From: a virus
DNA length: 64,000 nucleotides
Reading direction: 5' to 3' (one strand)
Virus record (IMG/VR): IMGVR_UViG_3300028844_002785
Coordinates: 1-64,000 of that record
The notes under the pieces are model-generated. The model had not been told where the DNA came from and searched no databases. It saw nothing but the letters and a program-made list of their open reading frames with translations. The position numbers and the translations under genes are program-made. The stretch's first letter is position 1, and each line of letters begins with the position of its first letter. Shown here piece after piece: positions 1 to 64,000 of this stretch.

Positions 1-129
1 ATGAACGACGAAATCAACGAGATCGCTTACCTAGACTGCGCCGATGTGTTCCTGCAGGAGGAACCCCGCTGGGATGACGAACCCACAGCACCCGCTGAGG
101 ATGACATCATCGACCCTGCTTTCCTCTGA
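1..129 (+). CDS. Small acidic early protein, 42 aa (MNDEINEIAYLDCADVFLQEEPRWDDEP...); may extend upstream of the window
   Basis: Hand-translated ATG..TGA in the GC-rich early region. Confidence 0.55.
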   Translation: MNDEINEIAYLDCADVFLQEEPRWDDEPTAPAEDDIIDPAFL

Positions 130-164
130 CCCCTACCTGCTCACCCGCTCACTCACACAACACC

Positions 165-326
165 ATGAACAAAGAACAACTCATCGCTCTGCTTCGCGAC
201 GCCGGTAAAACCAGCGAAATGCTGGCACGATTGGATCAGATGCTGCTGAATCAGCAACTAGGTGCTATGCCAGACCAGACTACAGGACTTGCTGCTTATG
301 GTCGCTCTGACGAGATCGATTTCTGA
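165..326 (+). CDS. Small early protein, 53 aa (MNKEQLIALLRDAGKTSEML...DEIDF)
   Basis: Hand-translated; AC-rich leader (cacacaacacc) like neighbouring early genes. Confidence 0.65.
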   Translation: MNKEQLIALLRDAGKTSEMLARLDQMLLNQQLGAMPDQTTGLAAYGRSDEIDF

Positions 327-394
327 ACTGTCACAACGGCCCTCTCAGAGGAGGGGGCTATGGTCTACAATAGCCACATACCAAACAAACCCAC

Positions 395-655
395 ATGACT
401 CTGCCAACCTACGCTGTCCAACCTAACGCCTGGGGATGCTTCGATGAGGCAGGTGCTGACTACGCCATCAACATCTCACACGCTTACGAGATCTGCCGGC
501 AGTGGAGACTAGGGGGAGAGGATGGCGACATGATGATCTGGCGCTTGACATCAGGCGATCCGATCCGCTGGGTTCGTGTCTATGCTGACGAGTCAGTTGA
601 CGTTGCTACGCTGTCAGAACAGGAACTTGATCTGCTCACGATCGACAAGTGGTGA
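395..655 (+). CDS. Hypothetical early protein, 86 aa
   Basis: ORF track; preceded by the TACAATAGCCACATAC leader repeat. Confidence 0.75.
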   Translation: MTLPTYAVQPNAWGCFDEAGADYAINISHAYEICRQWRLGGEDGDMMIWRLTSGDPIRWVRVYADESVDVATLSEQELDLLTIDKW

Positions 656-660
656 GATGC

Positions 661-689
661 TTGACAGCTAACCGCTTACCCTGTACAAT
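661..689 (+). promoter_or_regulatory. Sigma70-like early promoter TTGACA-N17-TACAAT
   Basis: TTGACA 661-666 and TACAAT 684-689, upstream of ATG 713. Confidence 0.85.
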
Positions 690-712
690 AGCCACATACA
701 AAACAAACTCAA

Positions 713-934
713 ATGACATCCGCCACTCAGAACCTGCTCGACATTGCCACCGCCCTACAGGCAGAAGGCAAGACCGTCAAGGTCACAGTGCTCCGCCCCT
801 CACGTCGCGGCGTCAAGTCACTCAGCGGTAAACGTGCTTGGGCAAACGCTGCTCCTAAGGGTTCGTTCCAGCACGGCAGTGTCCCTGGTGCTGCTTCAGT
901 CAAATCAGGCAACAAGTGCTCTAAGGCCATGTGA
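713..934 (+). CDS. Basic hypothetical early protein, 73 aa
   Basis: ORF track; has its own promoter and the repeated leader. Confidence 0.75.
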   Translation: MTSATQNLLDIATALQAEGKTVKVTVLRPSRRGVKSLSGKRAWANAAPKGSFQHGSVPGAASVKSGNKCSKAM

Positions 935-1058
935 GGTGCTAACGGGGCACCTGCCCTATGGTATGGGGGCGAAAACCCCTAACTACCCTAATCTATAACG
1001 GACCGGATTCGACCTCTAAGTATCCCTCATATATAAAAAAATTCTCCCAGAAAAAAAC

Positions 1059-1187
1059 ATGAATTTAACCTTGAAGGAACTCGACGAACTATTAAGTATT
1101 CTGCAAGAGACACCAAGAACCACAAAAGAACGCACAGAACTGGTAAAGCGGTTAGAGGATTATCGACTACGTATGACGACAGTATGA
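1059..1187 (+). CDS. Hypothetical protein, 42 aa (MNLTLKELDELLSILQETPR...)
   Basis: Hand-translated; ATGA overlap with the next ORF. Confidence 0.6.
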   Translation: MNLTLKELDELLSILQETPRTTKERTELVKRLEDYRLRMTTV

Positions 1188-1348
1188 CTAAGACTACACC
1201 AGAGAATGTGAGAGAAGCGCATGAAGGATTATTTTATGCAACAATGAATTTACCAGCAGCTGCAAAACATTGTGGAATGACAGAGAAGGAGATGAAGATG
1301 ACATTTTGGGAGTTTCTCAAATACAATCCTCCGAACTGGGTCGAATGA
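1184..1348 (+). CDS. Small cyanophage protein, possible HTH, 54 aa (MTKTTPENVREAHEGLFYATMNLPAAAKHCGMT...)
   Basis: Hand-translated; the pattern LPAAAKHCGMT is HTH-like. Confidence 0.7.
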   Translation: MTKTTPENVREAHEGLFYATMNLPAAAKHCGMTEKEMKMTFWEFLKYNPPNWVE

Positions 1349-1378
1349 TATATACTGAGACAGTATTAGTACAGACAC

Positions 1379-1558
1379 ATGTCATATAATATAACTACCA
1401 CAGAGGTAGAATTCGACGAAAACTCGGAAGAGTATGTTGTAAAAATTCCCCAGGATATTTTGGAAGAATTAGATTGGAGAGAGGGAGATACACTAGAATG
1501 GCAGTTCTGGGACTATGATAACCTTCCAGGCCTGCGCCTACATAAGGTAGGTGAATAA
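1379..1558 (+). CDS. AbrB/MazE-like (swapped-hairpin) DNA-binding protein, 59 aa
   Basis: Hand-translated YVVKIPQDILEELDWREGDTLEW matches the AbrB/MazE signature IPxxxxxxLxxxxGD. Confidence 0.7.
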   Translation: MSYNITTTEVEFDENSEEYVVKIPQDILEELDWREGDTLEWQFWDYDNLPGLRLHKVGE

Positions 1559-1577
1559 GCTCGATTTTCTATAAGAG

Positions 1578-4500
1578 ATGGCAAAGAAACAAAGAGTCCG
1601 TATTAAGAATTCTCGACCCCGACATAATTTTGATACAGATATAATTAGTAATACAGCCCAAGAGGGTTCATCAAGTGCAAGCGGTACTGATGATAGTTGT
1701 ACAGCCCCTGCTCCTGTTGGTGGCGGGACATCAGAGATTAATAGTATTGTAAAACATTCCATACATGAAGTTGGTCAGAGTGGTAGTTCCTTTCCTGGCA
1801 CAGACTCTTATGGTAATGACATGGAGGGAGCGACCTTCGCTGACCGAGAGAAACTATATCATAGATATGATTTACTTGAAGGACTTGCAGAGAATGGATT
1901 AGTTGATCAAGAAGGATTTCCTGTTAATGATAGTGATGTAACAGCACGTCAATATGTTTATGATCAACCTACACAAGAAAGAAGAAGTTCAACTGGTCCA
2001 CAGAATCTCATTCGTAAAGAAGAAGACTCAACAGCTCTTCTATCTTCACATGATGAAGAATATTTTCAACATCTCTTTAGTTGGCCGACAAATCATACAT
2101 TAAGATCTCGAAAGATTGGAGGTTTTATTGAGTTAACTACTGTAACTACTACGACTACTAGTACTGCAGAAAGTACACCTGGAGCAGGTGATGGAACATC
2201 TTGTAGTACATCATCTACAAGTTATACGTTACATCCTCAAGCACAATATTATAATGTTAATTTTACATTAGCAGATGTAGAAACAAAAATATATCAACCA
2301 AATCCAGAAGCTGGTAGTACAAAGGGTGATAAGGTTTGGAATTATAATACATTAACATTTGATCCAACTACAGGTAAGTTGCAAAATAAGGATCAAGATC
2401 TTCGTAGCAAACTTGGTGATCCAATCGTTTATTATGGAGATAGTCATTCAAACGCAATCTTCTTTAATTACTTACAAGATACATCTAAATTTACCTCTGT
2501 CGTAACTCATGATTTTGATGACAATAATAATATAGATAATAATTTTAATGTATCTGGTAATATTGATGTTGTTGCAAAAAACATGCAGGATCCAGGTGGA
2601 TCTAATGATTCAAAGAATAGAAAACATTATGAGATAACTTTTCCTAAAGATATTGTTAATACCGGAGATATACGAATTCATTTTAATGAAAAAACAACAG
2701 CATCTGGTTTATCTCGTAGTAGATTATACGTATCCAGAATAAAGCAAATTGGTACCAGAAAGATCAGAGCATGGTTCCAGACTGAAGACGGTAATACATT
2801 TGCACGTAACTGGACTGTATCTATAGGTGGTGGAGAGACTGGTACGACTAATGTTATTGGTATTGGTGATACTCTTAATGGTGGAACAGTAACTAATGTT
2901 GTTAACTATGTTGAAGATGTAGCGCTTCTTAGAATGGTTGTTGAACAACCAAAAAAAGGTGTAGAAGATCGTGCAATTACTCAAGCAGATTTCCTTGCAT
3001 TAACTAATCCAGATGGTTCATCACAGAATTTAGATGTTGCAGATTATGCAGGAACTAGATCATGGTTAAAACTTAATGATGTTAGAGATATTAATAAGGG
3101 AATGGATGTTCAAGGAGATGGTATTAAGACTATAACTACAACTATTACTGGTGTAGACTATACTAAAAATATTATTTACATTACTGACACTGTAAAAAGT
3201 AAAAAATTAAAGAACCTAAAATTTATTGATAGTGCATGTAATCGTGTAAGTATGCATACAATGTGTTATGCTACTCTGTCTGGTGCTAATGATTTTTCAA
3301 TAGATACAGATTATCCTGTTACTAGAAACGGTCAGACCGTATGTTCAATTAAAGCAAGAGCAGGTAAAGGTATCTTAAACAGGTCTGGAATTGTTGGAAC
3401 ATGGTTTAGTGAAGTAAAACATGAGATTGAATATCAACCTATTTTCTATGGAAGTGACACTAGTTGCGAAAAAGAACTGGATAGTGATGAATTTGGTGAG
3501 TATACATTAGGAACGATTATTTGGGATGACGATACAAGAACGGAAAGTGTATATCTTTTAACAGATCCTGCGGATAATTTTGCATATACTGCAAGTCAAG
3601 TTCATTTTGCACTTACATATGCACCTATTGATCAAGCAACACTAAAAAAAATTGATCGACAAGTTGCAAGAGAGTTAGGTAATGCGAAACCTGATAGTTT
3701 TTTAGATAGAATGAATGAAGAAAATCCTAGTCTTACTACTAGATATATTATTTTTAACAAAGTTTCTGATCATTGCAAGAATGTTTTGAGTGAAAAGAAA
3801 GCATCTGCAGTATTTGATGACATCTGTAGAGACGATATTCAACCATCATACTTTGAAATGTATGACGGTATCAGTGAACAGACTTTTTTACAAGCAAATA
3901 TTACTGCTGTAGAACAAGATGTTCTTGATTATTGCGGAATAAATAACCCGACTATAAATCCAGTGTTAGAAGGTGCGGAACAAGCAGCTTCTACTAGTGA
4001 TGTTTTACCGACAGAGTACTATAAACAGTTTATTTCTAATCCAGATTCTCTGATGAATAGACTTAAGAACGGATTTGATATCGTAGAAAAAGCACGTCCT
4101 AAGAATAAAGTTGATAGATTACCTCCACAGATTGTAGGAGAGGATCAATCGGGTAGAGTTTTTACTAAAACAAGTTTTAGAGATCTTCCTCCACGAACAG
4201 ATAGAGTAGGATATTTTTGTAACGACTTGGTTATTACTGATGATAAGTATCTAAATCCTATTCTAAATCTAGATCCACAAACAACTATCAATCAACCAAA
4301 GATAATTGTTAGGTCAAGACCAAAATGGACAGCGAGTAATGCAGGACAGACTTGGCCAATTAGTATTAGTAGTCCCGCCGGAATACTAACAACTTCAATG
4401 AGTGTCACTGTAAATAATTCTGGTGGTCATGTAGGTAATATCACAACTAGTGCTGGTGCTGTCTCAGCACCTGTTACTATTACTACTGGTATTCCTTTAT

Positions 4501-5453
4501 CCGGTAATACAACAACAACAACATGTTCTATTGCATGGATTCCTCTTAGAAGTAAAACAGATTCAGAAAACGAACAGTATTGTACTAGAGATGCTTTCCC
4601 TAATGTCTATACAATTTCCACTAACATTGCTAGACCACCTGGTGGAAATCATGATGATGCTTTCGCTAAAACAGATATGAGAGATTTACTTTATCTAGAG
4701 AGACCAAAAGATGGAAATGATAATTATATTAATGATATGTTGACGTTACCTTCTCATGTAATATACCCGGCAACTATATGGGAACCAAATGTTAATTTCC
4801 AACAAGACTTTTACAAAATACTTGAATTTAGATTACAGGAACATTCTGAACTAATTTCTGAAACTATTCAAAATAAAGGCAATCCTTATGTAGATAAAGC
4901 AATATCAGTTAAACTTACGAAAGATTTAAAAGATGGTGATACTAATATTACTGTAGAATCAACAGGAGAATTTTTATCTTCTGGATATTTGATTATTCCA
5001 AAGTATACTAAAAAAGTTGTTTCTTTAGAAACTGGTAATAATAGTGGATATTATACTTACAGTGGAGAAGAAATTATTTACTATGGTTCAAAAACAGAAA
5101 CAAAGTTTAAGAATATTCAAAGAGGTATGTTTGGTACAACTTCTGGATTTGAAGAAACTGTATCAGTTGAATCTATAGAAGAAGGTGTTAGATATAAAAT
5201 TGCATCTTTAGGATCTAGTAACTGGGAAAAGATTGGTGCTGGTAAAAATCCATCTGTAGGTCATGTTTTTACTGCAAATAAATATGATGGTGTTGGTACT
5301 GGTACAGTTATTGTATTTGGTACGTGTCCTGATGAAACACCAGATGAAGAATTACTAACAGCATTGTTATCAAGTCCTAAAATTCCTGTTATAACTAGTT
5401 ACGAAAAAGGATTTAGTATTGCTCAACACTCAGTCTTTACACTAAAATACTAA
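1578..5453 (+). CDS. Large putative virion/baseplate-associated protein of unknown function, 1291 aa
   Basis: ORF track; immediately upstream of PAAR; C-terminal module shared with the gp7-like and VrlC-like proteins. Confidence 0.75.
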   Translation: MAKKQRVRIKNSRPRHNFDTDIISNTAQEGSSSASGTDDSCTAPAPVGGGTSEINSIVKHSIHEVGQSGSSFPGTDSYGNDMEGATFADREKLYHRYDLLEGLAENGLVDQEGFPVNDSDVTARQYVYDQPTQERRSSTGPQNLIRKEEDSTALLSSHDEEYFQHLFSWPTNHTLRSRKIGGFIELTTVTTTTTSTAESTPGAGDGTSCSTSSTSYTLHPQAQYYNVNFTLADVETKIYQPNPEAGSTKGDKVWNYNTLTFDPTTGKLQNKDQDLRSKLGDPIVYYGDSHSNAIFFNYLQDTSKFTSVVTHDFDDNNNIDNNFNVSGNIDVVAKNMQDPGGSNDSKNRKHYEITFPKDIVNTGDIRIHFNEKTTASGLSRSRLYVSRIKQIGTRKIRAWFQTEDGNTFARNWTVSIGGGETGTTNVIGIGDTLNGGTVTNVVNYVEDVALLRMVVEQPKKGVEDRAITQADFLALTNPDGSSQNLDVADYAGTRSWLKLNDVRDINKGMDVQGDGIKTITTTITGVDYTKNIIYITDTVKSKKLKNLKFIDSACNRVSMHTMCYATLSGANDFSIDTDYPVTRNGQTVCSIKARAGKGILNRSGIVGTWFSEVKHEIEYQPIFYGSDTSCEKELDSDEFGEYTLGTIIWDDDTRTESVYLLTDPADNFAYTASQVHFALTYAPIDQATLKKIDRQVARELGNAKPDSFLDRMNEENPSLTTRYIIFNKVSDHCKNVLSEKKASAVFDDICRDDIQPSYFEMYDGISEQTFLQANITAVEQDVLDYCGINNPTINPVLEGAEQAASTSDVLPTEYYKQFISNPDSLMNRLKNGFDIVEKARPKNKVDRLPPQIVGEDQSGRVFTKTSFRDLPPRTDRVGYFCNDLVITDDKYLNPILNLDPQTTINQPKIIVRSRPKWTASNAGQTWPISISSPAGILTTSMSVTVNNSGGHVGNITTSAGAVSAPVTITTGIPLSGNTTTTTCSIAWIPLRSKTDSENEQYCTRDAFPNVYTISTNIARPPGGNHDDAFAKTDMRDLLYLERPKDGNDNYINDMLTLPSHVIYPATIWEPNVNFQQDFYKILEFRLQEHSELISETIQNKGNPYVDKAISVKLTKDLKDGDTNITVESTGEFLSSGYLIIPKYTKKVVSLETGNNSGYYTYSGEEIIYYGSKTETKFKNIQRGMFGTTSGFEETVSVESIEEGVRYKIASLGSSNWEKIGAGKNPSVGHVFTANKYDGVGTGTVIVFGTCPDETPDEELLTALLSSPKIPVITSYEKGFSIAQHSVFTLKY

Positions 5454-5454
5454 T

Positions 5455-5724
5455 ATGGCAAGACCAATTTCAAATTTCGGTGATCCTAATACCGGTGGTG
5501 GTATTATTATTAGTACAAAATGTCCCAATATAATTACTGGAGGACGCCCAGTAGCGACTACAGGAGACATTGTGTCTCCTCATGACTCTAAACCCACTCA
5601 TTTTTCTGTTACAGGCCCTGGAAATTTTAGATATTTGAATAATGGAACTCCAACAAACGCTGTTGGTGACTTTGATACATGTTTTCACATAAGATTGGGT
5701 GGAACTCCCAATTTTTTACATTGA
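5455..5724 (+). CDS. PAAR-domain spike-tip protein (T4 gp5.4-like)
   Basis: Motifs GRPVATTGD, PH...H, NGTPTNAVGD and C-x-H. Confidence 0.8.
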   Translation: MARPISNFGDPNTGGGIIISTKCPNIITGGRPVATTGDIVSPHDSKPTHFSVTGPGNFRYLNNGTPTNAVGDFDTCFHIRLGGTPNFLH

Positions 5725-5749
5725 CATTTGACTCTTTTTCGTCTAAAAT
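5721..5749 (+). promoter_or_regulatory. Sigma70-like promoter TTGACA-N17-TAAAAT
   Basis: Read directly; upstream of ATG 5771. Confidence 0.7.
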
Positions 5750-5770
5750 ACTGAAAGTTACCTAAAAAAT

Positions 5771-5917
5771 ATGGCTAAATCAAAAGTTGGACTGTCTGGT
5801 GGTGTTTTTATCGAAGCAAAACCTAAAATGACTCGTCAGGGTCAAGGGAAAAACACCAAATATGCTTCTACATCACGTAATAATGCTAAAAAAGCATATC
5901 GTGGTCAGGGTAAATGA
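5771..5917 (+). CDS. Small basic cyanophage protein, 48 aa (MAKSKVGLSGG...KKAYRGQGK)
   Basis: Hand-translated; C-terminal YRGQGK is typical of a widespread marine phage peptide; ATGA overlap with the next gene. Confidence 0.75.
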   Translation: MAKSKVGLSGGVFIEAKPKMTRQGQGKNTKYASTSRNNAKKAYRGQGK

Positions 5918-6567
5918 GTTTAGTAGTCAACTTACCAGCAAAAAAGGTGTATGTAAGGAAAGAATACCTTACTGATCACCAGACTGGTTTTGGCGAATTT
6001 GTTGAGGGTGTCTGGGTATCGGCAAAATCCATACCTGGACGTGCTTTCTATTTTGAGACCTATCTTCCTGAGTATGGTGCAATATATGATAAGCTACCAA
6101 TCAGTGCGTTCCTGGACCGCCCAGAGACCCCTCAACCAGACTTAGATCTACCCAACCTACAGTTTTGGAACTGTATGGATTATGGAGTTGTGGCAATTCA
6201 AAAACAATTTATTGCTTCGATGGATATTGAACTCCGAACTCGTAATTTTGGATCTATATCCGGTGAATATCTATTTACTTTAGATAATTATCATAGCGAT
6301 GTTAATATTATTGATACCAATGTGAGTGAAGACCCACAAGAACACAAATCCCATAATTGTATACTAATTGAAAACGGTCAGTTTGCCCTGTACCCAAACA
6401 ATAGAATGCGAATTTACGATCTATCTATTACACCCGAAACTCCTAAGACCCCAGATTTTAAAGTTTCGACAAAATACTATCAAGTTGAAAATGGCACAAA
6501 ATGGGGTCGTTTAGGTCAGACAGATGAATACTTTTGGCAAACAGAAACCGAAAGTAAAAATAAATAG
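5914..6567 (+). CDS. Conserved marine-phage hypothetical protein, 217 aa
   Basis: ORF track; motifs YDKLPISAF, LQFWNC, EHKSHN, ALYPNNR. Confidence 0.85.
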   Translation: MSLVVNLPAKKVYVRKEYLTDHQTGFGEFVEGVWVSAKSIPGRAFYFETYLPEYGAIYDKLPISAFLDRPETPQPDLDLPNLQFWNCMDYGVVAIQKQFIASMDIELRTRNFGSISGEYLFTLDNYHSDVNIIDTNVSEDPQEHKSHNCILIENGQFALYPNNRMRIYDLSITPETPKTPDFKVSTKYYQVENGTKWGRLGQTDEYFWQTETESKNK

Positions 6568-6589
6568 TTAACATACAATTGCTAAAATT

Positions 6590-6751
6590 ATGGCTAATTC
6601 CCCAAATCCAGATTATATCCCGTCTATAATGAGTGATGAATTTGGTACTGTAGTTTTAATTACCAATCCAAAATCAGACAAATATCTTAAGAGTGTTAAA
6701 ACATCAATTATGCGGGAAGATGATTTTCGTAAAAAAATAGCCAAGAACTGA
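6590..6751 (+). CDS. Small hypothetical protein, 53 aa (MANSPNPDYIPSIM...)
   Basis: Hand-translated; follows an ATAAATA late-like element. Confidence 0.6.
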   Translation: MANSPNPDYIPSIMSDEFGTVVLITNPKSDKYLKSVKTSIMREDDFRKKIAKN

Positions 6752-6784
6752 TATACATAGTATAACGGTAAAATTTATGCTATA

Positions 6785-7225
6785 ATGATTGGTTCCACAG
6801 CCAATAAACGATCACTCAGTAGTGAGTTCTTAGGTAAAGTTTCTAGGTCTTTTAAAGATTTAAGTTTTAACTTTACTAAGAACCCTATTACTAATGACAT
6901 TGTAGTACTCAAAAATGAAGAGTCTATAAAACAATCTGTAAAAAATTTAGTTCTGACTAAACTTGGTGAAAGACCTTTTAGTCCAGAACTTGGAACAGAC
7001 TGTACTTCATATCTATTTGAACTTAATAAAAATATTGCTTCTAATGAATTAATTCAACAGATTGAAGTTGTTCTAGAAACTTATGAATCTAGGATAATTT
7101 TACAACAAATAGATGTTGATACTGACGATAGGCTAAACTCTTTTGATATAAGCATTGAATATTTAATCGTTGGTCTTCCACCAGAAGTCCAAAACTTATC
7201 TTTTATTTTAGTCAGAGAAAGTTAA
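6785..7225 (+). CDS. gp25: Baseplate wedge subunit gp25
   Basis: SIKQSVKNLVLTKLGERPFSPELG motif; position upstream of gp6. Confidence 0.92.
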   Translation: MIGSTANKRSLSSEFLGKVSRSFKDLSFNFTKNPITNDIVVLKNEESIKQSVKNLVLTKLGERPFSPELGTDCTSYLFELNKNIASNELIQQIEVVLETYESRIILQQIDVDTDDRLNSFDISIEYLIVGLPPEVQNLSFILVRES

Positions 7226-7229
7226 TTAA

Positions 7230-9329
7230 ATGGAATTACCAGTAGTATCATCACTAGAGTTTGAAGAAGTAAGAGATTCTATTAAGAATTTCATAAAAAA
7301 TAAAACAGATTTTCAAGATTACGATTTTGAGGGATCTAATCTTTCTATGTTGGTTGATATTTTGTCGTATAACACTTTGTATACGACATACAATGTTAAT
7401 ATGGCATCTAATGAGTTAAATTTAGATACTGCTGTATTACGTGATAATATTGTTTCAATATCTAAGAGATTAGGATATACACCATCATCTTACACATCAT
7501 CTAGAGTAAAGATGAATGTAAATGTTTCTGGTATTAGTTCATATGATGTTGTAAGATTAAAAAAAGGTTCAGCATTAAGTGCTGCATCAAATAACAAAAA
7601 TTACACTTTTATTTTAACTGACGATATTGATCTATCGGTTAAAGATAGAACTAGTGTTTCATTTGAAAATATTGAAGTAGTTGAAGGTACTGAGTTTGTA
7701 ATATCATATACTGTTGATGAAAGTAATGAACATCAAAGATTCTTTATTCCAAATAATTTTATAGATGCTGAAACTGTTAGAGTTTCTGTAATTTCTGATC
7801 CTACAAATACTCAAGAAATTGAATATATGAGGAAAGATACTATTGTTGATGTTTCTAATTCAGATACAGTTTTCTTTGTAGAAGAAGTTCAAGACCAAAA
7901 ATATGAAATTGTTTTTGGTGATGATGTACTAGGTAGAAAGGTTAGAGACGGTGAAGTAGTAAAAATAAGATATGTCATAACAAACGGTGGTGAAGCTAAT
8001 AATATTTCAAATTTTAAATTTATCGGTAGGGTAGAAGGATTAAATATAGAAAGTGGTGGTAGTCCGGTTACAATAGGATATAATAATATTACATGGTCTA
8101 CATCAACTACAACTCCAAGATCTGATGGAGGATCTGAATTTGAATCTTCACGATCTATTAAATATAGAGCACCAAGATATTATGCATCTCAAGAAAGAGC
8201 TGTAACTTTAGCTGATTATGAGTCTTTAATTGCAAAAATTTATCCAAATACCGATTTAGTTAAAGTTATAGCGGGTGAAACACTAAATCCACCACAATTT
8301 GGAAAAGTTTTTATTGTTATAAAACCTAGTATCGGTGAAGCAGTTAGTGCAAGTGAAAAATCAAGAATTCAAAAGGAACTTGTAAAATATAAAGTTGGAT
8401 CAATTGACGTTAAAATTGAAGATGCTAAAGGAATTACTTTTGTGATTACACCAAAGGTAATCTTTGATAGTTCTAAAACTAGAAATAGAGAAACACAACT
8501 AAAATCTTTAATAAACGATTATATCGCAGATTTTATTAAAAAACTTGGTTTTAATAGTTTTGGCGGTGCTTTTTCTGACCTATCGTTAAGGTGTGGAATT
8601 AAAGGACTAGATCCCTCTATAACTTTTGTTGGAAATAACGTATATCTAAAACAAAATATACAAATTACACCTAGTATATCCCAAAACTATATTACTGAGT
8701 TTTATACAAAGTTAAAACCAGATATAGATGGTGAATTTTATGCACTATCCGAATATTTTTGTCATAAAGGAGTTGCAAGTCCTGTATTTTTAGCAGCAAA
8801 GACTAAAGAACTTATTGATGATTGTTCTATAGATACAAACATTTATCTGGTTACTGAAGGTGGTGATATTTTAAAAGTTGTTGGTACTATTAATATTGAA
8901 ACTGGAGAATTAACATATACAATTCGGGGTTGTGATGGTTCACCACAAGACATAAATATTCTAGTAGTACCAGATGTTCTAGATGTAGTTGTTGGACCAG
9001 ATGTTGTTCCAAACTTAGTTATTGAAGATATTGAAATATATGCGGATATTACTGATCCTAACGATTTGTCAGTTGTTTTAGATCCAGACTCAATTACTCT
9101 ACCAAGTATCAATCCAGGTGATACAACAGGAGACGTGAATGTAGTTGTTAATCCTCCACCACTGATCACTCCCGGCCCGGGTGGAGGAACTGTTACTATT
9201 CCCGATCTACCATCTATTATTGATGATGAAACTGGTATACCATCAACAGATCCTATTATTAACGATCCTAATGATGTTAATACTATTGAAGACTACATTC
9301 CAGAAACAAATCCATATCTGTGCTCATGA
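7230..9329 (+). CDS. gp6: Baseplate wedge subunit gp6 with a Pro/Asp-rich C-terminal extension
   Basis: Motifs DYDFEGSNLS, FGDDVLGRK, QERAVTLADY. Confidence 0.93.
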   Translation: MELPVVSSLEFEEVRDSIKNFIKNKTDFQDYDFEGSNLSMLVDILSYNTLYTTYNVNMASNELNLDTAVLRDNIVSISKRLGYTPSSYTSSRVKMNVNVSGISSYDVVRLKKGSALSAASNNKNYTFILTDDIDLSVKDRTSVSFENIEVVEGTEFVISYTVDESNEHQRFFIPNNFIDAETVRVSVISDPTNTQEIEYMRKDTIVDVSNSDTVFFVEEVQDQKYEIVFGDDVLGRKVRDGEVVKIRYVITNGGEANNISNFKFIGRVEGLNIESGGSPVTIGYNNITWSTSTTTPRSDGGSEFESSRSIKYRAPRYYASQERAVTLADYESLIAKIYPNTDLVKVIAGETLNPPQFGKVFIVIKPSIGEAVSASEKSRIQKELVKYKVGSIDVKIEDAKGITFVITPKVIFDSSKTRNRETQLKSLINDYIADFIKKLGFNSFGGAFSDLSLRCGIKGLDPSITFVGNNVYLKQNIQITPSISQNYITEFYTKLKPDIDGEFYALSEYFCHKGVASPVFLAAKTKELIDDCSIDTNIYLVTEGGDILKVVGTINIETGELTYTIRGCDGSPQDINILVVPDVLDVVVGPDVVPNLVIEDIEIYADITDPNDLSVVLDPDSITLPSINPGDTTGDVNVVVNPPPLITPGPGGGTVTIPDLPSIIDDETGIPSTDPIINDPNDVNTIEDYIPETNPYLCS

Positions 9330-12300
9330 GATACTTAGAAGAAAAAAATTCAATTATTTCTACAATAATTGAAAACCAGTTTCCTCAACACGTACAGGAA
9401 AATAATCCTTTATTTTTAAGTTTTCTATCTGAATATTATAAATCGCAAGAGGGCAAGTATGGTCCTCTTGATATTGCTGCAAATTTAACTGATTATTATA
9501 ATATAACTTATTTTAGACCTAATAGATTAGTAGAATCTGTTGAGTTGACATCTAACATTAGCGATAGTGATACTACTATCCCAGTTTTTAGTACCAAAGG
9601 TTATCCTGAGAAAGGATATATTAAAATTGATAATGAGATAATTTATTATGAAGATAAAACGAGCAACTCATTTACTAATTGTATTAGGGGAACAAAGGCT
9701 TTAGTTTTAAGTAATATCCCAAAATCATTGGTGACATTAGAGACCTCTGTCAAAGCAAGTCATCTAGCAAAAGTAAATGTATATAATATTGCATATAATT
9801 ATTCAAAAGAATTTTTTAACAGAATTAAATCTGAAGTTGGTATACAAATTCCAGAGGTTTTAGATGAGTCTTTAGATATAGGTGAGTTTTTAAAAAAAAT
9901 TAAATCATTTTATTCTGCGAAGGGTAGTTTGAATTCTCACCGAATAGTATTTCGTATATTATTCAATGATAGAAGGTTTGACCTAAAATTAAAACCTAGA
10001 GGTACTGGGGCAGTTTTAGATATACCTAATTTAGACGGCAGTATTCCAGATCCAACAACTTTCCAGATTCCAGATAGCGTTTTTATTAAAAATGGTGGAT
10101 CTGGATATGATAATAGAAAAGTAACTCCCGGTGGTGCATTAATGAATGCTCCTATAGTGGATATTTTTGGTACTGGTACTGGAATTATAAATCAAACTAC
10201 ACAAATTAGAGATAATACAACTGCTGTCATCAAAGTCACCGATATTGATAGTAATGGAACTATTACTAATATTTCGGTAGAAGATATTGGGGAAAACTAT
10301 TTTGGTCCAATTAGAGCACGAGTAAGACCAACAAAATTTGAAGAAGATCAACTTGTAACTAATATTGACGGTACTGGTGTAGCAAGAGTAGAATATTATG
10401 AAGCCAAATCTGACAATGTAATATTATATGATGTAATTGGTAATTTTAGACAGGGACAGGAAATATTCTCAACTTCTGGTGAACAACCAAGAGCTTTTAT
10501 ATCTACATTACCACATATAAATTTCAAAACACGAAAGGGTGTAGAAATTCTTAGTGAAGATCAACAAATTGAGTTTCCTAGAGAATATACATTTAAGACT
10601 TCAAATACACAAGCATCAACAAGAAAAATTATTCGTTGTAAGTTAATTACTGGGTATAATTTAGAAAATGATATTTTACCAGATGTTTTTTCATTAAAAC
10701 AAGACTCTGATAAGTTATTTGGTGTAAAGGGAGTAGACATTGAGGTAGATAATAAAATTTTCTTGACTAATGATATTTTTGAATTTGAAATTGGTTCTAA
10801 TAGTGATGTAAATGACATTTATCTACAACCAGATACTGTAATTGTAAAAAGTACTACTATTAACAGTAATACTGATATTATTACTGTGGACGATGCTTCA
10901 TCATTTCCAGTAACAAATGGCATTTTAAGTATTAAGGGTAATGAGGTAATTTATAAAACCAGAACATCACAACAGTTCTTTGGATGTTCTTATACTGGTA
11001 CTGATTTTAATGTTGATGTTAAGGATGTTGTAATTTCGTTTGGTCGTTATAAATTAGTTGAAAGACAGGAAGATGATCCAGAAAATCCTGGTAGTACAGT
11101 AGAGAAAAATAAATGGACAACTAATGTTAGAGTTTCCATTGGTGATTATAGATTCTATAACAACAATCTTTATATTGCAGAAACTTCTGGTATATCTGGT
11201 TCAATACCACCAACACATACAGTTGGAATAATAACTGATGGTAAGATTAAATGGAGATATTATGATACCAATAGATATGATCATTCATTCTATATCGAAC
11301 AAAATTCAACATCTACTCCAAATCCAAGATTTAGAATTTTTGGATTGCCTGGGGAAGTAATAGTTGAACAGAGTGGTTCCTTAAACAGTTTAACAAAATA
11401 CGAATTTGCTAATTTTGATAGTCCTAATATTGATGTATATAATTTTAAATTAGATAATGAATTAGCAGCAGATAGATCTGATAGACTGTCTTTACTTTTA
11501 AGTTCAAACTATAATAGAGATAGAAATACAGTTACTGATTCTAGAATACCTTCTTTTGGTTCTTTAACTGGATTTAACAGTCATTACGATTACACTGACT
11601 ATGTGTATATTGCAACTTCATGTGTTCCTCCATGGTGGAGTGATATTATTTCGTATCCATCTTCAGGACAAAGTATTCCTGCTAATGATTTAAAGAAAGT
11701 TTCTTTTACAAATCAAAAAGCAGTTACTAGATGGGCAAAATCTGCTATTCTTTATAGTACTCAAGGTGTTTCTCAGTTTAGGACTAATAAAAAATTAGTT
11801 GGTCTTCAGGTAGACGCAATTCAAGTAAATTCATATAAAGGTAATACTGTACAGTATGGATATCTTGATAGATTCTCTATATCACTTAGTGGTAATTATG
11901 GAGTTACATACACAGAGACTGGTGGTATAGCAACTTCAATTAACACATCAAAAAATCCAAAATTAGCTATAACAGAAGGATCTACTACTTTAAATGTAGA
12001 TAACTCAAATAATCTAACCAAAATTTCGGCTGGTATAACTAAAATTAATTTTGCAAACTTATTTGCTCAATATTCATCAGAATTGTCTGGTTTTACTTCA
12101 AAACCATCTATAACAGTTGTTAACCAAAATCCACAAAATGTAGTTAAATTTGTAAATGTTTCAGCTACTGGTAATACCTATTCGGGAATTGATGTTACCA
12201 ATAATATTATAACTGGATCTTCCCATGGCTTTAATACTGGAGATAAAGTAAAGTATATAAGTGATGATAATTATTTTCAATCACTAATTGCCAATACGGA

Positions 12301-15300
12301 ATATTTTGTTAGAGTATTGGATTCCAATAGATTCACTTTACATAAAACTAAATCAAATGCTTTATTAAATAACGCTAAAGTATCATTAAATCCAAATTAC
12401 ATTACACCAGAAACAGCTACTGTTCCAGGTGTACCTGTAGTTCAATCTAATGTATCATTTAGATTTGAAGGTGAGTTTAAGAATCCATATACTGGATCTG
12501 AAGACGCTGTATTAGAAGTAAGTTATACAGACGGAAATATTGATAATATTATAATTAGATCTTCTGGTAAAGGATATGTAAATCTTCCCAAAATTATAAT
12601 TAGTAATGGTGGAAAATCAGATTTTGAAATTCCTTTTAGTAAGAATGGTGTAAAATTTGTTGAAATGAGTGGACCACTCATTTCATATCATAACTTTGAT
12701 AATAAAAACTATAATACAATTCTAGTAAATGATACTGATGGTTTATATGCATCAATAACTAATATATGGGAAAAAACACCAACAGTTGAAGTTGTTAGTG
12801 GTAGAAATGCTTCAGCGACTGCTTTCCTTGCAAATGGAAAACTTAATTCAGTAGTGTTGTCAAATGCTGGTGAGTTTTACGATATAGAACCAGTAGTAGA
12901 AGTTCTTGGTGATGGAAAAGATGCTGTAGTAACTGCATCTATAACTGCATCTGGTGAAATTGAACAATTTACTATTGTCAACCAAGGGTCTGGTTATACT
13001 ACTGCACCTACTATTAAAATAACACCAGTAGGTGCTGGTGGTGCAATAACATCATCTTTAAAAGAATGGACATTTAACTTAGTAAGACAACTAAGTGAAC
13101 TTGGTCGTATTGATAATCATGGTGGATATGTATTTGATTCTGGAGATTCTATCCCGACAACAAATAATACTAAGTCATTTAAGTTAATTGATTATAAAAA
13201 TGATTTTCCAACTGATATTAACCAAAAACAATATTTCTTATTAAAACCAACTGAAAAATTAGCAGCACGTCAGATTAGAAATTCTGCTCCAGATGTTCTA
13301 TTGGGTGCTATTGCTGCAGCAGCAGGAAAAACTGTTGCAAATTTAACTGATGCTGAAATACTTGGAACTACTGGAACTGCTATTGATCAAGTAACAGCAG
13401 CTGCACACTCTTTACCATATCTTGTTTCATATGATGGTATTCCAACGTATCACGGTGGAAAACTTTTACAAAAAAGAAATATAGCTTTTGATGCGGTCAA
13501 TAATCCTTTAGAAGAAGCAGTATCACAATATAAGTTAAAATATACAACTACACCTACTAATGATGTTACTGAAACATCTAAAACTATAGGTGGTACATTA
13601 TATTACTTTAGTCGAGTTGGTGGACCATCCACTGCAGATTATCCAATTGGAAGTTTTATTGAAGATTATCAGTTTGTAGAGGGTGATGATAACTCATTAG
13701 ATATTCATAATGGTAAATTCGCAGTAACCCCAGAATTTCCAAGTGGAAGATATATCTATGCTGCAACTAAAAAATCACATGATGCAGCAACTAATGCAAT
13801 CATAACAGATAGTGGTATCGACTTTGGTGGATTCCCTTATTTTGTTGGAGATACATTTGCATCTGAATATGATGATTACATGAATAATAGATGTAGAACT
13901 AATGATAAAATTCCAAAGTCATTTAATAGAGCATTTGAAAAAGATCTTCTTAAGGTTGTTTCAAATGGAGATGCTAAGTATTTCGGAAGTATTCCAGCTG
14001 GTGCAAACTGGTTCAACGGATTAGATCATAATGATGAGTATCCTAAAGAAGATACTGATAAAATTAGATCAGTTGCAGGAACTTTAACAGTTTCCGGCGG
14101 TGCAGTTGATGCAGTTATTTTAGAAAATAAAGGATCTGGATATAATGTAGGTGATAGATTAAAAATTGATAACTCAAAAACTTTTGGTTCTGGTTTCTCT
14201 GGTTTTGTTTCTAAAATTGGTGGTAAGGAATTATTAAATTCTTTTTTAAAAACACCAGATTATAAAACTGTTACATTCCAAACTAAAGTTGCTAATGAGT
14301 TAGCCATTGGAGATTTAATTGAATTTAAATATAACACTACTGGTTATGATTTTTCAGATTCTCCGATTTTTCTTTTAGAAAACAGTACTTCTCAACCAAT
14401 TAGTTCTAATGTAGTTAAGTTAGATAATGTAGAAGTTTCGATCAAAGAAGGTCAGTCTATAGATAAACTAAAGGATAAACTAATATATGCAGTTTCACTG
14501 AACTCTAACTTTAAATATGAATTACAATTACCAGGAAGTAGTGAAGTTAAAGTCACATATGATATCGAATCAGTAAATGAATATTTTACATTAGTTCCTT
14601 CACCAACGGATACTGTAAGATTTGATATGTCTACGCTACCAAATAGAGTGTATCTACATGTTACATCTGCTGGTAGTACTGATGAGTGGATTTACCAAAT
14701 TGATAAAGTTAGAGACTATCAAGGATCCCATCAAATAATTGATGTTAATCCATCGTTAAAGCAATTCACTGTTCTATTCCAAGAAAGTACATATTCGTTT
14801 GAGCAAAGATTTTTAAGTTATGATGCTCAATCATATGGTGCTGTTGGTCCAATTGAAGAAATAACAATCACCAATACTGGTAATAATTACAGAAAATTGC
14901 CACAAATTGTTGGTTTGATTAAAAAAGGAACAGTTGATACTGATGCTGGCGATGGAACTGCAATAATACAAACAAATTCTAATAGTATTGGTAAAATAAA
15001 AAGAATCTACTATGATTCAATTGGAACATCGTTTACATCTAATAACAATGTAAATTATTATTTAAATTTACCAGCTACAGCAAAAATTATTAATAATTTT
15101 GAAATATATGATGTAGAAATTGTAAACTCTGGTCAAAATTATGATAATGTAATTACAATTTTAGTTGATGGTGCATCTGATAAAGCTACAATAGAAGCTA
15201 CCGTTAGATCTGGAACTATAACTGAAGTTAAAGTTGTTGATGGAGGAATGAATTTCTCTAAGGAACCAGTATTAACAATTTCTTCAACTAACGGAACTGG

Positions 15301-18300
15301 TGGTTTACTGAGATCTAAAATTAGAAGAAAAGATATTGCAACTGGTCAGGAACTAACTGGCAATATTAATTCTATTTTGTTCCCAGTTGAAGTAAAAAGT
15401 AATGTAGTATCTTTTGACCGATTCACATCTGTACTTGAGTTTGATGAAGTTGCTGGCCAGTTTAAAGATGCAGATACTGTTTATCTTGGTGGTAAAGCAT
15501 ATGGAAAAATTGTAAGTATTAGAAGAAATAAAGCATATGCAAATGTGAATCCTTATGCAACATTAAATGTACAAAGATCCGATGTTCAGGGTAATACTAG
15601 TGAATTTTTACAAAAAATAACTGATAGTAATTATTATCAGGATTGGTCTTATTCATTGACATCTTCTAGAGATATAACAGAATGGAGAAAGGATCAAGAT
15701 ATTCTTACTCATCCAGCTGGATTTAAACAGTTTGGTAAAAAACGTATTGAAAGAAGAAAATCAGTATTTAAAGATCAACAAGAAATATTTAAGAGTAATG
15801 TTGCTTTTGCAACTAAATTCTTTAATAAAATTAATTTGACAACTAAACTTGGAGAATGTGGTACTCAAAGATTATTTTTTAGTGACACTAGTCAATTTGC
15901 AGTTGGAGATTATTATTTTGGAATTACATCAACTGCTATTGGTGAAATTCTCCAAGTTACAGAGTTCTTTATTAGAGTTAAAAACAGAAATAACACAAAA
16001 TTTATAACAGATGAATCTATTGTAAAAATTTCTCTAAACTATGCAATTGGTTTAAATCCAGGTACATATAAATCAATAGTTATTGCTAATGGTATACTAC
16101 AGGAACCAGTAGAGTCCTATGATGTATCTACTGATTTCTTAAGTGTTCAAAGTTTTATTCCTAGATTTGATTTAAATACAAATGATGAGATTTTATGGCA
16201 TAAACTACAAACTCCATTTGTTGACTTAGATGATCAAGTTTTATCTGCGGCTGCAACTACATTCTCTCTAAGTGAAAAATCAAATGCAGTTACTATAGAT
16301 GATACGACAAAAGAAAAATTTATAATCTCTATTGCTGGATCTGTTCAAAATCCAGCTAATCTTACAATATCTAATAATATTGTAAATGTTACTAATTCTC
16401 CTAATTACGACAGTAAAGTATTTGCTATTAAACATAACAATTTACGTCAATTAACATTTACTGGATCTGGTACAACCTTTACACTAAATTACACTCCAAC
16501 TGGACATTGCAATCTTCTAATCTTTGTTGAAGGTGCCTCTCAGTCACAATTACTAACAGATTTTACACTATCTGGTAACACAGTTACTTTTAGTGAGTCT
16601 TTTGATACTAATGAATTATTTGGTTGGGAAATAAACGAAACAGTTACTTGTGAGAAGATAAACATCTCAGATCTATTGGGTCTCAGGACTACAATGATAT
16701 TAGATTGTGTAACTAAGAGATTTAACCAAAATATAGAATCAAATGCCATTAAGAAACCAGATTCAATCTATGAAATAAGAAAGGATCAAATTACAGGAAC
16801 AGTTATTCCAGAGAGTAGTACTCTTGTAACTGGTTTTGATACTAAGTTTACATATACAACTCCAAGATATTCTAAGAGTTATGTTGATGTTTTAGATCCA
16901 TTGACATTTAATGGATCAACTAAATCATTTACATTACAGAAGAATGGAGAGAATCATACTCCTCAGAATGGTGAAGAGAGTTTAATTATTCAAACTAACA
17001 TTAGTGGCACTAAACATGTTTTAGATCACACAGAATATACTGTGAGTGGTTCAACGATAACTTTTAACACTGCATATGCTGGATCAGTAAAAGCAACTAT
17101 TCTTGATTACGAAAGCACATTCTTATCAAATGTGTCCAATGAGAGTGGAAGTGTATTAGATAGACTCTTTACGAAACAGGATGGTTCTAGAAGAACATTT
17201 AGTGTTTCTGATGCTGGTGTTCCAATTTACTCAAAAAATGTAGGTGATATCTTTACTATCAAGAATGGAAAACTATTACCTCCAGATTCTTCACAATATA
17301 GTATAAATGATAACAAAATTACTTTTGTGGATGCCCCAACTTCCTCCGATTCTGTAGTTTTAGCTCACTTCAATAGACAATTATTACCTGACTATACAAA
17401 CAACGTTGTTCTAGACGATTTTGTATGCGCTGATGGAGTTACAACAGACTTCCCAATAACTCTCCCAGGTGCCTCAAGAGGATCAGTTATTTGGAATAAC
17501 TTATATCATGTTTTCATTGTCAGAAACGGCGTATATCAGAAACCAGGAAGAGATTTTACTATCGTAAATCAAAATATTCTTAGATTTACAACACCACCAA
17601 CTAAGGAAGAATCTGGGTTAATTTTTGGATATGTGTCTCAGGCAGGTATAACTCAGAATGTATTGATGGATGATATCAATTCTCAATTCAATGGTGTTAA
17701 CTTTGAATTTGATTTAACAGATAATGGAAATCCATTTACTATTCCAGATCTTGGTGGAACAGGTCAGGGGTATGATGATACATTTGTTGTTAGAAACGGT
17801 GTCATACAGAGACCTGTATTAGATTATACTATTGGAACTAATGTTGGTACTGGTGGAAATACAATACAACTTTTACCCAGGCCCGTTGCTTCGGATGATA
17901 TATGGATTCTTTACACCCACAATTCTACCATTTACAATCTATTTTCAGTACAATCTCAATCTAGTAGTGTATCAAGACTTGTTTTTGCTATAGGTACTCC
18001 TGCTGCTGATCCAGCTGATATTAATGATTTTGTAGTTTATGCAGACGGTGTTCCTAGATTTGCTCAAAGAGGTGATTGGGTCTTTGACACTAGTACTGTA
18101 GGAGGTAATACTCCATATAAAATGATATTTTTAAATCATACTGATGGTCAACCACCACAGAATGTAATGGTTATCAAGCATGCTAATACAACTCTAATTA
18201 ATGACTTGGAAGAATGTCAGGATGGATCTAGAACTACATTTAGAGTTCTTGAAAATGGTCAAGATGCAATTGATGCTTTAATTCAAACCACAGATATATT

Positions 18301-21058
18301 GGTTGTTAAAAATGGTATTGTATTACAAAAAGATATTGATTACACAATTCCAACTTTAGACATAATTTTTACAACTGCACCATTACACACTGATAATATT
18401 TTATTAATTAGATCTGATGGTATGGTACATAGTACACTTACTAATACTTCTGGAAACACATATACCATTAGTAATTCAGAAACCACGGAAAAATCAAATG
18501 TAGTTGTCTTCTCTAATAATGAATTTAAATTTGAAGAACTTGGAGATTTTACTTGGGTCAATGATTCAACTATTACATTGAGTAGTGCTCATACCACTGG
18601 AAATTTATTTGCTATTAAGTTTGATGGTATATTTAAACTATTAGATCCAATTAACAATATCTTTAACGGATCTAATACTAAGTTTAACTTAATGGATGGT
18701 CAAAAATTCTTGACTCCTACTGCAGCAACTTATACTGCTAGTACTGGTAATCTGGTTTTGACTATTGCAAACCATGGACTATCTGATGGTAATGTAGTTA
18801 AGATTGCTGCAAATTCAATGAGTTTTACATGTTCAATGGATAATAATTATAGTATTAAGACTTATCCAAGAACTACCGATCCTGTTTATGGTAATAATAT
18901 TACAATTGGTTCAGTAACTACAAATACTATTACTCTTCCAATTGGGTCTTCTCCACTTGTTAACTATACACCTGGACCTAATACCGAATATAATACAGTT
19001 ACTGGTGATTTAATATTAGATATTGGAACATCCGGTGCAGCTGCTAGGTATGTTGGTGAACAGATTAAGTTAGCAAATGGTGCAATTACATTCACATGTG
19101 CATCTGATGGTAACCAAACACAACTATCTCACCCAAGAGCACTTATAGATTCATATACACCAGAAAGTGCAACATATAATTCATCTACCGGAATTGTAAC
19201 TATAACACTTTCTGGTCATGGTTTCGTGAATGACGATTGGGTAAAACTAGAAGATAATGCATTGACATTTACATGCACTAAAGATAGTAATGGTAGTAAC
19301 CACGCATATCCTCGTTCTACAGATCCAATTAGTGGTAAATTTATTCAAATTTCTAATGTAACTACTAATACATTTGATATTAATGTTGGTGTATCACCTG
19401 CAGGTGAACAATACCCACATACATTTGTTAGTGCTGTAACAGACTCATTAAAGAAAAAACGTGATAGACATGATACTCCATTAGTAATTACTGCAATCGA
19501 TGCAACTGCTGGAACAATCACTATTAATGTAGGACCATCGCCAGAAACAGCACCACATACATTTGTTAGTGCTTTGTCAAATTCTGTTATTACTGGTGGT
19601 AATTATGTTCATACATTTGTTTCTGCTAAACCAAGATCTTTAATTATTGGTAATACACAAGAAAACTTTGTTCCAGTTGGAACTACAAGTAATGATAATG
19701 TTCCACATGAAACTGGAATAATTGTTGTTAAGAATGGTAGTGTATTGGATCCAGGAGTTGATTATACATTAACTGGTGATATTAAGAGTCAGATATCACT
19801 TACAACCGCTCCAGCATCTTCTGATATTATATCTGCAAGGGCGGTAGGTATGTTTGATAAACTTGATACTATTACAAGTGGAAGTGGAACTACATTTAGT
19901 ATTACTAAGGGATCTACAGCATATTATGCGAATAACGACATTGATCGTCCAGAAAAACTAGAAAATCAAATCATGGTTATAATGGATGGAAACGTACAAA
20001 GTCCTTTGTATGATTATATTATTAGACATGATAAAATTATCTTTGAAAATAGTGTGACATTTACTAAACTAGTATTACTAGATTTCCGTGGCACACCAAG
20101 TGATGTACAAATTTTATCTAGATCATATGAGGTTTCGGTTGGAGATCAATTATATATTGATGGAGAAATTTCTCCTAGAACAGTAACATCAATTAAATCT
20201 CCAGATGTGTTGATTACTAATAGTTACACGGATACAACTCCATCTGGTTATGTTGGTTCTTCTACACCAAGTAATGGAATTCTTTCCACAATTACAACAA
20301 CTGATAATGGTTTGAATTATAGAGAACCAGTTATTATGAGAACTGTTGGTACTGGAGTTGGTGCTAAGTTCTTAGGAACAACTAACTATAATGAGGGTGG
20401 TACGGTTACTCCTGGAGATCTCTTATATCCAGGAAGAAACATTCAAAATCCACATGATGTTTATGCAACTGTATATGCATCAGTTTACAAAGAACTACCA
20501 GTAAGTAAAACAGAAATTAGACGTGCAACTAAACTTGACGCTGATATAAATGCATCAGTGGAAACAGTTGCACTCGATAATGTTTCTGGATTATCTGCAA
20601 ACACTCCAACCATCACAATTACTGGTTATAACGGTGGTGGTTCAGAAGCGGTATTGAGACCTTATATTTCTAATGGAGAAATAAGAAAGGTTGACATTAT
20701 TAGTGGCGGTGCTAATTATCAAGATAAAGACTTCAGTATTACTTTAACTGGGGGAGGTGGAACTGGATGTGTCTTAAGAGGTACATTAAATTCCAGCGGT
20801 ACAATAACTGCGGTTGATGTTGTAAATAGTGGTACTGGTTATGATACAAATAGAGTGATTCTATATCACACTTCTGGTGGTGTTGTAACATCAGAAGTTA
20901 TTGAATATACAGAATTATCTTCTACATCTGGAACTGCAAATCTTCTTGGTTGTACAAGAGGTGCATCGGGTACTACTGCAGTTTCTCATAGTGCCCAAAT
21001 TGAGTCTCCGGACAATGCATCGACATATACTCTCGTATATTTCGACAATTTTCTTTAA
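9326..21058 (+). CDS. Giant baseplate wedge initiator (gp7-like), about 3910 aa, with multiple accessory modules
   Basis: N-terminal IENQFPQHVQENNPLFLSFLSEYY and KSFYSAKGS; internal DSNYYQDWSY and HPAGFKQFG; lies between gp6 and gp8; ATGA overlap with gp6. Confidence 0.85.
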   Translation: MRYLEEKNSIISTIIENQFPQHVQENNPLFLSFLSEYYKSQEGKYGPLDIAANLTDYYNITYFRPNRLVESVELTSNISDSDTTIPVFSTKGYPEKGYIKIDNEIIYYEDKTSNSFTNCIRGTKALVLSNIPKSLVTLETSVKASHLAKVNVYNIAYNYSKEFFNRIKSEVGIQIPEVLDESLDIGEFLKKIKSFYSAKGSLNSHRIVFRILFNDRRFDLKLKPRGTGAVLDIPNLDGSIPDPTTFQIPDSVFIKNGGSGYDNRKVTPGGALMNAPIVDIFGTGTGIINQTTQIRDNTTAVIKVTDIDSNGTITNISVEDIGENYFGPIRARVRPTKFEEDQLVTNIDGTGVARVEYYEAKSDNVILYDVIGNFRQGQEIFSTSGEQPRAFISTLPHINFKTRKGVEILSEDQQIEFPREYTFKTSNTQASTRKIIRCKLITGYNLENDILPDVFSLKQDSDKLFGVKGVDIEVDNKIFLTNDIFEFEIGSNSDVNDIYLQPDTVIVKSTTINSNTDIITVDDASSFPVTNGILSIKGNEVIYKTRTSQQFFGCSYTGTDFNVDVKDVVISFGRYKLVERQEDDPENPGSTVEKNKWTTNVRVSIGDYRFYNNNLYIAETSGISGSIPPTHTVGIITDGKIKWRYYDTNRYDHSFYIEQNSTSTPNPRFRIFGLPGEVIVEQSGSLNSLTKYEFANFDSPNIDVYNFKLDNELAADRSDRLSLLLSSNYNRDRNTVTDSRIPSFGSLTGFNSHYDYTDYVYIATSCVPPWWSDIISYPSSGQSIPANDLKKVSFTNQKAVTRWAKSAILYSTQGVSQFRTNKKLVGLQVDAIQVNSYKGNTVQYGYLDRFSISLSGNYGVTYTETGGIATSINTSKNPKLAITEGSTTLNVDNSNNLTKISAGITKINFANLFAQYSSELSGFTSKPSITVVNQNPQNVVKFVNVSATGNTYSGIDVTNNIITGSSHGFNTGDKVKYISDDNYFQSLIANTEYFVRVLDSNRFTLHKTKSNALLNNAKVSLNPNYITPETATVPGVPVVQSNVSFRFEGEFKNPYTGSEDAVLEVSYTDGNIDNIIIRSSGKGYVNLPKIIISNGGKSDFEIPFSKNGVKFVEMSGPLISYHNFDNKNYNTILVNDTDGLYASITNIWEKTPTVEVVSGRNASATAFLANGKLNSVVLSNAGEFYDIEPVVEVLGDGKDAVVTASITASGEIEQFTIVNQGSGYTTAPTIKITPVGAGGAITSSLKEWTFNLVRQLSELGRIDNHGGYVFDSGDSIPTTNNTKSFKLIDYKNDFPTDINQKQYFLLKPTEKLAARQIRNSAPDVLLGAIAAAAGKTVANLTDAEILGTTGTAIDQVTAAAHSLPYLVSYDGIPTYHGGKLLQKRNIAFDAVNNPLEEAVSQYKLKYTTTPTNDVTETSKTIGGTLYYFSRVGGPSTADYPIGSFIEDYQFVEGDDNSLDIHNGKFAVTPEFPSGRYIYAATKKSHDAATNAIITDSGIDFGGFPYFVGDTFASEYDDYMNNRCRTNDKIPKSFNRAFEKDLLKVVSNGDAKYFGSIPAGANWFNGLDHNDEYPKEDTDKIRSVAGTLTVSGGAVDAVILENKGSGYNVGDRLKIDNSKTFGSGFSGFVSKIGGKELLNSFLKTPDYKTVTFQTKVANELAIGDLIEFKYNTTGYDFSDSPIFLLENSTSQPISSNVVKLDNVEVSIKEGQSIDKLKDKLIYAVSLNSNFKYELQLPGSSEVKVTYDIESVNEYFTLVPSPTDTVRFDMSTLPNRVYLHVTSAGSTDEWIYQIDKVRDYQGSHQIIDVNPSLKQFTVLFQESTYSFEQRFLSYDAQSYGAVGPIEEITITNTGNNYRKLPQIVGLIKKGTVDTDAGDGTAIIQTNSNSIGKIKRIYYDSIGTSFTSNNNVNYYLNLPATAKIINNFEIYDVEIVNSGQNYDNVITILVDGASDKATIEATVRSGTITEVKVVDGGMNFSKEPVLTISSTNGTGGLLRSKIRRKDIATGQELTGNINSILFPVEVKSNVVSFDRFTSVLEFDEVAGQFKDADTVYLGGKAYGKIVSIRRNKAYANVNPYATLNVQRSDVQGNTSEFLQKITDSNYYQDWSYSLTSSRDITEWRKDQDILTHPAGFKQFGKKRIERRKSVFKDQQEIFKSNVAFATKFFNKINLTTKLGECGTQRLFFSDTSQFAVGDYYFGITSTAIGEILQVTEFFIRVKNRNNTKFITDESIVKISLNYAIGLNPGTYKSIVIANGILQEPVESYDVSTDFLSVQSFIPRFDLNTNDEILWHKLQTPFVDLDDQVLSAAATTFSLSEKSNAVTIDDTTKEKFIISIAGSVQNPANLTISNNIVNVTNSPNYDSKVFAIKHNNLRQLTFTGSGTTFTLNYTPTGHCNLLIFVEGASQSQLLTDFTLSGNTVTFSESFDTNELFGWEINETVTCEKINISDLLGLRTTMILDCVTKRFNQNIESNAIKKPDSIYEIRKDQITGTVIPESSTLVTGFDTKFTYTTPRYSKSYVDVLDPLTFNGSTKSFTLQKNGENHTPQNGEESLIIQTNISGTKHVLDHTEYTVSGSTITFNTAYAGSVKATILDYESTFLSNVSNESGSVLDRLFTKQDGSRRTFSVSDAGVPIYSKNVGDIFTIKNGKLLPPDSSQYSINDNKITFVDAPTSSDSVVLAHFNRQLLPDYTNNVVLDDFVCADGVTTDFPITLPGASRGSVIWNNLYHVFIVRNGVYQKPGRDFTIVNQNILRFTTPPTKEESGLIFGYVSQAGITQNVLMDDINSQFNGVNFEFDLTDNGNPFTIPDLGGTGQGYDDTFVVRNGVIQRPVLDYTIGTNVGTGGNTIQLLPRPVASDDIWILYTHNSTIYNLFSVQSQSSSVSRLVFAIGTPAADPADINDFVVYADGVPRFAQRGDWVFDTSTVGGNTPYKMIFLNHTDGQPPQNVMVIKHANTTLINDLEECQDGSRTTFRVLENGQDAIDALIQTTDILVVKNGIVLQKDIDYTIPTLDIIFTTAPLHTDNILLIRSDGMVHSTLTNTSGNTYTISNSETTEKSNVVVFSNNEFKFEELGDFTWVNDSTITLSSAHTTGNLFAIKFDGIFKLLDPINNIFNGSNTKFNLMDGQKFLTPTAATYTASTGNLVLTIANHGLSDGNVVKIAANSMSFTCSMDNNYSIKTYPRTTDPVYGNNITIGSVTTNTITLPIGSSPLVNYTPGPNTEYNTVTGDLILDIGTSGAAARYVGEQIKLANGAITFTCASDGNQTQLSHPRALIDSYTPESATYNSSTGIVTITLSGHGFVNDDWVKLEDNALTFTCTKDSNGSNHAYPRSTDPISGKFIQISNVTTNTFDINVGVSPAGEQYPHTFVSAVTDSLKKKRDRHDTPLVITAIDATAGTITINVGPSPETAPHTFVSALSNSVITGGNYVHTFVSAKPRSLIIGNTQENFVPVGTTSNDNVPHETGIIVVKNGSVLDPGVDYTLTGDIKSQISLTTAPASSDIISARAVGMFDKLDTITSGSGTTFSITKGSTAYYANNDIDRPEKLENQIMVIMDGNVQSPLYDYIIRHDKIIFENSVTFTKLVLLDFRGTPSDVQILSRSYEVSVGDQLYIDGEISPRTVTSIKSPDVLITNSYTDTTPSGYVGSSTPSNGILSTITTTDNGLNYREPVIMRTVGTGVGAKFLGTTNYNEGGTVTPGDLLYPGRNIQNPHDVYATVYASVYKELPVSKTEIRRATKLDADINASVETVALDNVSGLSANTPTITITGYNGGGSEAVLRPYISNGEIRKVDIISGGANYQDKDFSITLTGGGGTGCVLRGTLNSSGTITAVDVVNSGTGYDTNRVILYHTSGGVVTSEVIEYTELSSTSGTANLLGCTRGASGTTAVSHSAQIESPDNASTYTLVYFDNFL

Positions 21059-21093
21059 TAAATAAAAGTATAAAATAAAAAAGCGGAAGAATA

Positions 21094-22641
21094 ATGCCTT
21101 CACTAGTCACTGACAACTTCAGGGTTTTTGCTGCAGAACAGTTTATTGAATCACTTGAAGAACCATATGATAGCAGTAATAATGCGGAAGCAGATTCTTC
21201 CGCTGCAGCTCAATCATATAGGAGTAAGATCTATTTGTTTATAGGTAGATCACAAAACTGGACCCTGGAAAGATATTCAGGTCAGTCGGCAGTAACTGAG
21301 TTTGCTCCTCCAGATGTGTTTGACTCATTTAATGACTCTAATGAAGTCTATGATGATATGATTGCTGTTAAGAGGATTAACAGTACTGATGTTTCTAAAG
21401 TTATTAAAAGACTTACCTGGAAAACAGGTGTTAAGTATGATATGTATGAAAATGACTATACATCCACAAATCTGTCTTTGAATGGTCATGCAAATCTTTA
21501 TGACTCACAATCATATGTTGTAAACAGTAATTTTCAGGTTTATAAGTGCATTTACAATGGAATTAGTCCTACTTATCCACAAGGTAGAGCATCTACAGTA
21601 GAACCATCCGGTACTGCAACTTCTATTATTGAAAGTAATGCAGATGGTTATAGATGGAAGTACATGTACACCATCAATATTTCTGATTATATCAGATTTG
21701 TTTCTAGTGATTTTATGCCAGTTAGAGTTGACTCTACGGTTGCGGCAGCTGCTGTAGATGGTGCTGTAGAACAGTTAATTATTGATAATAGAGGAACTGG
21801 TAATACAGCAAATGCTACATACTACTGTCCTATTATTGGTGATGGAACAACTGATGCGATTGCAAAGATTATAATTAATTCTGGTGGTGGTATTGATACT
21901 ATTGAATCGGAAAGAGTTGGTGCTGGATATACAAGAGCAAAAGTCATATTGACTGAAGCGTATACTACATTATCTAATGCACTTTCTAGATCTGGAAGTA
22001 GTGTTTCACTATCTGGAACAGTAAGTACAGTCATTTCACCTCCTGGTGGTCATGGATCAAATCCTCCAATGGAACTTGGTGGATATAGAGTTATGATCAA
22101 TAAGAGTTTAGAGTTCTTAGATGGAGATGGTGATATTCCAGTAAATTCTCAATTTAGGAGATTTGGATTGATATCAGATCCAAAAAATGTTTCCAATACA
22201 GATTTAGTTTCGGACACAGCAACTGCTTGTTTTGCTATAAAATTTCCTGCTGTAACTAACGTCAATTTTGATGTTGGTGAAGTTATTACTCAAACAACAA
22301 CTGGTGCAAAAGGAAGAGTTATTCATTGGGACTCAATTACTAAGGTATTGAGATATTACCAGAACGAACATATTGACGAAACTCAAAGTGGTCAAAATCA
22401 ATATAAGTTGGTTCCTTTCAGTGGATCAAACATTATAACTGGTGGTACTAGTGGTACTATTGCTACACCAGATACCGCTGCATCTGGAACTGGATCATTT
22501 TTTGGTGTTGCATTTACTACTGGATATGCACAACCAGAGATTAAGAAAAATAGTGGAAACATTATTTACGTTGAAAACAGAAAAGCAGTAAACAGATCTA
22601 CCGACCAAACTGAAGATATCAAATTAGTCGTAGAATTCTAA
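21094..22641 (+). CDS. gp8: Baseplate wedge subunit gp8
   Basis: Motifs VYKCIYNG, DGYRWKYMYTI, ISPPGGHG and C-terminal TEDIKLVVEF. Confidence 0.92.
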   Translation: MPSLVTDNFRVFAAEQFIESLEEPYDSSNNAEADSSAAAQSYRSKIYLFIGRSQNWTLERYSGQSAVTEFAPPDVFDSFNDSNEVYDDMIAVKRINSTDVSKVIKRLTWKTGVKYDMYENDYTSTNLSLNGHANLYDSQSYVVNSNFQVYKCIYNGISPTYPQGRASTVEPSGTATSIIESNADGYRWKYMYTINISDYIRFVSSDFMPVRVDSTVAAAAVDGAVEQLIIDNRGTGNTANATYYCPIIGDGTTDAIAKIIINSGGGIDTIESERVGAGYTRAKVILTEAYTTLSNALSRSGSSVSLSGTVSTVISPPGGHGSNPPMELGGYRVMINKSLEFLDGDGDIPVNSQFRRFGLISDPKNVSNTDLVSDTATACFAIKFPAVTNVNFDVGEVITQTTTGAKGRVIHWDSITKVLRYYQNEHIDETQSGQNQYKLVPFSGSNIITGGTSGTIATPDTAASGTGSFFGVAFTTGYAQPEIKKNSGNIIYVENRKAVNRSTDQTEDIKLVVEF

Positions 22642-22678
22642 AATAAATAGCAAAAAGAAATCCCTGAAGGTCTTATAA

Positions 22679-25600
22679 ATGCAAGATACAAATCTCAAAA
22701 TATCACCATACTTTGATGATTTTGATCGTTCAAAAAACTATCAAAAAATTCTCTTTAAACCAGGATACTCTGTACAAACACGAGAACTTAACTCGGTGCA
22801 GAGTACTCTGCAAAATCAAATAGAAAGGTTTGGTCAACATGTATTCAAAGAGGGGTCGGTAGTAATCCCAGGAAATGTTAGCTTTGATTTAAGTTTTAAA
22901 GCCGTTCTTGTACAGGGACTCATTAACGGCATTTCTGTAGAAACTTATAGGACTAATTTAAAAGGTAAAATTATTACTGGAGTATCTTCAGGGGTTCAAG
23001 CAGAAGTTGTAGATACAATAAGTGCATCGGAATCAGAAAAAGAAACAATTACTTTATATGTAAAGTATCTTTCGGCCGGTAATATTGAAAATGATATCCA
23101 ACTAAGCACATTTAAAAATAATGAAGTTATTACTGATGAAACTGAAACTCCAGTAGCAGTAACATCTGTACAAAATGCAACTGCATATACAGGATCATCT
23201 GCAACAATTCAGTCTGGTGTTTATTTTATACGTGGATTTTTTGTAGAGGTAGCAACTCAAAAAATTATTTTAGACCAATATGCAAATAAACCTTCATATA
23301 AAATTGGTCTTCAGGTAAATGAAAGTTTGGTGACTTCTGATGATGACTCTACTATATTTGATAATGCTTTAGGTTCAACTAATTTTGCTTCTCCTGGTGC
23401 AGACAGATTAAAGATTGAACCAAAATTTGTAAAACAAAATTTAACTTTTTCAAATAGTGCTGATTTTATTGAATTACTTCGTTTAGAGAATGGGAAATCA
23501 ACTCTAACTTCACTTTCCGAGAATTCTATATATAATGAACTTGAGAAAAATTTAGCGAGAAGAACTTTTGATGAATCTGGGGATTATACAGTAAAACCAT
23601 ATAGATTCACAGTTAGAGAAGCTTTAGATACTGGAAATAATAATGGTGTTTATAAATCCGGTGAGAGAGTAAAGGATGGCAGAACAATTGTAAGAGTTCC
23701 ATCCTCAAGTGATCCAGCAGATTCAATTCTTGGAGAAGATTTTTATGCTTTAGAACTTTCTCCTGGAAAAGCATATGTTAAAGGATTTGAAGTAACTAAT
23801 GATAGAAAACAATATGCAATTGTACCCAAACCAAGAGAAACAAATACTCTCAATAATAATGGTTCTGCTTTAAATATTGGTTCGTATTTTAAAACCAATC
23901 ATTCTACAGTAAAGGGAGCGATTTCATTTCCAAATGCTATTACTCTAAAGGATGTTGACGGGATTGAGATTGGTAGAGGTATTGCGGTTGGTTTGACAGA
24001 GGGTAAACTATATACAACTGAAATTTGTACATATCAAACAATCACAATAGCTTCTGGTCAATCTCACAATTTTGCATCAAATGATTTTATGACCGGAGTT
24101 TCCTCTGGTGCTACTGGTTTTGTGAAATCTGTTTCTGGTCAGACTATTGTACTACAACAGAGTACTGGTACTTTTGTAACTGGAGAGGTTGTAACTAATA
24201 GTAGGTATACTACAGGTCAACCAACAATATCAACAATTTCCAAAGAAAAATTAGAAGATGTAAGAAAAATTGAAAAAATTTCTGGTGGATTTGAAGTACA
24301 ATTACAGTTGGAACCAGTTAAGATAAGTGGTTCTTCTTTCAGTGTAACCAGTAATAGTTTAAGTGGAATCGGAACTTCGTTTTTAGAAGAACTTTCTGCA
24401 AAATCAAAAATTAGAGTTGGTGTAACTGATGTGGAAGTTACTAGTCTTACTTCAAGTGCCGTTGTAATAGCATCAGGTGTTTCAAATGGCACTTATTATG
24501 ATGTTAAAAAATTGATTGCTAAATTTTATTCATCCAGCAATGGTTATACAACTAGAGTTTCCTCTAGACCAGTAAAAGATATTTCTGATAGTGTTGTAAA
24601 CAAATTGGTCTATACCGGTGAGTATGTAACCAGTTCTAATGGTGATTTTGTTATCCAAACATCTCCATCAGAAACTATTGATAAAAATTCAGTTGTAATT
24701 ACTACATCTACAGGACTTGCTTCTGCTGTTAATTTAGTACAACCAGCTAATTCTGGTAATGTAATTAATGTAGATACTGGTGAATCTGCAGGTGTTCCTG
24801 TTAGTGTATACTACAATAGTAGAGTTTCTAATCCAAAGATAAGAAAGAAAGAACTGGAACCATATACTTTCTTAATTGTTGATAAGATAAAGGATGGTAC
24901 TACTAATGACAATAATATCTATGGAACTAGAGTTCAGGATAAAGAAATTTCACTAAAATTTGCTGATGTATCAAAAATACATAAAATCCATGAAGCGGTT
25001 AGACCAGAAGATGATACTAGTGCATTATTAGATTCTCTTATTCTTAATACAGTATCTGGATTAAACGTTGGTGATATTATTGAAACCGATAGTATTAAAG
25101 CATATATTGTTTCCATCAATACATCAACGAATAAAGTTTATGTTACATATGAATCCACTAAATTTCAAATTGGTGACAATTTATCAATTGCTGTAACAAT
25201 TCCATCTAATAGTGATGTTGAGGATATTTTTGTTAGACAGTCTTTACATGGTAGATATATTGATATCACTGATGATTTTGTTTTTTCCAGAAATGATACT
25301 TCAGATTTCTATAAACCATCGAAACTAATCAGGAAGAAAAATTCTGCTGTTCCATCTAAAAAATTTATTGTTATTTTTGATTACTTTAAACATAGTAATT
25401 TAACTAATGATTTTTACTCTATAGAATCATATGGTGAATTAACATATAAAGATATCCCAAGATCTTCTTTATCTACATCAATGGCTGATCTTATTGATTT
25501 TAGATTCTATACACCTCATTCTACAATTTCAAGTTCCACTCAGAATGGATCATTTGAGAAACCACATAGAGAAATCAATAGTGCTTTTAATACATATGCA

Positions 25601-28600
25601 GTTAATTATACAACACAAACTGTACCATTCCCTGATACTGTGTTTTCTTCTGATGTAGAGTCATACTTGGGTAGGATTGATAGTATCTATCTAACACAAG
25701 ATGGTAAACTAAAGGTTGTGAGTGGAGCTGATTCTATAAATCCAAAGTCAACTTTAGATTCATCAGTTGGACTATTAATTGGAACTGTACAACTACCTCC
25801 ATATTTAAAGAGTGTTTTTGATGCAAAGGTAAGTTTTGAAGATAATAGACAATATACAATGAGGGATATTGGCAAGCTTGAACAAAGATTATCTAGTGTA
25901 GAAAATTACACAACATTAAGTTTACTAGAATCTAATACTGTTAATTTACAGGTTTTGGATGAGGATGGTAAAAATAGGTTCAAGAATGGTTTTATGGTAG
26001 ATAATTTTAGATCTACTAGTGTTGCTGACACCACAAATTATGATTATACAGCATCTATTGATTTAGATGAAGGTTGTGTAAGACCATATCCATATGTAAA
26101 TAATGTTGGATTTACTTTCAATGACACTAGTAGTACTTCTACTAGAACTGGCGAGTATATAACTATCCCATATACTGAGGTTGCATATGCATCTCAACCA
26201 TATGCAAGTAGAGTAGAGAATGCAACTCCATTCCTATCTTTCTCTTACATTGGAGACATGACTCTGGATCCTAAAAAAGATATTTGGTATGATACCAATA
26301 GAGAAATAATAGAAGGTCAAAGTATTGATTTATCACAGAGTATTAGTACATTATTTGATTTGGTTGTTCCTGGTGGTATTGTTTGGGGTGACTGGGATCG
26401 TGGTGCTGGTGGAACTACTCGCGGTAATGGTGGTAGAAATGTTACAGATATTAGAACTGGAACACAATACGATGTTGGAACTCTAGATGTAGAATTAGAA
26501 TCTGGTGATACTATTAATGATATTACGGATATAAGATATGCAAGATCCAGGATTGTTAATGTCTCTGTGAAAGCTTTAAAACAAAACACAGATCATGGAA
26601 TGTTTGTTGGAAGTACTGATGCATCTAGATTTACATATCCAAAAATACTAAGAAATCTAAAGAGTGATAATTCAAATAAATTTGTAGTTGGTGAACAAGT
26701 TAGATTAGTTCCAGCACTTGTATATACGCAGAGTGGAGTTAATAGGTGTATTCAAGTATTTCCAAATAGTGATAGGAGGTATATTGAAGCTACTGTTCAA
26801 GATCCAAGAACATTCCTTAGTTCTAAGGAAATTTCTACAAATGATTTTGATAGTAATGGATATACATCTAATACTACTATGTTGGTAATTGATAATATCA
26901 GAAACTGGGATAATACAGATAGTCAAGTAGTAGAACTTGGAGATGATTTTATTATTAGTGGTCAAACTTCATTGGCAAAAACTAGAGCTAATGGTGATAG
27001 AACTCAACAACTAACTTCTACTGCAAGCGGAACCCTGGAAGCATTTGTTATTATTCCACCAAGAACTTTTGAAACTGGAGACTTAGAATTTAAGTTATCT
27101 GATGATCCGAATAATTTCCAGGTTAAAAACTTAACAGGTTCTTATTCAACTGGAGTTTATTATTCACAGGGAACAGAATTAGATGTATCATCTACAATAA
27201 CTACTTTAGAAGTTCCAGAAGTTTCTATGTTTACTGTAGAAGAAAGTACTATTAGATTTATACCAGATCCTCCTCCACCACCACCACCTGCTCCACCAGG
27301 CGGCGGTGGCGGTGGTGACCCACTTGCTCAATCTTTTATAATAGAAGAAACTGGTGGTGTGTTTATTACATCTCTGGAACTTTACTTCTTAACTAAAGAT
27401 GATACTGATCCAGTAACAGTAGAATTAAGAACAGTTGAAAATGGTAGTCCAACCGCTAATATTGTTCCAGGATCTGTGGTAACGTTACCAGCTTCTAGTA
27501 TAATAACTTCCACTGATTCAACTGTTTCTACTAAATTTAATTTTGCGAATCCTATATATCTCTCTGATTTAAATGAATATGCTTTTACTATTAAAAGTAA
27601 TTCTACAAAATATAACTTGTGGGTATCTAGAGTTGGCGAGACAGATATTTCATCTGGAGTTACAATTGATAGACAACCTCATGTTGGAGTTGTATTTAAG
27701 TCTGCAAACGCTTCAACATGGATTTCAGATCAATATGAAGATGTTAAGTTTATATTAAATAGGGCAAAATTTAACACTGGAACAACTTACTCAGCAATTT
27801 TAAATAACAAAATTATTCCTTCACAAAAACTACAGTCAAATGCACTTTATATGGTGGATGGATCATCTGTAGTTAGAGTAACACAACCAAATCATGGTAT
27901 GCATCAAAATGAGAATAAGGTTAGTATAACTGGAGTTCAATCAGATACATCTTCTGGATTATTATCATCTGATATAACACCATCCGTAACTACAATTAGT
28001 ATCAATGATATTACTAATTCTTCAATTTCAGGATTAGGTACAATTGAAGGTTGGGGTACTATTAATAATACTGCAATATCCGGATCAAATGCTGGATTTA
28101 TTAAAATTGAAGACGAGATAATTTCTTATACTGGATTATCTGGAAATAGTTTAACCGGGTGTGTTAGAGGTGCCTTAGGAACTACCGCAGCAATTCACCT
28201 GTCGCAAACACCAGTACAATGTTTCCAATTGAATGGAATTCCATTGAATCAGATTAATACAGATGTACAGATAACAAACGTTATCAGTCTAGATGAATAT
28301 GAATTTACTGTAGGTTATTCTGCTAACTCAACTAAGAGGGGCGGTGGAAATGATATTCGTGCATCTAGAAATATTTCTTATGAAGTAATTACCCCAAAAA
28401 TTTCAACATTAGTTCCTCAGGATACTGTATGTCAAGTTAAATTGGGTTCTGTGTCTGGAACTAGTATTGGAAACACTAGTCAAAAATCATTTGTTCAAAA
28501 AGGATATGAATCAGTTGAGAACAATGTAGAAAATTTATTAACAGATCCTAGAATTTCACTATCACCAATTAATAATACTACATACGCTGGTGGTTCTCCT

Positions 28601-29107
28601 GGTACATTAAATACACAAATTACATTATCAACAACAAATGATTTTCTAAGTCCAGTAATTGATTTACAAGGTTCTTCTATTATTACTATTTCAAATAGAA
28701 TAAACAAAGAAACTCTTGCTAGTGGTGAGTTAGATTTAACTTCAGAACTTCTACCAGCTGGAGGAAAACACTCTTCTTATATTACTAAAAAGGTATCATT
28801 AGAAAATGAATCAACATCAATAAAAGTCTTATTTGATGCTATTAGAACTGGAAACAATGATATTAAAGTCTTTGCAAAAGTCAAAGGCGATAGTCAACCT
28901 GGATCATTTGATAATATGAGTTATATTGAAATTCCAGCAATTTCTTATCCTGCTTCAGAAACAAGTACTCAATATAGGGCATTTGATTTTGAACTTAAAA
29001 ATATTATTGAGTTCCAAGAGTTCAGTATTAAGGTAGTGATGATAGGAAATGATCAAAGTAATGTTCCTAAAATTAAAAACTTTAGGTCAATGGCATTGGC
29101 AATTTAA
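22679..29107 (+). CDS. VrlC-like (DUF4815) structural protein, 2142 aa
   Basis: Motifs PYFDDFD, FKPGYSVQTREL, PGADRLKI, ARRTFDESGDY, YTMRDIG, DPLAQSF. Confidence 0.88.
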   Translation: MQDTNLKISPYFDDFDRSKNYQKILFKPGYSVQTRELNSVQSTLQNQIERFGQHVFKEGSVVIPGNVSFDLSFKAVLVQGLINGISVETYRTNLKGKIITGVSSGVQAEVVDTISASESEKETITLYVKYLSAGNIENDIQLSTFKNNEVITDETETPVAVTSVQNATAYTGSSATIQSGVYFIRGFFVEVATQKIILDQYANKPSYKIGLQVNESLVTSDDDSTIFDNALGSTNFASPGADRLKIEPKFVKQNLTFSNSADFIELLRLENGKSTLTSLSENSIYNELEKNLARRTFDESGDYTVKPYRFTVREALDTGNNNGVYKSGERVKDGRTIVRVPSSSDPADSILGEDFYALELSPGKAYVKGFEVTNDRKQYAIVPKPRETNTLNNNGSALNIGSYFKTNHSTVKGAISFPNAITLKDVDGIEIGRGIAVGLTEGKLYTTEICTYQTITIASGQSHNFASNDFMTGVSSGATGFVKSVSGQTIVLQQSTGTFVTGEVVTNSRYTTGQPTISTISKEKLEDVRKIEKISGGFEVQLQLEPVKISGSSFSVTSNSLSGIGTSFLEELSAKSKIRVGVTDVEVTSLTSSAVVIASGVSNGTYYDVKKLIAKFYSSSNGYTTRVSSRPVKDISDSVVNKLVYTGEYVTSSNGDFVIQTSPSETIDKNSVVITTSTGLASAVNLVQPANSGNVINVDTGESAGVPVSVYYNSRVSNPKIRKKELEPYTFLIVDKIKDGTTNDNNIYGTRVQDKEISLKFADVSKIHKIHEAVRPEDDTSALLDSLILNTVSGLNVGDIIETDSIKAYIVSINTSTNKVYVTYESTKFQIGDNLSIAVTIPSNSDVEDIFVRQSLHGRYIDITDDFVFSRNDTSDFYKPSKLIRKKNSAVPSKKFIVIFDYFKHSNLTNDFYSIESYGELTYKDIPRSSLSTSMADLIDFRFYTPHSTISSSTQNGSFEKPHREINSAFNTYAVNYTTQTVPFPDTVFSSDVESYLGRIDSIYLTQDGKLKVVSGADSINPKSTLDSSVGLLIGTVQLPPYLKSVFDAKVSFEDNRQYTMRDIGKLEQRLSSVENYTTLSLLESNTVNLQVLDEDGKNRFKNGFMVDNFRSTSVADTTNYDYTASIDLDEGCVRPYPYVNNVGFTFNDTSSTSTRTGEYITIPYTEVAYASQPYASRVENATPFLSFSYIGDMTLDPKKDIWYDTNREIIEGQSIDLSQSISTLFDLVVPGGIVWGDWDRGAGGTTRGNGGRNVTDIRTGTQYDVGTLDVELESGDTINDITDIRYARSRIVNVSVKALKQNTDHGMFVGSTDASRFTYPKILRNLKSDNSNKFVVGEQVRLVPALVYTQSGVNRCIQVFPNSDRRYIEATVQDPRTFLSSKEISTNDFDSNGYTSNTTMLVIDNIRNWDNTDSQVVELGDDFIISGQTSLAKTRANGDRTQQLTSTASGTLEAFVIIPPRTFETGDLEFKLSDDPNNFQVKNLTGSYSTGVYYSQGTELDVSSTITTLEVPEVSMFTVEESTIRFIPDPPPPPPPAPPGGGGGGDPLAQSFIIEETGGVFITSLELYFLTKDDTDPVTVELRTVENGSPTANIVPGSVVTLPASSIITSTDSTVSTKFNFANPIYLSDLNEYAFTIKSNSTKYNLWVSRVGETDISSGVTIDRQPHVGVVFKSANASTWISDQYEDVKFILNRAKFNTGTTYSAILNNKIIPSQKLQSNALYMVDGSSVVRVTQPNHGMHQNENKVSITGVQSDTSSGLLSSDITPSVTTISINDITNSSISGLGTIEGWGTINNTAISGSNAGFIKIEDEIISYTGLSGNSLTGCVRGALGTTAAIHLSQTPVQCFQLNGIPLNQINTDVQITNVISLDEYEFTVGYSANSTKRGGGNDIRASRNISYEVITPKISTLVPQDTVCQVKLGSVSGTSIGNTSQKSFVQKGYESVENNVENLLTDPRISLSPINNTTYAGGSPGTLNTQITLSTTNDFLSPVIDLQGSSIITISNRINKETLASGELDLTSELLPAGGKHSSYITKKVSLENESTSIKVLFDAIRTGNNDIKVFAKVKGDSQPGSFDNMSYIEIPAISYPASETSTQYRAFDFELKNIIEFQEFSIKVVMIGNDQSNVPKIKNFRSMALAI

Positions 29108-29328
29108 TGGATAAATTAAAAGTTGAAGGTCATCCAGACCTGATAAGAGATCCAAAGTCTACTGCTGTAATAAACACCAGTAGACAGGATTACGAAGACT
29201 ATATGAATAATTATAAAATTCGTAAGATGAAAAATGATCGTGTGGATTCAATGGAATCTGACATGAAAAACATCAAAAATGAATTAGATGAAATAAAATC
29301 TCTCCTGTTAAGTTTGACTAATAGATAA
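29107..29328 (+). CDS. Conserved hypothetical protein with a coiled-coil C-terminus, 73 aa
   Basis: KVEGHPDLIRDPKSTAVIN; usual neighbour of VrlC. Confidence 0.85.
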   Translation: MDKLKVEGHPDLIRDPKSTAVINTSRQDYEDYMNNYKIRKMKNDRVDSMESDMKNIKNELDEIKSLLLSLTNR

Positions 29329-29343
29329 ATATTAAGGAGATCA

Positions 29344-29351
29344 TATAAATA
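29344..29351 (+). promoter_or_regulatory. T4-type late (gp55) promoter TATAAATA
   Basis: Exact consensus upstream of ATG 29372. Confidence 0.8.
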
Positions 29352-29371
29352 AAAACAAGTGGTAAACTCCT

Positions 29372-29698
29372 ATGGCGGCTGTTCACAATCTTTATATTGA
29401 CCAAGGGGCAGATTTTTCTGCTGATATTGGAATCTTCGATGATTTCAATACTGCTTGGAATTTGTCTGGATATACAGGCGCGGCTAAAATTAAAAAGTCA
29501 TACTATAGTTCTACGTCAACTCCATTTACAGTTTCTGTAAATGCTGCGGGAACTGTGACATTAGCTCTAACAGCAGCTAATACATCAACTCTCGCTGAGG
29601 GAAGATATTTGTATGATGTTGTGATTACATCATCTGGTGGAAGTAAGACCAGAGTCATAGAAGGTTTAGTAACTATAAACCCAGGAGTAACAACGTAA
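29372..29698 (+). CDS. Virion structural protein, 108 aa
   Basis: Motifs NLYIDQGADF, GRYLYDV, RVIEGLVTINPGVT. Confidence 0.85.
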   Translation: MAAVHNLYIDQGADFSADIGIFDDFNTAWNLSGYTGAAKIKKSYYSSTSTPFTVSVNAAGTVTLALTAANTSTLAEGRYLYDVVITSSGGSKTRVIEGLVTINPGVTT

Positions 29699-29699
29699 C

Positions 29700-29906
29700 A
29701 TGAACACGAAAGTTACAGTATCAAATCAACCGCAAGTAATCAAGGTCACATCCGGAGGAGTTAATACATTAACAAATCTATCTGACGTAAATTTTAATAA
29801 TGCAACCGATGGCGCTCTTTTACAATATGATGCAGCAAGTAATACGTGGATTGCTGAAAATGTTATCGAAAAAAGCGGTCTTAAAATAAACGGCGGCAAC
29901 TTCTAA
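29700..29906 (+). CDS. Small structural protein, 68 aa
   Basis: LSDV...DGALLQYD and C-terminal NGGNF. Confidence 0.8.
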   Translation: MNTKVTVSNQPQVIKVTSGGVNTLTNLSDVNFNNATDGALLQYDAASNTWIAENVIEKSGLKINGGNF

Positions 29907-29927
29907 TTCCCCAATAGGTATCAAAAA

Positions 29928-32003
29928 ATGGCAACTATTTTAAAGATCAAAAGATCTAGTACTAACCCAACAGCAACCCCATCAGCGCTTGGGCAAGGTG
30001 AACTTGCCTACGGTGAAGGTACTAGTACGTATACTGACGCACAGAGTGCTTCAGTAACTTCTTTCGGTAAACTATTTGTTGGTAGAGGAACCGAAACAAA
30101 TGGTGAAGCCGCTAATATTGATATTATTGGTGGTAGGTATTTTACCGACCTTTTAGATCACGGACATGGTACAATAACTGCAAACTCTGCAGCAATTGTT
30201 GACTCTGCTAACAAGGTCGATGAATGGAACGTAGATAATATTACTTTAAATGGAAATACAATTTCCACAACAAACAGTAACGGTGACCTTACAGTAGATA
30301 CCAATGGTACTGGTGATGTAATTATCTCTGGTGCGGCTACTCTAGGAACTAACACATTTAAGATTACCGATGGTTCAACTGACAGATTTGTAGTTGATTC
30401 ATTCTCTGGTGCTATAGACATTACAACTCCATCACTAAGTACTGCAGATACAGCATTAAACATTGGAACTACATGGAACAATTCTGGTGCAGTATTTTAT
30501 GGTATTGACGTTGATGTAACTAACAGTGCTTCTGCATCTGGATCAAGACTTATTAATTTATCTGTAGGTGGTGCTGATAAATTTAATGTTGATTTAAGTG
30601 GTAATGTCAGTATGACTGGCGATATCAATTTTCAGAATGCTACTAATTTTTCTCTACAAGATGATACTGCAGATGCATTTACAATTAAAGAAGGTACTAA
30701 TAAGTACGTTGATATTGATACCACAAATGGTTCTGAGTTAATTACACTTGGAACTGGTAATGTTGATATTGATAACGATCTAAACATCGATGGTGGGGAT
30801 TTAACCACCAATCAAACTACTTTTAACCTACTAGAAACAAACGCTACTACCGTCAATGCATTCGGTACTGCTACCGCAATTGACGTTGGTGCTACTTCTG
30901 GTACGTTTACTCTAAATAACCCAACTTTAGTTGGTACTCAGACAACACAGAACGTATTCAATGCAACTGCTACCACAGTTAATGCATTTGGTGCTGCTTC
31001 TGTACTAAACATTGGTGCAGCTGCTGGAACAACTACACTACGTTCTTCGACTTTAGTTGGTACTGAGACAACACAGAACGTATTCAATGCAACTGCTACC
31101 ACAGTTAATGCATTCGGCGCAGCAGCGACAATCAATATTGGTGGTGCAGCGACAGATATAGTTAACATCGGTGATGATTCTACCGAAGTTGATTTTGGTG
31201 ATCTAAGAATTCTTGGATCAACTATCTATAGTGATAATAGTAATGCTCAAACAATTACTATTGACCCATATCCTGGCGGTGGTGATGCTGGTGGTAACGT
31301 TGTTGTTCGTGGTAACTTGCAAGTTGCTGGTACTACCACAACAGTCAACTCCACCCAGATGACCATTAATGATCCTGTCTTTACATTAGGAGACAGCATC
31401 AGCGAGAAGACTGTTACTGCTGCTGCAAACAGTGGTCAAGCAGATGTTGTTCTTGATAGTGTAGATGGTTTAAATGCAGGTGATGTTGTTTCTGGAAATG
31501 CATCAGTTCCCAATGGAACTACTATTAGTTCCATCAACACTGGAACTAAAACTGTCACTCTCAGTGCAAACCTATCCAGTGGTATTGCAGCGAGTGTAAA
31601 CGAAGCAGTTGTAACACTAACCTTCACACAAGGTGCTGACGATAACCAAGACCGTGGTATTGAATTCAAGTACTATAACAGTGGACTCAAGACAGGTTTC
31701 TTTGGATACGACGAGTCTGGAACTTCTGAAGGTGGATCAACAACTTACTACTTCACATATATTCCAGATGCGACAAATGCTTCGCAAGTATTCTCCGGAA
31801 CAGTTGGTAAAGCATACTTTGATACTGTAAAACTAGAAATTGGTAACCTCAATGGTGTTCCATTCTTTGATCAGTACAAGAGACTAACCACAACTGCTAC
31901 TCCAGGTTCTGCTGATATTACTACATCAGATAAAATTCTGACTACTAATGGTGCAACTGGTGTTCCTGTATGGACAACTACTTTGGACGGTGGCACATAC
32001 TGA
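29928..32003 (+). CDS. Fibre protein (neck whisker or tail fibre type) with internal repeats, 691 aa
   Basis: N-terminal LKIKRSS..LGQGELAY; GNLQVAGTTTTVNS; C-terminal DGGTY; upstream of gp13. Confidence 0.8.
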   Translation: MATILKIKRSSTNPTATPSALGQGELAYGEGTSTYTDAQSASVTSFGKLFVGRGTETNGEAANIDIIGGRYFTDLLDHGHGTITANSAAIVDSANKVDEWNVDNITLNGNTISTTNSNGDLTVDTNGTGDVIISGAATLGTNTFKITDGSTDRFVVDSFSGAIDITTPSLSTADTALNIGTTWNNSGAVFYGIDVDVTNSASASGSRLINLSVGGADKFNVDLSGNVSMTGDINFQNATNFSLQDDTADAFTIKEGTNKYVDIDTTNGSELITLGTGNVDIDNDLNIDGGDLTTNQTTFNLLETNATTVNAFGTATAIDVGATSGTFTLNNPTLVGTQTTQNVFNATATTVNAFGAASVLNIGAAAGTTTLRSSTLVGTETTQNVFNATATTVNAFGAAATINIGGAATDIVNIGDDSTEVDFGDLRILGSTIYSDNSNAQTITIDPYPGGGDAGGNVVVRGNLQVAGTTTTVNSTQMTINDPVFTLGDSISEKTVTAAANSGQADVVLDSVDGLNAGDVVSGNASVPNGTTISSINTGTKTVTLSANLSSGIAASVNEAVVTLTFTQGADDNQDRGIEFKYYNSGLKTGFFGYDESGTSEGGSTTYYFTYIPDATNASQVFSGTVGKAYFDTVKLEIGNLNGVPFFDQYKRLTTTATPGSADITTSDKILTTNGATGVPVWTTTLDGGTY
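30924..31114 (+). repeat. Two 65-nt direct repeats (30924-30988 and 31050-31114; one mismatch; 126-nt period)
   Basis: actttagttggtact(c/g)agacaacacagaacgtattcaatgcaactgctaccacagttaatgcatt occurs twice. Confidence 0.9.
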
Positions 32004-32029
32004 TAAATAATTAAAATTATGAGGTAATT

Positions 32030-32239
32030 ATGTCTCCTGAAGAAGCGAACAATTTAATGCAAGTAATGAGTAATAAGATTAATCAATTAACACAGCAGAA
32101 CATAATTCTTGAATCCCGTGTGATGACATTATCCGCCGCGATGGAAAGTATGAAACAAGATGAATCCGGTGATGGTGGAAATTATGATGAGAACCCACCA
32201 GTAAAGCAAAATAATGGCAAAACCAAGCAGCAGGACTGA
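32030..32239 (+). CDS. Small coiled-coil protein, 69 aa
   Basis: ORF track; gagg Shine-Dalgarno. Confidence 0.75.
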   Translation: MSPEEANNLMQVMSNKINQLTQQNIILESRVMTLSAAMESMKQDESGDGGNYDENPPVKQNNGKTKQQD

Positions 32240-33041
32240 ACTAAAGGAGTATTCTCTCCGTAAATTAGGTAAACCAGTTATTGAAATAAATGTTGATGAG
32301 GATCAAGTAGAAGATCTAATTGATGATACGATTCAACTTTTCAATGAAAGGGTTTATGATGGAGTCGAGCGAGTATATTTAAAATATAAAATTACTCAAG
32401 ATGATATTGATAACGGTAAGGGTAGAAATATAACTACTCAAGAAACTGACACCAATGCCGGTGCAACTCCTGCTTCTAGAACTTTAAATTTTGAGGAAGG
32501 TAGGGGATATCTAACAGTACCAGATCATATTATAGGTATTCAAGGTGTACTACCTATGGCGAGTACCTATGTTAATAATATGTTTGGTTTTAGGTATCAA
32601 TTTTTCTTAAATGATTTTTATAATTTTTATGCATATGACATTCTAAATTTAGAAATGACAATGCAATATTTGTCAACCATGGAGTTTTTATTAGAAGGTC
32701 AAAAACCAATTAGATATAATAAAACACAGAATAGATTATATTTGGATGTAGATTGGGGTAGAGTTGCTGCAAATGACTTTGTGTTAATTGACTGTTATAG
32801 AGCTCTTGATCCAACTACATTTACTAAGATATATAATGAAAGGTTTGTAAAAGAATATTTGACTTCTTTGATTAAAAAACAGTGGGGACAAAATTTACTT
32901 AAATTTACTGGGATTAAAATGCCAGGTGGAGTTGAATTTAATGGAAGACAACTCTACGATGATGCTCTTGCTGAATTGGAAAAAATTGAAAGCAAGATGT
33001 TAAGTACATACGAAACTCCACCACTTGATTTTGTAGGATGA
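32214..33041 (+). CDS. gp13: Neck protein gp13
   Basis: Motifs LRKLGKPVIEINVDEDQ, KKQWGQNL, MPGGVEFNG. Confidence 0.95.
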   Translation: MAKPSSRTELKEYSLRKLGKPVIEINVDEDQVEDLIDDTIQLFNERVYDGVERVYLKYKITQDDIDNGKGRNITTQETDTNAGATPASRTLNFEEGRGYLTVPDHIIGIQGVLPMASTYVNNMFGFRYQFFLNDFYNFYAYDILNLEMTMQYLSTMEFLLEGQKPIRYNKTQNRLYLDVDWGRVAANDFVLIDCYRALDPTTFTKIYNERFVKEYLTSLIKKQWGQNLLKFTGIKMPGGVEFNGRQLYDDALAELEKIESKMLSTYETPPLDFVG

Positions 33042-33042
33042 T

Positions 33043-34368
33043 ATGGCAAAAAATGTTTATTTCTCTGGTGGAACCAGATCAGAACAAAGACTTTACGAAG
33101 ATTTAATTATAGAATCTTTGAAGATTTATGGTCATGACGTTTATTATCTACCAAGAGAAATTGTAAGTAAAGATGACTTATTTACAGAAGACGTTCTTTC
33201 CAAGTTTGATGAAAATTATATGATTGAGATGTACATCTCTAATTACGAAGGATTTGAAGGAGATGGATCTCTATTATCAAAATTTGGTGTAAGGATTGCT
33301 GATGAAGCAACATTTATAATTGCTAAACGAAGGTGGGAAGATCTAATTGCATCTTCAAATAATTTAGTATCAGCCTTCAGACCTAACGAAGGTGATGCAA
33401 TTTATCTACCATTAACAGATCAATTGTTCCAAATTAAATTTGTTGAACATGAAAAACCATTCAGACAATTAGATGGAATTCAGACATACGGTCTAGTTGC
33501 TGAATTGATGGAATTCTCTAATGAGAGATTGGAAACTGGTGTTTCAGAAATTGATAATCTTGCAAGAATTACTGGTTACACTACAACGTTCAAAATTACA
33601 GATGGCATCAAAGATTTTATTGTTACATCCGGTGGTAGTGGATATGGATCGGGAACTACAGCAACAATAGGTGGAACTGGTACTGGGGCAACTGCTACAG
33701 TAAGTCTTACAAGTGGTGTAGTAACTTCTGTAAATGTCACAGAACCAGGATTAGGATATACAACAGCCCCACCAATTAGTATAGTTGGAAATGGAACTGG
33801 TGCTGCAGTGACTGCTTTGATTGCATCAAAGGGTAATTTTGAGACAGGTGAAATAGTTAAATCACAGGTAAATACTGCAAAAGCAGTTGCATCTAGAACA
33901 TTAAATACAGTTTCATCAATAACTTTATATGATAATGGTAATAAATATACCTACGTTCCCACTGTAACTATAAGCGGTGGCGGTGGATCTGGAGCTACTG
34001 CAACAGCAACTTTAAATTCTACTGGACAAGTTTCTGGTATTATCTTAACAGATACAGGTTCTGGATATACTTCAGATCCAACTGTAATTATACAATCACC
34101 ACTAAATGAATCAACTGCTAAAGTGGTAAGATTTGATACTACAAATAAAGAATTAGAAGTAACTGATATTGTCGGTAAATTTACTGATAATGATAGTTTA
34201 ATAGGTTTAACTAGTGGAGCTGAATGGACGATAAATACGTTTAGTTCTATTGAGAATGAAAACGATCCTGAAGCAGAGAATCTATTCTTTGAAACTGAAG
34301 GAGACAGTATTATAGACTGGACCGAGGGCAATCCTTTCGGAGAATATGGTAATCAAGGAGTCTTTTAA
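33043..34368 (+). CDS. gp14: Neck protein gp14 with a Gly/Thr-rich insertion
   Basis: Motifs EDLIIESLKIYG, RPNEGD, NPFGE. Confidence 0.93.
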   Translation: MAKNVYFSGGTRSEQRLYEDLIIESLKIYGHDVYYLPREIVSKDDLFTEDVLSKFDENYMIEMYISNYEGFEGDGSLLSKFGVRIADEATFIIAKRRWEDLIASSNNLVSAFRPNEGDAIYLPLTDQLFQIKFVEHEKPFRQLDGIQTYGLVAELMEFSNERLETGVSEIDNLARITGYTTTFKITDGIKDFIVTSGGSGYGSGTTATIGGTGTGATATVSLTSGVVTSVNVTEPGLGYTTAPPISIVGNGTGAAVTALIASKGNFETGEIVKSQVNTAKAVASRTLNTVSSITLYDNGNKYTYVPTVTISGGGGSGATATATLNSTGQVSGIILTDTGSGYTSDPTVIIQSPLNESTAKVVRFDTTNKELEVTDIVGKFTDNDSLIGLTSGAEWTINTFSSIENENDPEAENLFFETEGDSIIDWTEGNPFGEYGNQGVF

Positions 34369-35423
34369 TGTTAGGAACACATTTTTATCACGAAATTATA
34401 CGTAAAACAATTGTAGGATTTGGAACTCTATTCAATAATATTGAATTGAGGCGAACTGATAGTTCTGGCAATGTTATCCAAACTCAAAAAATTCCACTCT
34501 CATATGGTCCGAGAGAAAAGTTTTTAGCTCGAATTGAGGCTGAACCACAACTAGATGGTCGTTCAGAAACTCAAATTACTTTACCTAGAATTGCATTTGA
34601 GATGCAAGGTATTACATATGATCCATCTAGAAAGTTAAGTCCAATACAAATTTGCACTTCTCCTAAAACTGATACAACTGATGCAGTATATAAACAGTAT
34701 TCTCCAGTTCCATATAATTTAGATTTTGAATTAAATATTATTAGTAAAAACAATAATGATTCTGTTCAAATTTTAGAACAAATTTTGCCATATTTTCAAC
34801 CTATGTTTAATATAAGTATTAAACTGGTAGAGTTAACAAAAGAAACCAAAGACGTACCGATTATTTTAAATAGTGTGGGTATGCAAGATGATTATGAAGG
34901 TGATTTTAGAACAAGAAGATCACTAATTCATACACTTACGTTTACTGCTAAAACTTATCTATACGGTCCTGTTGCTACATCTGATGTTATTAGAACTGTT
35001 AACGTTGATATTGGTGCTGCGATCGATGCTGGTGCTAGATATGTAAGATACAGTGCTACACCAAAAGCAACTGAAGATTATAATAATGACGGTACTGCAG
35101 TTACTTCTATCAATATTAATAGTAATACATTTACATTAGCAAATCACGGATATGTAACTAATGATTTCGTTACATTGAGAGTTGCAACTAGTGGAACGCC
35201 ACCTGGTGGACTAGTTGATGGAAATGAATATTATATTATTAAAATTGATAATGATAACTTTAGAGTTGCTGGAACAAAATATAATGCTACTCGTGGATAT
35301 GCTTTAGATATAACTTCTATTGGTACTGGATTACAATCATTCTCTGTTGTAAATACATTAGATGATGCGTTTGTAGAACCAGACGATAACTTCGGATTTA
35401 ATGAAACTTGGACTGATTATTGA
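34368..35423 (+). CDS. gp15: Tail sheath stabiliser / tail terminator gp15
   Basis: Motifs FYHEIIRKTIVGFGTLFNNI and QILEQILPYFQP. Confidence 0.94.
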   Translation: MLGTHFYHEIIRKTIVGFGTLFNNIELRRTDSSGNVIQTQKIPLSYGPREKFLARIEAEPQLDGRSETQITLPRIAFEMQGITYDPSRKLSPIQICTSPKTDTTDAVYKQYSPVPYNLDFELNIISKNNNDSVQILEQILPYFQPMFNISIKLVELTKETKDVPIILNSVGMQDDYEGDFRTRRSLIHTLTFTAKTYLYGPVATSDVIRTVNVDIGAAIDAGARYVRYSATPKATEDYNNDGTAVTSININSNTFTLANHGYVTNDFVTLRVATSGTPPGGLVDGNEYYIIKIDNDNFRVAGTKYNATRGYALDITSIGTGLQSFSVVNTLDDAFVEPDDNFGFNETWTDY

Positions 35424-35424
35424 T

Positions 35425-35835
35425 ATGGCTGACACATTTGGAAATTTAGATAAAACATTTAACGTAGAATCTGCAATAGAAAAAGCAGAGGAAACAGTTG
35501 TTGATATTAAAAAAATAAAAACTGATAAAGATGTCACCAATGATTATGAGTATACTAGAGGACAACTCTATAACCTCATAGAGAAGGGTCAAGAAGCTAT
35601 TAATGGTATTTTAGACGTAGCACAGAATTCGGACCATCCTAGAGCGTATGAGGTCGCAGGCAACCTCATTAAAAACGTTGCTGATATATCAGATAAACTG
35701 GTAGATCTACAGAAGAAAATGAAAGACCTTGATGAAGACAAGAAAGGTCCAACAACAGTTACAAATAATGCGATGTTTGTTGGTAGTACTTCAGAACTAC
35801 AAAAGATGTTAAAACAGATGGGAAATGATAAATAA
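35425..35835 (+). CDS. gp16: Terminase small subunit gp16
   Basis: Motifs DYEYTRGQLY, HPRAYEV, FVGSTSELQK; start placed at the ATG after the gp15 stop. Confidence 0.93.
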   Translation: MADTFGNLDKTFNVESAIEKAEETVVDIKKIKTDKDVTNDYEYTRGQLYNLIEKGQEAINGILDVAQNSDHPRAYEVAGNLIKNVADISDKLVDLQKKMKDLDEDKKGPTTVTNNAMFVGSTSELQKMLKQMGNDK

Positions 35836-35856
35836 TATGGTAAACCCTCGCCATTG

Positions 35857-36288
35857 ATGATGAAATATTTTAGAGAGTTTAAAGAATTAGCTGAAGCTAA
35901 GCGTGGTTTGTATGCGAACATTCACGCTAAGCGAAAGAGAGGAGAAGCACCAGCGAAGTCAGGTAGTAAGGACTACCCCGCTAAGGATGCTTTCCAGAAA
36001 GCGGCGAGGACTGCTAAACAAGAAAATGCCCAATACTCAGAAGGGGCAGCATGGACAAAAAAGTCAGGGAAAAACAAGTCCGGCGGTCTCAATGAAAAAG
36101 GAAGAAAATCATATGAAAAGGAAAATCCAGGATCTGACCTTAAAGCACCAAGCAAGAAGGTTGGAAATCCCCGTAGGTCATCCTTTTGTGCTAGAATGAA
36201 AGGTATGAAGAAGAAATTAACTTCAAAGAAAACTGCATCTGATCCAGATAGCAGAATCAACAAATCACTAAGAGCTTGGAATTGCTGA
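35857..36288 (+). CDS. Highly basic two-module protein, possibly an internal head protein
   Basis: GLYANIHAKRKRG module followed by a GGLNEKGRKSY...SFCARM...RAWNC module. Confidence 0.75.
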   Translation: MMKYFREFKELAEAKRGLYANIHAKRKRGEAPAKSGSKDYPAKDAFQKAARTAKQENAQYSEGAAWTKKSGKNKSGGLNEKGRKSYEKENPGSDLKAPSKKVGNPRRSSFCARMKGMKKKLTSKKTASDPDSRINKSLRAWNC

Positions 36289-36289
36289 T

Positions 36290-36556
36290 ATGGCTAACAC
36301 AAACTATGTAAGAAACGACAAAGATAATACTGCTGACGATCCACAACCAACATCAACAACTGTCACACACTTTGATGGGAATGAAGGTTGGACTCAAAGA
36401 CAGTGGAAAGATTTTAACGGCAATTATCAAGCAAGAAAATCTAACAACACTACTAGAACACCTGGTACATACCAAGCAAGAAATTCTAACAACACCACTA
36501 GAACCCCCTCAGCATATCAAAGGCGAGATAAAGACAATAACGTTGTGTCTGCATAA
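36290..36556 (+). CDS. Hypothetical protein with 15-aa tandem repeats, 88 aa
   Basis: YQARxSNNTTRTP occurs twice, plus a partial third copy. Confidence 0.8.
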   Translation: MANTNYVRNDKDNTADDPQPTSTTVTHFDGNEGWTQRQWKDFNGNYQARKSNNTTRTPGTYQARNSNNTTRTPSAYQRRDKDNNVVSA

Positions 36557-36566
36557 TCTAACGTAA

Positions 36567-36607
36567 GTATTAAAAAATACTGACTATGTTAAATAGTTTG
36601 GTATAAT
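36567..36607 (+). promoter_or_regulatory. Putative NtcA-activated promoter: GTA-N8-TAC, 21 nt, TATAAT
   Basis: GTAttaaaaaaTAC at 36567-36580; TGGTATAAT at 36599-36607. Confidence 0.5.
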
Positions 36608-36636
36608 ACATTATACCATTTACCATAGGAACTTTA

Positions 36637-36936
36637 ATGGAAAACGATAAACAAGTATCCGACCTTAAATTACAAAGGAAGGAATGTGAAAAATGTGGCG
36701 CTACCTGGATTAATGGTCAGCATGTTTGGAGAGGAACTGGGAATATTGGCACTTCAAGTGAGATGGATCTAGCTGGTTTAGTTTGTAATAAACTTGGTAA
36801 TGATCAATGTATCAATCCAATGAAAGGTAAAGACGGTGGACAAACATGGGAGTACCGTTCTGGTTTCATTGATGGGGTATTTTCAGAAAAGAAAAAAAAT
36901 ATGGAAGAATTAAGAGATAAATTTAGTGATCTCTAA
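36637..36936 (+). CDS. Cys-containing cyanophage hypothetical protein, 99 aa
   Basis: Motifs CEKCGATWINGQHVW and DLAGLVCN..C. Confidence 0.8.
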   Translation: MENDKQVSDLKLQRKECEKCGATWINGQHVWRGTGNIGTSSEMDLAGLVCNKLGNDQCINPMKGKDGGQTWEYRSGFIDGVFSEKKKNMEELRDKFSDL

Positions 36937-36960
36937 ATAATAATAGTTGTAGTATGATGT

Positions 36961-38607
36961 GTGACTGATAGCGTATATCTTGGTAATCCCAATTTAAAAA
37001 AAGCAAACACTCCAATAGAGTTTACTCCTGACCAGGTTCAGGAGTTTATTAAATGTAAAGGAGATCCGGTATATTTTGCTAGAAACTATATTAAAATTGT
37101 TTCACTAGACGAAGGTCTGGTGCCATTTAGTATGTACGATTTCCAAGAGGAAATGGTACGTTGTTTTCATAAGAATAGATTTAACATTGCAAAATTACCC
37201 AGGCAGACTGGTAAGTCTACTACTGTTGTTTCTTACTTGCTTCATTATATCATATTTAATGACAATGTAAATATTGGTATTCTTGCTAACAAAGCATCAA
37301 CTTCAAGAGAACTATTATCTCGTTTGCAATTAGCATACGAGAATCTACCGCGATGGATGCAACATGGTATCCTTGCGTGGAACAAGGGTAATGTAGAACT
37401 AGAGAACGGATCTAAGATTCTTGCAGCATCAACCTCTAGTTCTGCTGTTCGAGGTATGTCATTTAATATTATTTTCCTGGACGAATTTGCGTTCGTTCCA
37501 AATCATATTGCAGAACAATTTTTTAGTTCTGTATATCCTACTATCTCTTCTGGTAAGTCTACCAAAGTTATTATCATCTCTACTCCAAATGGGATGAACA
37601 TGTTCTATAAACTCTGGCATGACGCTGAGAGGGGTAAGAACGAATATACAACTACAGAAGTACATTGGTCTCAAGTACCCGGTAGAGACGCTGTGTGGAA
37701 GGAGCAGACGATTGCTAACACATCGCAACGTCAGTTTACACAAGAATTTGAGTGTGAGTTCTTGGGATCTGTTGATACATTGATTGCCGCATCTAAATTA
37801 AGGATGATGGTGTATGAAGATCCATTAGAAAGAAAAAATGGTTTAGATGTATATGAGTTACCCATTCCAGAACATGAATATGTAATGACAGTTGATGTGT
37901 CTAGAGGTGTCAGTAATGACTATTCAGCATTTGTAGTAGTAGATATTACAACTATTCCATATAAAGTAGTTGCAAAATATAAAAACAATAATATAAAACC
38001 ACTGTTATTTCCCAATATCATACATCCAGTTGCGATGAGTTATAATCATGCATTTGTTTTATGTGAAGTAAATGACATTGGTGGACAGGTTGCAGACATC
38101 ATGCAATTTGATCTTGAATATGATAATCTTCTTATGTGTGCAATGAGAGGAAGAGCTGGACAGATTGTTGGTCAAGGGTTCTCTCATAAATCACAGTTAG
38201 GTATTAAGATGACTTCCACAGTCAAAAAAACTGGATGTTCAAACTTAAAAGCACTTATTGAAGATGATAAATTATTGATTAGTGATTATGAAATTATTGC
38301 TGAGATGACAACTTTTATTCAAAAGAAACAATCATTTGAAGCAGAAGAGGGATGTAATGATGACCTTGCTATGTGTCTTGTTATTTTCGCATGGTTGTCT
38401 GTGCAAGAGTATTTTAGAGAACTTACTTCTGATGATGTTAGAAAAAGAATTTTTGAAGATCAAAGAGAATCTATTGAAGAAGATATGGCACCATTTGGTT
38501 TTATATTAAACGGTAACGAAGAAGATAGTTTTGTAGATGAACAGGGTGATACTTGGAATAGAGCAAGTGAGTATGGAGACATGTCTTATATGTGGGAGTA
38601 TAAGTGA
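36961..38607 (+). CDS. gp17: Terminase large subunit gp17
   Basis: Walker A PRQTGKST, Walker B IFLDEFAF, nuclease motif DDLAM. Confidence 0.98.
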   Translation: MTDSVYLGNPNLKKANTPIEFTPDQVQEFIKCKGDPVYFARNYIKIVSLDEGLVPFSMYDFQEEMVRCFHKNRFNIAKLPRQTGKSTTVVSYLLHYIIFNDNVNIGILANKASTSRELLSRLQLAYENLPRWMQHGILAWNKGNVELENGSKILAASTSSSAVRGMSFNIIFLDEFAFVPNHIAEQFFSSVYPTISSGKSTKVIIISTPNGMNMFYKLWHDAERGKNEYTTTEVHWSQVPGRDAVWKEQTIANTSQRQFTQEFECEFLGSVDTLIAASKLRMMVYEDPLERKNGLDVYELPIPEHEYVMTVDVSRGVSNDYSAFVVVDITTIPYKVVAKYKNNNIKPLLFPNIIHPVAMSYNHAFVLCEVNDIGGQVADIMQFDLEYDNLLMCAMRGRAGQIVGQGFSHKSQLGIKMTSTVKKTGCSNLKALIEDDKLLISDYEIIAEMTTFIQKKQSFEAEEGCNDDLAMCLVIFAWLSVQEYFRELTSDDVRKRIFEDQRESIEEDMAPFGFILNGNEEDSFVDEQGDTWNRASEYGDMSYMWEYK

Positions 38608-38858
38608 TGGATTTAGATGAAGAAATTTCCCTGGAACATTTATTATTTCAACAAAGAAGATGTAGAACTTGTAATAAAGTAAAGGACCTAATGGATGGTT
38701 TTTATCTTACACGAAAAGATAGAGGTGATATACCATCATCGTATTCTTATGAGTGTAAGGAGTGTACAAAGAAAAGAGTAACTAAAACTAGAAAGGATAA
38801 CCCAGACATACCATATTGGTCAGTTCCAAGAATAAAAGATGTATATCCAGACTGGTAG
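38607..38858 (+). CDS. Small zinc-ribbon protein (CxxC...CxxC)
   Basis: CRTCNKVK...YSYECKEC. Confidence 0.75.
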   Translation: MDLDEEISLEHLLFQQRRCRTCNKVKDLMDGFYLTRKDRGDIPSSYSYECKECTKKRVTKTRKDNPDIPYWSVPRIKDVYPDW

Positions 38859-38906
38859 TCTAGACTAGTAGCATGTTCATGCATTGTTTCCCCACCAAAG
38901 AATCGA

Positions 38907-38914
38907 TATAAATA
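38907..38914 (+). promoter_or_regulatory. Late promoter TATAAATA for gp18
   Basis: Exact consensus. Confidence 0.8.
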
Positions 38915-38952
38915 AATAGTTTTGAGAAAAAAATCTCATAGAGGTATAGAAA

Positions 38953-40977
38953 ATGACATTAGCTTCACCTGGAGTACTCATTAAGGAAATAGATTTTACA
39001 GCTACCGTTCAAGTAGCTGATCAAAATATTGGTGTTGTTGCTATCGACGCAGAACGTGGTCCTACGGATCAAGTAACTTACGTTTCTAGTGAAAGAGAAC
39101 TTGTAGAAATTTTTGGTAAACCAAATAACTATAATTACGAGTCATGGTTTGCAGCTGCAACCCTAATTCAATATGGTGCAGTCGTTGCTGTAATTAGACC
39201 TACTGGCGCTACAGATCTTGGTCTTAACAATGCTAATATCAAACTAGATGGAACTTCTTCCACTAGTCTGGTAATTAAGAACAAGGACGATTTCGATTCA
39301 ACTACAACCAAGGATTATACTTGGGCAGCAAGAACTGCTGGATCATTTAACAATGCCGTTAAGGTTGTTGTCGTTGACCATGGCGCTGATCAACAAGTAA
39401 CTGCAACCGGTCATGGTTTAACAGCAGGAACTTATTTCCAGTGGGTATCTGGTAGTAAAACTTATAAAGGTAACGTTTACAAAGTAGTAGACGTAGATAC
39501 TATTCAAGTAACTCTATGGGATACCACTAAAAGACTAACTGGTAATGAATCATTAGTTGATGCAAGTAACGCTGCTCTTGCAACGGTATCTGCTCTTGTA
39601 TCCGATGATGTATACGGTACACTAGAGTATGGAACAAATAGAAAATGGTCTTCTATCGCACCACAACCAGGAACATCTGCTTCTGCAGTTACAAAAGGTG
39701 CTAAGTATGATGAATTTCATATTGCTGTTGTAGATGTTAATGGTACTGTTTCTGGTACTCCTGGTAGTGTACTAGAAACATTGACATTTGTTTCTAAAGC
39801 ATCTGATGCAAAAAGTGCAGAAGGATCTACTACATACTACAAAACAGTAGTTAAAGATCAGTCAGAATATATTTATCCTGGAGATAGTATATTTATTACT
39901 TCTGGCGAACAACTTGCATTAGCTGGTCAGGTTGGTACTGCGGCAGAAATTGGTGCAGCTCTTCAAAGTGCTACATTTAAGTTATTCGATTTTGATGGTA
40001 CTGGTTCCGGTACTGGAACAACTGATGATTCAGTTGGTACTCTTTCACTCGCAGATGGTGATGATTATAGTTATGTAGACTCTGCTGCTATTGCATCAGT
40101 TAGAGCCGGTCTAGTTTCTGGTTATGATTTAGTAGAGGATCCAGAACTATTTGGTGATGTTGATTTCTTGGTTCCTGGTCATATCTCAACTACAGTAGTT
40201 GCTAGATTGATTGCAATCGCAGAAAAGAGAAGAGATTGTGTGGTTGTTGCTTCACCAGAAAAATCTGATGTTGTTAACTCCAACACCACATCTAAAAAGA
40301 CTGATGACATCATCGCGTTCTTCAGAACGTTACCAAGTACATCCTATGCTATGTTTGACTCTGGATATAAGTATATCTACGATAAGTACAATGATGTTTA
40401 TCGTTACGTGCCTTGTGCTGCAGACGTTGCTGGTCTTTGTGTTTCTACAACCAACAATTCAGAAACTTGGTTCTCACCTGCTGGATATAATAGAGGACAG
40501 ATCCGTAATGCAACTAAACTTGCTTACAGTCCAAAACAAGCAGAAAGAGATAGACTTTACACAGACAGAATCAATCCAATTGTTTCATTCCCTGGTCAAG
40601 GTATAGTTCTCTTTGGAGACAAAACTGGTCTTGCATCGCCCTCTGCATTTGATAGAATCAATGTTCGTCGTCTCTTTATTGAACTTGAGAAGAATATTGC
40701 AAACTTCTCTAAGTATCAACTATTTGAGATCAATGATGAACTTACAAGATCTGGATTCAGATCTGCTATCGAACCTTATTTAAGAGGTGTACAAGGTAGA
40801 AGAGGTATCTATGATTTCCTAGTTGTTTGTGATAGTACAAACAACACTCCAGATGTTATTGACAGAAATGAGTTAGTTGCTGAAATCTTCATCAAACCAG
40901 CTCGTACAATTAACTATATTACTATCACGTTTGTCGCCACTAGAACTGGTGTTTCGTTCAACGAACTTACAAACTAA
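38953..40977 (+). CDS. gp18: Tail sheath protein gp18
   Basis: Motifs SPGVLIKEID, WFSPAGYNRG, FDRINVRRLF. Confidence 0.98.
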   Translation: MTLASPGVLIKEIDFTATVQVADQNIGVVAIDAERGPTDQVTYVSSERELVEIFGKPNNYNYESWFAAATLIQYGAVVAVIRPTGATDLGLNNANIKLDGTSSTSLVIKNKDDFDSTTTKDYTWAARTAGSFNNAVKVVVVDHGADQQVTATGHGLTAGTYFQWVSGSKTYKGNVYKVVDVDTIQVTLWDTTKRLTGNESLVDASNAALATVSALVSDDVYGTLEYGTNRKWSSIAPQPGTSASAVTKGAKYDEFHIAVVDVNGTVSGTPGSVLETLTFVSKASDAKSAEGSTTYYKTVVKDQSEYIYPGDSIFITSGEQLALAGQVGTAAEIGAALQSATFKLFDFDGTGSGTGTTDDSVGTLSLADGDDYSYVDSAAIASVRAGLVSGYDLVEDPELFGDVDFLVPGHISTTVVARLIAIAEKRRDCVVVASPEKSDVVNSNTTSKKTDDIIAFFRTLPSTSYAMFDSGYKYIYDKYNDVYRYVPCAADVAGLCVSTTNNSETWFSPAGYNRGQIRNATKLAYSPKQAERDRLYTDRINPIVSFPGQGIVLFGDKTGLASPSAFDRINVRRLFIELEKNIANFSKYQLFEINDELTRSGFRSAIEPYLRGVQGRRGIYDFLVVCDSTNNTPDVIDRNELVAEIFIKPARTINYITITFVATRTGVSFNELTN

Positions 40978-41018
40978 TTCGTTCTCTTTCGCTAAATTAC
41001 ACTAGGAGATAAAGAAAA

Positions 41019-41660
41019 ATGGCAAGAGGTATTTCGGAGTTTAAGACTAAACTCATCAATGGCGGCGCAAGACCCAATCTGTTCTTGGTTCGTCTAAACT
41101 TCCCAACAACGCTAAATACGATCACTGATATTGAATCAGTAGATTCATCAAACGTTATTACCGAAAGAGCAGAATTCCTTGTGAAGACTGCTCAATTACC
41201 TGCATCAACGATCGGAACAATCGATGTTCCTTTCAGAGGTAGAATGCTTAAGGTTGCTGGAGACAGAACATTTGAACCATGGTCTGTTACCGTTGTAAAT
41301 GACGGTCAATTCGGTATCCGCAAAGCATTTGAAACCTGGTCTAGAGGTATTAATGCACTAACTGAAAACGTATCACAACTTGGTTACGGTGATGATAATC
41401 CTGGTTATTGTGTTGACCTTGAAGTCTTCCAACTAGGTAGAGACCAACAGAAACCAAATAAAACCCCTCAGTCAATGAATTCTCAGGGTCGTGATGGAAT
41501 GGAAGTTATTCGCGGATATAAATTCTACGATGCTTGGCCTTCTTCACTTTCTGCAATCGATCTCTCTTATGAGTCGAATGATCAGATTGAAGAATTCACA
41601 GTAGAATTCCAGTATAACTACTATGAAGTCTCTAAGGCAAGCCTCGATACTGGGGTTTGA
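41019..41660 (+). CDS. gp19: Tail tube protein gp19
   Basis: Motifs GGARPNLF, KVAGDRTFEPW, IEEFTVEFQY. Confidence 0.97.
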   Translation: MARGISEFKTKLINGGARPNLFLVRLNFPTTLNTITDIESVDSSNVITERAEFLVKTAQLPASTIGTIDVPFRGRMLKVAGDRTFEPWSVTVVNDGQFGIRKAFETWSRGINALTENVSQLGYGDDNPGYCVDLEVFQLGRDQQKPNKTPQSMNSQGRDGMEVIRGYKFYDAWPSSLSAIDLSYESNDQIEEFTVEFQYNYYEVSKASLDTGV

Positions 41661-41691
41661 TAAATAATAGAGAAAGATTAGACTTTATACT

Positions 41692-43332
41692 ATGACTCAG
41701 TTATTTGGGTTCTCAATTGAGGAGCGCAAGAAGAAAGAAAAACTTTATTCACCCGCTCCTCCAAATAATGATGAAGGCACCTCCACAGTTGCGGCTGGTG
41801 CCTACTTTGGTCAGTATGTAGACCTTGATGGTATCCCCAAAAATAATAATGATTTTGAGTTAATTAAAAAGTACAGAGAAATTGCTCTTCACCCAGAGTG
41901 CGATAGTGCTATTGATGACATCATCAATGAATCTATTAGTAGTGACCTAGATTTTGCTCCTGTAAATATTGAGCTGTCTAACCTAGAAGTTGGTGATAAA
42001 ATCAAGAAACAGATTAGAGAAGAATTTAAACTTATTCTTAAGTTATTGGATTTTGATAAGAAGTGTCATAACATTTTCCGTCGATGGTATATTGATGGTA
42101 GAATGCACTATCATAAAATGATTGACTTTGAAAATCCTAAAGAAGGAATCAAAGAATTAAGATATATTGATGCACTAAAAATTAAAAAAGTAAGAGAAGT
42201 TGTAAAGAAAAAAGAAACTCTTGCAGATGTAGAAAGAGGACCTGCAGGAGAAAAATTTGATTATGGTGAAGTACTTGAATATTATATGTACTTTCCCCAT
42301 GGATATAAAGCAACTCAAGCAAAAGGACTAAAGATTGCTGATGATGCGATATGTGCTGTAAGTTCTGGTTTGATGGATCATAACAGGAACACTGTTTTAT
42401 CATTCCTACACAAAGCAATTAAATCTGTCAATCAACTCCGTATGATTGAGGATAGTCTCGTTATCTATAGATTGTCGCGTGCTCCAGAACGTCGTATTTT
42501 CTATATTGATGTTGGAAATCTACCTAAGATGAAAGCGGAACAATACCTAAAAGAGGTTATGAACCGTTATCGTAATAAGTTGGTATACGATTCAAATACT
42601 GGTGAAGTTCGTGATGATCGTAAGCACATGAGTATGCTTGAGGATTTTTGGTTGCCTCGTCGCGAAGGTGGTCGTGGTACTGAGATTACTACACTACCTG
42701 GTGGACAGAATTTAGGTGAACTAGAAGACGTTAAGTATTTTCAGAAAAAACTTTATAAGTCTTTGAATATTCCTCTTTCAAGACTCGAACAAGAATCGTC
42801 TTTCACTATTGGAAGATCAAATGAGATTACAAGAGACGAACTTAAGTTTGCTAAATTTGTTGGTCGTCTCCGCAAAAAGTTCTCAGAACTCTTTCATGAT
42901 CTTCTAAAAACTCAACTAGTTCTTAAGGGTATTATGACCCTAGAGGATTGGGAAGATTTGAAAGAAAATATTCAATATGATTTTATTTTTGATAATCATT
43001 TTACAGAACTAAAAGATAATGAACTTTTAACAGAAAGATTAAATACTGTTGGTTTGATGGAACCTTATCTTGGAAAATATTTTTCTGCTGATTATGTTCG
43101 TAAGCAAGTTCTTCACTTTACTGATGAAGAAATTGAAGAGATGGATATTCAAATAGAGAAAGAAAAATCACTCGGAATTATTCAGGATCCTATGGCAATG
43201 ATGGGTGATGAGATGGGTGGTCAACTTCCTCCATCAGAAGGTGGTGCGGAAAATGGTGCCGGCGGAAGTGACTTAGACAGTGCTTTTGCTGCAGCAATAT
43301 CATCTTCTGATTATAATAAAGGAAACATTTGA
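41692..43332 (+). CDS. gp20: Portal vertex protein gp20
   Basis: Motifs YRLSRAPERRIFYIDVGN and EDFWLPRREGGRGTEI. Confidence 0.98.
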   Translation: MTQLFGFSIEERKKKEKLYSPAPPNNDEGTSTVAAGAYFGQYVDLDGIPKNNNDFELIKKYREIALHPECDSAIDDIINESISSDLDFAPVNIELSNLEVGDKIKKQIREEFKLILKLLDFDKKCHNIFRRWYIDGRMHYHKMIDFENPKEGIKELRYIDALKIKKVREVVKKKETLADVERGPAGEKFDYGEVLEYYMYFPHGYKATQAKGLKIADDAICAVSSGLMDHNRNTVLSFLHKAIKSVNQLRMIEDSLVIYRLSRAPERRIFYIDVGNLPKMKAEQYLKEVMNRYRNKLVYDSNTGEVRDDRKHMSMLEDFWLPRREGGRGTEITTLPGGQNLGELEDVKYFQKKLYKSLNIPLSRLEQESSFTIGRSNEITRDELKFAKFVGRLRKKFSELFHDLLKTQLVLKGIMTLEDWEDLKENIQYDFIFDNHFTELKDNELLTERLNTVGLMEPYLGKYFSADYVRKQVLHFTDEEIEEMDIQIEKEKSLGIIQDPMAMMGDEMGGQLPPSEGGAENGAGGSDLDSAFAAAISSSDYNKGNI

Positions 43333-43360
43333 TAAATAAAAGAGTAGGTTAAGTATTATT

Positions 43361-43624
43361 ATGACTACTGTATCAAAAGAAATTGTTGATGCTATTCTAA
43401 GCAAAGATAATTTTAATGCCAATGAAAAAATTTATGATGCTCTTTACGGAAAAAGTTCTGAACAATTGCAGACTCGCAAAGTAGAAATTGCGAAACAGTT
43501 TTTTGATCCTGATGCTACAAATACGCAGGACACAGAAACTAACATTGCAGATGAAACTCCTGAGGCTTCTGCTAATAGTGAAGAACCTGAAAAACAAGAA
43601 ACCGAGGAAACACCAGAACAATGA
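43361..43624 (+). CDS. Small acidic prohead core protein (gp67/gp68 position)
   Basis: Lies between gp20 and gp21; Glu-rich tail. Confidence 0.7.
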   Translation: MTTVSKEIVDAILSKDNFNANEKIYDALYGKSSEQLQTRKVEIAKQFFDPDATNTQDTETNIADETPEASANSEEPEKQETEETPEQ

Positions 43625-44274
43625 AACTTATCTCCGAAGAAATTGTAGACGTTCAGTTTGTTACTGAAGATGCTAACGGTAAAAAAAGTCATTTTATTGA
43701 GGGAGTATTTCTCCAATCTGACATTAGAAATCGTAATGGTAGAATGTATCCTTTCGATACTCTAGACCGTGAGGTGTCAAAGTATAATGAAAACTACATT
43801 CAACGAGGTAGGGCCTTGGGTGAACTCGGTCATCCTGATGGTCCAACCATCAATTTAGATCGAGTATCACATAAAATCGTATCATTACGTGCCGAAGGAA
43901 AAAACTTTATCGGTAAAGCAAAACTTCTAGAAACCCCAATGGGTAAAATCGCGAAGAATTTGTTAGACGAAGGAGTAAAACTAGGTGTATCTTCTAGAGG
44001 ACTTGGGTCCATTGAGAAGAGAGGTGATACTAATATCGTTAAAGATGATTTTATGCTCTCTACTGCTGCAGATATTGTAGCAGATCCTTCCGCGCCTGAT
44101 GCTTTTGTTGAGGGTATTATGGAAGGAGCAGAGTGGGTTTGGGACAATGGAATCTGGCAACAGTCAGCACTCGAAAAGGCCAAACACCATATCGAGTCTT
44201 CTTCAAGGAATGACTTGACAGAAAGAAAGTTAAAAATGTTTGAAAGCTTTCTCTGTAACTTAAAAATTTCATAA
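43621..44274 (+). CDS. gp21: Prohead protease gp21
   Basis: Motifs ALGELGHP, GVSSRGLGS, DIVADPSAPDAFV. Confidence 0.97.
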   Translation: MKLISEEIVDVQFVTEDANGKKSHFIEGVFLQSDIRNRNGRMYPFDTLDREVSKYNENYIQRGRALGELGHPDGPTINLDRVSHKIVSLRAEGKNFIGKAKLLETPMGKIAKNLLDEGVKLGVSSRGLGSIEKRGDTNIVKDDFMLSTAADIVADPSAPDAFVEGIMEGAEWVWDNGIWQQSALEKAKHHIESSSRNDLTERKLKMFESFLCNLKIS

Positions 44275-44312
44275 ATATTATTAGAAAATACCATTTTCTT
44301 CGAGGAGAAACC

Positions 44313-45332
44313 ATGTCCGACAAAAATATTGAATTAGAAGAATCTTCGGTGACTGCTAACGCAAAAGCCGGCGATCCTATGCCAAAGATTGACAACACTG
44401 TACCAGGTCAGACTGGTTCTGCTGAAGATCTTGGTGGTCCATTAACTAAGCCTTCACCAGGTACTGAAGAAACACCAGGTAAGAAAGTTTCTGCGAAAGC
44501 ATCGAAAGTTTCTAACGTGGTTAACAAGACTGGTGGTACACCAGATCCAATGCCAACCATTGATGGTTCCGCACCTGGACAATCAGGCGTCAAGGAAGAG
44601 ACCGAAGAAGTAGAAGAAATTTCAATCGATGTCACACAAGATGTCGAAGCACTTCTACAAGGAGAAGAATTCTCCGACGAGTTTAAATTTAAAGCAGCAA
44701 CCATTTTTGAAGCCGCTGTTAAAGCGAAGGTTGTTGAAGAAGTAGAAAAAATTCAAAAGACTTTTGAAGAAAAACTTCAGCAAGAAGTTGCTGAAGTCAA
44801 AGAGTCAGTAGAAACTAGAGTTGAATCACATCTTGACTACGTTGCAGAACAATGGGTCAAGGAAAATCAACTTGCGGTTGACACTGGTCTCCGCAGTGAA
44901 TTGAGTGAAGAGTTTATCCTTGGTCTCAAGGGACTCTTTGAACAACATTATGTCGATATCCCTGAAGATAAGTATGACGTTCTCGGAGAAATGTCCGAGA
45001 AATTAGATGAAATGGAAGAGAAACTCAACGAGCAAATCGAAACAAACGTTGGTCTTAATGCGACCCTCGGAACTTATATTAGAAATGGAGCAATTGCAGA
45101 AATTTCCGAAGGTCTTGCTCAGACACAAAGAGAAAAGCTTGCCTCTCTCGCAGAAGGTGTTGAGTTCGTTAGTGAAGAATCTTATCGTGAAAAGATCGTG
45201 ACGATCAAGGAAAACTATTTTCCTAGAACACAAGCTTCATCTTCTGAAGATCTTGTAACAGAAGCTCAGGTTATCTCAGCTGAAGGTCCTATGGCTGCAT
45301 ATGCCGCCGCCCTTTCTAAATGGTCTAACTGA
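44313..45332 (+). CDS. gp22: Prohead core scaffold gp22
   Basis: Motifs KAATIFEAAV and YLDYV-like HLDYVAEQW; acidic; position. Confidence 0.94.
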   Translation: MSDKNIELEESSVTANAKAGDPMPKIDNTVPGQTGSAEDLGGPLTKPSPGTEETPGKKVSAKASKVSNVVNKTGGTPDPMPTIDGSAPGQSGVKEETEEVEEISIDVTQDVEALLQGEEFSDEFKFKAATIFEAAVKAKVVEEVEKIQKTFEEKLQQEVAEVKESVETRVESHLDYVAEQWVKENQLAVDTGLRSELSEEFILGLKGLFEQHYVDIPEDKYDVLGEMSEKLDEMEEKLNEQIETNVGLNATLGTYIRNGAIAEISEGLAQTQREKLASLAEGVEFVSEESYREKIVTIKENYFPRTQASSSEDLVTEAQVISAEGPMAAYAAALSKWSN

Positions 45333-45338
45333 GTTTTC

Positions 45339-45346
45339 TATAAATA
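45339..45346 (+). promoter_or_regulatory. Late promoter TATAAATA for gp23
   Basis: Exact consensus. Confidence 0.85.
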
Positions 45347-45389
45347 ATTCAGATTCCTAACATAACAAACAACTAGGAGAAATTCCCAA

Positions 45390-46760
45390 ATGTATAATTC
45401 AGAAAACCTTCAAGAGAAGTGGGCTCCCGTACTCGAGCACACCGGTCTTGATAACATCAAAGACAATCATAGACGCGCAGTTACCGCTGTTCTTCTAGAA
45501 AACCAAGAACGTTTCATGCAAGAAGAGCGTGGAATGCTTACTGAGACTCCAACCAACTCTGCTGGTACTGGTGGTTTTTCAGGTTCAGGTGCTAACCCAC
45601 CTGTTGCTGGTTTCGATCCTGTTCTAATCAGCTTGATCCGCCGTTCAATGCCTAAGTTGATGGCATATGACATCTGCGGTGTCCAACCAATGTCTGGTCC
45701 TACTGGACTTATCTTCGCAATGCGTTCACAACGTGGTACTGACCGCGATGGTAACGGTGCGACCCCTAACGTATTCACTAACGAAGCATTCTACAACGAG
45801 ACTCCAACTGGATTCTCTGCTGATGACGGTGCATATTCTGCCGCAACTGGCGAAGCTGAAACCAACCCTTCAGTTCTTAACGCTTCTTCACCTGGTAACT
45901 ATGCCGCTGTCGGTGGTATGAACACCGCGACTCAGGAAGCACTTGGATCTTCTTCAGGAACCGCTTTCCGCGAGATGTCATTCTCGATTGAGAAAGTTGC
46001 TGTTGAAGCAAAAGGTCGCGCTCTGAAAGCTGAGTATTCACTAGAACTCGCTCAAGACCTTAAGGCGATCCATGGTCTTGACGCTGAAGCAGAACTTGCT
46101 AACATTCTTTCTGCTGAAGTTCTTGCTGAAATCAACCGTGAAGTTGTACGTACAATCTACGTAACTGCAAAACCAGGTGCTCAGAACAACGTTGCTAACG
46201 CAGGTTCATTCGACCTAGACGTTGACTCCAACGGTCGTTGGATGGCAGAGAAGTTCAAAGGACTTATCTACCAGATTGAAAGAGATGCTAACGCGATCGG
46301 TCAAGAGACTCGTCGCGGGAAGGGTAACTTCATCGTCTGTTCTGCAGACGTTGCAAGTGCTCTAGGTATGGCAGGCGTTCTTGATTACGCACCTGCTCTA
46401 GGTGGTAACAACGGTTTGGCAGGTGTTGATGACACCGAGTCAACTCTAGTTGGTACACTTAACGGTCGTATTAAGGTCTATGTTGATCCTTACTCTGCTA
46501 ACATTGCAGACGATCACTTCTACGTCATGGGTTATAAGGGTACTTCTGCATATGATGCAGGTCTCTTCTACTGCCCATACGTTCCTCTCCAGATGGTCCG
46601 TTCCATCGGTCAGGACACATTCCAACCAAAGATTGGTTTCAAGACTCGCTACGGCATGGTCGCGAACCCATTCTCCCGTGGAACCACTCAGTCAAGCGCT
46701 GCATTGACTGCAAACGCAAACGTCTACTACAGACGTACTCGCGTTCTCAACCTTATGTGA
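45390..46760 (+). CDS. gp23: Major capsid protein gp23
   Basis: Motifs GVQPMSGPTGLIFAMR, ELAQDLKAIHGLDAE, FQPKIGFKTRYG. Confidence 0.99.
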   Translation: MYNSENLQEKWAPVLEHTGLDNIKDNHRRAVTAVLLENQERFMQEERGMLTETPTNSAGTGGFSGSGANPPVAGFDPVLISLIRRSMPKLMAYDICGVQPMSGPTGLIFAMRSQRGTDRDGNGATPNVFTNEAFYNETPTGFSADDGAYSAATGEAETNPSVLNASSPGNYAAVGGMNTATQEALGSSSGTAFREMSFSIEKVAVEAKGRALKAEYSLELAQDLKAIHGLDAEAELANILSAEVLAEINREVVRTIYVTAKPGAQNNVANAGSFDLDVDSNGRWMAEKFKGLIYQIERDANAIGQETRRGKGNFIVCSADVASALGMAGVLDYAPALGGNNGLAGVDDTESTLVGTLNGRIKVYVDPYSANIADDHFYVMGYKGTSAYDAGLFYCPYVPLQMVRSIGQDTFQPKIGFKTRYGMVANPFSRGTTQSSAALTANANVYYRRTRVLNLM

Positions 46761-46781
46761 TTCGTTTTTCACATTCTTTCG

Positions 46782-46809
46782 GAGGGTCCCAAAGGGGCCC
46801 TCTTTTTTT
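46782..46809 (+). terminator. Rho-independent terminator after gp23, overlapping the late promoter TATAAATA (46809-46816) for gp3
   Basis: gagggtccc-aaa-ggggccctc followed by a T-tract. Confidence 0.88.
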
Positions 46810-46829
46810 ATAAATAATTCTAAAACATT

Positions 46830-47354
46830 ATGGCATATTTTGCTGACAATCCAAACTGTCCTTCCAACTTTCTTTCTGGAATAGGATTTCAGTTTAATTT
46901 AAAAAAATTGCCTGGAGTATCTTTCTACTGTCAATCTGCTAATATACCTTCAGTAAATTTATCCGTTGCTATGCAAGCAACTAGGTTTAATGCGATTCCA
47001 GAACCAGGAGATGAAGTTAACTATGATGATCTTTCTATAAGATTTTTAGTAGATGAAAAACTAGTAAACTATAAATCTATTCATAATTGGATTAGATATC
47101 TAGGACATCCAGAAGGAGAAAAAGACTGGACCGATTATTCTGATGGAGATTCTTATCAAGAAAAACAATATAGTGATGGTCAAATATTTGTATTAGATAG
47201 TAATTTTAATAGAAAATTTGAAATTTATTTCAAAGATTTATTTCCAGTATCTTTGGGAGGATTAAATTTTGATGCTACATATACAGACACTGAGTATTTT
47301 GCTGTAGATGCTACATTTAAATATACTATCTATGATATAAAGGATGTAAGTTAG
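46830..47354 (+). CDS. gp3: Tail completion / tube terminator gp3
   Basis: Motifs NFLSGIGFQF, FYCQSANIP, FKDLFPVSL. Confidence 0.88.
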   Translation: MAYFADNPNCPSNFLSGIGFQFNLKKLPGVSFYCQSANIPSVNLSVAMQATRFNAIPEPGDEVNYDDLSIRFLVDEKLVNYKSIHNWIRYLGHPEGEKDWTDYSDGDSYQEKQYSDGQIFVLDSNFNRKFEIYFKDLFPVSLGGLNFDATYTDTEYFAVDATFKYTIYDIKDVS

Positions 47355-47381
47355 CCTAGATAAGATACTGATTGATTTTAT

Positions 47382-47813
47382 ATGATAACACTTGACGACA
47401 TTAAATCCCAATGGGCTGAAGACTCAAAAATTGAACAAGATCTACTAGACGAAGAATCAATTAAAATTCCCCAACTACACAGCAAGTATTTAAATTACTT
47501 GTCTGATGTTAGGTTGTTAAAAATAAAAAAGGACCATGAATATAAATCTCTACTCAGAGATAAGTTTGAGTATTACACAGGTAAATCAGAACCAAGTGTG
47601 TACCAAGAAAAACCGTTTGACTTAAAAGTACTGAAGTCAGACCTAGGATTGTATATGGATTCTGATCCTGAATTACAGCTTCTACAAACTCGCATAAATT
47701 ATTATGAAGAGATTATGTTTTTTCTTGAAAAAGTTCTCCAATGTTTAAACAACAGAGGATTTCAAATCAAGAATAGTATTGACTGGCAAAAATTTATGCA
47801 AGGTAGTATTTAA
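47382..47813 (+). CDS. uvsY: Recombination mediator UvsY
   Basis: Motifs KIPQLHSKY and RGFQIKNSIDWQKF. Confidence 0.92.
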   Translation: MITLDDIKSQWAEDSKIEQDLLDEESIKIPQLHSKYLNYLSDVRLLKIKKDHEYKSLLRDKFEYYTGKSEPSVYQEKPFDLKVLKSDLGLYMDSDPELQLLQTRINYYEEIMFFLEKVLQCLNNRGFQIKNSIDWQKFMQGSI

Positions 47814-49288
47814 TGACTGATGTAGTTATTCAAAAGAAAAATGAAGTATATTTAACTGTTGAGTGTGAACCGCATATTAAATATGAACTGTCGGAGTATT
47901 TTACATTTGAAGTTCCAAATGCAAAGTTCATGCCTCAATATAAAAAAAGATTGTGGGATGGTACAATTAAATTGTTCAGTCCAGCTGATGGAAAAATATA
48001 CTGTGGTTTGTATGACTACCTAGTTGAATGGTTAGATTCCAGAGAGTATAGTTACGAAAACAAAGATAATGAATATTATGGTTTACCACAAGAAACCAAT
48101 GATTTAATATCAGTTAATGGTATAGTAGATTTTGTTAAGAGTTTAAATATACCTTTCAAGGTAAGAGACTATCAATACTATGCTATTTTTCAGGCATTAA
48201 AATATAATCGTAGGTTATTATTATCTCCAACTGCATCGGGTAAGTCATTAATGATTTATTCTATTACTAGATTTTTTGCAAATAGAGGAGATAGAATATT
48301 AATTGTTGTACCTACTACATCATTAGTTGAACAGATGTGTGGTGACTTTGATACGTATGGTTGGTCTTCTGAAGATAACTGTCATAAAATTTATGCCGGT
48401 AAAGATAAACAAACTAATAAACAAGTAGTAGTAACAACTTGGCAATCAATATATAAATTACCTAAAAGTTATTTTGAACAATTTGATTGTATTATTGGAG
48501 ATGAAGCACATTTATTTAAAGCAAAATCTCTAATCAATATTATGACCAAGTTACATAATTGTAAACATCGTATTGGATTTACTGGAACTCTAGATGGATC
48601 AAGTACAAACCAACTTGTATTGGAGGGATTGTTTGGACCAGTCAATAAAGTTATTAAGACAAAACAACTAATTGATAAAGGTCATCTATCAGCATTAAAA
48701 ATTAATATTTTATTATTACAACATCCAGAATTATTATTTGATTCATATCAAGATGAGATGGATCATATCTGTACTATGGATAAGAGAAATAAATTTATTA
48801 AAAAACTTACATTAAATCAAACTGGTAATACTCTTATCTTATTTGCATATGTAGAGAAGCATGGTCAAGTACTTTACGATATGATAAATAGCAGTGTATC
48901 AGAGAATAGAAAGGTATTCTTTGTCCATGGTGGTGTAGATACTGAGGATAGAGAAGAGGTTAGACAAATTACAGAGACCCAAGATGATGCTATAATTATT
49001 GCTTCATATGGAACATTCTCTACTGGCATTAATATTAAAAAATTACATAACATTGTATTTGCCAGTCCTAGTAAATCAAGAATAAGAAATTTACAATCAA
49101 TAGGAAGAGCTCTTCGTAAAAGCAATCAAAAAGAAATAGCAACATTATTTGATATTGCAGACGATTTCACAAAAGGAGATAGAAGAAACTATACATTAAA
49201 TCATATGGTAGAAAGAGTAAAAACTTACTCTCAAGAAAATTTTAATTATGAGATTATTCCAATCAATTTTAGGAGAAAGGAAGAATGA
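47813..49288 (+). CDS. uvsW: UvsW SF2 helicase
   Basis: Motifs SPTASGKS, DEAH, GTFSTGINI, QSIGR. Confidence 0.97.
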   Translation: MTDVVIQKKNEVYLTVECEPHIKYELSEYFTFEVPNAKFMPQYKKRLWDGTIKLFSPADGKIYCGLYDYLVEWLDSREYSYENKDNEYYGLPQETNDLISVNGIVDFVKSLNIPFKVRDYQYYAIFQALKYNRRLLLSPTASGKSLMIYSITRFFANRGDRILIVVPTTSLVEQMCGDFDTYGWSSEDNCHKIYAGKDKQTNKQVVVTTWQSIYKLPKSYFEQFDCIIGDEAHLFKAKSLINIMTKLHNCKHRIGFTGTLDGSSTNQLVLEGLFGPVNKVIKTKQLIDKGHLSALKINILLLQHPELLFDSYQDEMDHICTMDKRNKFIKKLTLNQTGNTLILFAYVEKHGQVLYDMINSSVSENRKVFFVHGGVDTEDREEVRQITETQDDAIIIASYGTFSTGINIKKLHNIVFASPSKSRIRNLQSIGRALRKSNQKEIATLFDIADDFTKGDRRNYTLNHMVERVKTYSQENFNYEIIPINFRRKEE

Positions 49289-49680
49289 TGATTCAAGAAT
49301 TTATCGGAATGCTAAAGTTAGTTAGTGGTGAAGAAATTATTGGTAGAGTATTAGTATGTGAAGAAGAGAATGGATTTGTTATTGAGAATCCATTTAGTGT
49401 AGAAGAAACTATTATTGAAACACCAGCTGGTGAAATGGTAAAGATAGATTTGAGACCATGGGTTAAATTCTCTAGAGAAGAAATTCTATTTGTAGAGAAA
49501 GAAAAAACAATAACTATCTATGAAGCAGATGATAGAATAGAAAAGATATACAATAGAACATTACGTAAATATTTCTTTCAAGAAGATACAAGTAAATTAG
49601 ATCTTAATGAAGAGATGGGATTTAAAAATAAAGTAAATGATGCAAGAGATAGCTTAGAGAAGATCTTTAAAGATAGCTAA
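49285..49680 (+). CDS. Conserved hypothetical protein (Sm-like barrel), 131 aa
   Basis: LKLVSGEEII..., LRPW; usual position between uvsW and gp55. Confidence 0.8.
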   Translation: MMIQEFIGMLKLVSGEEIIGRVLVCEEENGFVIENPFSVEETIIETPAGEMVKIDLRPWVKFSREEILFVEKEKTITIYEADDRIEKIYNRTLRKYFFQEDTSKLDLNEEMGFKNKVNDARDSLEKIFKDS

Positions 49681-49706
49681 GTTGTTCTCTGAACCTTAGC
49701 AGAGTT

Positions 49707-49735
49707 ATTATACAGACATTTTAACCACTTGTCAA
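49707..49735 (-). promoter_or_regulatory. Perfect sigma70 promoter TTGACA-N17-TATAAT on the minus strand (antisense)
   Basis: Plus-strand tgtcaa at 49730-49735 and attata at 49707-49712. Confidence 0.7.
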
Positions 49736-49757
49736 GTCTTTGATAATGTGGTATACT
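49729..49757 (+). promoter_or_regulatory. Sigma70-like promoter for gp55: TTGTCA-N17-TATACT with extended -10 TG
   Basis: Read directly. Confidence 0.7.
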
Positions 49758-49793
49758 ACTAACAATTACGAAAGCTAATAGCTGACATGTACC

Positions 49794-50264
49794 ATGAAGA
49801 AAAAAGAACATTATGTAAACAATAAAGAATTTTTAGAAGCTATTACAGTTTATAGAAACAAAGTCATTAAGGCAAAAGAATCAGGTGAAACAAGACCAAG
49901 AGTACCAGAATACATTGGAGAATGTTTTTTAAAGATTGCAACACACCTATCATACAGACCAAACTTTGTTAACTATATGTTCAAAGATGATATGATTTGT
50001 GACGGTATTGAAAACTGTTTACAATACATTGATAATTTTGATCCAGAAAAATCTTCTAATCCATTTGCTTATTTTACTCAAATTATTTACTTTGCATTCT
50101 TACGTAGAATACAGAGAGAGAAAAAACAATTAGATATTAAAACACGAATCCTAGAGAAGTCTGGATTTGATGAAGTGTTTAGCGCAGATAGTTCGGTGTT
50201 AGGATATGATTCTTCTACGATGAATAGTATTAAAGAGTCCCTTGAAATTAAAGTTAATCGATGA
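49794..50264 (+). CDS. gp55: Late sigma factor gp55
   Basis: Motifs HYVNNKEF and NPFAYFTQIIYFAFLRRIQREKKQ. Confidence 0.97.
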   Translation: MKKKEHYVNNKEFLEAITVYRNKVIKAKESGETRPRVPEYIGECFLKIATHLSYRPNFVNYMFKDDMICDGIENCLQYIDNFDPEKSSNPFAYFTQIIYFAFLRRIQREKKQLDIKTRILEKSGFDEVFSADSSVLGYDSSTMNSIKESLEIKVNR

Positions 50265-51310
50265 CCATTGCCCTTATTACTGATCAACATCTTGATGGGA
50301 GAAAAAACTCTCAAGTGTTCTGGGATTATTTCTTAAAATTTTATGATAATGTATTCTTTCCTTCTTTAGATAAGTATAAAATAAAAAATATTATTGATCT
50401 CGGTGATACGTTCGATAATAGAAAAAATATTGATCTTGCTGCATGGCATCGTATTAAGAAACACTATTATGATAAGTTAGCAGAACGTGGTATACGTGTT
50501 CATATGATTGTTGGTAATCATACTGCATATTATAAAAATACAAATAAAATTAATACACCAGAATTACTTTTAAATAGTTACGGTAACATTCATATCTATA
50601 GTGAGGTTGAAGATATTACTATAGAAGGATTAAAAATAACGATGCTTCCGTGGATTAATTCTGAAAATTATGATAAAGTTTTTAATCACTTAAACAACAC
50701 TGACTCTAAAATTATTATGGGTCATCTTGAGATCGATGGATTTCAAGCTATACCTGGTCATGTGTTTGAGGGTGGATTAAAATCAGAATCATTTAATAAA
50801 TTTGATAAAGTTTTTTCAGGACATTTTCACCATAAATCAGAAAGGGGGAATATAAAATACCTTGGAAATCCATATGAACTTTTTTGGAATGATTATAAAG
50901 CAGAAAGAGGATTTCATTTACTAGATGCTAAGACTCAGAAACTAGGATTTATTAAAAACCCATATCGTATTTTTAATAAAATATTTTATAATGATGTAAA
51001 AAATAATTATAAAAATTTTAATGCTTCTGAATATAAAGATATGTACATTAAAATTTTTATAGAAGAAAGAAATGATAATAACTTATTTGAACAAGTTTTA
51101 GAAAAATTATATGACACAGGTGTACATGATATTAAAGTTATTGAAACTGATAATTTAAACTTAGATAACTCTGAAGAAACTTTTGAGGGTGAGGATACCC
51201 TTACTACTCTCAATAGATATATAGATGAAACAGAGAATATAAATCTTAATAAAAATAGTATTAAAAATATTATTAAATCGATTTATGTTGAGGCTTGCGA
51301 GGTGCAATAA
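50261..51310 (+). CDS. gp47: Recombination endonuclease subunit gp47 (Mre11/SbcD-like)
   Basis: Motifs DQH, DLGDTFD, GNH, SGHFH. Confidence 0.95.
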   Translation: MTIALITDQHLDGRKNSQVFWDYFLKFYDNVFFPSLDKYKIKNIIDLGDTFDNRKNIDLAAWHRIKKHYYDKLAERGIRVHMIVGNHTAYYKNTNKINTPELLLNSYGNIHIYSEVEDITIEGLKITMLPWINSENYDKVFNHLNNTDSKIIMGHLEIDGFQAIPGHVFEGGLKSESFNKFDKVFSGHFHHKSERGNIKYLGNPYELFWNDYKAERGFHLLDAKTQKLGFIKNPYRIFNKIFYNDVKNNYKNFNASEYKDMYIKIFIEERNDNNLFEQVLEKLYDTGVHDIKVIETDNLNLDNSEETFEGEDTLTTLNRYIDETENINLNKNSIKNIIKSIYVEACEVQ

Positions 51311-51582
51311 TGTTTATTCTCACGATGTCAGATGAAACTGAAGGAGCATATGCCGTTATAACACAGGAAGGTGAAAAAGTCCTTCAGTTGTTTGAAACTA
51401 GTGATGATGCTGAACGGTATGTTGGACTTTTAGAAGCAGATGGATTTCCATCTGTTGAAGCAACTGAGATTGAGAGTGAACAAGTAGTTGCGGCTTGTGA
51501 GAGATTCGGATATAATTATGTTATAATAACACCAAACGACTTTGTAATCCCACCAAAATTTGATTCGCATGATTTTATTTAA
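51310..51582 (+). CDS. Conserved hypothetical protein, 90 aa
   Basis: Motifs EGAYAV and DDAERY; lies between gp47 and gp46. Confidence 0.8.
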   Translation: MFILTMSDETEGAYAVITQEGEKVLQLFETSDDAERYVGLLEADGFPSVEATEIESEQVVAACERFGYNYVIITPNDFVIPPKFDSHDFI

Positions 51583-53287
51583 GAGTGTAACTTATAAAAA
51601 TTTTCTCGCTACAGGAAACAATCCTATAACAATCTTTTTAGATTCTACTAACACAACTCTGATTGTTGGTCAGAATGGTGCTGGTAAGAGTACTATCATT
51701 GAAGCAATTGTATTTGCACTGTTCAATAAATCTTTTCGTAAAGTAAATAAAAATCAACTTATCAATAGTATCAATGAAAAAGATTGTGTAGTAGAAGTTA
51801 TATTTTCAGTTGGTGCTACTGAGTGGTTAGTTCGACGTGGAATGAAACCTGGTATATTTGAAATTCATAAGAATGGAGTTTTACTTGATCAACATTCCTC
51901 TGCAGTAGATCAACAGAAATGGTTTGAACAATACGTATTGAAACTAAACTACAAATCATTCACTCAAATTGTTGTACTTGGTTCTTCTACATTTGTTCCT
52001 TTCATGCAGTTACCTGCTGGATCACGTAGAGAAATTATTGAGGATCTTCTAGATATTCGTATCTTCTCTACAATGAATGTTATTCTAAAAGATAAAATTA
52101 AAACATCAGGTGAAGAACTTAGAAATTTTGAAACCGATATTGCTTTCTTGAAAGAGAAAGCAGAAATGCAAACTAATCATATTAAGTCTTTAGAGAAAAC
52201 GGCAAAGAAAACTATATCTCAGAAGCAAGATAAAATTGTAGAACTAGAAGAGGGTGTTGAAGTATTAAATAAAACCATAGAAAAATCTAATACTCATGCA
52301 ACTCAATTATTAGAAGAACTAACTAAATTTAATGGTATTGATATAAAAATTAAAAAATTAGAAAAGGAAATTACAACTAATACTAACTTAATTACAAGAA
52401 CTGAAAAAGAAGAAAACTTTTTTGTAGATAACGATGTATGTCCAAAGTGTACACAACCTATAACTGAAGATGTTAAGAAAAAGCATATTCTTCAATCTTC
52501 TAAAATTATTCATGATACAACTGAAATAGTTAAAAAATATAAGAGTCAACTTCAGACAGCAAATAAGATTATTGAAAAACAATCTGATATGAATATGGAG
52601 GTATCTGATATTAATTGGGATATCAAATCAAAATTGCAAACTATTAAAACAACTCAAAAAATTATTTCGGATATCAAAAGTGAGATTGAAGATTTAAAAA
52701 ATGATAGTTTAGATATTGATAGTGAAAAAGAAAAGTTATCTGCCATCGGCACCGAAGGATTATCTGTACAAAAATCTATTACAGATATAAAAGATACTAA
52801 AAGAAACTATGATGTTATTTCTTCACTACTCAAAGATGGTGGTATTAAGTCAATGATCATTAGGAAGTATCTTCCTGTTATGAATCAACTTATCAATAAG
52901 TATCTACAAGAACTTGACTTCTATGTAAACTTTACTTTGGATGAAGAGTTTAACGAAAGTATTAAATCTAGACATAGAGATGATTTTACATACAGCTCCT
53001 TTAGTGAAGGAGAGAAGATGAGAATTGACCTTGCTCTGATGTTTACTTGGAGATCTATTGCTAAACTTAAAAATTCTGCAAACACAAATCTTCTTATCTT
53101 AGATGAGGTTTTTGATTCTTCTCTTGACGTTGGTGGTACTGATGAATTCCTTAGAATTATCAGAGGAGTTCAGGACGATACTAACATCTTTATTATCTCT
53201 CATAAAGGAGATGTTCTTCTTGATAAGTTTGATAGAGTTATGAAATTTGATAAGGTTAAAAACTTTAGTAAGGTCACAGTTTCATGA
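51569..53287 (+). CDS. gp46: Recombination ATPase gp46 (Rad50/SbcC-like)
   Basis: GQNGAGKST, zinc hook CPKC, FSEGEK, LILDEVFD. Confidence 0.97.
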   Translation: MILFKSVTYKNFLATGNNPITIFLDSTNTTLIVGQNGAGKSTIIEAIVFALFNKSFRKVNKNQLINSINEKDCVVEVIFSVGATEWLVRRGMKPGIFEIHKNGVLLDQHSSAVDQQKWFEQYVLKLNYKSFTQIVVLGSSTFVPFMQLPAGSRREIIEDLLDIRIFSTMNVILKDKIKTSGEELRNFETDIAFLKEKAEMQTNHIKSLEKTAKKTISQKQDKIVELEEGVEVLNKTIEKSNTHATQLLEELTKFNGIDIKIKKLEKEITTNTNLITRTEKEENFFVDNDVCPKCTQPITEDVKKKHILQSSKIIHDTTEIVKKYKSQLQTANKIIEKQSDMNMEVSDINWDIKSKLQTIKTTQKIISDIKSEIEDLKNDSLDIDSEKEKLSAIGTEGLSVQKSITDIKDTKRNYDVISSLLKDGGIKSMIIRKYLPVMNQLINKYLQELDFYVNFTLDEEFNESIKSRHRDDFTYSSFSEGEKMRIDLALMFTWRSIAKLKNSANTNLLILDEVFDSSLDVGGTDEFLRIIRGVQDDTNIFIISHKGDVLLDKFDRVMKFDKVKNFSKVTVS

Positions 53288-53772
53288 TAGATAAATTTAT
53301 AGACTGGTATGTGGGTTCATTTACCAACAGGAAACAAGCATTGTCTCACCCATTCATGTTCAAGGAAGTTAACTTGAGTCATAAGTATATGGGTGACAAT
53401 ACTTTTTATGGAGAACAAAAAACAGTATATACTGATAATACATATCGAAAATTTAAAAATGTAATATCAGAATCTGATGGATTGATCATTGCAAAAAATT
53501 ATACATTGGAGGATGAATATATGCCCAACTGTGATATGGTTTTTAAATTTGATGGCAAACAATTTGTAGGTGAAGTTGAAGGTTGTGATTGTTTAGTGGA
53601 GAGAGAAGGAAAACAAACATATGTAAAAAATTCTACCTATCTTAGTGAAGACAGTTATAAGGTTTATGATAGAGGTTATGAGGTAGATACGGACGAATAT
53701 ATCTGGGGCTCTAGATGGGGACACTTTAAGTTCATTCGCATTGATAAGGAACCCATATGGATTGATGGTTGA
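53284..53772 (+). CDS. cpeT: CpeT/CpcT-like T-type phycobiliprotein lyase (auxiliary metabolic gene)
   Basis: Motifs GSFTNRKQALSHP, CDMVF, YDRGY, WGSRWGHFKF; position after gp46. Confidence 0.82.
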   Translation: MIDKFIDWYVGSFTNRKQALSHPFMFKEVNLSHKYMGDNTFYGEQKTVYTDNTYRKFKNVISESDGLIIAKNYTLEDEYMPNCDMVFKFDGKQFVGEVEGCDCLVEREGKQTYVKNSTYLSEDSYKVYDRGYEVDTDEYIWGSRWGHFKFIRIDKEPIWIDG

Positions 53773-53797
53773 CACCACTCCCCTTTCATGGTATCTT
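53769..53797 (+). promoter_or_regulatory. Sigma70-like promoter TTGACA-N17-TATCTT with extended TG
   Basis: Read directly. Confidence 0.7.
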
Positions 53798-53817
53798 AGC
53801 TGTATCGATAAAAAACT

Positions 53818-55968
53818 ATGTCAGTTTCTCAAGTCAAAAGCAATCTTGCAAAACTTCTTGCAACTGAAAACCTGACAGTTGAACATAGTAATGTCTCTAC
53901 AGCATCTTTCAATGTTGAGACCAGAGTTCTTCAACTTCCTGTATGGGAAAACATTACAGAAGACATCTATGATCTTCTTGTAGGTCATGAAGTTGGACAT
54001 GCTTTATATACACCATCAGATTATTATACTGAGGATGTTCCTCAATCATTCCTTAATGTTATTGAAGACGCCCGTATTGAACGAATGATTAAGGCAAGGT
54101 ATCCAGGACTTTCAAAGTCTTTTTACAAAGGATATGCAGAACTTAATAATCAAGATTTTTTTGAGTTACGTGGACTAAAACTGTCTACGATGAAATTGAT
54201 TGATAGAATTAATATTTATTTTAAGATTGGTATTCATGATATCAATACAATTATTCCATTCTCACATCAAGAAAATAAATTTATTGAGATGACTAGGAAT
54301 GCTGAAACTTTTGATGATGTTGTAGATATTTGCAAAAAACTTATTAAATATATTAATGAGAGTAAAGATAAAGAAGATATTAATTTAGATGATGTAAAAA
54401 ATATTTCAGAAACTGATCAACCTGATAATGGTGAACAGATCCCAATTGAAATAAAAGATTCTGAGTCTGATAGTAATGATGCCAATTCTCAGACTGATGG
54501 TAATGAAGGTGGTGAGGGAACTGAGCCTGATAATGATTTAAACACTGATTATGATGAAGAAGAATATTCTTCTGATACGGATAGAGCATGGAATCGCAAT
54601 ACAAAAACTCTTGTAGATACTACGGCAATGAAACATGTGTATGTAACTCCACCATCTATTGATTGGTCCGAATGCATTGAACCAATCAGTATGTTTACAG
54701 AAAACATGAATAAGAATATAGAATTTTTTGAGAAAGCATCGTTAGGTTATAATAATATTAATATTATTGATCTTTGGAAAAAATCTTTTACTTCCTTTAA
54801 AACTGAAAGTAGTAAATCAGTTTCTTATATGGTGAAAGAGTTTGAAATGAAAAAACAAGCTGATCAATATAATCGTTCTGGTATATCTAAAACAGGAGTT
54901 CTAAATACAAACAAATTATTTTCTTATAAGTGGTCTGAAGACGTTTTTAAAAAGAACACTATTCTTCCCAATGGAAAGAATCATGGGTTAATTATGTACA
55001 TTGACTGGTCTGGATCTATGTGTGATAATATGACTGGTACTGTTAAACAATTAATTAACTTAATTAGTTTTTGTAAAAAAGTAAACATTCCTTTCCAAGT
55101 ATTTGCTTTTTCAGATCATGGTGTATATGAACCTCGTAAACCATATCGTGAAACAATTAGAGATTATGAAATTGCAATAAGTCAACGTTTTCGTTTAATC
55201 GAATTGTTTAATAGCAAAGTTAAAAATTCTGAATTTGATAATCAATTATTTAAACTTTGGGCGTTGATGAAATGTATTGAAGCTAGGTCTGGTAATATGC
55301 CGCATGGAAATTATTCTTTGAGTGGAACTCCATTGAATGATACTATTCTTGCCGCAATATATGTTTTTAATAAATTTAAACGGGAAACTAAAGTTGATAA
55401 AGTAAATACAGTATTTCTTACTGATGGAGAATCAAACGGGTTGGCGTATTGCACAACTAAAAAACATGTAGATGGTGAAAAATACATTTCTAGAACACCT
55501 ATAAATTATGATTCTCAATATAATGTAATTTGTATCAAAGATCCTAGTAGTGGATATGTAGATTTAAATATCAACGATAGTCATGATTACAGAACTTGTG
55601 GAATGAATGTAACAACTGCTTTGATTAAATATTATAAGTGGATGACAGGATCAAATATTATTGGGTTTAGACTTTCTGAGTCATATAATATTAAATATAT
55701 TATTAGGGCATCAGTTGATGGTGGAACAGACAATTATGATCACTACAAAAAAATGTGGAGATCTGATAAATGTTTTGTTATTAATAACTTAGGATATGAT
55801 GAACTATATGTTCTTCCAGGATCAGGAGATTTTAATGGTGCTGAAGCTGTAATCAATGCTTCAAATACTGATAGTAAAAGTAAAATTAGAACACAGTTTA
55901 AGAAATATGTAAAAACTAAAATGTTTAATAAGATAATCTTATCAAAATTCGTCAATCAAATTGCTTGA
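53818..55968 (+). CDS. Metallopeptidase-like / vWA protein (CobT-like partner of CobS)
   Basis: HEVGH and NVIEDARIE; MIDAS motifs DWSGS, GTPL, LTDGE. Confidence 0.85.
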   Translation: MSVSQVKSNLAKLLATENLTVEHSNVSTASFNVETRVLQLPVWENITEDIYDLLVGHEVGHALYTPSDYYTEDVPQSFLNVIEDARIERMIKARYPGLSKSFYKGYAELNNQDFFELRGLKLSTMKLIDRINIYFKIGIHDINTIIPFSHQENKFIEMTRNAETFDDVVDICKKLIKYINESKDKEDINLDDVKNISETDQPDNGEQIPIEIKDSESDSNDANSQTDGNEGGEGTEPDNDLNTDYDEEEYSSDTDRAWNRNTKTLVDTTAMKHVYVTPPSIDWSECIEPISMFTENMNKNIEFFEKASLGYNNINIIDLWKKSFTSFKTESSKSVSYMVKEFEMKKQADQYNRSGISKTGVLNTNKLFSYKWSEDVFKKNTILPNGKNHGLIMYIDWSGSMCDNMTGTVKQLINLISFCKKVNIPFQVFAFSDHGVYEPRKPYRETIRDYEIAISQRFRLIELFNSKVKNSEFDNQLFKLWALMKCIEARSGNMPHGNYSLSGTPLNDTILAAIYVFNKFKRETKVDKVNTVFLTDGESNGLAYCTTKKHVDGEKYISRTPINYDSQYNVICIKDPSSGYVDLNINDSHDYRTCGMNVTTALIKYYKWMTGSNIIGFRLSESYNIKYIIRASVDGGTDNYDHYKKMWRSDKCFVINNLGYDELYVLPGSGDFNGAEAVINASNTDSKSKIRTQFKKYVKTKMFNKIILSKFVNQIA

Positions 55969-55993
55969 CGGACCAACCGTTGTGCAGTATAAT
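55965..55993 (+). promoter_or_regulatory. Sigma70 promoter TTGACG-N17-TATAAT for cobS
   Basis: Read directly. Confidence 0.8.
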
Positions 55994-56017
55994 AGCCAAG
56001 TAACCAAAGGACATCCA

Positions 56018-57112
56018 ATGAACTCTACTGACGTAATTGTTTCAGATCTAATCTCTCGATTTGGGTCAAGCGTTACTCGTAAAAATATTTCCGAATACAG
56101 TGAGACTAGTGATGCTTCCTTTGTAACCTTGTGTAATCGACTAAAGCCATACAAGGTTGGTCGTGGTTTGTATAATCTTACAGTTAAAGAAAAACTAGAA
56201 CAGAATTATTCAACTGATACTGGAGTTCCTTTTATTGAAATCCAAAATCTTGTTCCGGATAAAGATCCTACATATGTTCCTTTTGGAAATTTTTCTGATG
56301 TAAAGAAAATTATCAAGTCTGGTATTTTCTATCCAACGTTTATTACTGGTCTGTCTGGAAATGGTAAAACATTTAGTGTAGAACAAGCATGTGCTCAACT
56401 TGGACGAGAACTTGTTCGTGTAAACATTACTATTGAAACTGATGAAGATGATCTTATTGGTGGTTTCCGTCTTGTCGATGGGGCAACTGTTTGGCATAAC
56501 GGACCTGTCGTTGAAGCACTTGAACGAGGAGCAATCTTGTTACTCGATGAAGTTGACCTTGCTAGCAATAAAATCCTCTGTCTACAGTCCATCCTTGAAG
56601 GTAAAGGTGTGTTCCTGAAAAAAATTAACAAATATGTTAATGTAACAGATGGGTTTAATGTATTCGCAACAGCTAATACTAAAGGTAAGGGTTCTGATGA
56701 TGGAAGATTTATTGGTACTAATGTGCTAAATGAAGCATTCCTTGAAAGATTTGCGGTAACGTTTGAACAGTGTTATCCTAATCCTACAACAGAACAAAAA
56801 ATTCTTGATGGTGTTTCATCAACTCTAGATATGCAAGAGTCGTTAGATACGACATTCTGTAAAAATCTGGTGGACTGGGCAGAAATTATTCGTAAAACAT
56901 TTGCCGAAGGTGGTATCGACGAAGTTATTTCAACTCGTCGTTTAGTTCACATTATTCGTGCATACAGTATCTTTGGTAATGAATCTAAAGCCCTTAGTGT
57001 TTGTTTGAATAGATTTGACAATGACACCAAACAATCTTTCCTAGATTTGTTTGATAAACTAGTTGCACCTAAGGAAGAAACTTTTGATGATCAAGACTTG
57101 ACAACACTGTAA
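56018..57112 (+). CDS. cobS: CobS-like MoxR AAA+ ATPase
   Basis: Motifs GLSGNGKT, LLLDEVD, ATANTKGKG, NEAFLERF; start taken at ATG 56018, downstream of the promoter. Confidence 0.9.
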   Translation: MNSTDVIVSDLISRFGSSVTRKNISEYSETSDASFVTLCNRLKPYKVGRGLYNLTVKEKLEQNYSTDTGVPFIEIQNLVPDKDPTYVPFGNFSDVKKIIKSGIFYPTFITGLSGNGKTFSVEQACAQLGRELVRVNITIETDEDDLIGGFRLVDGATVWHNGPVVEALERGAILLLDEVDLASNKILCLQSILEGKGVFLKKINKYVNVTDGFNVFATANTKGKGSDDGRFIGTNVLNEAFLERFAVTFEQCYPNPTTEQKILDGVSSTLDMQESLDTTFCKNLVDWAEIIRKTFAEGGIDEVISTRRLVHIIRAYSIFGNESKALSVCLNRFDNDTKQSFLDLFDKLVAPKEETFDDQDLTTL

Positions 57113-57126
57113 ATAATTTGTATAAT
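57098..57126 (+). promoter_or_regulatory. Perfect sigma70 promoter TTGACA-N17-TATAAT for the replication operon
   Basis: Read directly. Confidence 0.88.
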
Positions 57127-57164
57127 CAATAGGGTGAAATTCCCTATTATAATTTTGAATAACT

Positions 57165-57452
57165 ATGACAAAAAAATACAATGAAGATGCTCTGTTGAAA
57201 GAGCTGAGTGATTACATTGCTGGAACTTATGGACAACACTATTCTGCTGGCAACGACAGCATTCAAACGTTAGATTTAATTGAAGCATGTGGAGACGCTG
57301 AGTCATTTTGTCGCAGTAACATCCTGAAGTATGCTTCACGTTATGATCGCAAGGGCACTGCCCGTCGTGATATAATTAAGATCCTTCACTACGGTCTTCT
57401 CCTTCTACATTTTTCTGACAAAGCTGCAGTTACTGAACCCTACCCACAATAA
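57165..57452 (+). CDS. DUF3310-like protein
   Basis: HY..IQTLDLIE..FCRSNILKYASRYDRKG..DIIKILHY. Confidence 0.7.
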   Translation: MTKKYNEDALLKELSDYIAGTYGQHYSAGNDSIQTLDLIEACGDAESFCRSNILKYASRYDRKGTARRDIIKILHYGLLLLHFSDKAAVTEPYPQ

Positions 57453-57454
57453 TT

Positions 57455-58120
57455 ATGAAAATTTCCATCGAAACTCTGAATATTCTCAAAAACTTTTCTA
57501 ACATCAACTCTTCGTTGGTTGTTAAAAAGGGAAATATTCTGCGAACTATTTCTCCTGCAAAAAATATTCTTGCAAAGTTTGAATGTCCAGAATCTTTCGA
57601 CAATGATTTTGCTGTATATGATCTAAATGAATTTCTGGGTGGTCTCTCTCTGTTTAAGGATCCTGACTTTGATTTTGGTAATACTTCTTATCTTTCTATT
57701 CGCAGTAATAAATCTAGAGTTAAATACTTTTTCTCCGATCCCAGTGTGATTACTGCTCCTCCAGAAAAAGATATTGAACTACCAACTATTGATGTTGAGT
57801 TTACTTTGACTGAAGAAGTTCTTTCGTCATTGATTCGTGCAGCAAGTGTGTATCAACTTCCCGATCTTTCCTTGGTTGGTGAGAATGGAAACATGAATCT
57901 TGTGGTTCGTACAAAGAACAATGATACATCTAACAATTTCTCCGTCAAGGTTGGTGAAACTGAGAATGAATTTTGTTTCAATTTCAAAGTAGAGAACCTA
58001 AAACTTATGCCTGGAGTGTATAATGTTCAGGTATCTACTGCTAATATTTCAAAGTTTACACATGATAAGTGGAACTTGTCCTATCTTATTGCTCTAGAAC
58101 CTGACTCTACTTTTAATTGA
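57455..58120 (+). CDS. gp45: Sliding clamp gp45
   Basis: Motifs ILKNFSNINSS, YDLNEFL, YLIALE. Confidence 0.95.
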   Translation: MKISIETLNILKNFSNINSSLVVKKGNILRTISPAKNILAKFECPESFDNDFAVYDLNEFLGGLSLFKDPDFDFGNTSYLSIRSNKSRVKYFFSDPSVITAPPEKDIELPTIDVEFTLTEEVLSSLIRAASVYQLPDLSLVGENGNMNLVVRTKNNDTSNNFSVKVGETENEFCFNFKVENLKLMPGVYNVQVSTANISKFTHDKWNLSYLIALEPDSTFN

Positions 58121-58122
58121 TA

Positions 58123-59064
58123 ATGAGTGATTTTATCTGGGTTGAAAAATACCGTCCTACTAAAATTGAAGACTGTATTCTCCCCGAAGGTATCAAAACT
58201 ACCTTACAAAGTTTTGTTAAAAAGGGGGAAGTTCCAAACCTTCTCCTTGCTGGTCCCCCTGGTATCGGCAAAACTACAGTTGCAAAAGCTCTTTGCAACG
58301 AACTTGGTGTTGACTTTTACGTAATTAATGGATCTGACGAAGGACGATTTCTGGACACGGTACGGAACCAAGCAAAGAATTTTGCGACGACCGTATCACT
58401 TCAAGCAAATGGAAAACCAAAAGTTATCATCATTGACGAAGCAGATAACACAACCAATGATGTACAACTCCTCTTACGGGCAAACATTGAGGCGTATCAT
58501 AACAACTGCAGATTCATCTTCACCTGCAACTACAAAAACAAAATCATCGAACCCCTCCACAGTCGATGTGCCGTCGTTGACTTCTCAGTCAACGGAAAGG
58601 AAAAGACAGCTATTGCGGGGCAATTTTTCAACCGTATCAGGTCTATACTTGAGAAAGAAACTGTTGATTATGATCCTAAAGTTGTCGCAGAAGTAATCAA
58701 AAAATATTTTCCTGATTGGAGACGTGTCTTAAATGAATTGCAAAGATATGCTTCTATTGGTAGTATTGACACAGGAATTCTAACTGCAGTTTCTGAAGTC
58801 AATCTGAAAGATCTTGTTGGTAATATGAAAAATAAAGACTTTAGTAAAGTTAGGAAGTGGGTTGTGGAAAACCTTGATAATGATCAAAGTGCAGTTCATC
58901 GTAAAGTATATGATACCATGTATACATCTTTGGAACCTGCATCTATTCCACAAGCTGTTTTAATTTTTGCTAAATATCAATATCAGTCTGCATTTGCTGT
59001 TGATCCAGAGATCAATACGCTTGCATGTATGACTGAACTAATGTGTGACTGTAAATTCAAATGA
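58123..59064 (+). CDS. gp44: Clamp loader ATPase gp44
   Basis: Motifs WVEKYRP, GPPGIGKTT, IIDEAD, PLHSRC. Confidence 0.97.
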   Translation: MSDFIWVEKYRPTKIEDCILPEGIKTTLQSFVKKGEVPNLLLAGPPGIGKTTVAKALCNELGVDFYVINGSDEGRFLDTVRNQAKNFATTVSLQANGKPKVIIIDEADNTTNDVQLLLRANIEAYHNNCRFIFTCNYKNKIIEPLHSRCAVVDFSVNGKEKTAIAGQFFNRIRSILEKETVDYDPKVVAEVIKKYFPDWRRVLNELQRYASIGSIDTGILTAVSEVNLKDLVGNMKNKDFSKVRKWVVENLDNDQSAVHRKVYDTMYTSLEPASIPQAVLIFAKYQYQSAFAVDPEINTLACMTELMCDCKFK

Positions 59065-59351
59065 ATGTAAAACTTATTCGTATGTCTTCTGGTGAAGACG
59101 TTGTTGCTACTATCGTCAGTGAAACTGATAGTATACTTGAAGTAGAAGATGCTATTGTAGCAATTCCTACTGGTGAGAGCCAAATTGGATTTGCTCCATG
59201 GTCTCCTCTTGTATCAAAATCGGACAAAACTTTGCCCGTAAATAAAAAATTTGTGGTTTACATTGCAGAGGTTGCAGAAGACATCGTAAACCAGTATAAT
59301 CAGATGTTCAGTAAAATTGTAACTCCAACTAATAAACTGATATATAAATGA
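59061..59351 (+). CDS. Sm-like conserved hypothetical protein, 96 aa
   Basis: Motifs VKLIRMSSGEDVVA and GFAPW. Confidence 0.8.
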   Translation: MNVKLIRMSSGEDVVATIVSETDSILEVEDAIVAIPTGESQIGFAPWSPLVSKSDKTLPVNKKFVVYIAEVAEDIVNQYNQMFSKIVTPTNKLIYK

Positions 59352-60460
59352 TTCTTTCTCCAGAAGATACTCTATACGCATACGGTAAGATCAATGAAGC
59401 ATACGGTTCTATCAACCGTATTGATGACTTCTTTCGTATGAAAAAAATTGAACGTATCAAAGAGATTCCACCAACTCTCTTTGGTTTGTCCCATGAAGAT
59501 GATCTGTTTCAGGATTTCTCTATGCATCCTGAGGACATGAACTTTCGTATTGTTCAACCAGACCACAGCACGTTCAATACTCTTCTGGAAATGACTGCAT
59601 CATTTACCTACGAGGAAGCACCAGGTAAAGAGATGAAACTGATGATCCAGGAGACCACCACAGGCACCGCTGTAGGGTTCATCAAACTGGGTTCTCCCAT
59701 CATCAACTCCAAACCTCGTAACGAGTGGTTGGGAGGGGTTCCTGACCTGACCATCTTCAACAAACGTGCGATCATGGGATTTATCATCGTTCCTACTCAA
59801 CCGTTTGGATTCAACTATCTTGGTGGTAAACTTCTGTCATTGATCTGTTGTAGTCATGAAGTTCGTGAGATGTTGAATAAGAAGTACAATACAGAAATGT
59901 GTTTGTTTGAGACAACATCGTTGTATGGTAATATCAAAGGTACCAGTCAGTATGATGGTCTAAAGCCATACCTTCGTTATCGTGGAGATACAGAATCTAA
60001 GTTTCTGTTGACTCTCCCAGACTTCATCTATCATGATCTGAGTAAGTGGTTTATTGAAAGGAATGGTGGTCCTTTAATTCATAAAGGTGCTTCTAGTCGC
60101 AAACTCAAAATTCAAACCAAGATGATTTCTATCATCAAAAATTCTCTGAAGGAATACTATCCAGATCTGTATACAGAGTTTGTTGCATTCATTAAATCTA
60201 AACAGGATGTGACAACTCAGAAACGTTTTTATATGTCTGACTATGGATATGAAAACGCTAAAGATGTTATACTTGGTAAAACTGAAACACTAATTCCAAA
60301 CAAACAAAACTTCGATAAATTTTATCTAGAAAATATGGTACAATGGTGGAAACGAAAAGCTTCTAATCGTTACCAAAAACTTGTTAGTGAAAATTATCTG
60401 AGAACAGATATTGAAGTTTGGAATTCTAATACTATGAACACTATTGACATTATCAGATGA
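59348..60460 (+). CDS. DruA/DUF4338-like protein, 370 aa
   Basis: GFIKLGSP..PRNEWLG, VPTQPFGFNYLGGKLL, FETTSLYG...SQYDGL resemble DUF4338 (Druantia DruA) motifs. Confidence 0.65.
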   Translation: MILSPEDTLYAYGKINEAYGSINRIDDFFRMKKIERIKEIPPTLFGLSHEDDLFQDFSMHPEDMNFRIVQPDHSTFNTLLEMTASFTYEEAPGKEMKLMIQETTTGTAVGFIKLGSPIINSKPRNEWLGGVPDLTIFNKRAIMGFIIVPTQPFGFNYLGGKLLSLICCSHEVREMLNKKYNTEMCLFETTSLYGNIKGTSQYDGLKPYLRYRGDTESKFLLTLPDFIYHDLSKWFIERNGGPLIHKGASSRKLKIQTKMISIIKNSLKEYYPDLYTEFVAFIKSKQDVTTQKRFYMSDYGYENAKDVILGKTETLIPNKQNFDKFYLENMVQWWKRKASNRYQKLVSENYLRTDIEVWNSNTMNTIDIIR

Positions 60461-61800
60461 CGCTTACCAAATTCTTAACTGACCAAAAATTTGAAAAGAC
60501 TATACGAATTTTAGTCTATCCAAACATTACGTTCTCTAAGGATTTGACAAAGGATAGTTATATTCAAGTGATTACAAATATGATCACTGAGCTTAATAAG
60601 ATTCGTACTGATTTATTTTTCTATTTAATTCTCCCATCTTTCTTGGAGATGTTGGACTTTCCTAATACCAGTCAACTTATTATGAAAGTTCCTACGTATC
60701 CTCCTACGATGCGTTCTCATTTTGATGTAGATTTTTTCAGAAGACTTATCAATCATGATCTTGATATTGATTTAGTATTCTCTCATCTTCCAGAACATAC
60801 ACATGCTATTAAAAATACTATCAGTAATGTAACTCATCATAGCCCTTCTTACTTTGGATATTGTCACTGGTTTGATCTCAAAGAAGTTGTTGCATGGAGT
60901 CAACCAAGTTTCAATCAAAATATTCTTGGACTACTTGAGATGGAACGTTGCTATCTCAATACACAGAGTCAAAAAAATCTTGTATTAAAGCAATCGACCG
61001 AAACCTTTAATAAGGGAACCCTTATTAAACTTAAGGACATTCTTACACCACATCATCTAGGAGTTAAAGAATCTGATATTGTAGAACCAAATACAAATAC
61101 CGATAAATTAATTGTTTTTAATCACAGACCTGATACATATAAAGACTTCAATAACTTTATGAAGGTTCTAGAGTCTCTCAGAGAGGTTAGAGAAGACTTT
61201 ACTGTGTGGATACCATTGTTAGAAAAATCAGATAAGGATTGGATTACTACTGAGAAGTTTAATAAGCAACGTTATTACAAAAAACTTCAACAATGTAGAG
61301 TTGGATTTTCTCCAAAACAAGTTTATGGTGGATGGAGTGTTTCAACTACAGATGGTATTATGAATGGTTGTCCATATATTATGTACGACGCTGATTACTA
61401 TCAAGAACTAAATCCAACTGCAGATTTCTTTACTGAAAATTCTACCGCTGTAAATCTTTTGAATAAGTATCTAGATGATCCTGGATATCGAAATGAGATG
61501 TCTGTCAAATCTCAATCTTATTTACGTGAAAATCTTATCTATACTGCTGAAATTAAAAACATAAGTGATTACATAGATGATCTTATTGATAGACAAAAAT
61601 GTATTCAGTCTGATGTGACAACCAGATTAATTGATATAATTAAATCGAAGGGACAAGTTACTAAAAAAGAATTATTTAATTCCTACCTTGGTTGGGGTAG
61701 AGGAATTAAGTTTGGTCCTTACCGGAGAGCTTTGCTCAATCATGAAAATATCTATGATACAATAGATTCCACTCCTTATTATTGCTGGATTGACACTTAA
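60457..61800 (+). CDS. GT-B glycosyltransferase (GT4-like) with a possible C-terminal winged-HTH
   Basis: IVFNHR..YK and GGWSVSTTDGIMNGCPYI (a variant of the GT4 E-x7-E motif). Confidence 0.75.
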   Translation: MTLTKFLTDQKFEKTIRILVYPNITFSKDLTKDSYIQVITNMITELNKIRTDLFFYLILPSFLEMLDFPNTSQLIMKVPTYPPTMRSHFDVDFFRRLINHDLDIDLVFSHLPEHTHAIKNTISNVTHHSPSYFGYCHWFDLKEVVAWSQPSFNQNILGLLEMERCYLNTQSQKNLVLKQSTETFNKGTLIKLKDILTPHHLGVKESDIVEPNTNTDKLIVFNHRPDTYKDFNNFMKVLESLREVREDFTVWIPLLEKSDKDWITTEKFNKQRYYKKLQQCRVGFSPKQVYGGWSVSTTDGIMNGCPYIMYDADYYQELNPTADFFTENSTAVNLLNKYLDDPGYRNEMSVKSQSYLRENLIYTAEIKNISDYIDDLIDRQKCIQSDVTTRLIDIIKSKGQVTKKELFNSYLGWGRGIKFGPYRRALLNHENIYDTIDSTPYYCWIDT

Positions 61801-61803
61801 ATT

Positions 61804-62187
61804 ATGGAACTTAAAGACTGGTTGAACTCTATTAATCAATCAAAAATTAACTTGATTGATGAAGACTATGGTACAGAAAAAGATTATCCCCCATTCATTA
61901 TCAATAAGTGTATGTCTGGTTTTATAGACACAGTTCTTATCGCTAATGAAATGAATATTCATTCTGATCTTTCAAAGAAGATGCAATATGATTTTTTTAT
62001 AAATATTGTGAGACCGAAAAAAAGATTTTCTCCATGGTTGAGAAAAGAAAAACTTGACACCCTAGAACTCATCAAAAATTATTATCATTATAATGATGAG
62101 AAAGCCAGAAGTGCTCTGAGACTTTTATCGGAAGAACAAATTGAATTTATCAAACAAAGGATGAAAACTGGAGGAAAAAATGAGTGA
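61804..62187 (+). CDS. gp62: Clamp loader subunit gp62
   Basis: Motifs YPPFIINKCMS, ANEMN, QYDFFINIVRPKKRFSPW. Confidence 0.93.
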   Translation: MELKDWLNSINQSKINLIDEDYGTEKDYPPFIINKCMSGFIDTVLIANEMNIHSDLSKKMQYDFFINIVRPKKRFSPWLRKEKLDTLELIKNYYHYNDEKARSALRLLSEEQIEFIKQRMKTGGKNE

Positions 62188-62614
62188 AGTTCTGGAGTAC
62201 AATTGGTCGCCTGATAAAATGGTTGAGGTGACACTCAAGGAGCCTGATGATTTTCTGAAGGTTCGCGAGACTCTTACTCGTATCGGTGTTGCATCACGTA
62301 AAGAAAAAAAGATTTATCAGTCTTGTCATATTTTGCATAAACAAGGTAAGTATTATATCGTTCACTTCAAAGAGTTGTTTGCTCTTGATGGTAAAAAAGC
62401 AAATCTTTTTGTAAATGATATTCAACGTAGAAATCGTATTGCTCAGTTGTTATCTGACTGGGGGTTGGTTGATGTAGTAGAATCTTCTATGGTTGAAGAT
62501 TGTGCTCCTCTAAGTCAAATTAAAGTTCTTTCTTATAGAGATAAAGGTGAGTGGACTTTAGAAAGTAAGTATAATATTGGTAAAAAGAAAACAACTACTA
62601 CTCAGTCAGTATAA
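62180..62614 (+). CDS. regA: Translational repressor RegA
   Basis: Motifs DDFLKVRETLTRIGVAS and CHILHKQGKYYIVHFKELF. Confidence 0.97.
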   Translation: MSEVLEYNWSPDKMVEVTLKEPDDFLKVRETLTRIGVASRKEKKIYQSCHILHKQGKYYIVHFKELFALDGKKANLFVNDIQRRNRIAQLLSDWGLVDVVESSMVEDCAPLSQIKVLSYRDKGEWTLESKYNIGKKKTTTTQSV

Positions 62615-62751
62615 CCATCATCATCCTCTACGATAGTAACTCTACTATCATTAGTTAAATAAAAATCCTTATCGGAATAGATCTCAGATTCTAATTCGTT
62701 AAGGATTTCTTTTAGCTTTTTATGTAATATTTTTAGTTTAGATTTTTTCAT
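62602..62751 (-). CDS. Small protein, 49 aa (MKKSKLKILHKKLKEILNELESEIYSD...DDDGYTD)
   Basis: Hand-translated; convergent 13-nt overlap with the end of regA. Confidence 0.7.
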   Translation of the reverse strand: MKKSKLKILHKKLKEILNELESEIYSDKDFYLTNDSRVTIVEDDDGYTD

Positions 62752-62777
62752 AGTTCTATATTTAAATGTATGTATAC

Positions 62778-62804
62778 AAAAAAAGGTCCCTCTACAGGGA
62801 CCTT
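62778..62804 (-). terminator. Rho-independent terminator
   Basis: A-tract plus aaggtccct-ctac-agggacctt. Confidence 0.8.
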
Positions 62805-62808
62805 AATA

Positions 62809-62979
62809 CTATTCTAATAAACTTTTACATATACGTTTGCACACAGTCTGACTTTCATCGCATTCAATTAAGCAGTCAAAGTAATCATTGACCAGATCTA
62901 ATTCTTCATTACATCTGTCTAGAGTATTTTTAAAATGATTCCATTCTACTAATTGGTTACGGGAAACTATGTTATGCAT
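62809..62979 (-). CDS. Small four-Cys picocyanobacteria-like protein, 56 aa (MHNIVSRNQLVEW...DYFDCLIECDESQTVCKRIC)
   Basis: Hand-translated; GGAGG Shine-Dalgarno. Confidence 0.8.
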   Translation of the reverse strand: MHNIVSRNQLVEWNHFKNTLDRCNEELDLVNDYFDCLIECDESQTVCKRICKSLLE

Positions 62980-63111
62980 ATTTCCTCCATGTCATATTTA
63001 ATTTTTAAAAAATAATATAGTTAATTTCATATCATAAGCACCTCTATTCTACTACTATATAGGTTACTTTGTGTTTATTCACTAACATTTGTGTAATTTA
63101 AATATAAGTAT

Positions 63112-63140
63112 AAAAAAAGAGAGGGTTCTTAACCCTCTCT
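63112..63140 (-). terminator. Rho-independent terminator of the riboswitch/DUF4278 transcript
   Basis: A-tract plus agagagggtt-ctt-aaccctctct. Confidence 0.85.
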
Positions 63141-63153
63141 GTGAAGTAAGTTA

Positions 63154-63321
63154 TCACTTTGTATACAGATGACCGCGATAGCAAAATGTACCATGGGTCT
63201 CTTTTGATTCTACACAACGAGTAGAGTACTCAACACCACGATATGAGGTGTGTGTAATCTGTGCGTCGTGAAGTGCAGATGCTTTGTTGATCTGCTTCTT
63301 GATCATGTTTAGTGTGTTCAT
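63154..63321 (-). CDS. DUF4278-family small protein, 55 aa (MNTLNMIKKQINKASALHDAQITHTSYRGVEY...FCYRGHLYTK)
   Basis: Two YRG motifs; AGGAG Shine-Dalgarno at 63329-63333; downstream of the glutamine riboswitch. Confidence 0.8.
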   Translation of the reverse strand: MNTLNMIKKQINKASALHDAQITHTSYRGVEYSTRCVESKETHGTFCYRGHLYTK

Positions 63322-63354
63322 TGTGTTACTCCTAAAGTAATGAGGGTTTTTAAT

Positions 63355-63589
63355 CCCCGTTCCTTCAGTCGTGTGCGTCCCAATACCATTGACATTCTGG
63401 TGCTGAGTCCTTAAGGGTCTCAACTAACTCAATCTTAAGCTGATTGTTAAGATCATTATTGTTCTCAATCTTCAGCATGATAGCATCAGTTTGAGTACAG
63501 GTGAGTGTTGTATAGAATAATAGTTCTAGCATGGGATGAACGGCTCCGTTCCGCGACTTACTTGCGTCCGATTTCTCGGATGAACGACA
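63355..63589 (-). ncRNA. Double glnA-type glutamine riboswitch
   Basis: Minus strand reads CGUUCAUCCGAGAAAUCGGACGCAAGUAAGUCGCGGAACG-GAGC-CGUUCAUCCCA[~150 nt]UGGGACGCACACGACUGAAGGAACGGG: two CGUUCA-stem-ACGCA...GGAACG units. Confidence 0.82.
63365..63532 (-). CDS. 55-aa ORF nested in the riboswitch (MLELLFYTTLTCTQTDAIMLKIENNNDLNNQLKIELVETLKDSAPECQWYWDAHD)
   Basis: Hand-translated, open for 56 codons; GGAG lies 11 nt upstream of the AUG. Confidence 0.65.
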   Translation of the reverse strand: MLELLFYTTLTCTQTDAIMLKIENNNDLNNQLKIELVETLKDSAPECQWYWDAHD

Positions 63590-63594
63590 GGTCT

Positions 63595-63623
63595 ATTATA
63601 GACCTTATATAGTATTTAGTCAA
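63595..63623 (-). promoter_or_regulatory. Sigma70 promoter TTGACT-N17-TATAAT driving the riboswitch transcript
   Basis: Plus-strand agtcaa at 63618-63623 and attata at 63595-63600. Confidence 0.85.
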
Positions 63624-63680
63624 GTATAAATAATTATGTGTCTTTCGTGCGGCACACTCTACATTCGGAAAATACCATTT

Positions 63681-63712
63681 AATGGTACGGGTTTCGCACC
63701 GTACCATTTTTT
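63681..63712 (+). terminator. Rho-independent terminator
   Basis: aatggtacgg-N8-ccgtaccatt followed by a T-tract. Confidence 0.75.
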
Positions 63713-63721
63713 ATGTTTTGC

Positions 63722-63729
63722 TATAAATA
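63722..63729 (+). promoter_or_regulatory. Late promoter TATAAATA for hsp20
   Basis: Exact consensus. Confidence 0.75.
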
Positions 63730-63784
63730 AATTCGATTGCCTTCGGGGATCACACAAAAAAACTCGCTTACTAAGGAGCATAAA

Positions 63785-64000
63785 ATGACGGGACTCACAC
63801 GTTATACGTCCAGTGACATGGGCAAAATTCTTGATGCTGTAGGAAAATATAGTGTCGGACTTGATGATGTTTTCCACAGGTTACATTCATATGGTATGGA
63901 TAATCCTGGTGGTTCATATCCTCCATATAATATTGTAAAAGAATCGAACGTTAAATGGCGTATCGAACTAGCACTGGCTGGATGGTCAAGGGATGACATT
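63785..64000 (+). CDS. hsp20: Small heat-shock protein Hsp20 (5' part; runs off the window)
   Basis: Hand-translated MTGLTRYTSSD...SYPPYNIVKESNVKWRIELALAGW; AAGGAG Shine-Dalgarno. Confidence 0.92.
   Translation, partial: MTGLTRYTSSDMGKILDAVGKYSVGLDDVFHRLHSYGMDNPGGSYPPYNIVKESNVKWRIELALAGWSRDDI

Follow-up and report, generated by a model that had tools for sequence, protein, structure and literature searches.

How a complete protein-coding gene can be accommodated within a hairpin of a metabolite-sensing RNA, and what this implies for folding and translation on the same mRNA, is the question raised by a short minus-strand region of the 64,000-nt stretch of DNA analyzed here (the window), which belongs to an 87-kb contig of a T4-like cyanomyovirus. 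Among cultured phages, Synechococcus phage S-MbCM7/ACG-2014h is the closest at this locus, with 86% DNA identity. The region comprises a unit of about 475 nt that runs from a promoter through a glutamine-aptamer RNA, a 55-codon open reading frame (ORF55) and a DUF4278/IF17-like gene to a terminator. Our preferred reading, to which we assign on the basis of sequence comparison a probability of roughly 0.55, is that the leader of this small cyanophage transcription unit would be a variant glutamine riboswitch with interlocked cores and with ORF55 in its inner hairpin, in which folding and translation would exclude each other and whose loops would act as insertion sites.

The unit, for which all coordinates refer to the minus strand, has a sigma-70-type promoter at 63595–63623 (TTGACT-17 nt-TATAAT, 11 of 12 consensus matches), and the predicted transcription start near 63588 coincides with the first base of the aptamer, the Rfam match beginning at this same position. 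No NtcA box (GTA-N8-TAC) was found near the unit's promoter. ORF55 (63365–63532, 55 codons plus UGA) is separated by a 45-nt spacer from the downstream gene (63154–63321, 55 aa), the spacer containing an AGGAG (63329–63333) as ribosome-binding site of the latter, and the unit ends at an intrinsic terminator (63118–63140). In agreement with the first-pass annotation, the gene downstream of ORF55 is of the DUF4278 (IF17-like) type: it scores 20.7 bits (E 5e-4) against Pfam PF14105, which is below the curated cut-off of 25.3 bits, and matches phrog_545 with E 6e-36. The gene at the same position in phage S-SSM5 (T4-GC 660) is annotated as DUF4278, this downstream type being different from the phrog_545 gene of the window. 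Metatranscriptome contigs from three runs of two studies span 63176–63624 and a fourth run contributes parts only, these contigs showing neither transcription nor ends nor strand.

Judged by its conserved elements, the leader is a genuine glutamine-aptamer RNA. At gathering thresholds Rfam gives no match in the entire window; the first of two aptamer-like units reaches 26.3 bits with the glnA model RF01739 (E 0.004 for the 1.2-kb region searched), so that the gathering score of 35 bits is not attained by the window sequence, and the second unit, which is split by the ORF, is not detected by the Rfam search in the window. The comparison with and without the insert is made possible by natural homologues, as the leaders of Bellamy and ACG-2014f precede the same downstream gene and have a 4–5-bp hairpin with a tetraloop in the place of ORF55. 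These insert-less leaders are recognized by the glnA model, with 34.5 bits in Bellamy, just under the threshold of 35, and 41.1 bits in ACG-2014f, which is over it by way of a composite alignment. The second unit of the insert-less homologues scores 27–32 bits with the Downstream-peptide model RF01704, and a pattern scan recovered at least 120 insert-less copies in metagenomic and viral contigs, with stems that covary freely. In Syn9, where both loops are filled, there is no Rfam match at E 1 or better.

The elements that define this aptamer class are present at the locus. Both strands of the P1 helix CGUUC:GAACG occur twice, together with the trailing G, and these positions are invariant in 57–59 of the 59 aligned sequences. 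The outer P2 is found with many covarying stem variants, and the inner hairpin varies freely among insert-less copies. The E-loop AGUA/GAA around P3 at a three-way junction is provided by the composite fold only. The nucleotide classes that contact glutamine, namely the CGUUC:GAACG helix, the CGC strand and the trailing G, are kept in both cores (contacts from PMC6698751); in solved structures the CGC strand forms a long-range pair with the G that follows GAACG (PMC6698751). The pattern CGTTCAYCC occurs twice in the 64 kb, both times at this locus, for an expectation of 0.33, and the 3'-half pattern likewise has two occurrences in the 87-kb record, both at this locus; since each motif is found only at these two places in window or record, the aptamer halves are not due to chance.

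The nested layout can be read directly from the sequence. The 5' piece CGUUCA-UCCCA occupies 63542–63532, the 5' strand of the inner hairpin being UCCCA at 63532–63536, and its final A is at the same time the first base of the ORF55 start codon (63532–63530), so that the proposed overlap between AUG and hairpin strand holds. The 3' strand UGGGA lies at 63378–63382, and the gap of about 150 nt between the two strands is indeed filled by ORF55 (63532–63365). UGGGA encodes the Trp and the start of the Asp codon of ORF55, with all three codon positions frozen; it is followed by the linking strand of the inner core, CGCA (63374–63377), within the Asp-Ala codons, and by the 3' strand of the shared P3, CGACU (63367–63371), whose U begins the stop codon and which shows compensatory changes. 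The GAA of the 3' half of the E-loop (63364–63366) is found in the second unit only and overlaps the UGA stop (63365–63367), relatives reading UAA/AAA at this position, and it is followed by the 3' strand of outer P1, GAACG, with the next G (63357–63362; role of the G from PMC6698751). As had been claimed, the last codons W-D-A-H-D come from UGGGACGCACACGAC, and the UGA shares bases with the GAA of CGACUGAAGGAACG; the conserved stretch UGGGACGCACACGACUGA encodes all five of these codons as well as the stop. The start and the C-terminal codons of ORF55 are therefore dual-use sequence, serving RNA and protein alike, and the same flanks surround the ORF in all of the approximately 175 related loci that have both flanks. 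A GGAG is present 11 nt 5' of the AUG as described, within the loop of the inner helix P1'. Its proposed role as a ribosome site did not hold up, as the motif is not conserved and reads GGAU or GGUU in many lineages.

ORF55 itself is a real protein-coding gene. Using tblastn it was recovered from 314 cyanophage records, always at full length and with identities down to 29%; the matches are annotated as T4-GC 430 or as Syn9 gp197, its homologue in that phage, and the protein matches phrog_504 with E 6e-25. We gathered 183 related loci, 180 of which carry complete ORF55 copies, and every one of these (180/180) is open over 49–56 codons. Its median pairwise dN/dS is 0.27, with 99% of pairs below 1, variability increases from the second to the first to the third codon position, and many hydrophobic columns have a fixed T at the second position. 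In the codons read from the aptamer (Trp-Asp-Ala) the third positions are frozen too, which is the signature of a second constraint acting at the RNA level. The AlphaFold model of the protein is a two-helix hairpin (pLDDT 83) with two conserved cysteines in the sequence; no match was found in Pfam, Foldseek had no PDB match to the model with an E value under 4.6, and the matches in the ESM Atlas were unnamed clusters only. The idea that an Asn/Gln stretch might act as a stalling element is not supported: this stretch belongs to the alignment columns that vary most, and S-SSM5- and P-SSM2-type homologues lack it. Likewise, leader-peptide attenuation is characterized by conserved, consecutive codons for the amino acid that is sensed, and ORF55 has no such run.

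The hairpin that closes around ORF55 is conserved together with the gene. In every sequence type the long-range stem is paired, over 4–11 bp, and in most lineages it covers the whole AUG, as for example in UCCCAUG with CAUGGGA. In one lineage a double compensatory change converts UCCCA:UGGGA into UCCUC:GAGGA, which provides the covariation that the first-pass annotation had proposed to look for in this stem, and here the otherwise conserved Trp of the protein is replaced by Glu. Taken together, the intact homologues, the dN/dS values and the insert-less controls substantiate the central claim that a complete protein-coding ORF under selection is nested in a hairpin of an aptamer RNA.

The overall fold differs from the one first proposed. 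According to the comparative data the two units are probably not tandem aptamers standing side by side; rather, two cores would be interlocked and share a single P3, as favoured by the covariation of P3, by the composite alignment and by a base-pair flip in the inner helix. The 5' strand of outer P1, CGUUC (63582–63586), is followed by the outer P2 hairpin UCCGA-GAAA-UCGGA (63567–63580), which lies in the Rfam match and shows rich covariation and ORF inserts across loci, and by the linking strand CGCA and the AGUA of the E-loop 5' half (63559–63566, AGUA at 63562–63559; role from PMC6698751). Next come the 5' strand of the shared P3, AGUCG (63554–63558, partner 63367–63371, with compensatory changes), and the inner helix P1', G-GAACG-G-AG-C-CGUUC (63538–63552), a local hairpin that appears in the MFE fold and undergoes the G-C/C-G flip. 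AGUA is present in unit 1 only and GAA in unit 2 only, so that each unit alone is incomplete for the glnA type. In fact, the highest-scoring Rfam alignment (41.1 bits) combines the two units: the 5' strand, P2 and CGCAAGUA of unit 1 are joined, through a P3 stem spanning 41 nt, to GAAGGAACG of unit 2. In P3 (AGUCG, 63558–63554, with CGACU, 63371–63367) G-C pairs change to A-U at two positions, giving GAUCG:CGAUU, with a G-U intermediate in one locus, and AGUCA:UGACU. In the extension of P3, all P-SSM2-type sequence types recovered carry a U-A/A-U swap (36 loci and 3 further loci of the same two kinds; 10 versus 3 in the 59-sequence alignment), a C-A mismatch remaining in the P3 of P-SSM2-type phages. 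A diverged paralogue within one contig has a 7-bp P3, GAGCAUA:UAUGCUC, that differs at all positions and is complementary at 7/7.

It must be considered that the units might nevertheless be two independent glnA-type aptamers, each with its own P1 and with ORF55 in the second P2 loop. Each of them contains CGUUCA, a hairpin, CGCA and GGAACGG, Rfam aligns them singly at 26–34.5 bits, unit 1 could fold first by the order of transcription, and tandem glnA RNAs have been reported (PMC2864571). However, this arrangement leaves the distribution of AGUA and GAA and the P3 covariation between units unexplained, and it conflicts with the inner helix. In 4 of the 59 aligned sequences, and in 6 ORF55-bearing loci plus S-PRM1, the G-C pair of this helix is flipped to C-G; the flip keeps the local hairpin but would break the innermost pair of both tandem P1 helices. 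Whereas independent aptamers would be self-complete with P1 helices of their own, the innermost tandem P1 pairs are broken in 4–5 sequences whose inner helix is compensated. In the ligand-binding helix, the paper on the glutamine-II structure names two base pairs as less conserved, and the flipped pair is among them (PMC6698751). Also, unit 1 contributes its 3' strand and unit 2 its 5' strand to a local hairpin, and the spacer between them is fixed at 2–4 nt in nearly all loci, as for a hairpin loop. When scored on the 59-sequence alignment, the nested structure is 98.2% paired with 5 doubly changed pairs, a level that 0 of 500 shuffles reach, as opposed to 1 doubly changed pair for the tandem structure in the same sequences, this being the shared hairpin pair. 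There is almost no variation in the four P1 strands, so that nested and tandem P1 pairing can be told apart only by the P3 evidence and by a single compensatory event, whose spread may be due to recombination. On these grounds we regard two independent aptamers as unlikely, and nested and tandem folds may alternate or interconvert during transcription. Energy folding of the 293-nt leader of the window (z = −2.8) yields the inner helix and a closure across the ORF but neither P3 nor outer P1, and the insert-less Bellamy element folds no better than its shuffles (z = 0.14). Two other pairings were discarded: that of the 3' hairpin strand of unit 1 with the 5' hairpin strand of unit 2 shows no covariation, the strands of the same unit being those that covary, and GUUCAU:AUGAAC, between the aptamer 5' strand and the DUF4278 start in the MFE fold, has no match at other DUF4278 starts (AUGGCA, AUGACU).

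The same loops harbour other genes, and this bears on a reading in which ORF55 is a passive passenger: the loops would be insertion-tolerant safe harbours within conserved sequence, in which small genes, homing endonucleases among them, settle and spread by recombination via the flanks, the nesting having no regulatory purpose beyond co-transcription and the riboswitch acting on untranslated mRNAs or less well. Indeed, three unrelated ORF families occupy the loops. In S-RIM8, S-RSM4 and S-PRM1 the hairpin of ORF55 contains an unrelated 64-aa ORF (phrog_13397), which ends in the same frame on the aptamer-encoded D-A-H/N-D-stop and has no similarity to Syn9 gp196, and in Syn9, S-TIM5 and 26 of 173 loci the first (outer) hairpin contains a 66-aa ORF (phrog_6471). 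Loops are found empty or filled in all four possible combinations, the outer loop of one contig (L077) contains an HNH_3 endonuclease gene in antisense orientation, a 182-aa ORF lies within another copy of the element, and an HNH gene adjoins the unit in S-TIM5 and S-TIM61; the free coexistence of insert-less and ORF-bearing forms fits a passenger as well as a regulatory design. A genome-wide scan for the junction pattern gave chance matches in unrelated bacteria and a single Cyanobium match within coding sequence, and was set aside. However, no nested sense ORF examined has a leader of its own, and the AUG is in, or a few bases from, the stem wherever the junction was read: that of the phrog_6471 ORF lies at, or a few bases from, the end of the 5' strand. 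The stops, too, are embedded in the aptamer, the one of phrog_6471 (UAA, UGA or UAG) being inside the 3' strand, with the 5' strand covarying with the stop codon used, and the stem across ORF55 often reaches over the whole AUG, with 7–11 bp. As a complete account the passenger reading is possible but less likely than the preferred one. How the inserts arose is well explained by it, and it may even suffice by itself; yet it explains origin and not function, and both it and the preferred reading can be true together. Far less probable is that the aptamer-like pieces no longer sense glutamine and are kept as gene-boundary signals, be it for RNA processing or stability, translation or recombination. 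The promoter-stem-loop cassettes of T4-type phages, which are recombination sequences, offer a parallel; moreover, the window units score under the Rfam thresholds, the sequence blocks are extremely conserved as DNA across genera, and contigs of different strains part exactly at the −35 box. Against such a role, the helices covary while the sequences drift, the nucleotide classes for glutamine contact are all retained in both cores (PMC6698751), and the unit always stands 5' of the IF17-like gene class that host glutamine riboswitches control (PMC6212724).

The preferred reading, a glutamine riboswitch with interlocked cores, would operate as follows. The outer core would be a canonical glnA aptamer made of P1 (CGUUC 63586–63582 with GAACG 63362–63358), P2, the E-loop AGUA/GAA and P3 (AGUCG:CGACU). 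P3 would open into an inner part consisting of GGAACGG, a short loop, CGUUCA, the hairpin and CGCA, in which we infer a circular permutation of the aptamer core that would also bind glutamine, and the inner hairpin UCCCA:UGGGA closes around ORF55, with the AUG in the stem and the last codons and stop in the aptamer. Since no separate leader precedes the nested ORF, ribosomes can land only on the 5' half of the aptamer (inner helix plus hairpin strand), and since the stop of the ORF lies in the E-loop, a terminating ribosome covers the 3' strand of outer P1 as well. Binding of a 30S subunit at the start codon of ORF55, like termination at its stop, would consequently require the inner hairpin, P3 and outer P1 to be opened. 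From this geometry we infer that translation of ORF55 and the folded, glutamine-bound state would be mutually exclusive on one mRNA.

The consequences for the downstream gene can be considered by analogy with the host. In the host, glutamine riboswitches act at the level of translation as ON switches of IF17-like (DUF4278) genes (PMC6212724), DUF4278 proteins being IF17-like, and ligand stabilizes P1, which has been proposed to melt an adjacent short helix that affects the ribosome site (PMC6212724, PMC6698751). At the phage locus a short helix lies directly after GGAACG and before AGGAG (63344–63358, Gs at 63358–63355 with CCC at 63346–63344), and it occurs in the covarying forms GGG:CCC, GGA:UCC and GGG:UCC; following the host model (PMC6212724), it is likely an expression-platform element. 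High glutamine would then stabilize the fold, hide the start of ORF55 and free the ribosome site of DUF4278, low glutamine or active translation of ORF55 would do the reverse, and the passage of ribosomes through ORF55 would reset the sensor. By this analogy, we put reciprocal control, with ORF55 off and DUF4278 on at high glutamine, at roughly even odds. The hairpin loops would be tolerated insertion sites in which small genes are gained, lost and swapped between phages. The most elaborate version, a reciprocal translational switch of two proteins by two interlocked glutamine-binding cores, with reset by the ribosome and with loops serving as cassette sites that also take up homing endonucleases, is put forward as a tentative scheme.

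Comparison with known systems delimits what would be new. The element resembles the glutamine-I riboswitch (glnA, RF01739; Synechocystis gifB/IF17 leader, PMC6212724) in CGUUC:GAACG, P2, the CGC/CGG strand, the AGUA/GAA E-loop around P3 and the trailing G, as well as in the downstream DUF4278 (IF17-like) gene and the short helix below P1 beside the ribosome site. It differs in that the phage P3 encloses a second, permuted core instead of a simple hairpin, in that the hairpin loops contain whole protein-coding genes and in that it is missed by standard scans, from which the nested genes and the interlocked fold hide it. With the glutamine-II riboswitch (Downstream-peptide, RF01704; PMC6698751) it shares the ligand-binding core and an association with very small ORFs, the CGCA-A-CGAC of the phage second unit resembling the type II consensus. 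However, the small ORF of type II lies downstream of the aptamer, whereas ORF55 is enclosed by an aptamer helix, and the phage architecture adds the E-loop and the three-way junction. Translated uORFs that overlap aptamers in Mycobacterium tuberculosis (bioRxiv 10.1101/2022.06.01.494293) are similar in that an ORF is translated within a riboswitch RNA and interference between ribosome and folding is possible; a paper on the interplay of B12 riboswitch and uORF in this organism is cited in 10.1101/2024.07.19.603033. Those are short leader uORFs overlapping the aptamer or platform, in contrast to a gene of 49–56 aa that is conserved at the family level, fills a hairpin loop and has its start and stop built into the stems. 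In group I introns, ORFs encoding homing endonucleases sit in peripheral loops. They have in common with the phage element that a loop pointing away from the core of a structured RNA can take up a whole gene, HNH genes being among the phage inserts, but the phage RNA would be a metabolite sensor in an mRNA leader from which nothing is spliced out and whose closing helix contains start and stop. The nearest precedents are therefore the short uORFs within aptamers of M. tuberculosis and the loop ORFs of group I introns, and no description of nested genes or interlocked cores was found in the literature searched, which did not extend to Ames & Breaker 2011 and Ren et al. 2015.

Riboswitches are thought to be rare in phages. 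A 2017 survey listed two glutamine aptamers only in cyanophage genomes (PMC5473149). The element described here is found in roughly 400 cyanophage records (419 by blastn of the region, 371 with the DUF4278-type gene and 314 with ORF55) and also in many metagenomic contigs. If the preferred reading is true, nature would here offer a clear example of conserved protein genes enclosed in their entirety by the helices of a metabolite sensor, and of one aptamer core nested, in circularly permuted form, within another. The element would link the nitrogen status of the host, in the form of glutamine, to the expression of small phage proteins and of a phage IF17-like protein that may inhibit the glutamine synthetase of the host, so that the control of host nitrogen metabolism by the phage would become directly testable.

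The inner aptamer hairpin, which in the window holds the 55-codon ORF55, is occupied in the related loci L188 (553-770; coordinates of collected loci are locus-internal), L189 and L192 (S-RIM8, S-RSM4 and S-PRM1) by a 64-aa ORF of phrog_13397, which is unrelated to ORF55 and terminates on the same aptamer-encoded D-A-H/N-D-stop. A whole gene is also found inside the first (outer) aptamer hairpin in many phages, being in Syn9 (L082:453-690) the 66-aa gp196 of phrog_6471; the same arrangement is observed in L032, L062, L090, L093 and other loci. The outer-hairpin gene has its stop codon within the stem, on the 3' side, and the sequence of the 5' strand covaries with whichever stop is present (UCUUA:UAAGA and UCUCA:UGAGA). 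In locus L077 (253-700) the outer hairpin loop contains a 406-nt insert with an antisense HNH_3 homing-endonuclease gene (Pfam E 9.5e-11).

Directly 3' of its first double aptamer, locus L078 carries a second, diverged one (905-1545), whose P3 helix (GAGCAUA:UAUGCUC) has a different base at each position compared with the usual P3 and yet remains fully complementary. Its outer hairpin encloses a 182-aa ORF, which by eye resembles HNH, and for which a Pfam search returned no match.

Analysis of the sequence around the end of ORF55 (63344-63367 and related loci) evidenced an association between its stop codon and the bases 3' of GGAACG: loci with UGA mostly have GGG there, partnered by CCC, and those with UAA have GA(C/U) or GGC, partnered by UCC. 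Common descent may account for this, as may a structural connection of the E-loop to the helix below P1. In a subset of phages, comprising L082 (880-905), L190 (740-790), L001 and about 20 other loci, the interval between aptamer and ribosome site contains an extra module of ~35 nt, absent from the window, in which ACGGAUCC is followed by a stem of 3 bp that covaries and is capped by a loop of four bases, usually GAAA, and then by GAGAAGGUUAA. Among the loci searched, the module had no Rfam match with an E-value of 1 or lower.

A terminator-like hairpin (63681-63708, plus strand) lies a short distance upstream of the unit's promoter, and the neighbouring plus-strand genes (62180-62614 and 63786-64000) resemble, by eye only, those for a translational repressor of the T4 RegA type and for a small heat-shock protein, in keeping with a T4-like cyanophage. 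Contigs from several metatranscriptome runs agree with the window as far as the -35 box (upstream edge 63624) and diverge beyond it, which suggests that promoter, riboswitch and gene move as a cassette among different genomic neighbourhoods.

Follow-up and report, generated by a model that had tools for sequence, protein, structure and literature searches.

Two units resembling the glnA-type glutamine aptamer lie on the minus strand (63586..63357) of the window, by which we mean the whole stretch of 64,000 nucleotides analyzed here, taken from the IMG/VR record of a T4-like cyanomyophage (87 kb, ~47% complete). Neither unit has a P3 stem of its own: unit 1 provides AAGUA-AGUCG and unit 2 provides CGACU-GAAG. 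Are these two aptamers in tandem, or one interlocked structure? An earlier note on this DNA had proposed, from the split P3 and E-loop parts and a local GAACG-GAGC-CGUUC, a single outer aptamer whose P3 leads into an inverted, circularly permuted second pocket. All of these parts are present, and P3 covariation, P1 variants, linchpin swaps and unguided consensus folding bear the proposal out. We consider it very likely that the locus encodes one riboswitch with two glutamine pockets, nested rather than tandem; that the pockets bind glutamine is inferred, in the absence of binding data.

In the predicted nested fold, the outer unit would be a complete glutamine-I (glnA-type) aptamer, with a P1 formed by the first CGUUC and the last GAACG, a P2a hairpin and an AAGUA/GAA E-loop. 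Its P3 is not capped by a hairpin loop and is instead closed by a second junction of at least 38 nt, a three-way junction that would constitute a circularly permuted aptamer. The P1 of this inner aptamer would be the local GAACG-GAGC-CGUUC hairpin, with a loop of 3–4 nt in the family, its P2 would enclose a 55-codon gene and its P3 would be the open stem shared with the outer unit. The features of the locus, in order of transcription, are as follows:

63623–63595, minus strand: sigma-70-like promoter, TTGACT-17-TATAAT, matching 11 of 12 consensus positions
63586–63582, minus strand: outer P1 5′ strand CGUUC, partner of GAACG at 63362–63358; a CGUUU/AAACG variant occurs in two relatives
63580–63567, minus strand: P2a hairpin of the outer aptamer, UCCGA-GAAA-UCGGA; double compensatory changes in three of its five pairs
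63566–63559, minus strand: outer junction strand CGC and E-loop 5′ half AAGUA (63563–63559), fitting the Rfam Glutamine consensus CGGAAGUA; the CGC holds the pocket G and C63564, linchpin partner of G63357 (pocket roles from PMC6698751)
63558–63554, minus strand: P3 5′ strand AGUCG, pairing with CGACU at 63371–63367; compensated variants occur
63553–63538, minus strand: linker C-G and inner P1 hairpin GAACG-GAGC-CGUUC, a circularly permuted P1 (GAACG at 63551–63547, CGUUC at 63542–63538, loop G63546 as the inner linchpin G); CAACG/CGUUG swaps occur
63536–63532, minus strand: 5′ strand of the inner P2 (P2b), UCCCA, partner of UGGGA; its final A doubles as the first base of the ORF start codon
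63365..63532, minus strand: 55-codon ORF in the inner P2 loop (phrog_504, E = 6e-25)
63382–63378, minus strand: P2b 3′ strand UGGGA, closing across the entire ORF
63382..63372, minus strand: the P2b 3′ strand followed by the inner junction strand CGCACA (pocket CGC, without an E-loop)
63371–63367, minus strand: P3 3′ strand CGACU, partner of AGUCG
63366–63357, minus strand: E-loop 3′ half GAA (63366–63364), G, outer P1 3′ strand GAACG (63362–63358) and linchpin G63357; Rfam consensus GAAGGAACG
63329..63368, minus strand: expression platform, in which CUGAAG (63368–63363) and CUUUAG (63337–63332) can form an alternative helix
63321–63154, minus strand: gene for a DUF4278-like small protein of 55 aa with two YRG motifs (phrog_545, E = 6e-36)
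63140–63118, minus strand: intrinsic-terminator-like hairpin with a T-run, which ends the unit

There is a single E-loop, at the outer junction, with AAA in place of the GAA half in ~45% of relatives; C/MA occupies its position at the inner junction. The earlier description of a 'shared P3 and E-loop' is thus upheld for P3, which crosses between the units, and fails for the E-loop, which belongs to the outer junction alone.

Complementarity over five nucleotides is trivial by itself. The AGUCG/CGACU pairing exceeds chance because it is conserved, with covariation, among the ~420 Synechococcus and Prochlorococcus phage records that match the leader and in hundreds of IMG/VR contigs. Five complete scans of IMG/VR covered all single-position variants of the P3 5′ strand within its conserved flank, and we read the partner five bases before RAAG-GAACG, a site that the scans did not select. 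Such variant samples are enriched by design, so their frequencies are not natural ones. Position 5 varied as AGUCA with UGACU (45 loci) and AGUCU with AGACU (10 loci), and position 2 as AAUCG with CGAUU (14 loci) and AUUCG with CGAAU (3 loci); at position 1, GGUCG was found with CGACU or CGAUU (G·U), and no variants at all were found by these scans at positions 3 and 4. P3 therefore carries four compensated double changes and several wobble changes, and every common variant is compensated. Uncompensated A·C mismatches were confined to two of ~293 loci, and all other non-compensated variants were compatible with wobble pairing. Apparent AAUCG/GAUUG mismatches in two loci were rejected, as the E-loop there is 1 nt longer and the true pair is AAUCG/CGAUU. 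In a separate nested subclass, found at metagenome loci L567–L686, P3 has 8 bp (for example AGCCGACU with AGCCGACU and GGACGACG with CGCCGCCC), and its outer, middle and inner pairs covary. Positions 3 and 6 of this longer stem are conserved A·C or C·A mismatches, replaced by U-A or A-U in some variants, and remain unexplained. Sequences of this subclass are present in Weinberg's 2010 glnA alignment, where they are filed as single units.

The fold as a whole was evaluated on compact versions of the element, 80–96 nt long and with a plain hairpin as inner P2, which occur in phage Bellamy and many IMG/VR contigs with the layout CGUUC-A-P2a-CGCAAGUA-AGUCG-C-G-GAACG-GAU-CGUUC-A-UCCCuucgGGGA-CGCAAA-CGACU-GAAG-GAACG. 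Because these relatives lack the inner ORF, the RNA sequence is conserved independently of it. Applied without guidance to nine ORF-free relatives, RNAalifold returned the outer P1, P2a, P3, the inner P1 hairpin and P2b, which together are the nested fold. Across 33 compact relatives, 99.2% of cells are paired in the nested structure and nine pairs have changed on both sides; the covariation score is 0.239, compared with 0.101 for shuffled data (0 of 500 reach it) and at most 0.053 with the partners slid. P2b has double changes at all five pairs among compact relatives, and in ORF-bearing relatives it recurs as CCCC/GGGG and GAUUAUG/CAUAAUC, covarying across ~165 nt. The single-sequence fold of the Bellamy element is no better than shuffles (z = −0.78), and so thermodynamics alone provides no support.

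Standard searches do not recover this architecture. At gathering scores, Rfam had no match in the whole window; below them, only unit 1 was detected (26.3 bits versus a gathering score of 35). Compact relatives scored 38.4–43.6 bits with the Rfam Glutamine model, above the gathering score, each as one outer aptamer with a 38–43-nt insert in P3, and unit 2 of the Bellamy element scored 34.5 bits. A covariance model of the compact element found the 5′ half in the window and misplaced the 3′ half at 63463–63500, because it cannot span the 168-nt ORF; the result is not usable as evidence, and it illustrates why standard scans miss the element. Elsewhere in the window, a weak match to the Rfam lactis-plasmid RNA at 62631–62724 on the minus strand (33.8 bits versus a gathering score of 70, E = 0.004) is probably due to chance.

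The ~165 nt spanned by the inner P2, whose coding role the earlier note did not mention, hold a real protein-coding gene. Of 183 ORFs found in inner P2 loops, 181 belong to one family with a fixed frame, a start codon 4 nt after CGUUCA and a UGA or UAA stop spanning the last P3 base and the E-loop. Codon-position entropies in this family are 1.34/0.83/1.54, and dN/dS is ~0.49. In the window, the UGA stop (63367–63365) covers the last P3 base plus bases 1 and 2 of the E-loop 3′ half; UGGGA together with the inner junction strand also encodes the C-terminal W-D-A-H of the protein. Of 241 unique relatives, 40 also have an entire small ORF enclosed by the outer P2a (layout CGUUCA-UCCuAUG ... uAGGA-CGCAAGUA), so either P2 loop can host a gene.

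Several relatives have rearranged the element. In Synechococcus phage S-B43 (L085:633–1244), an insertion with a 190-aa ORF interrupts it just after the first GGAACG-GAG, and neither a second CGUUC nor a 3′ half follows within 600 nt. Pfam had no match for this ORF, nor for the partial gene at 63785+ of the window. Another relative (L182) retains a 66-nt remnant of an S-B43-type insertion in the inner P1 loop, with the 3′ half intact. Four further relatives carry a partial duplication of the element's 5′ end (CGUUCAUCUUAUGUGUAACAUA-AGUUCAUCUUAUG...), in which copy 2 has A for the first C of CGUUC. Apparent AGUUC/AGUUG variants of the outer P1 were rejected, as they are due to a duplicated segment. 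When genome contigs were searched with a 14-base pattern, none of the matches listed, which came from non-cyanobacterial lineages, contained the full nested element; this search is uninformative about the host cyanobacteria.

Does the inner junction form a second pocket? Both pockets retain the nucleotides that contact glutamine in solved structures, namely C1:G59, G2:C58, the CGC strand and the linchpin pair. Two glutamine sites are inferred because these glutamine-I/II pocket nucleotides are present twice, and selective binding of L-glutamine is likewise an inference, resting on nothing beyond the conserved pocket nucleotides. The alternative that survives best, which we nonetheless hold to be improbable, is that only the outer aptamer senses glutamine and the inner one is a decayed or purely structural copy, a cap for P3 and a frame for the small gene. 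The missing inner E-loop fits that alternative, as does the way Rfam scores compact elements, treating each as one aptamer carrying an insert. However, CGUUC, GGAACGG and CGC of the inner pocket are as invariant as their outer counterparts, and in glutamine-II riboswitches the E-loop is structurally replaced by a terminal loop that forms a pseudoknot (PMC6698751). The linchpin also speaks against it, being a long-range tertiary Watson–Crick pair beside the ligand that matters only for pocket formation (PMC6698751). Usually both junction strands are CGC and a G follows each GAACG. The inner strand reads CGCA in 228 relatives, CGGA in 10 and CGAA in 3, and nine unique sequences from two backgrounds combine the inner CGGA with a C as the first base of the inner P1 loop. 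These swaps of the inner linchpin from C:G to G:C favor a functional inner pocket over a relic, although the pair is broken in a few relatives (CGAA with G in three, CGGA with G in one), as an outer-only sensor would allow.

The same swaps bear on whether the units are instead two independent tandem aptamers without P3, in which the first CGUUC pairs with the first GAACG and the second CGUUC with the last. Both P1 registers are allowed in 202 of 241 unique sequences, 157 glutamine 'doublets' have been catalogued as pseudo-cooperative tandems (PMC9481103) and Weinberg's alignment files such sequences as single units. Every informative variant, however, fits the nested register only. Thirteen unique sequences read CGUUC..CAACG-loop-CGUUG..GAACG and two read CGUUU..CAACG-loop-CGUUG..AAACG; all 15 pair perfectly when nested, and in tandem both of their helices are mismatched (C·C and G·G, or U·C and G·A). 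The inner CAACG/CGUUG swap requires at least 10 changes on a tree of the flanking sequence, although phage mosaicism inflates counts of independent events. There is also an outer class with CGGA and a C after the last GAACG, which retains the inner C:G in the same molecules, and in the linchpin-swapped classes a tandem register would give G·G and C·C. Of these comparisons, the tertiary linchpin pair is the strongest discriminator between nested and tandem. In addition, a tandem fold would leave P3 covariation without a function, the locus has a single expression platform, and for the window sequence the nested leader fold (−65.4 kcal/mol) is better than the tandem one (−61.1 kcal/mol) by 4.3 kcal/mol. 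Independent tandem aptamers are already disfavored on these grounds and are scarcely tenable. Equally hard to credit is an RNA whose regulation involves toggling between nested and tandem folds, for instance with a tandem-like P1 as the initial co-transcriptional fold. Synthesis of the first CGUUC and the first GAACG precedes that of the true partner by ~190 nt, which makes a transient unit-1 P1 plausible in most sequences (an inference only), but the inner hairpin forms once 3–4 more bases are made, and lineages with CAACG/CGUUG or swapped linchpins lose the tandem P1 helices and linchpins yet keep the element, so the tandem fold is not under selection and the switching suggested in the earlier note does not hold as a conserved feature.

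For the nested riboswitch, then, covariation, which is evidence from sequence comparison alone, shows the secondary structure and both linchpin pairs. The element appears to sit in a short transcription unit. Both hexamers of the promoter are kept in the leaders of relatives, and we infer that the transcript starts a few bases before the first CGUUC; contigs from RNA libraries fade out at ~63594–63624, which is only a weak hint as to the start. Three studies have RNA-library contigs that run across both aptamer halves and the ORF into the beginning of the downstream gene. These contigs reveal neither strand nor start, and carried-over DNA is not excluded; they are consistent with one transcript and do not prove it. 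Upstream, a terminator-like hairpin with a T-run lies at 63681–63708 on the plus strand, between the riboswitch promoter and a divergent gene from 63785. It would stop a plus-strand transcript coming from the left, although what lies directly on that side is the minus-strand unit.

After the whole element comes one helix able to sequester the Shine–Dalgarno sequence, and this is the only expression platform. CUGAAG runs from the end of P3 through the E-loop 3′ half to the next G; its alternative partner CUUUAG overlaps the Shine–Dalgarno AGGAG (63333–63329), and a small hairpin (63357–63341) lies between them. The minimum free energy fold of the leader (−72.7 kcal/mol), which contains the CUGAAG/CUUUAG helix and corresponds to the OFF state, is better than the nested fold by ~7 kcal/mol. 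Among relatives, R in URAAG and Y in CUUYAGG combine as A-U in 97, G-C in 78, G-U in 52 and A-C in 0; in phylogenetically independent pairs, Y followed R about seven times and the opposite occurred in none (median p = 0.016). Two further features touch this region. First, AUGAAC, with which the DUF4278-like gene begins (63321–63316), is complementary to GUUCAU in the outer P1 5′ strand (63584–63579), both on the minus strand; the two are paired in the minimum free energy fold, so the start codon, too, may be covered in the OFF state, and relatives with genes starting AUGGCA or AUGACU lack the complementarity. Second, many relatives (for example, L084:700–740) have a longer platform between the last GGAACGG and the Shine–Dalgarno sequence, in which ACGGAUCC is followed by a hairpin, its stem covarying and its loop of GAAA type, and then by GAGAAGGUU; this is absent from the window.

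The regulated gene would fit a glutamine riboswitch if it belongs to DUF4278, which is the IF17 domain and the usual target of this class (PMC6212724). The 55-aa protein itself matches Pfam DUF4278 only at E = 5e-4 and 20.7 bits, under the cut-off of 25.3, and the related phage S-SKS1 has a typical xTYRGVKY protein downstream. We propose that glutamine would stabilize the nested fold, withdraw CUGAAG from the CUUUAG helix and free the ribosome site. At high glutamine, translation of the DUF4278-like (IF17-like) protein would thus be switched on, as has been proposed for cyanobacterial gifB (PMC6212724); by inference, the platform is probably an ON switch.

The two sites are expected, again by inference, to be energetically coupled because the inner junction caps the outer P3. 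Topology further implies that ribosomes translating the inner gene, which stop at the UGA inside P3 and the E-loop, would have to unfold both pockets. These steps could make the element a cooperative two-glutamine sensor reset by translation, timing an IF17-like inhibitor of host glutamine synthetase by host glutamine and translation activity, in which folding of the inner pocket to cap the outer P3 would give a steep response like that of the glycine switch. We offer this tentatively and think it unlikely as it stands; ligand identity, stoichiometry and cooperativity are all inferred, and no binding data bear on them.

Natural riboswitches with two sites for one ligand use side-by-side aptamers (glycine) or kissing hairpins (guanidine-II), and an aptamer inserted, circularly permuted, into the stem of its own copy would be a new design for a multi-site sensor. 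We rate the element as a new architectural variant of a known riboswitch class. In the accessible literature we found no description of a nested or circularly permuted glutamine riboswitch, and no paper describing a nested arrangement of this kind for any natural riboswitch; Ames and Breaker 2011 was not covered, and a prior mention is not excluded. More recent publications by that group describe glutamine doublets as separate switches. Tandem glnA RNAs have been spoken of (PMC2864571), and published 'tandem' glutamine riboswitches may in some cases have been misread. A 2017 survey listed two glutamine aptamers in cyanophage genomes (PMC5473149), against the ~420 matching records here, and phage riboswitches may therefore be much commoner than reported. 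Because abundant marine cyanomyophages carry the element ahead of a gene likely to encode a glutamine-synthetase inhibitor, it is relevant to the ways in which phages sense and redirect the nitrogen status of their hosts. The nested layout is also a ready-made design for synthetic biology.

Among known systems, the closest is glutamine-I (glnA motif, RF01739; the Synechocystis gifB/IF17 leader; structure 5DDP as cited in PMC6698751). It has the same CGUUC/GAACG P1, a P2 hairpin, an AGUA/GAA E-loop at the base of P3, a long-range linchpin and a position upstream of a DUF4278 gene, in the window one that is DUF4278-like, along with a likely ON logic in which a blocked ribosome site is released (PMC6212724). 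Unlike glutamine-I, the P3 of the element leads into a second, circularly permuted pocket and not a hairpin, its P2 loops can hold whole genes and the window copy falls under the Rfam gathering score. Its junction CGC with G after GAACG also has the polarity of glutamine-II, in contrast to the CGG with C of glutamine-I. Glutamine-II (Downstream-peptide motif, RF01704; 6QN3) has the same CGUUC, CGC, GGAACGG and C:G linchpin, and demonstrates that the pocket tolerates another strand topology and works without the glutamine-I E-loop. It is, however, a single H-type pseudoknot with CGUUC before GGAACG, whereas the inner unit of the element is reversed (GAACG-loop-CGUUC) and shares a helix with a glutamine-I-type unit. 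The doublets of Sherlock et al. 2022 (PMC9481103) likewise place two glnA-like units within ~100–250 nt upstream of one gene, but as separate riboswitches with a platform each; here, the units cannot fold separately. Finally, the tandem glycine riboswitch also recognizes a single amino acid in two pockets and uses one platform, with coupling between sites expected, but its aptamers lie side by side and are joined by tertiary contacts, whereas here one permuted aptamer lies inside the stem of the other.
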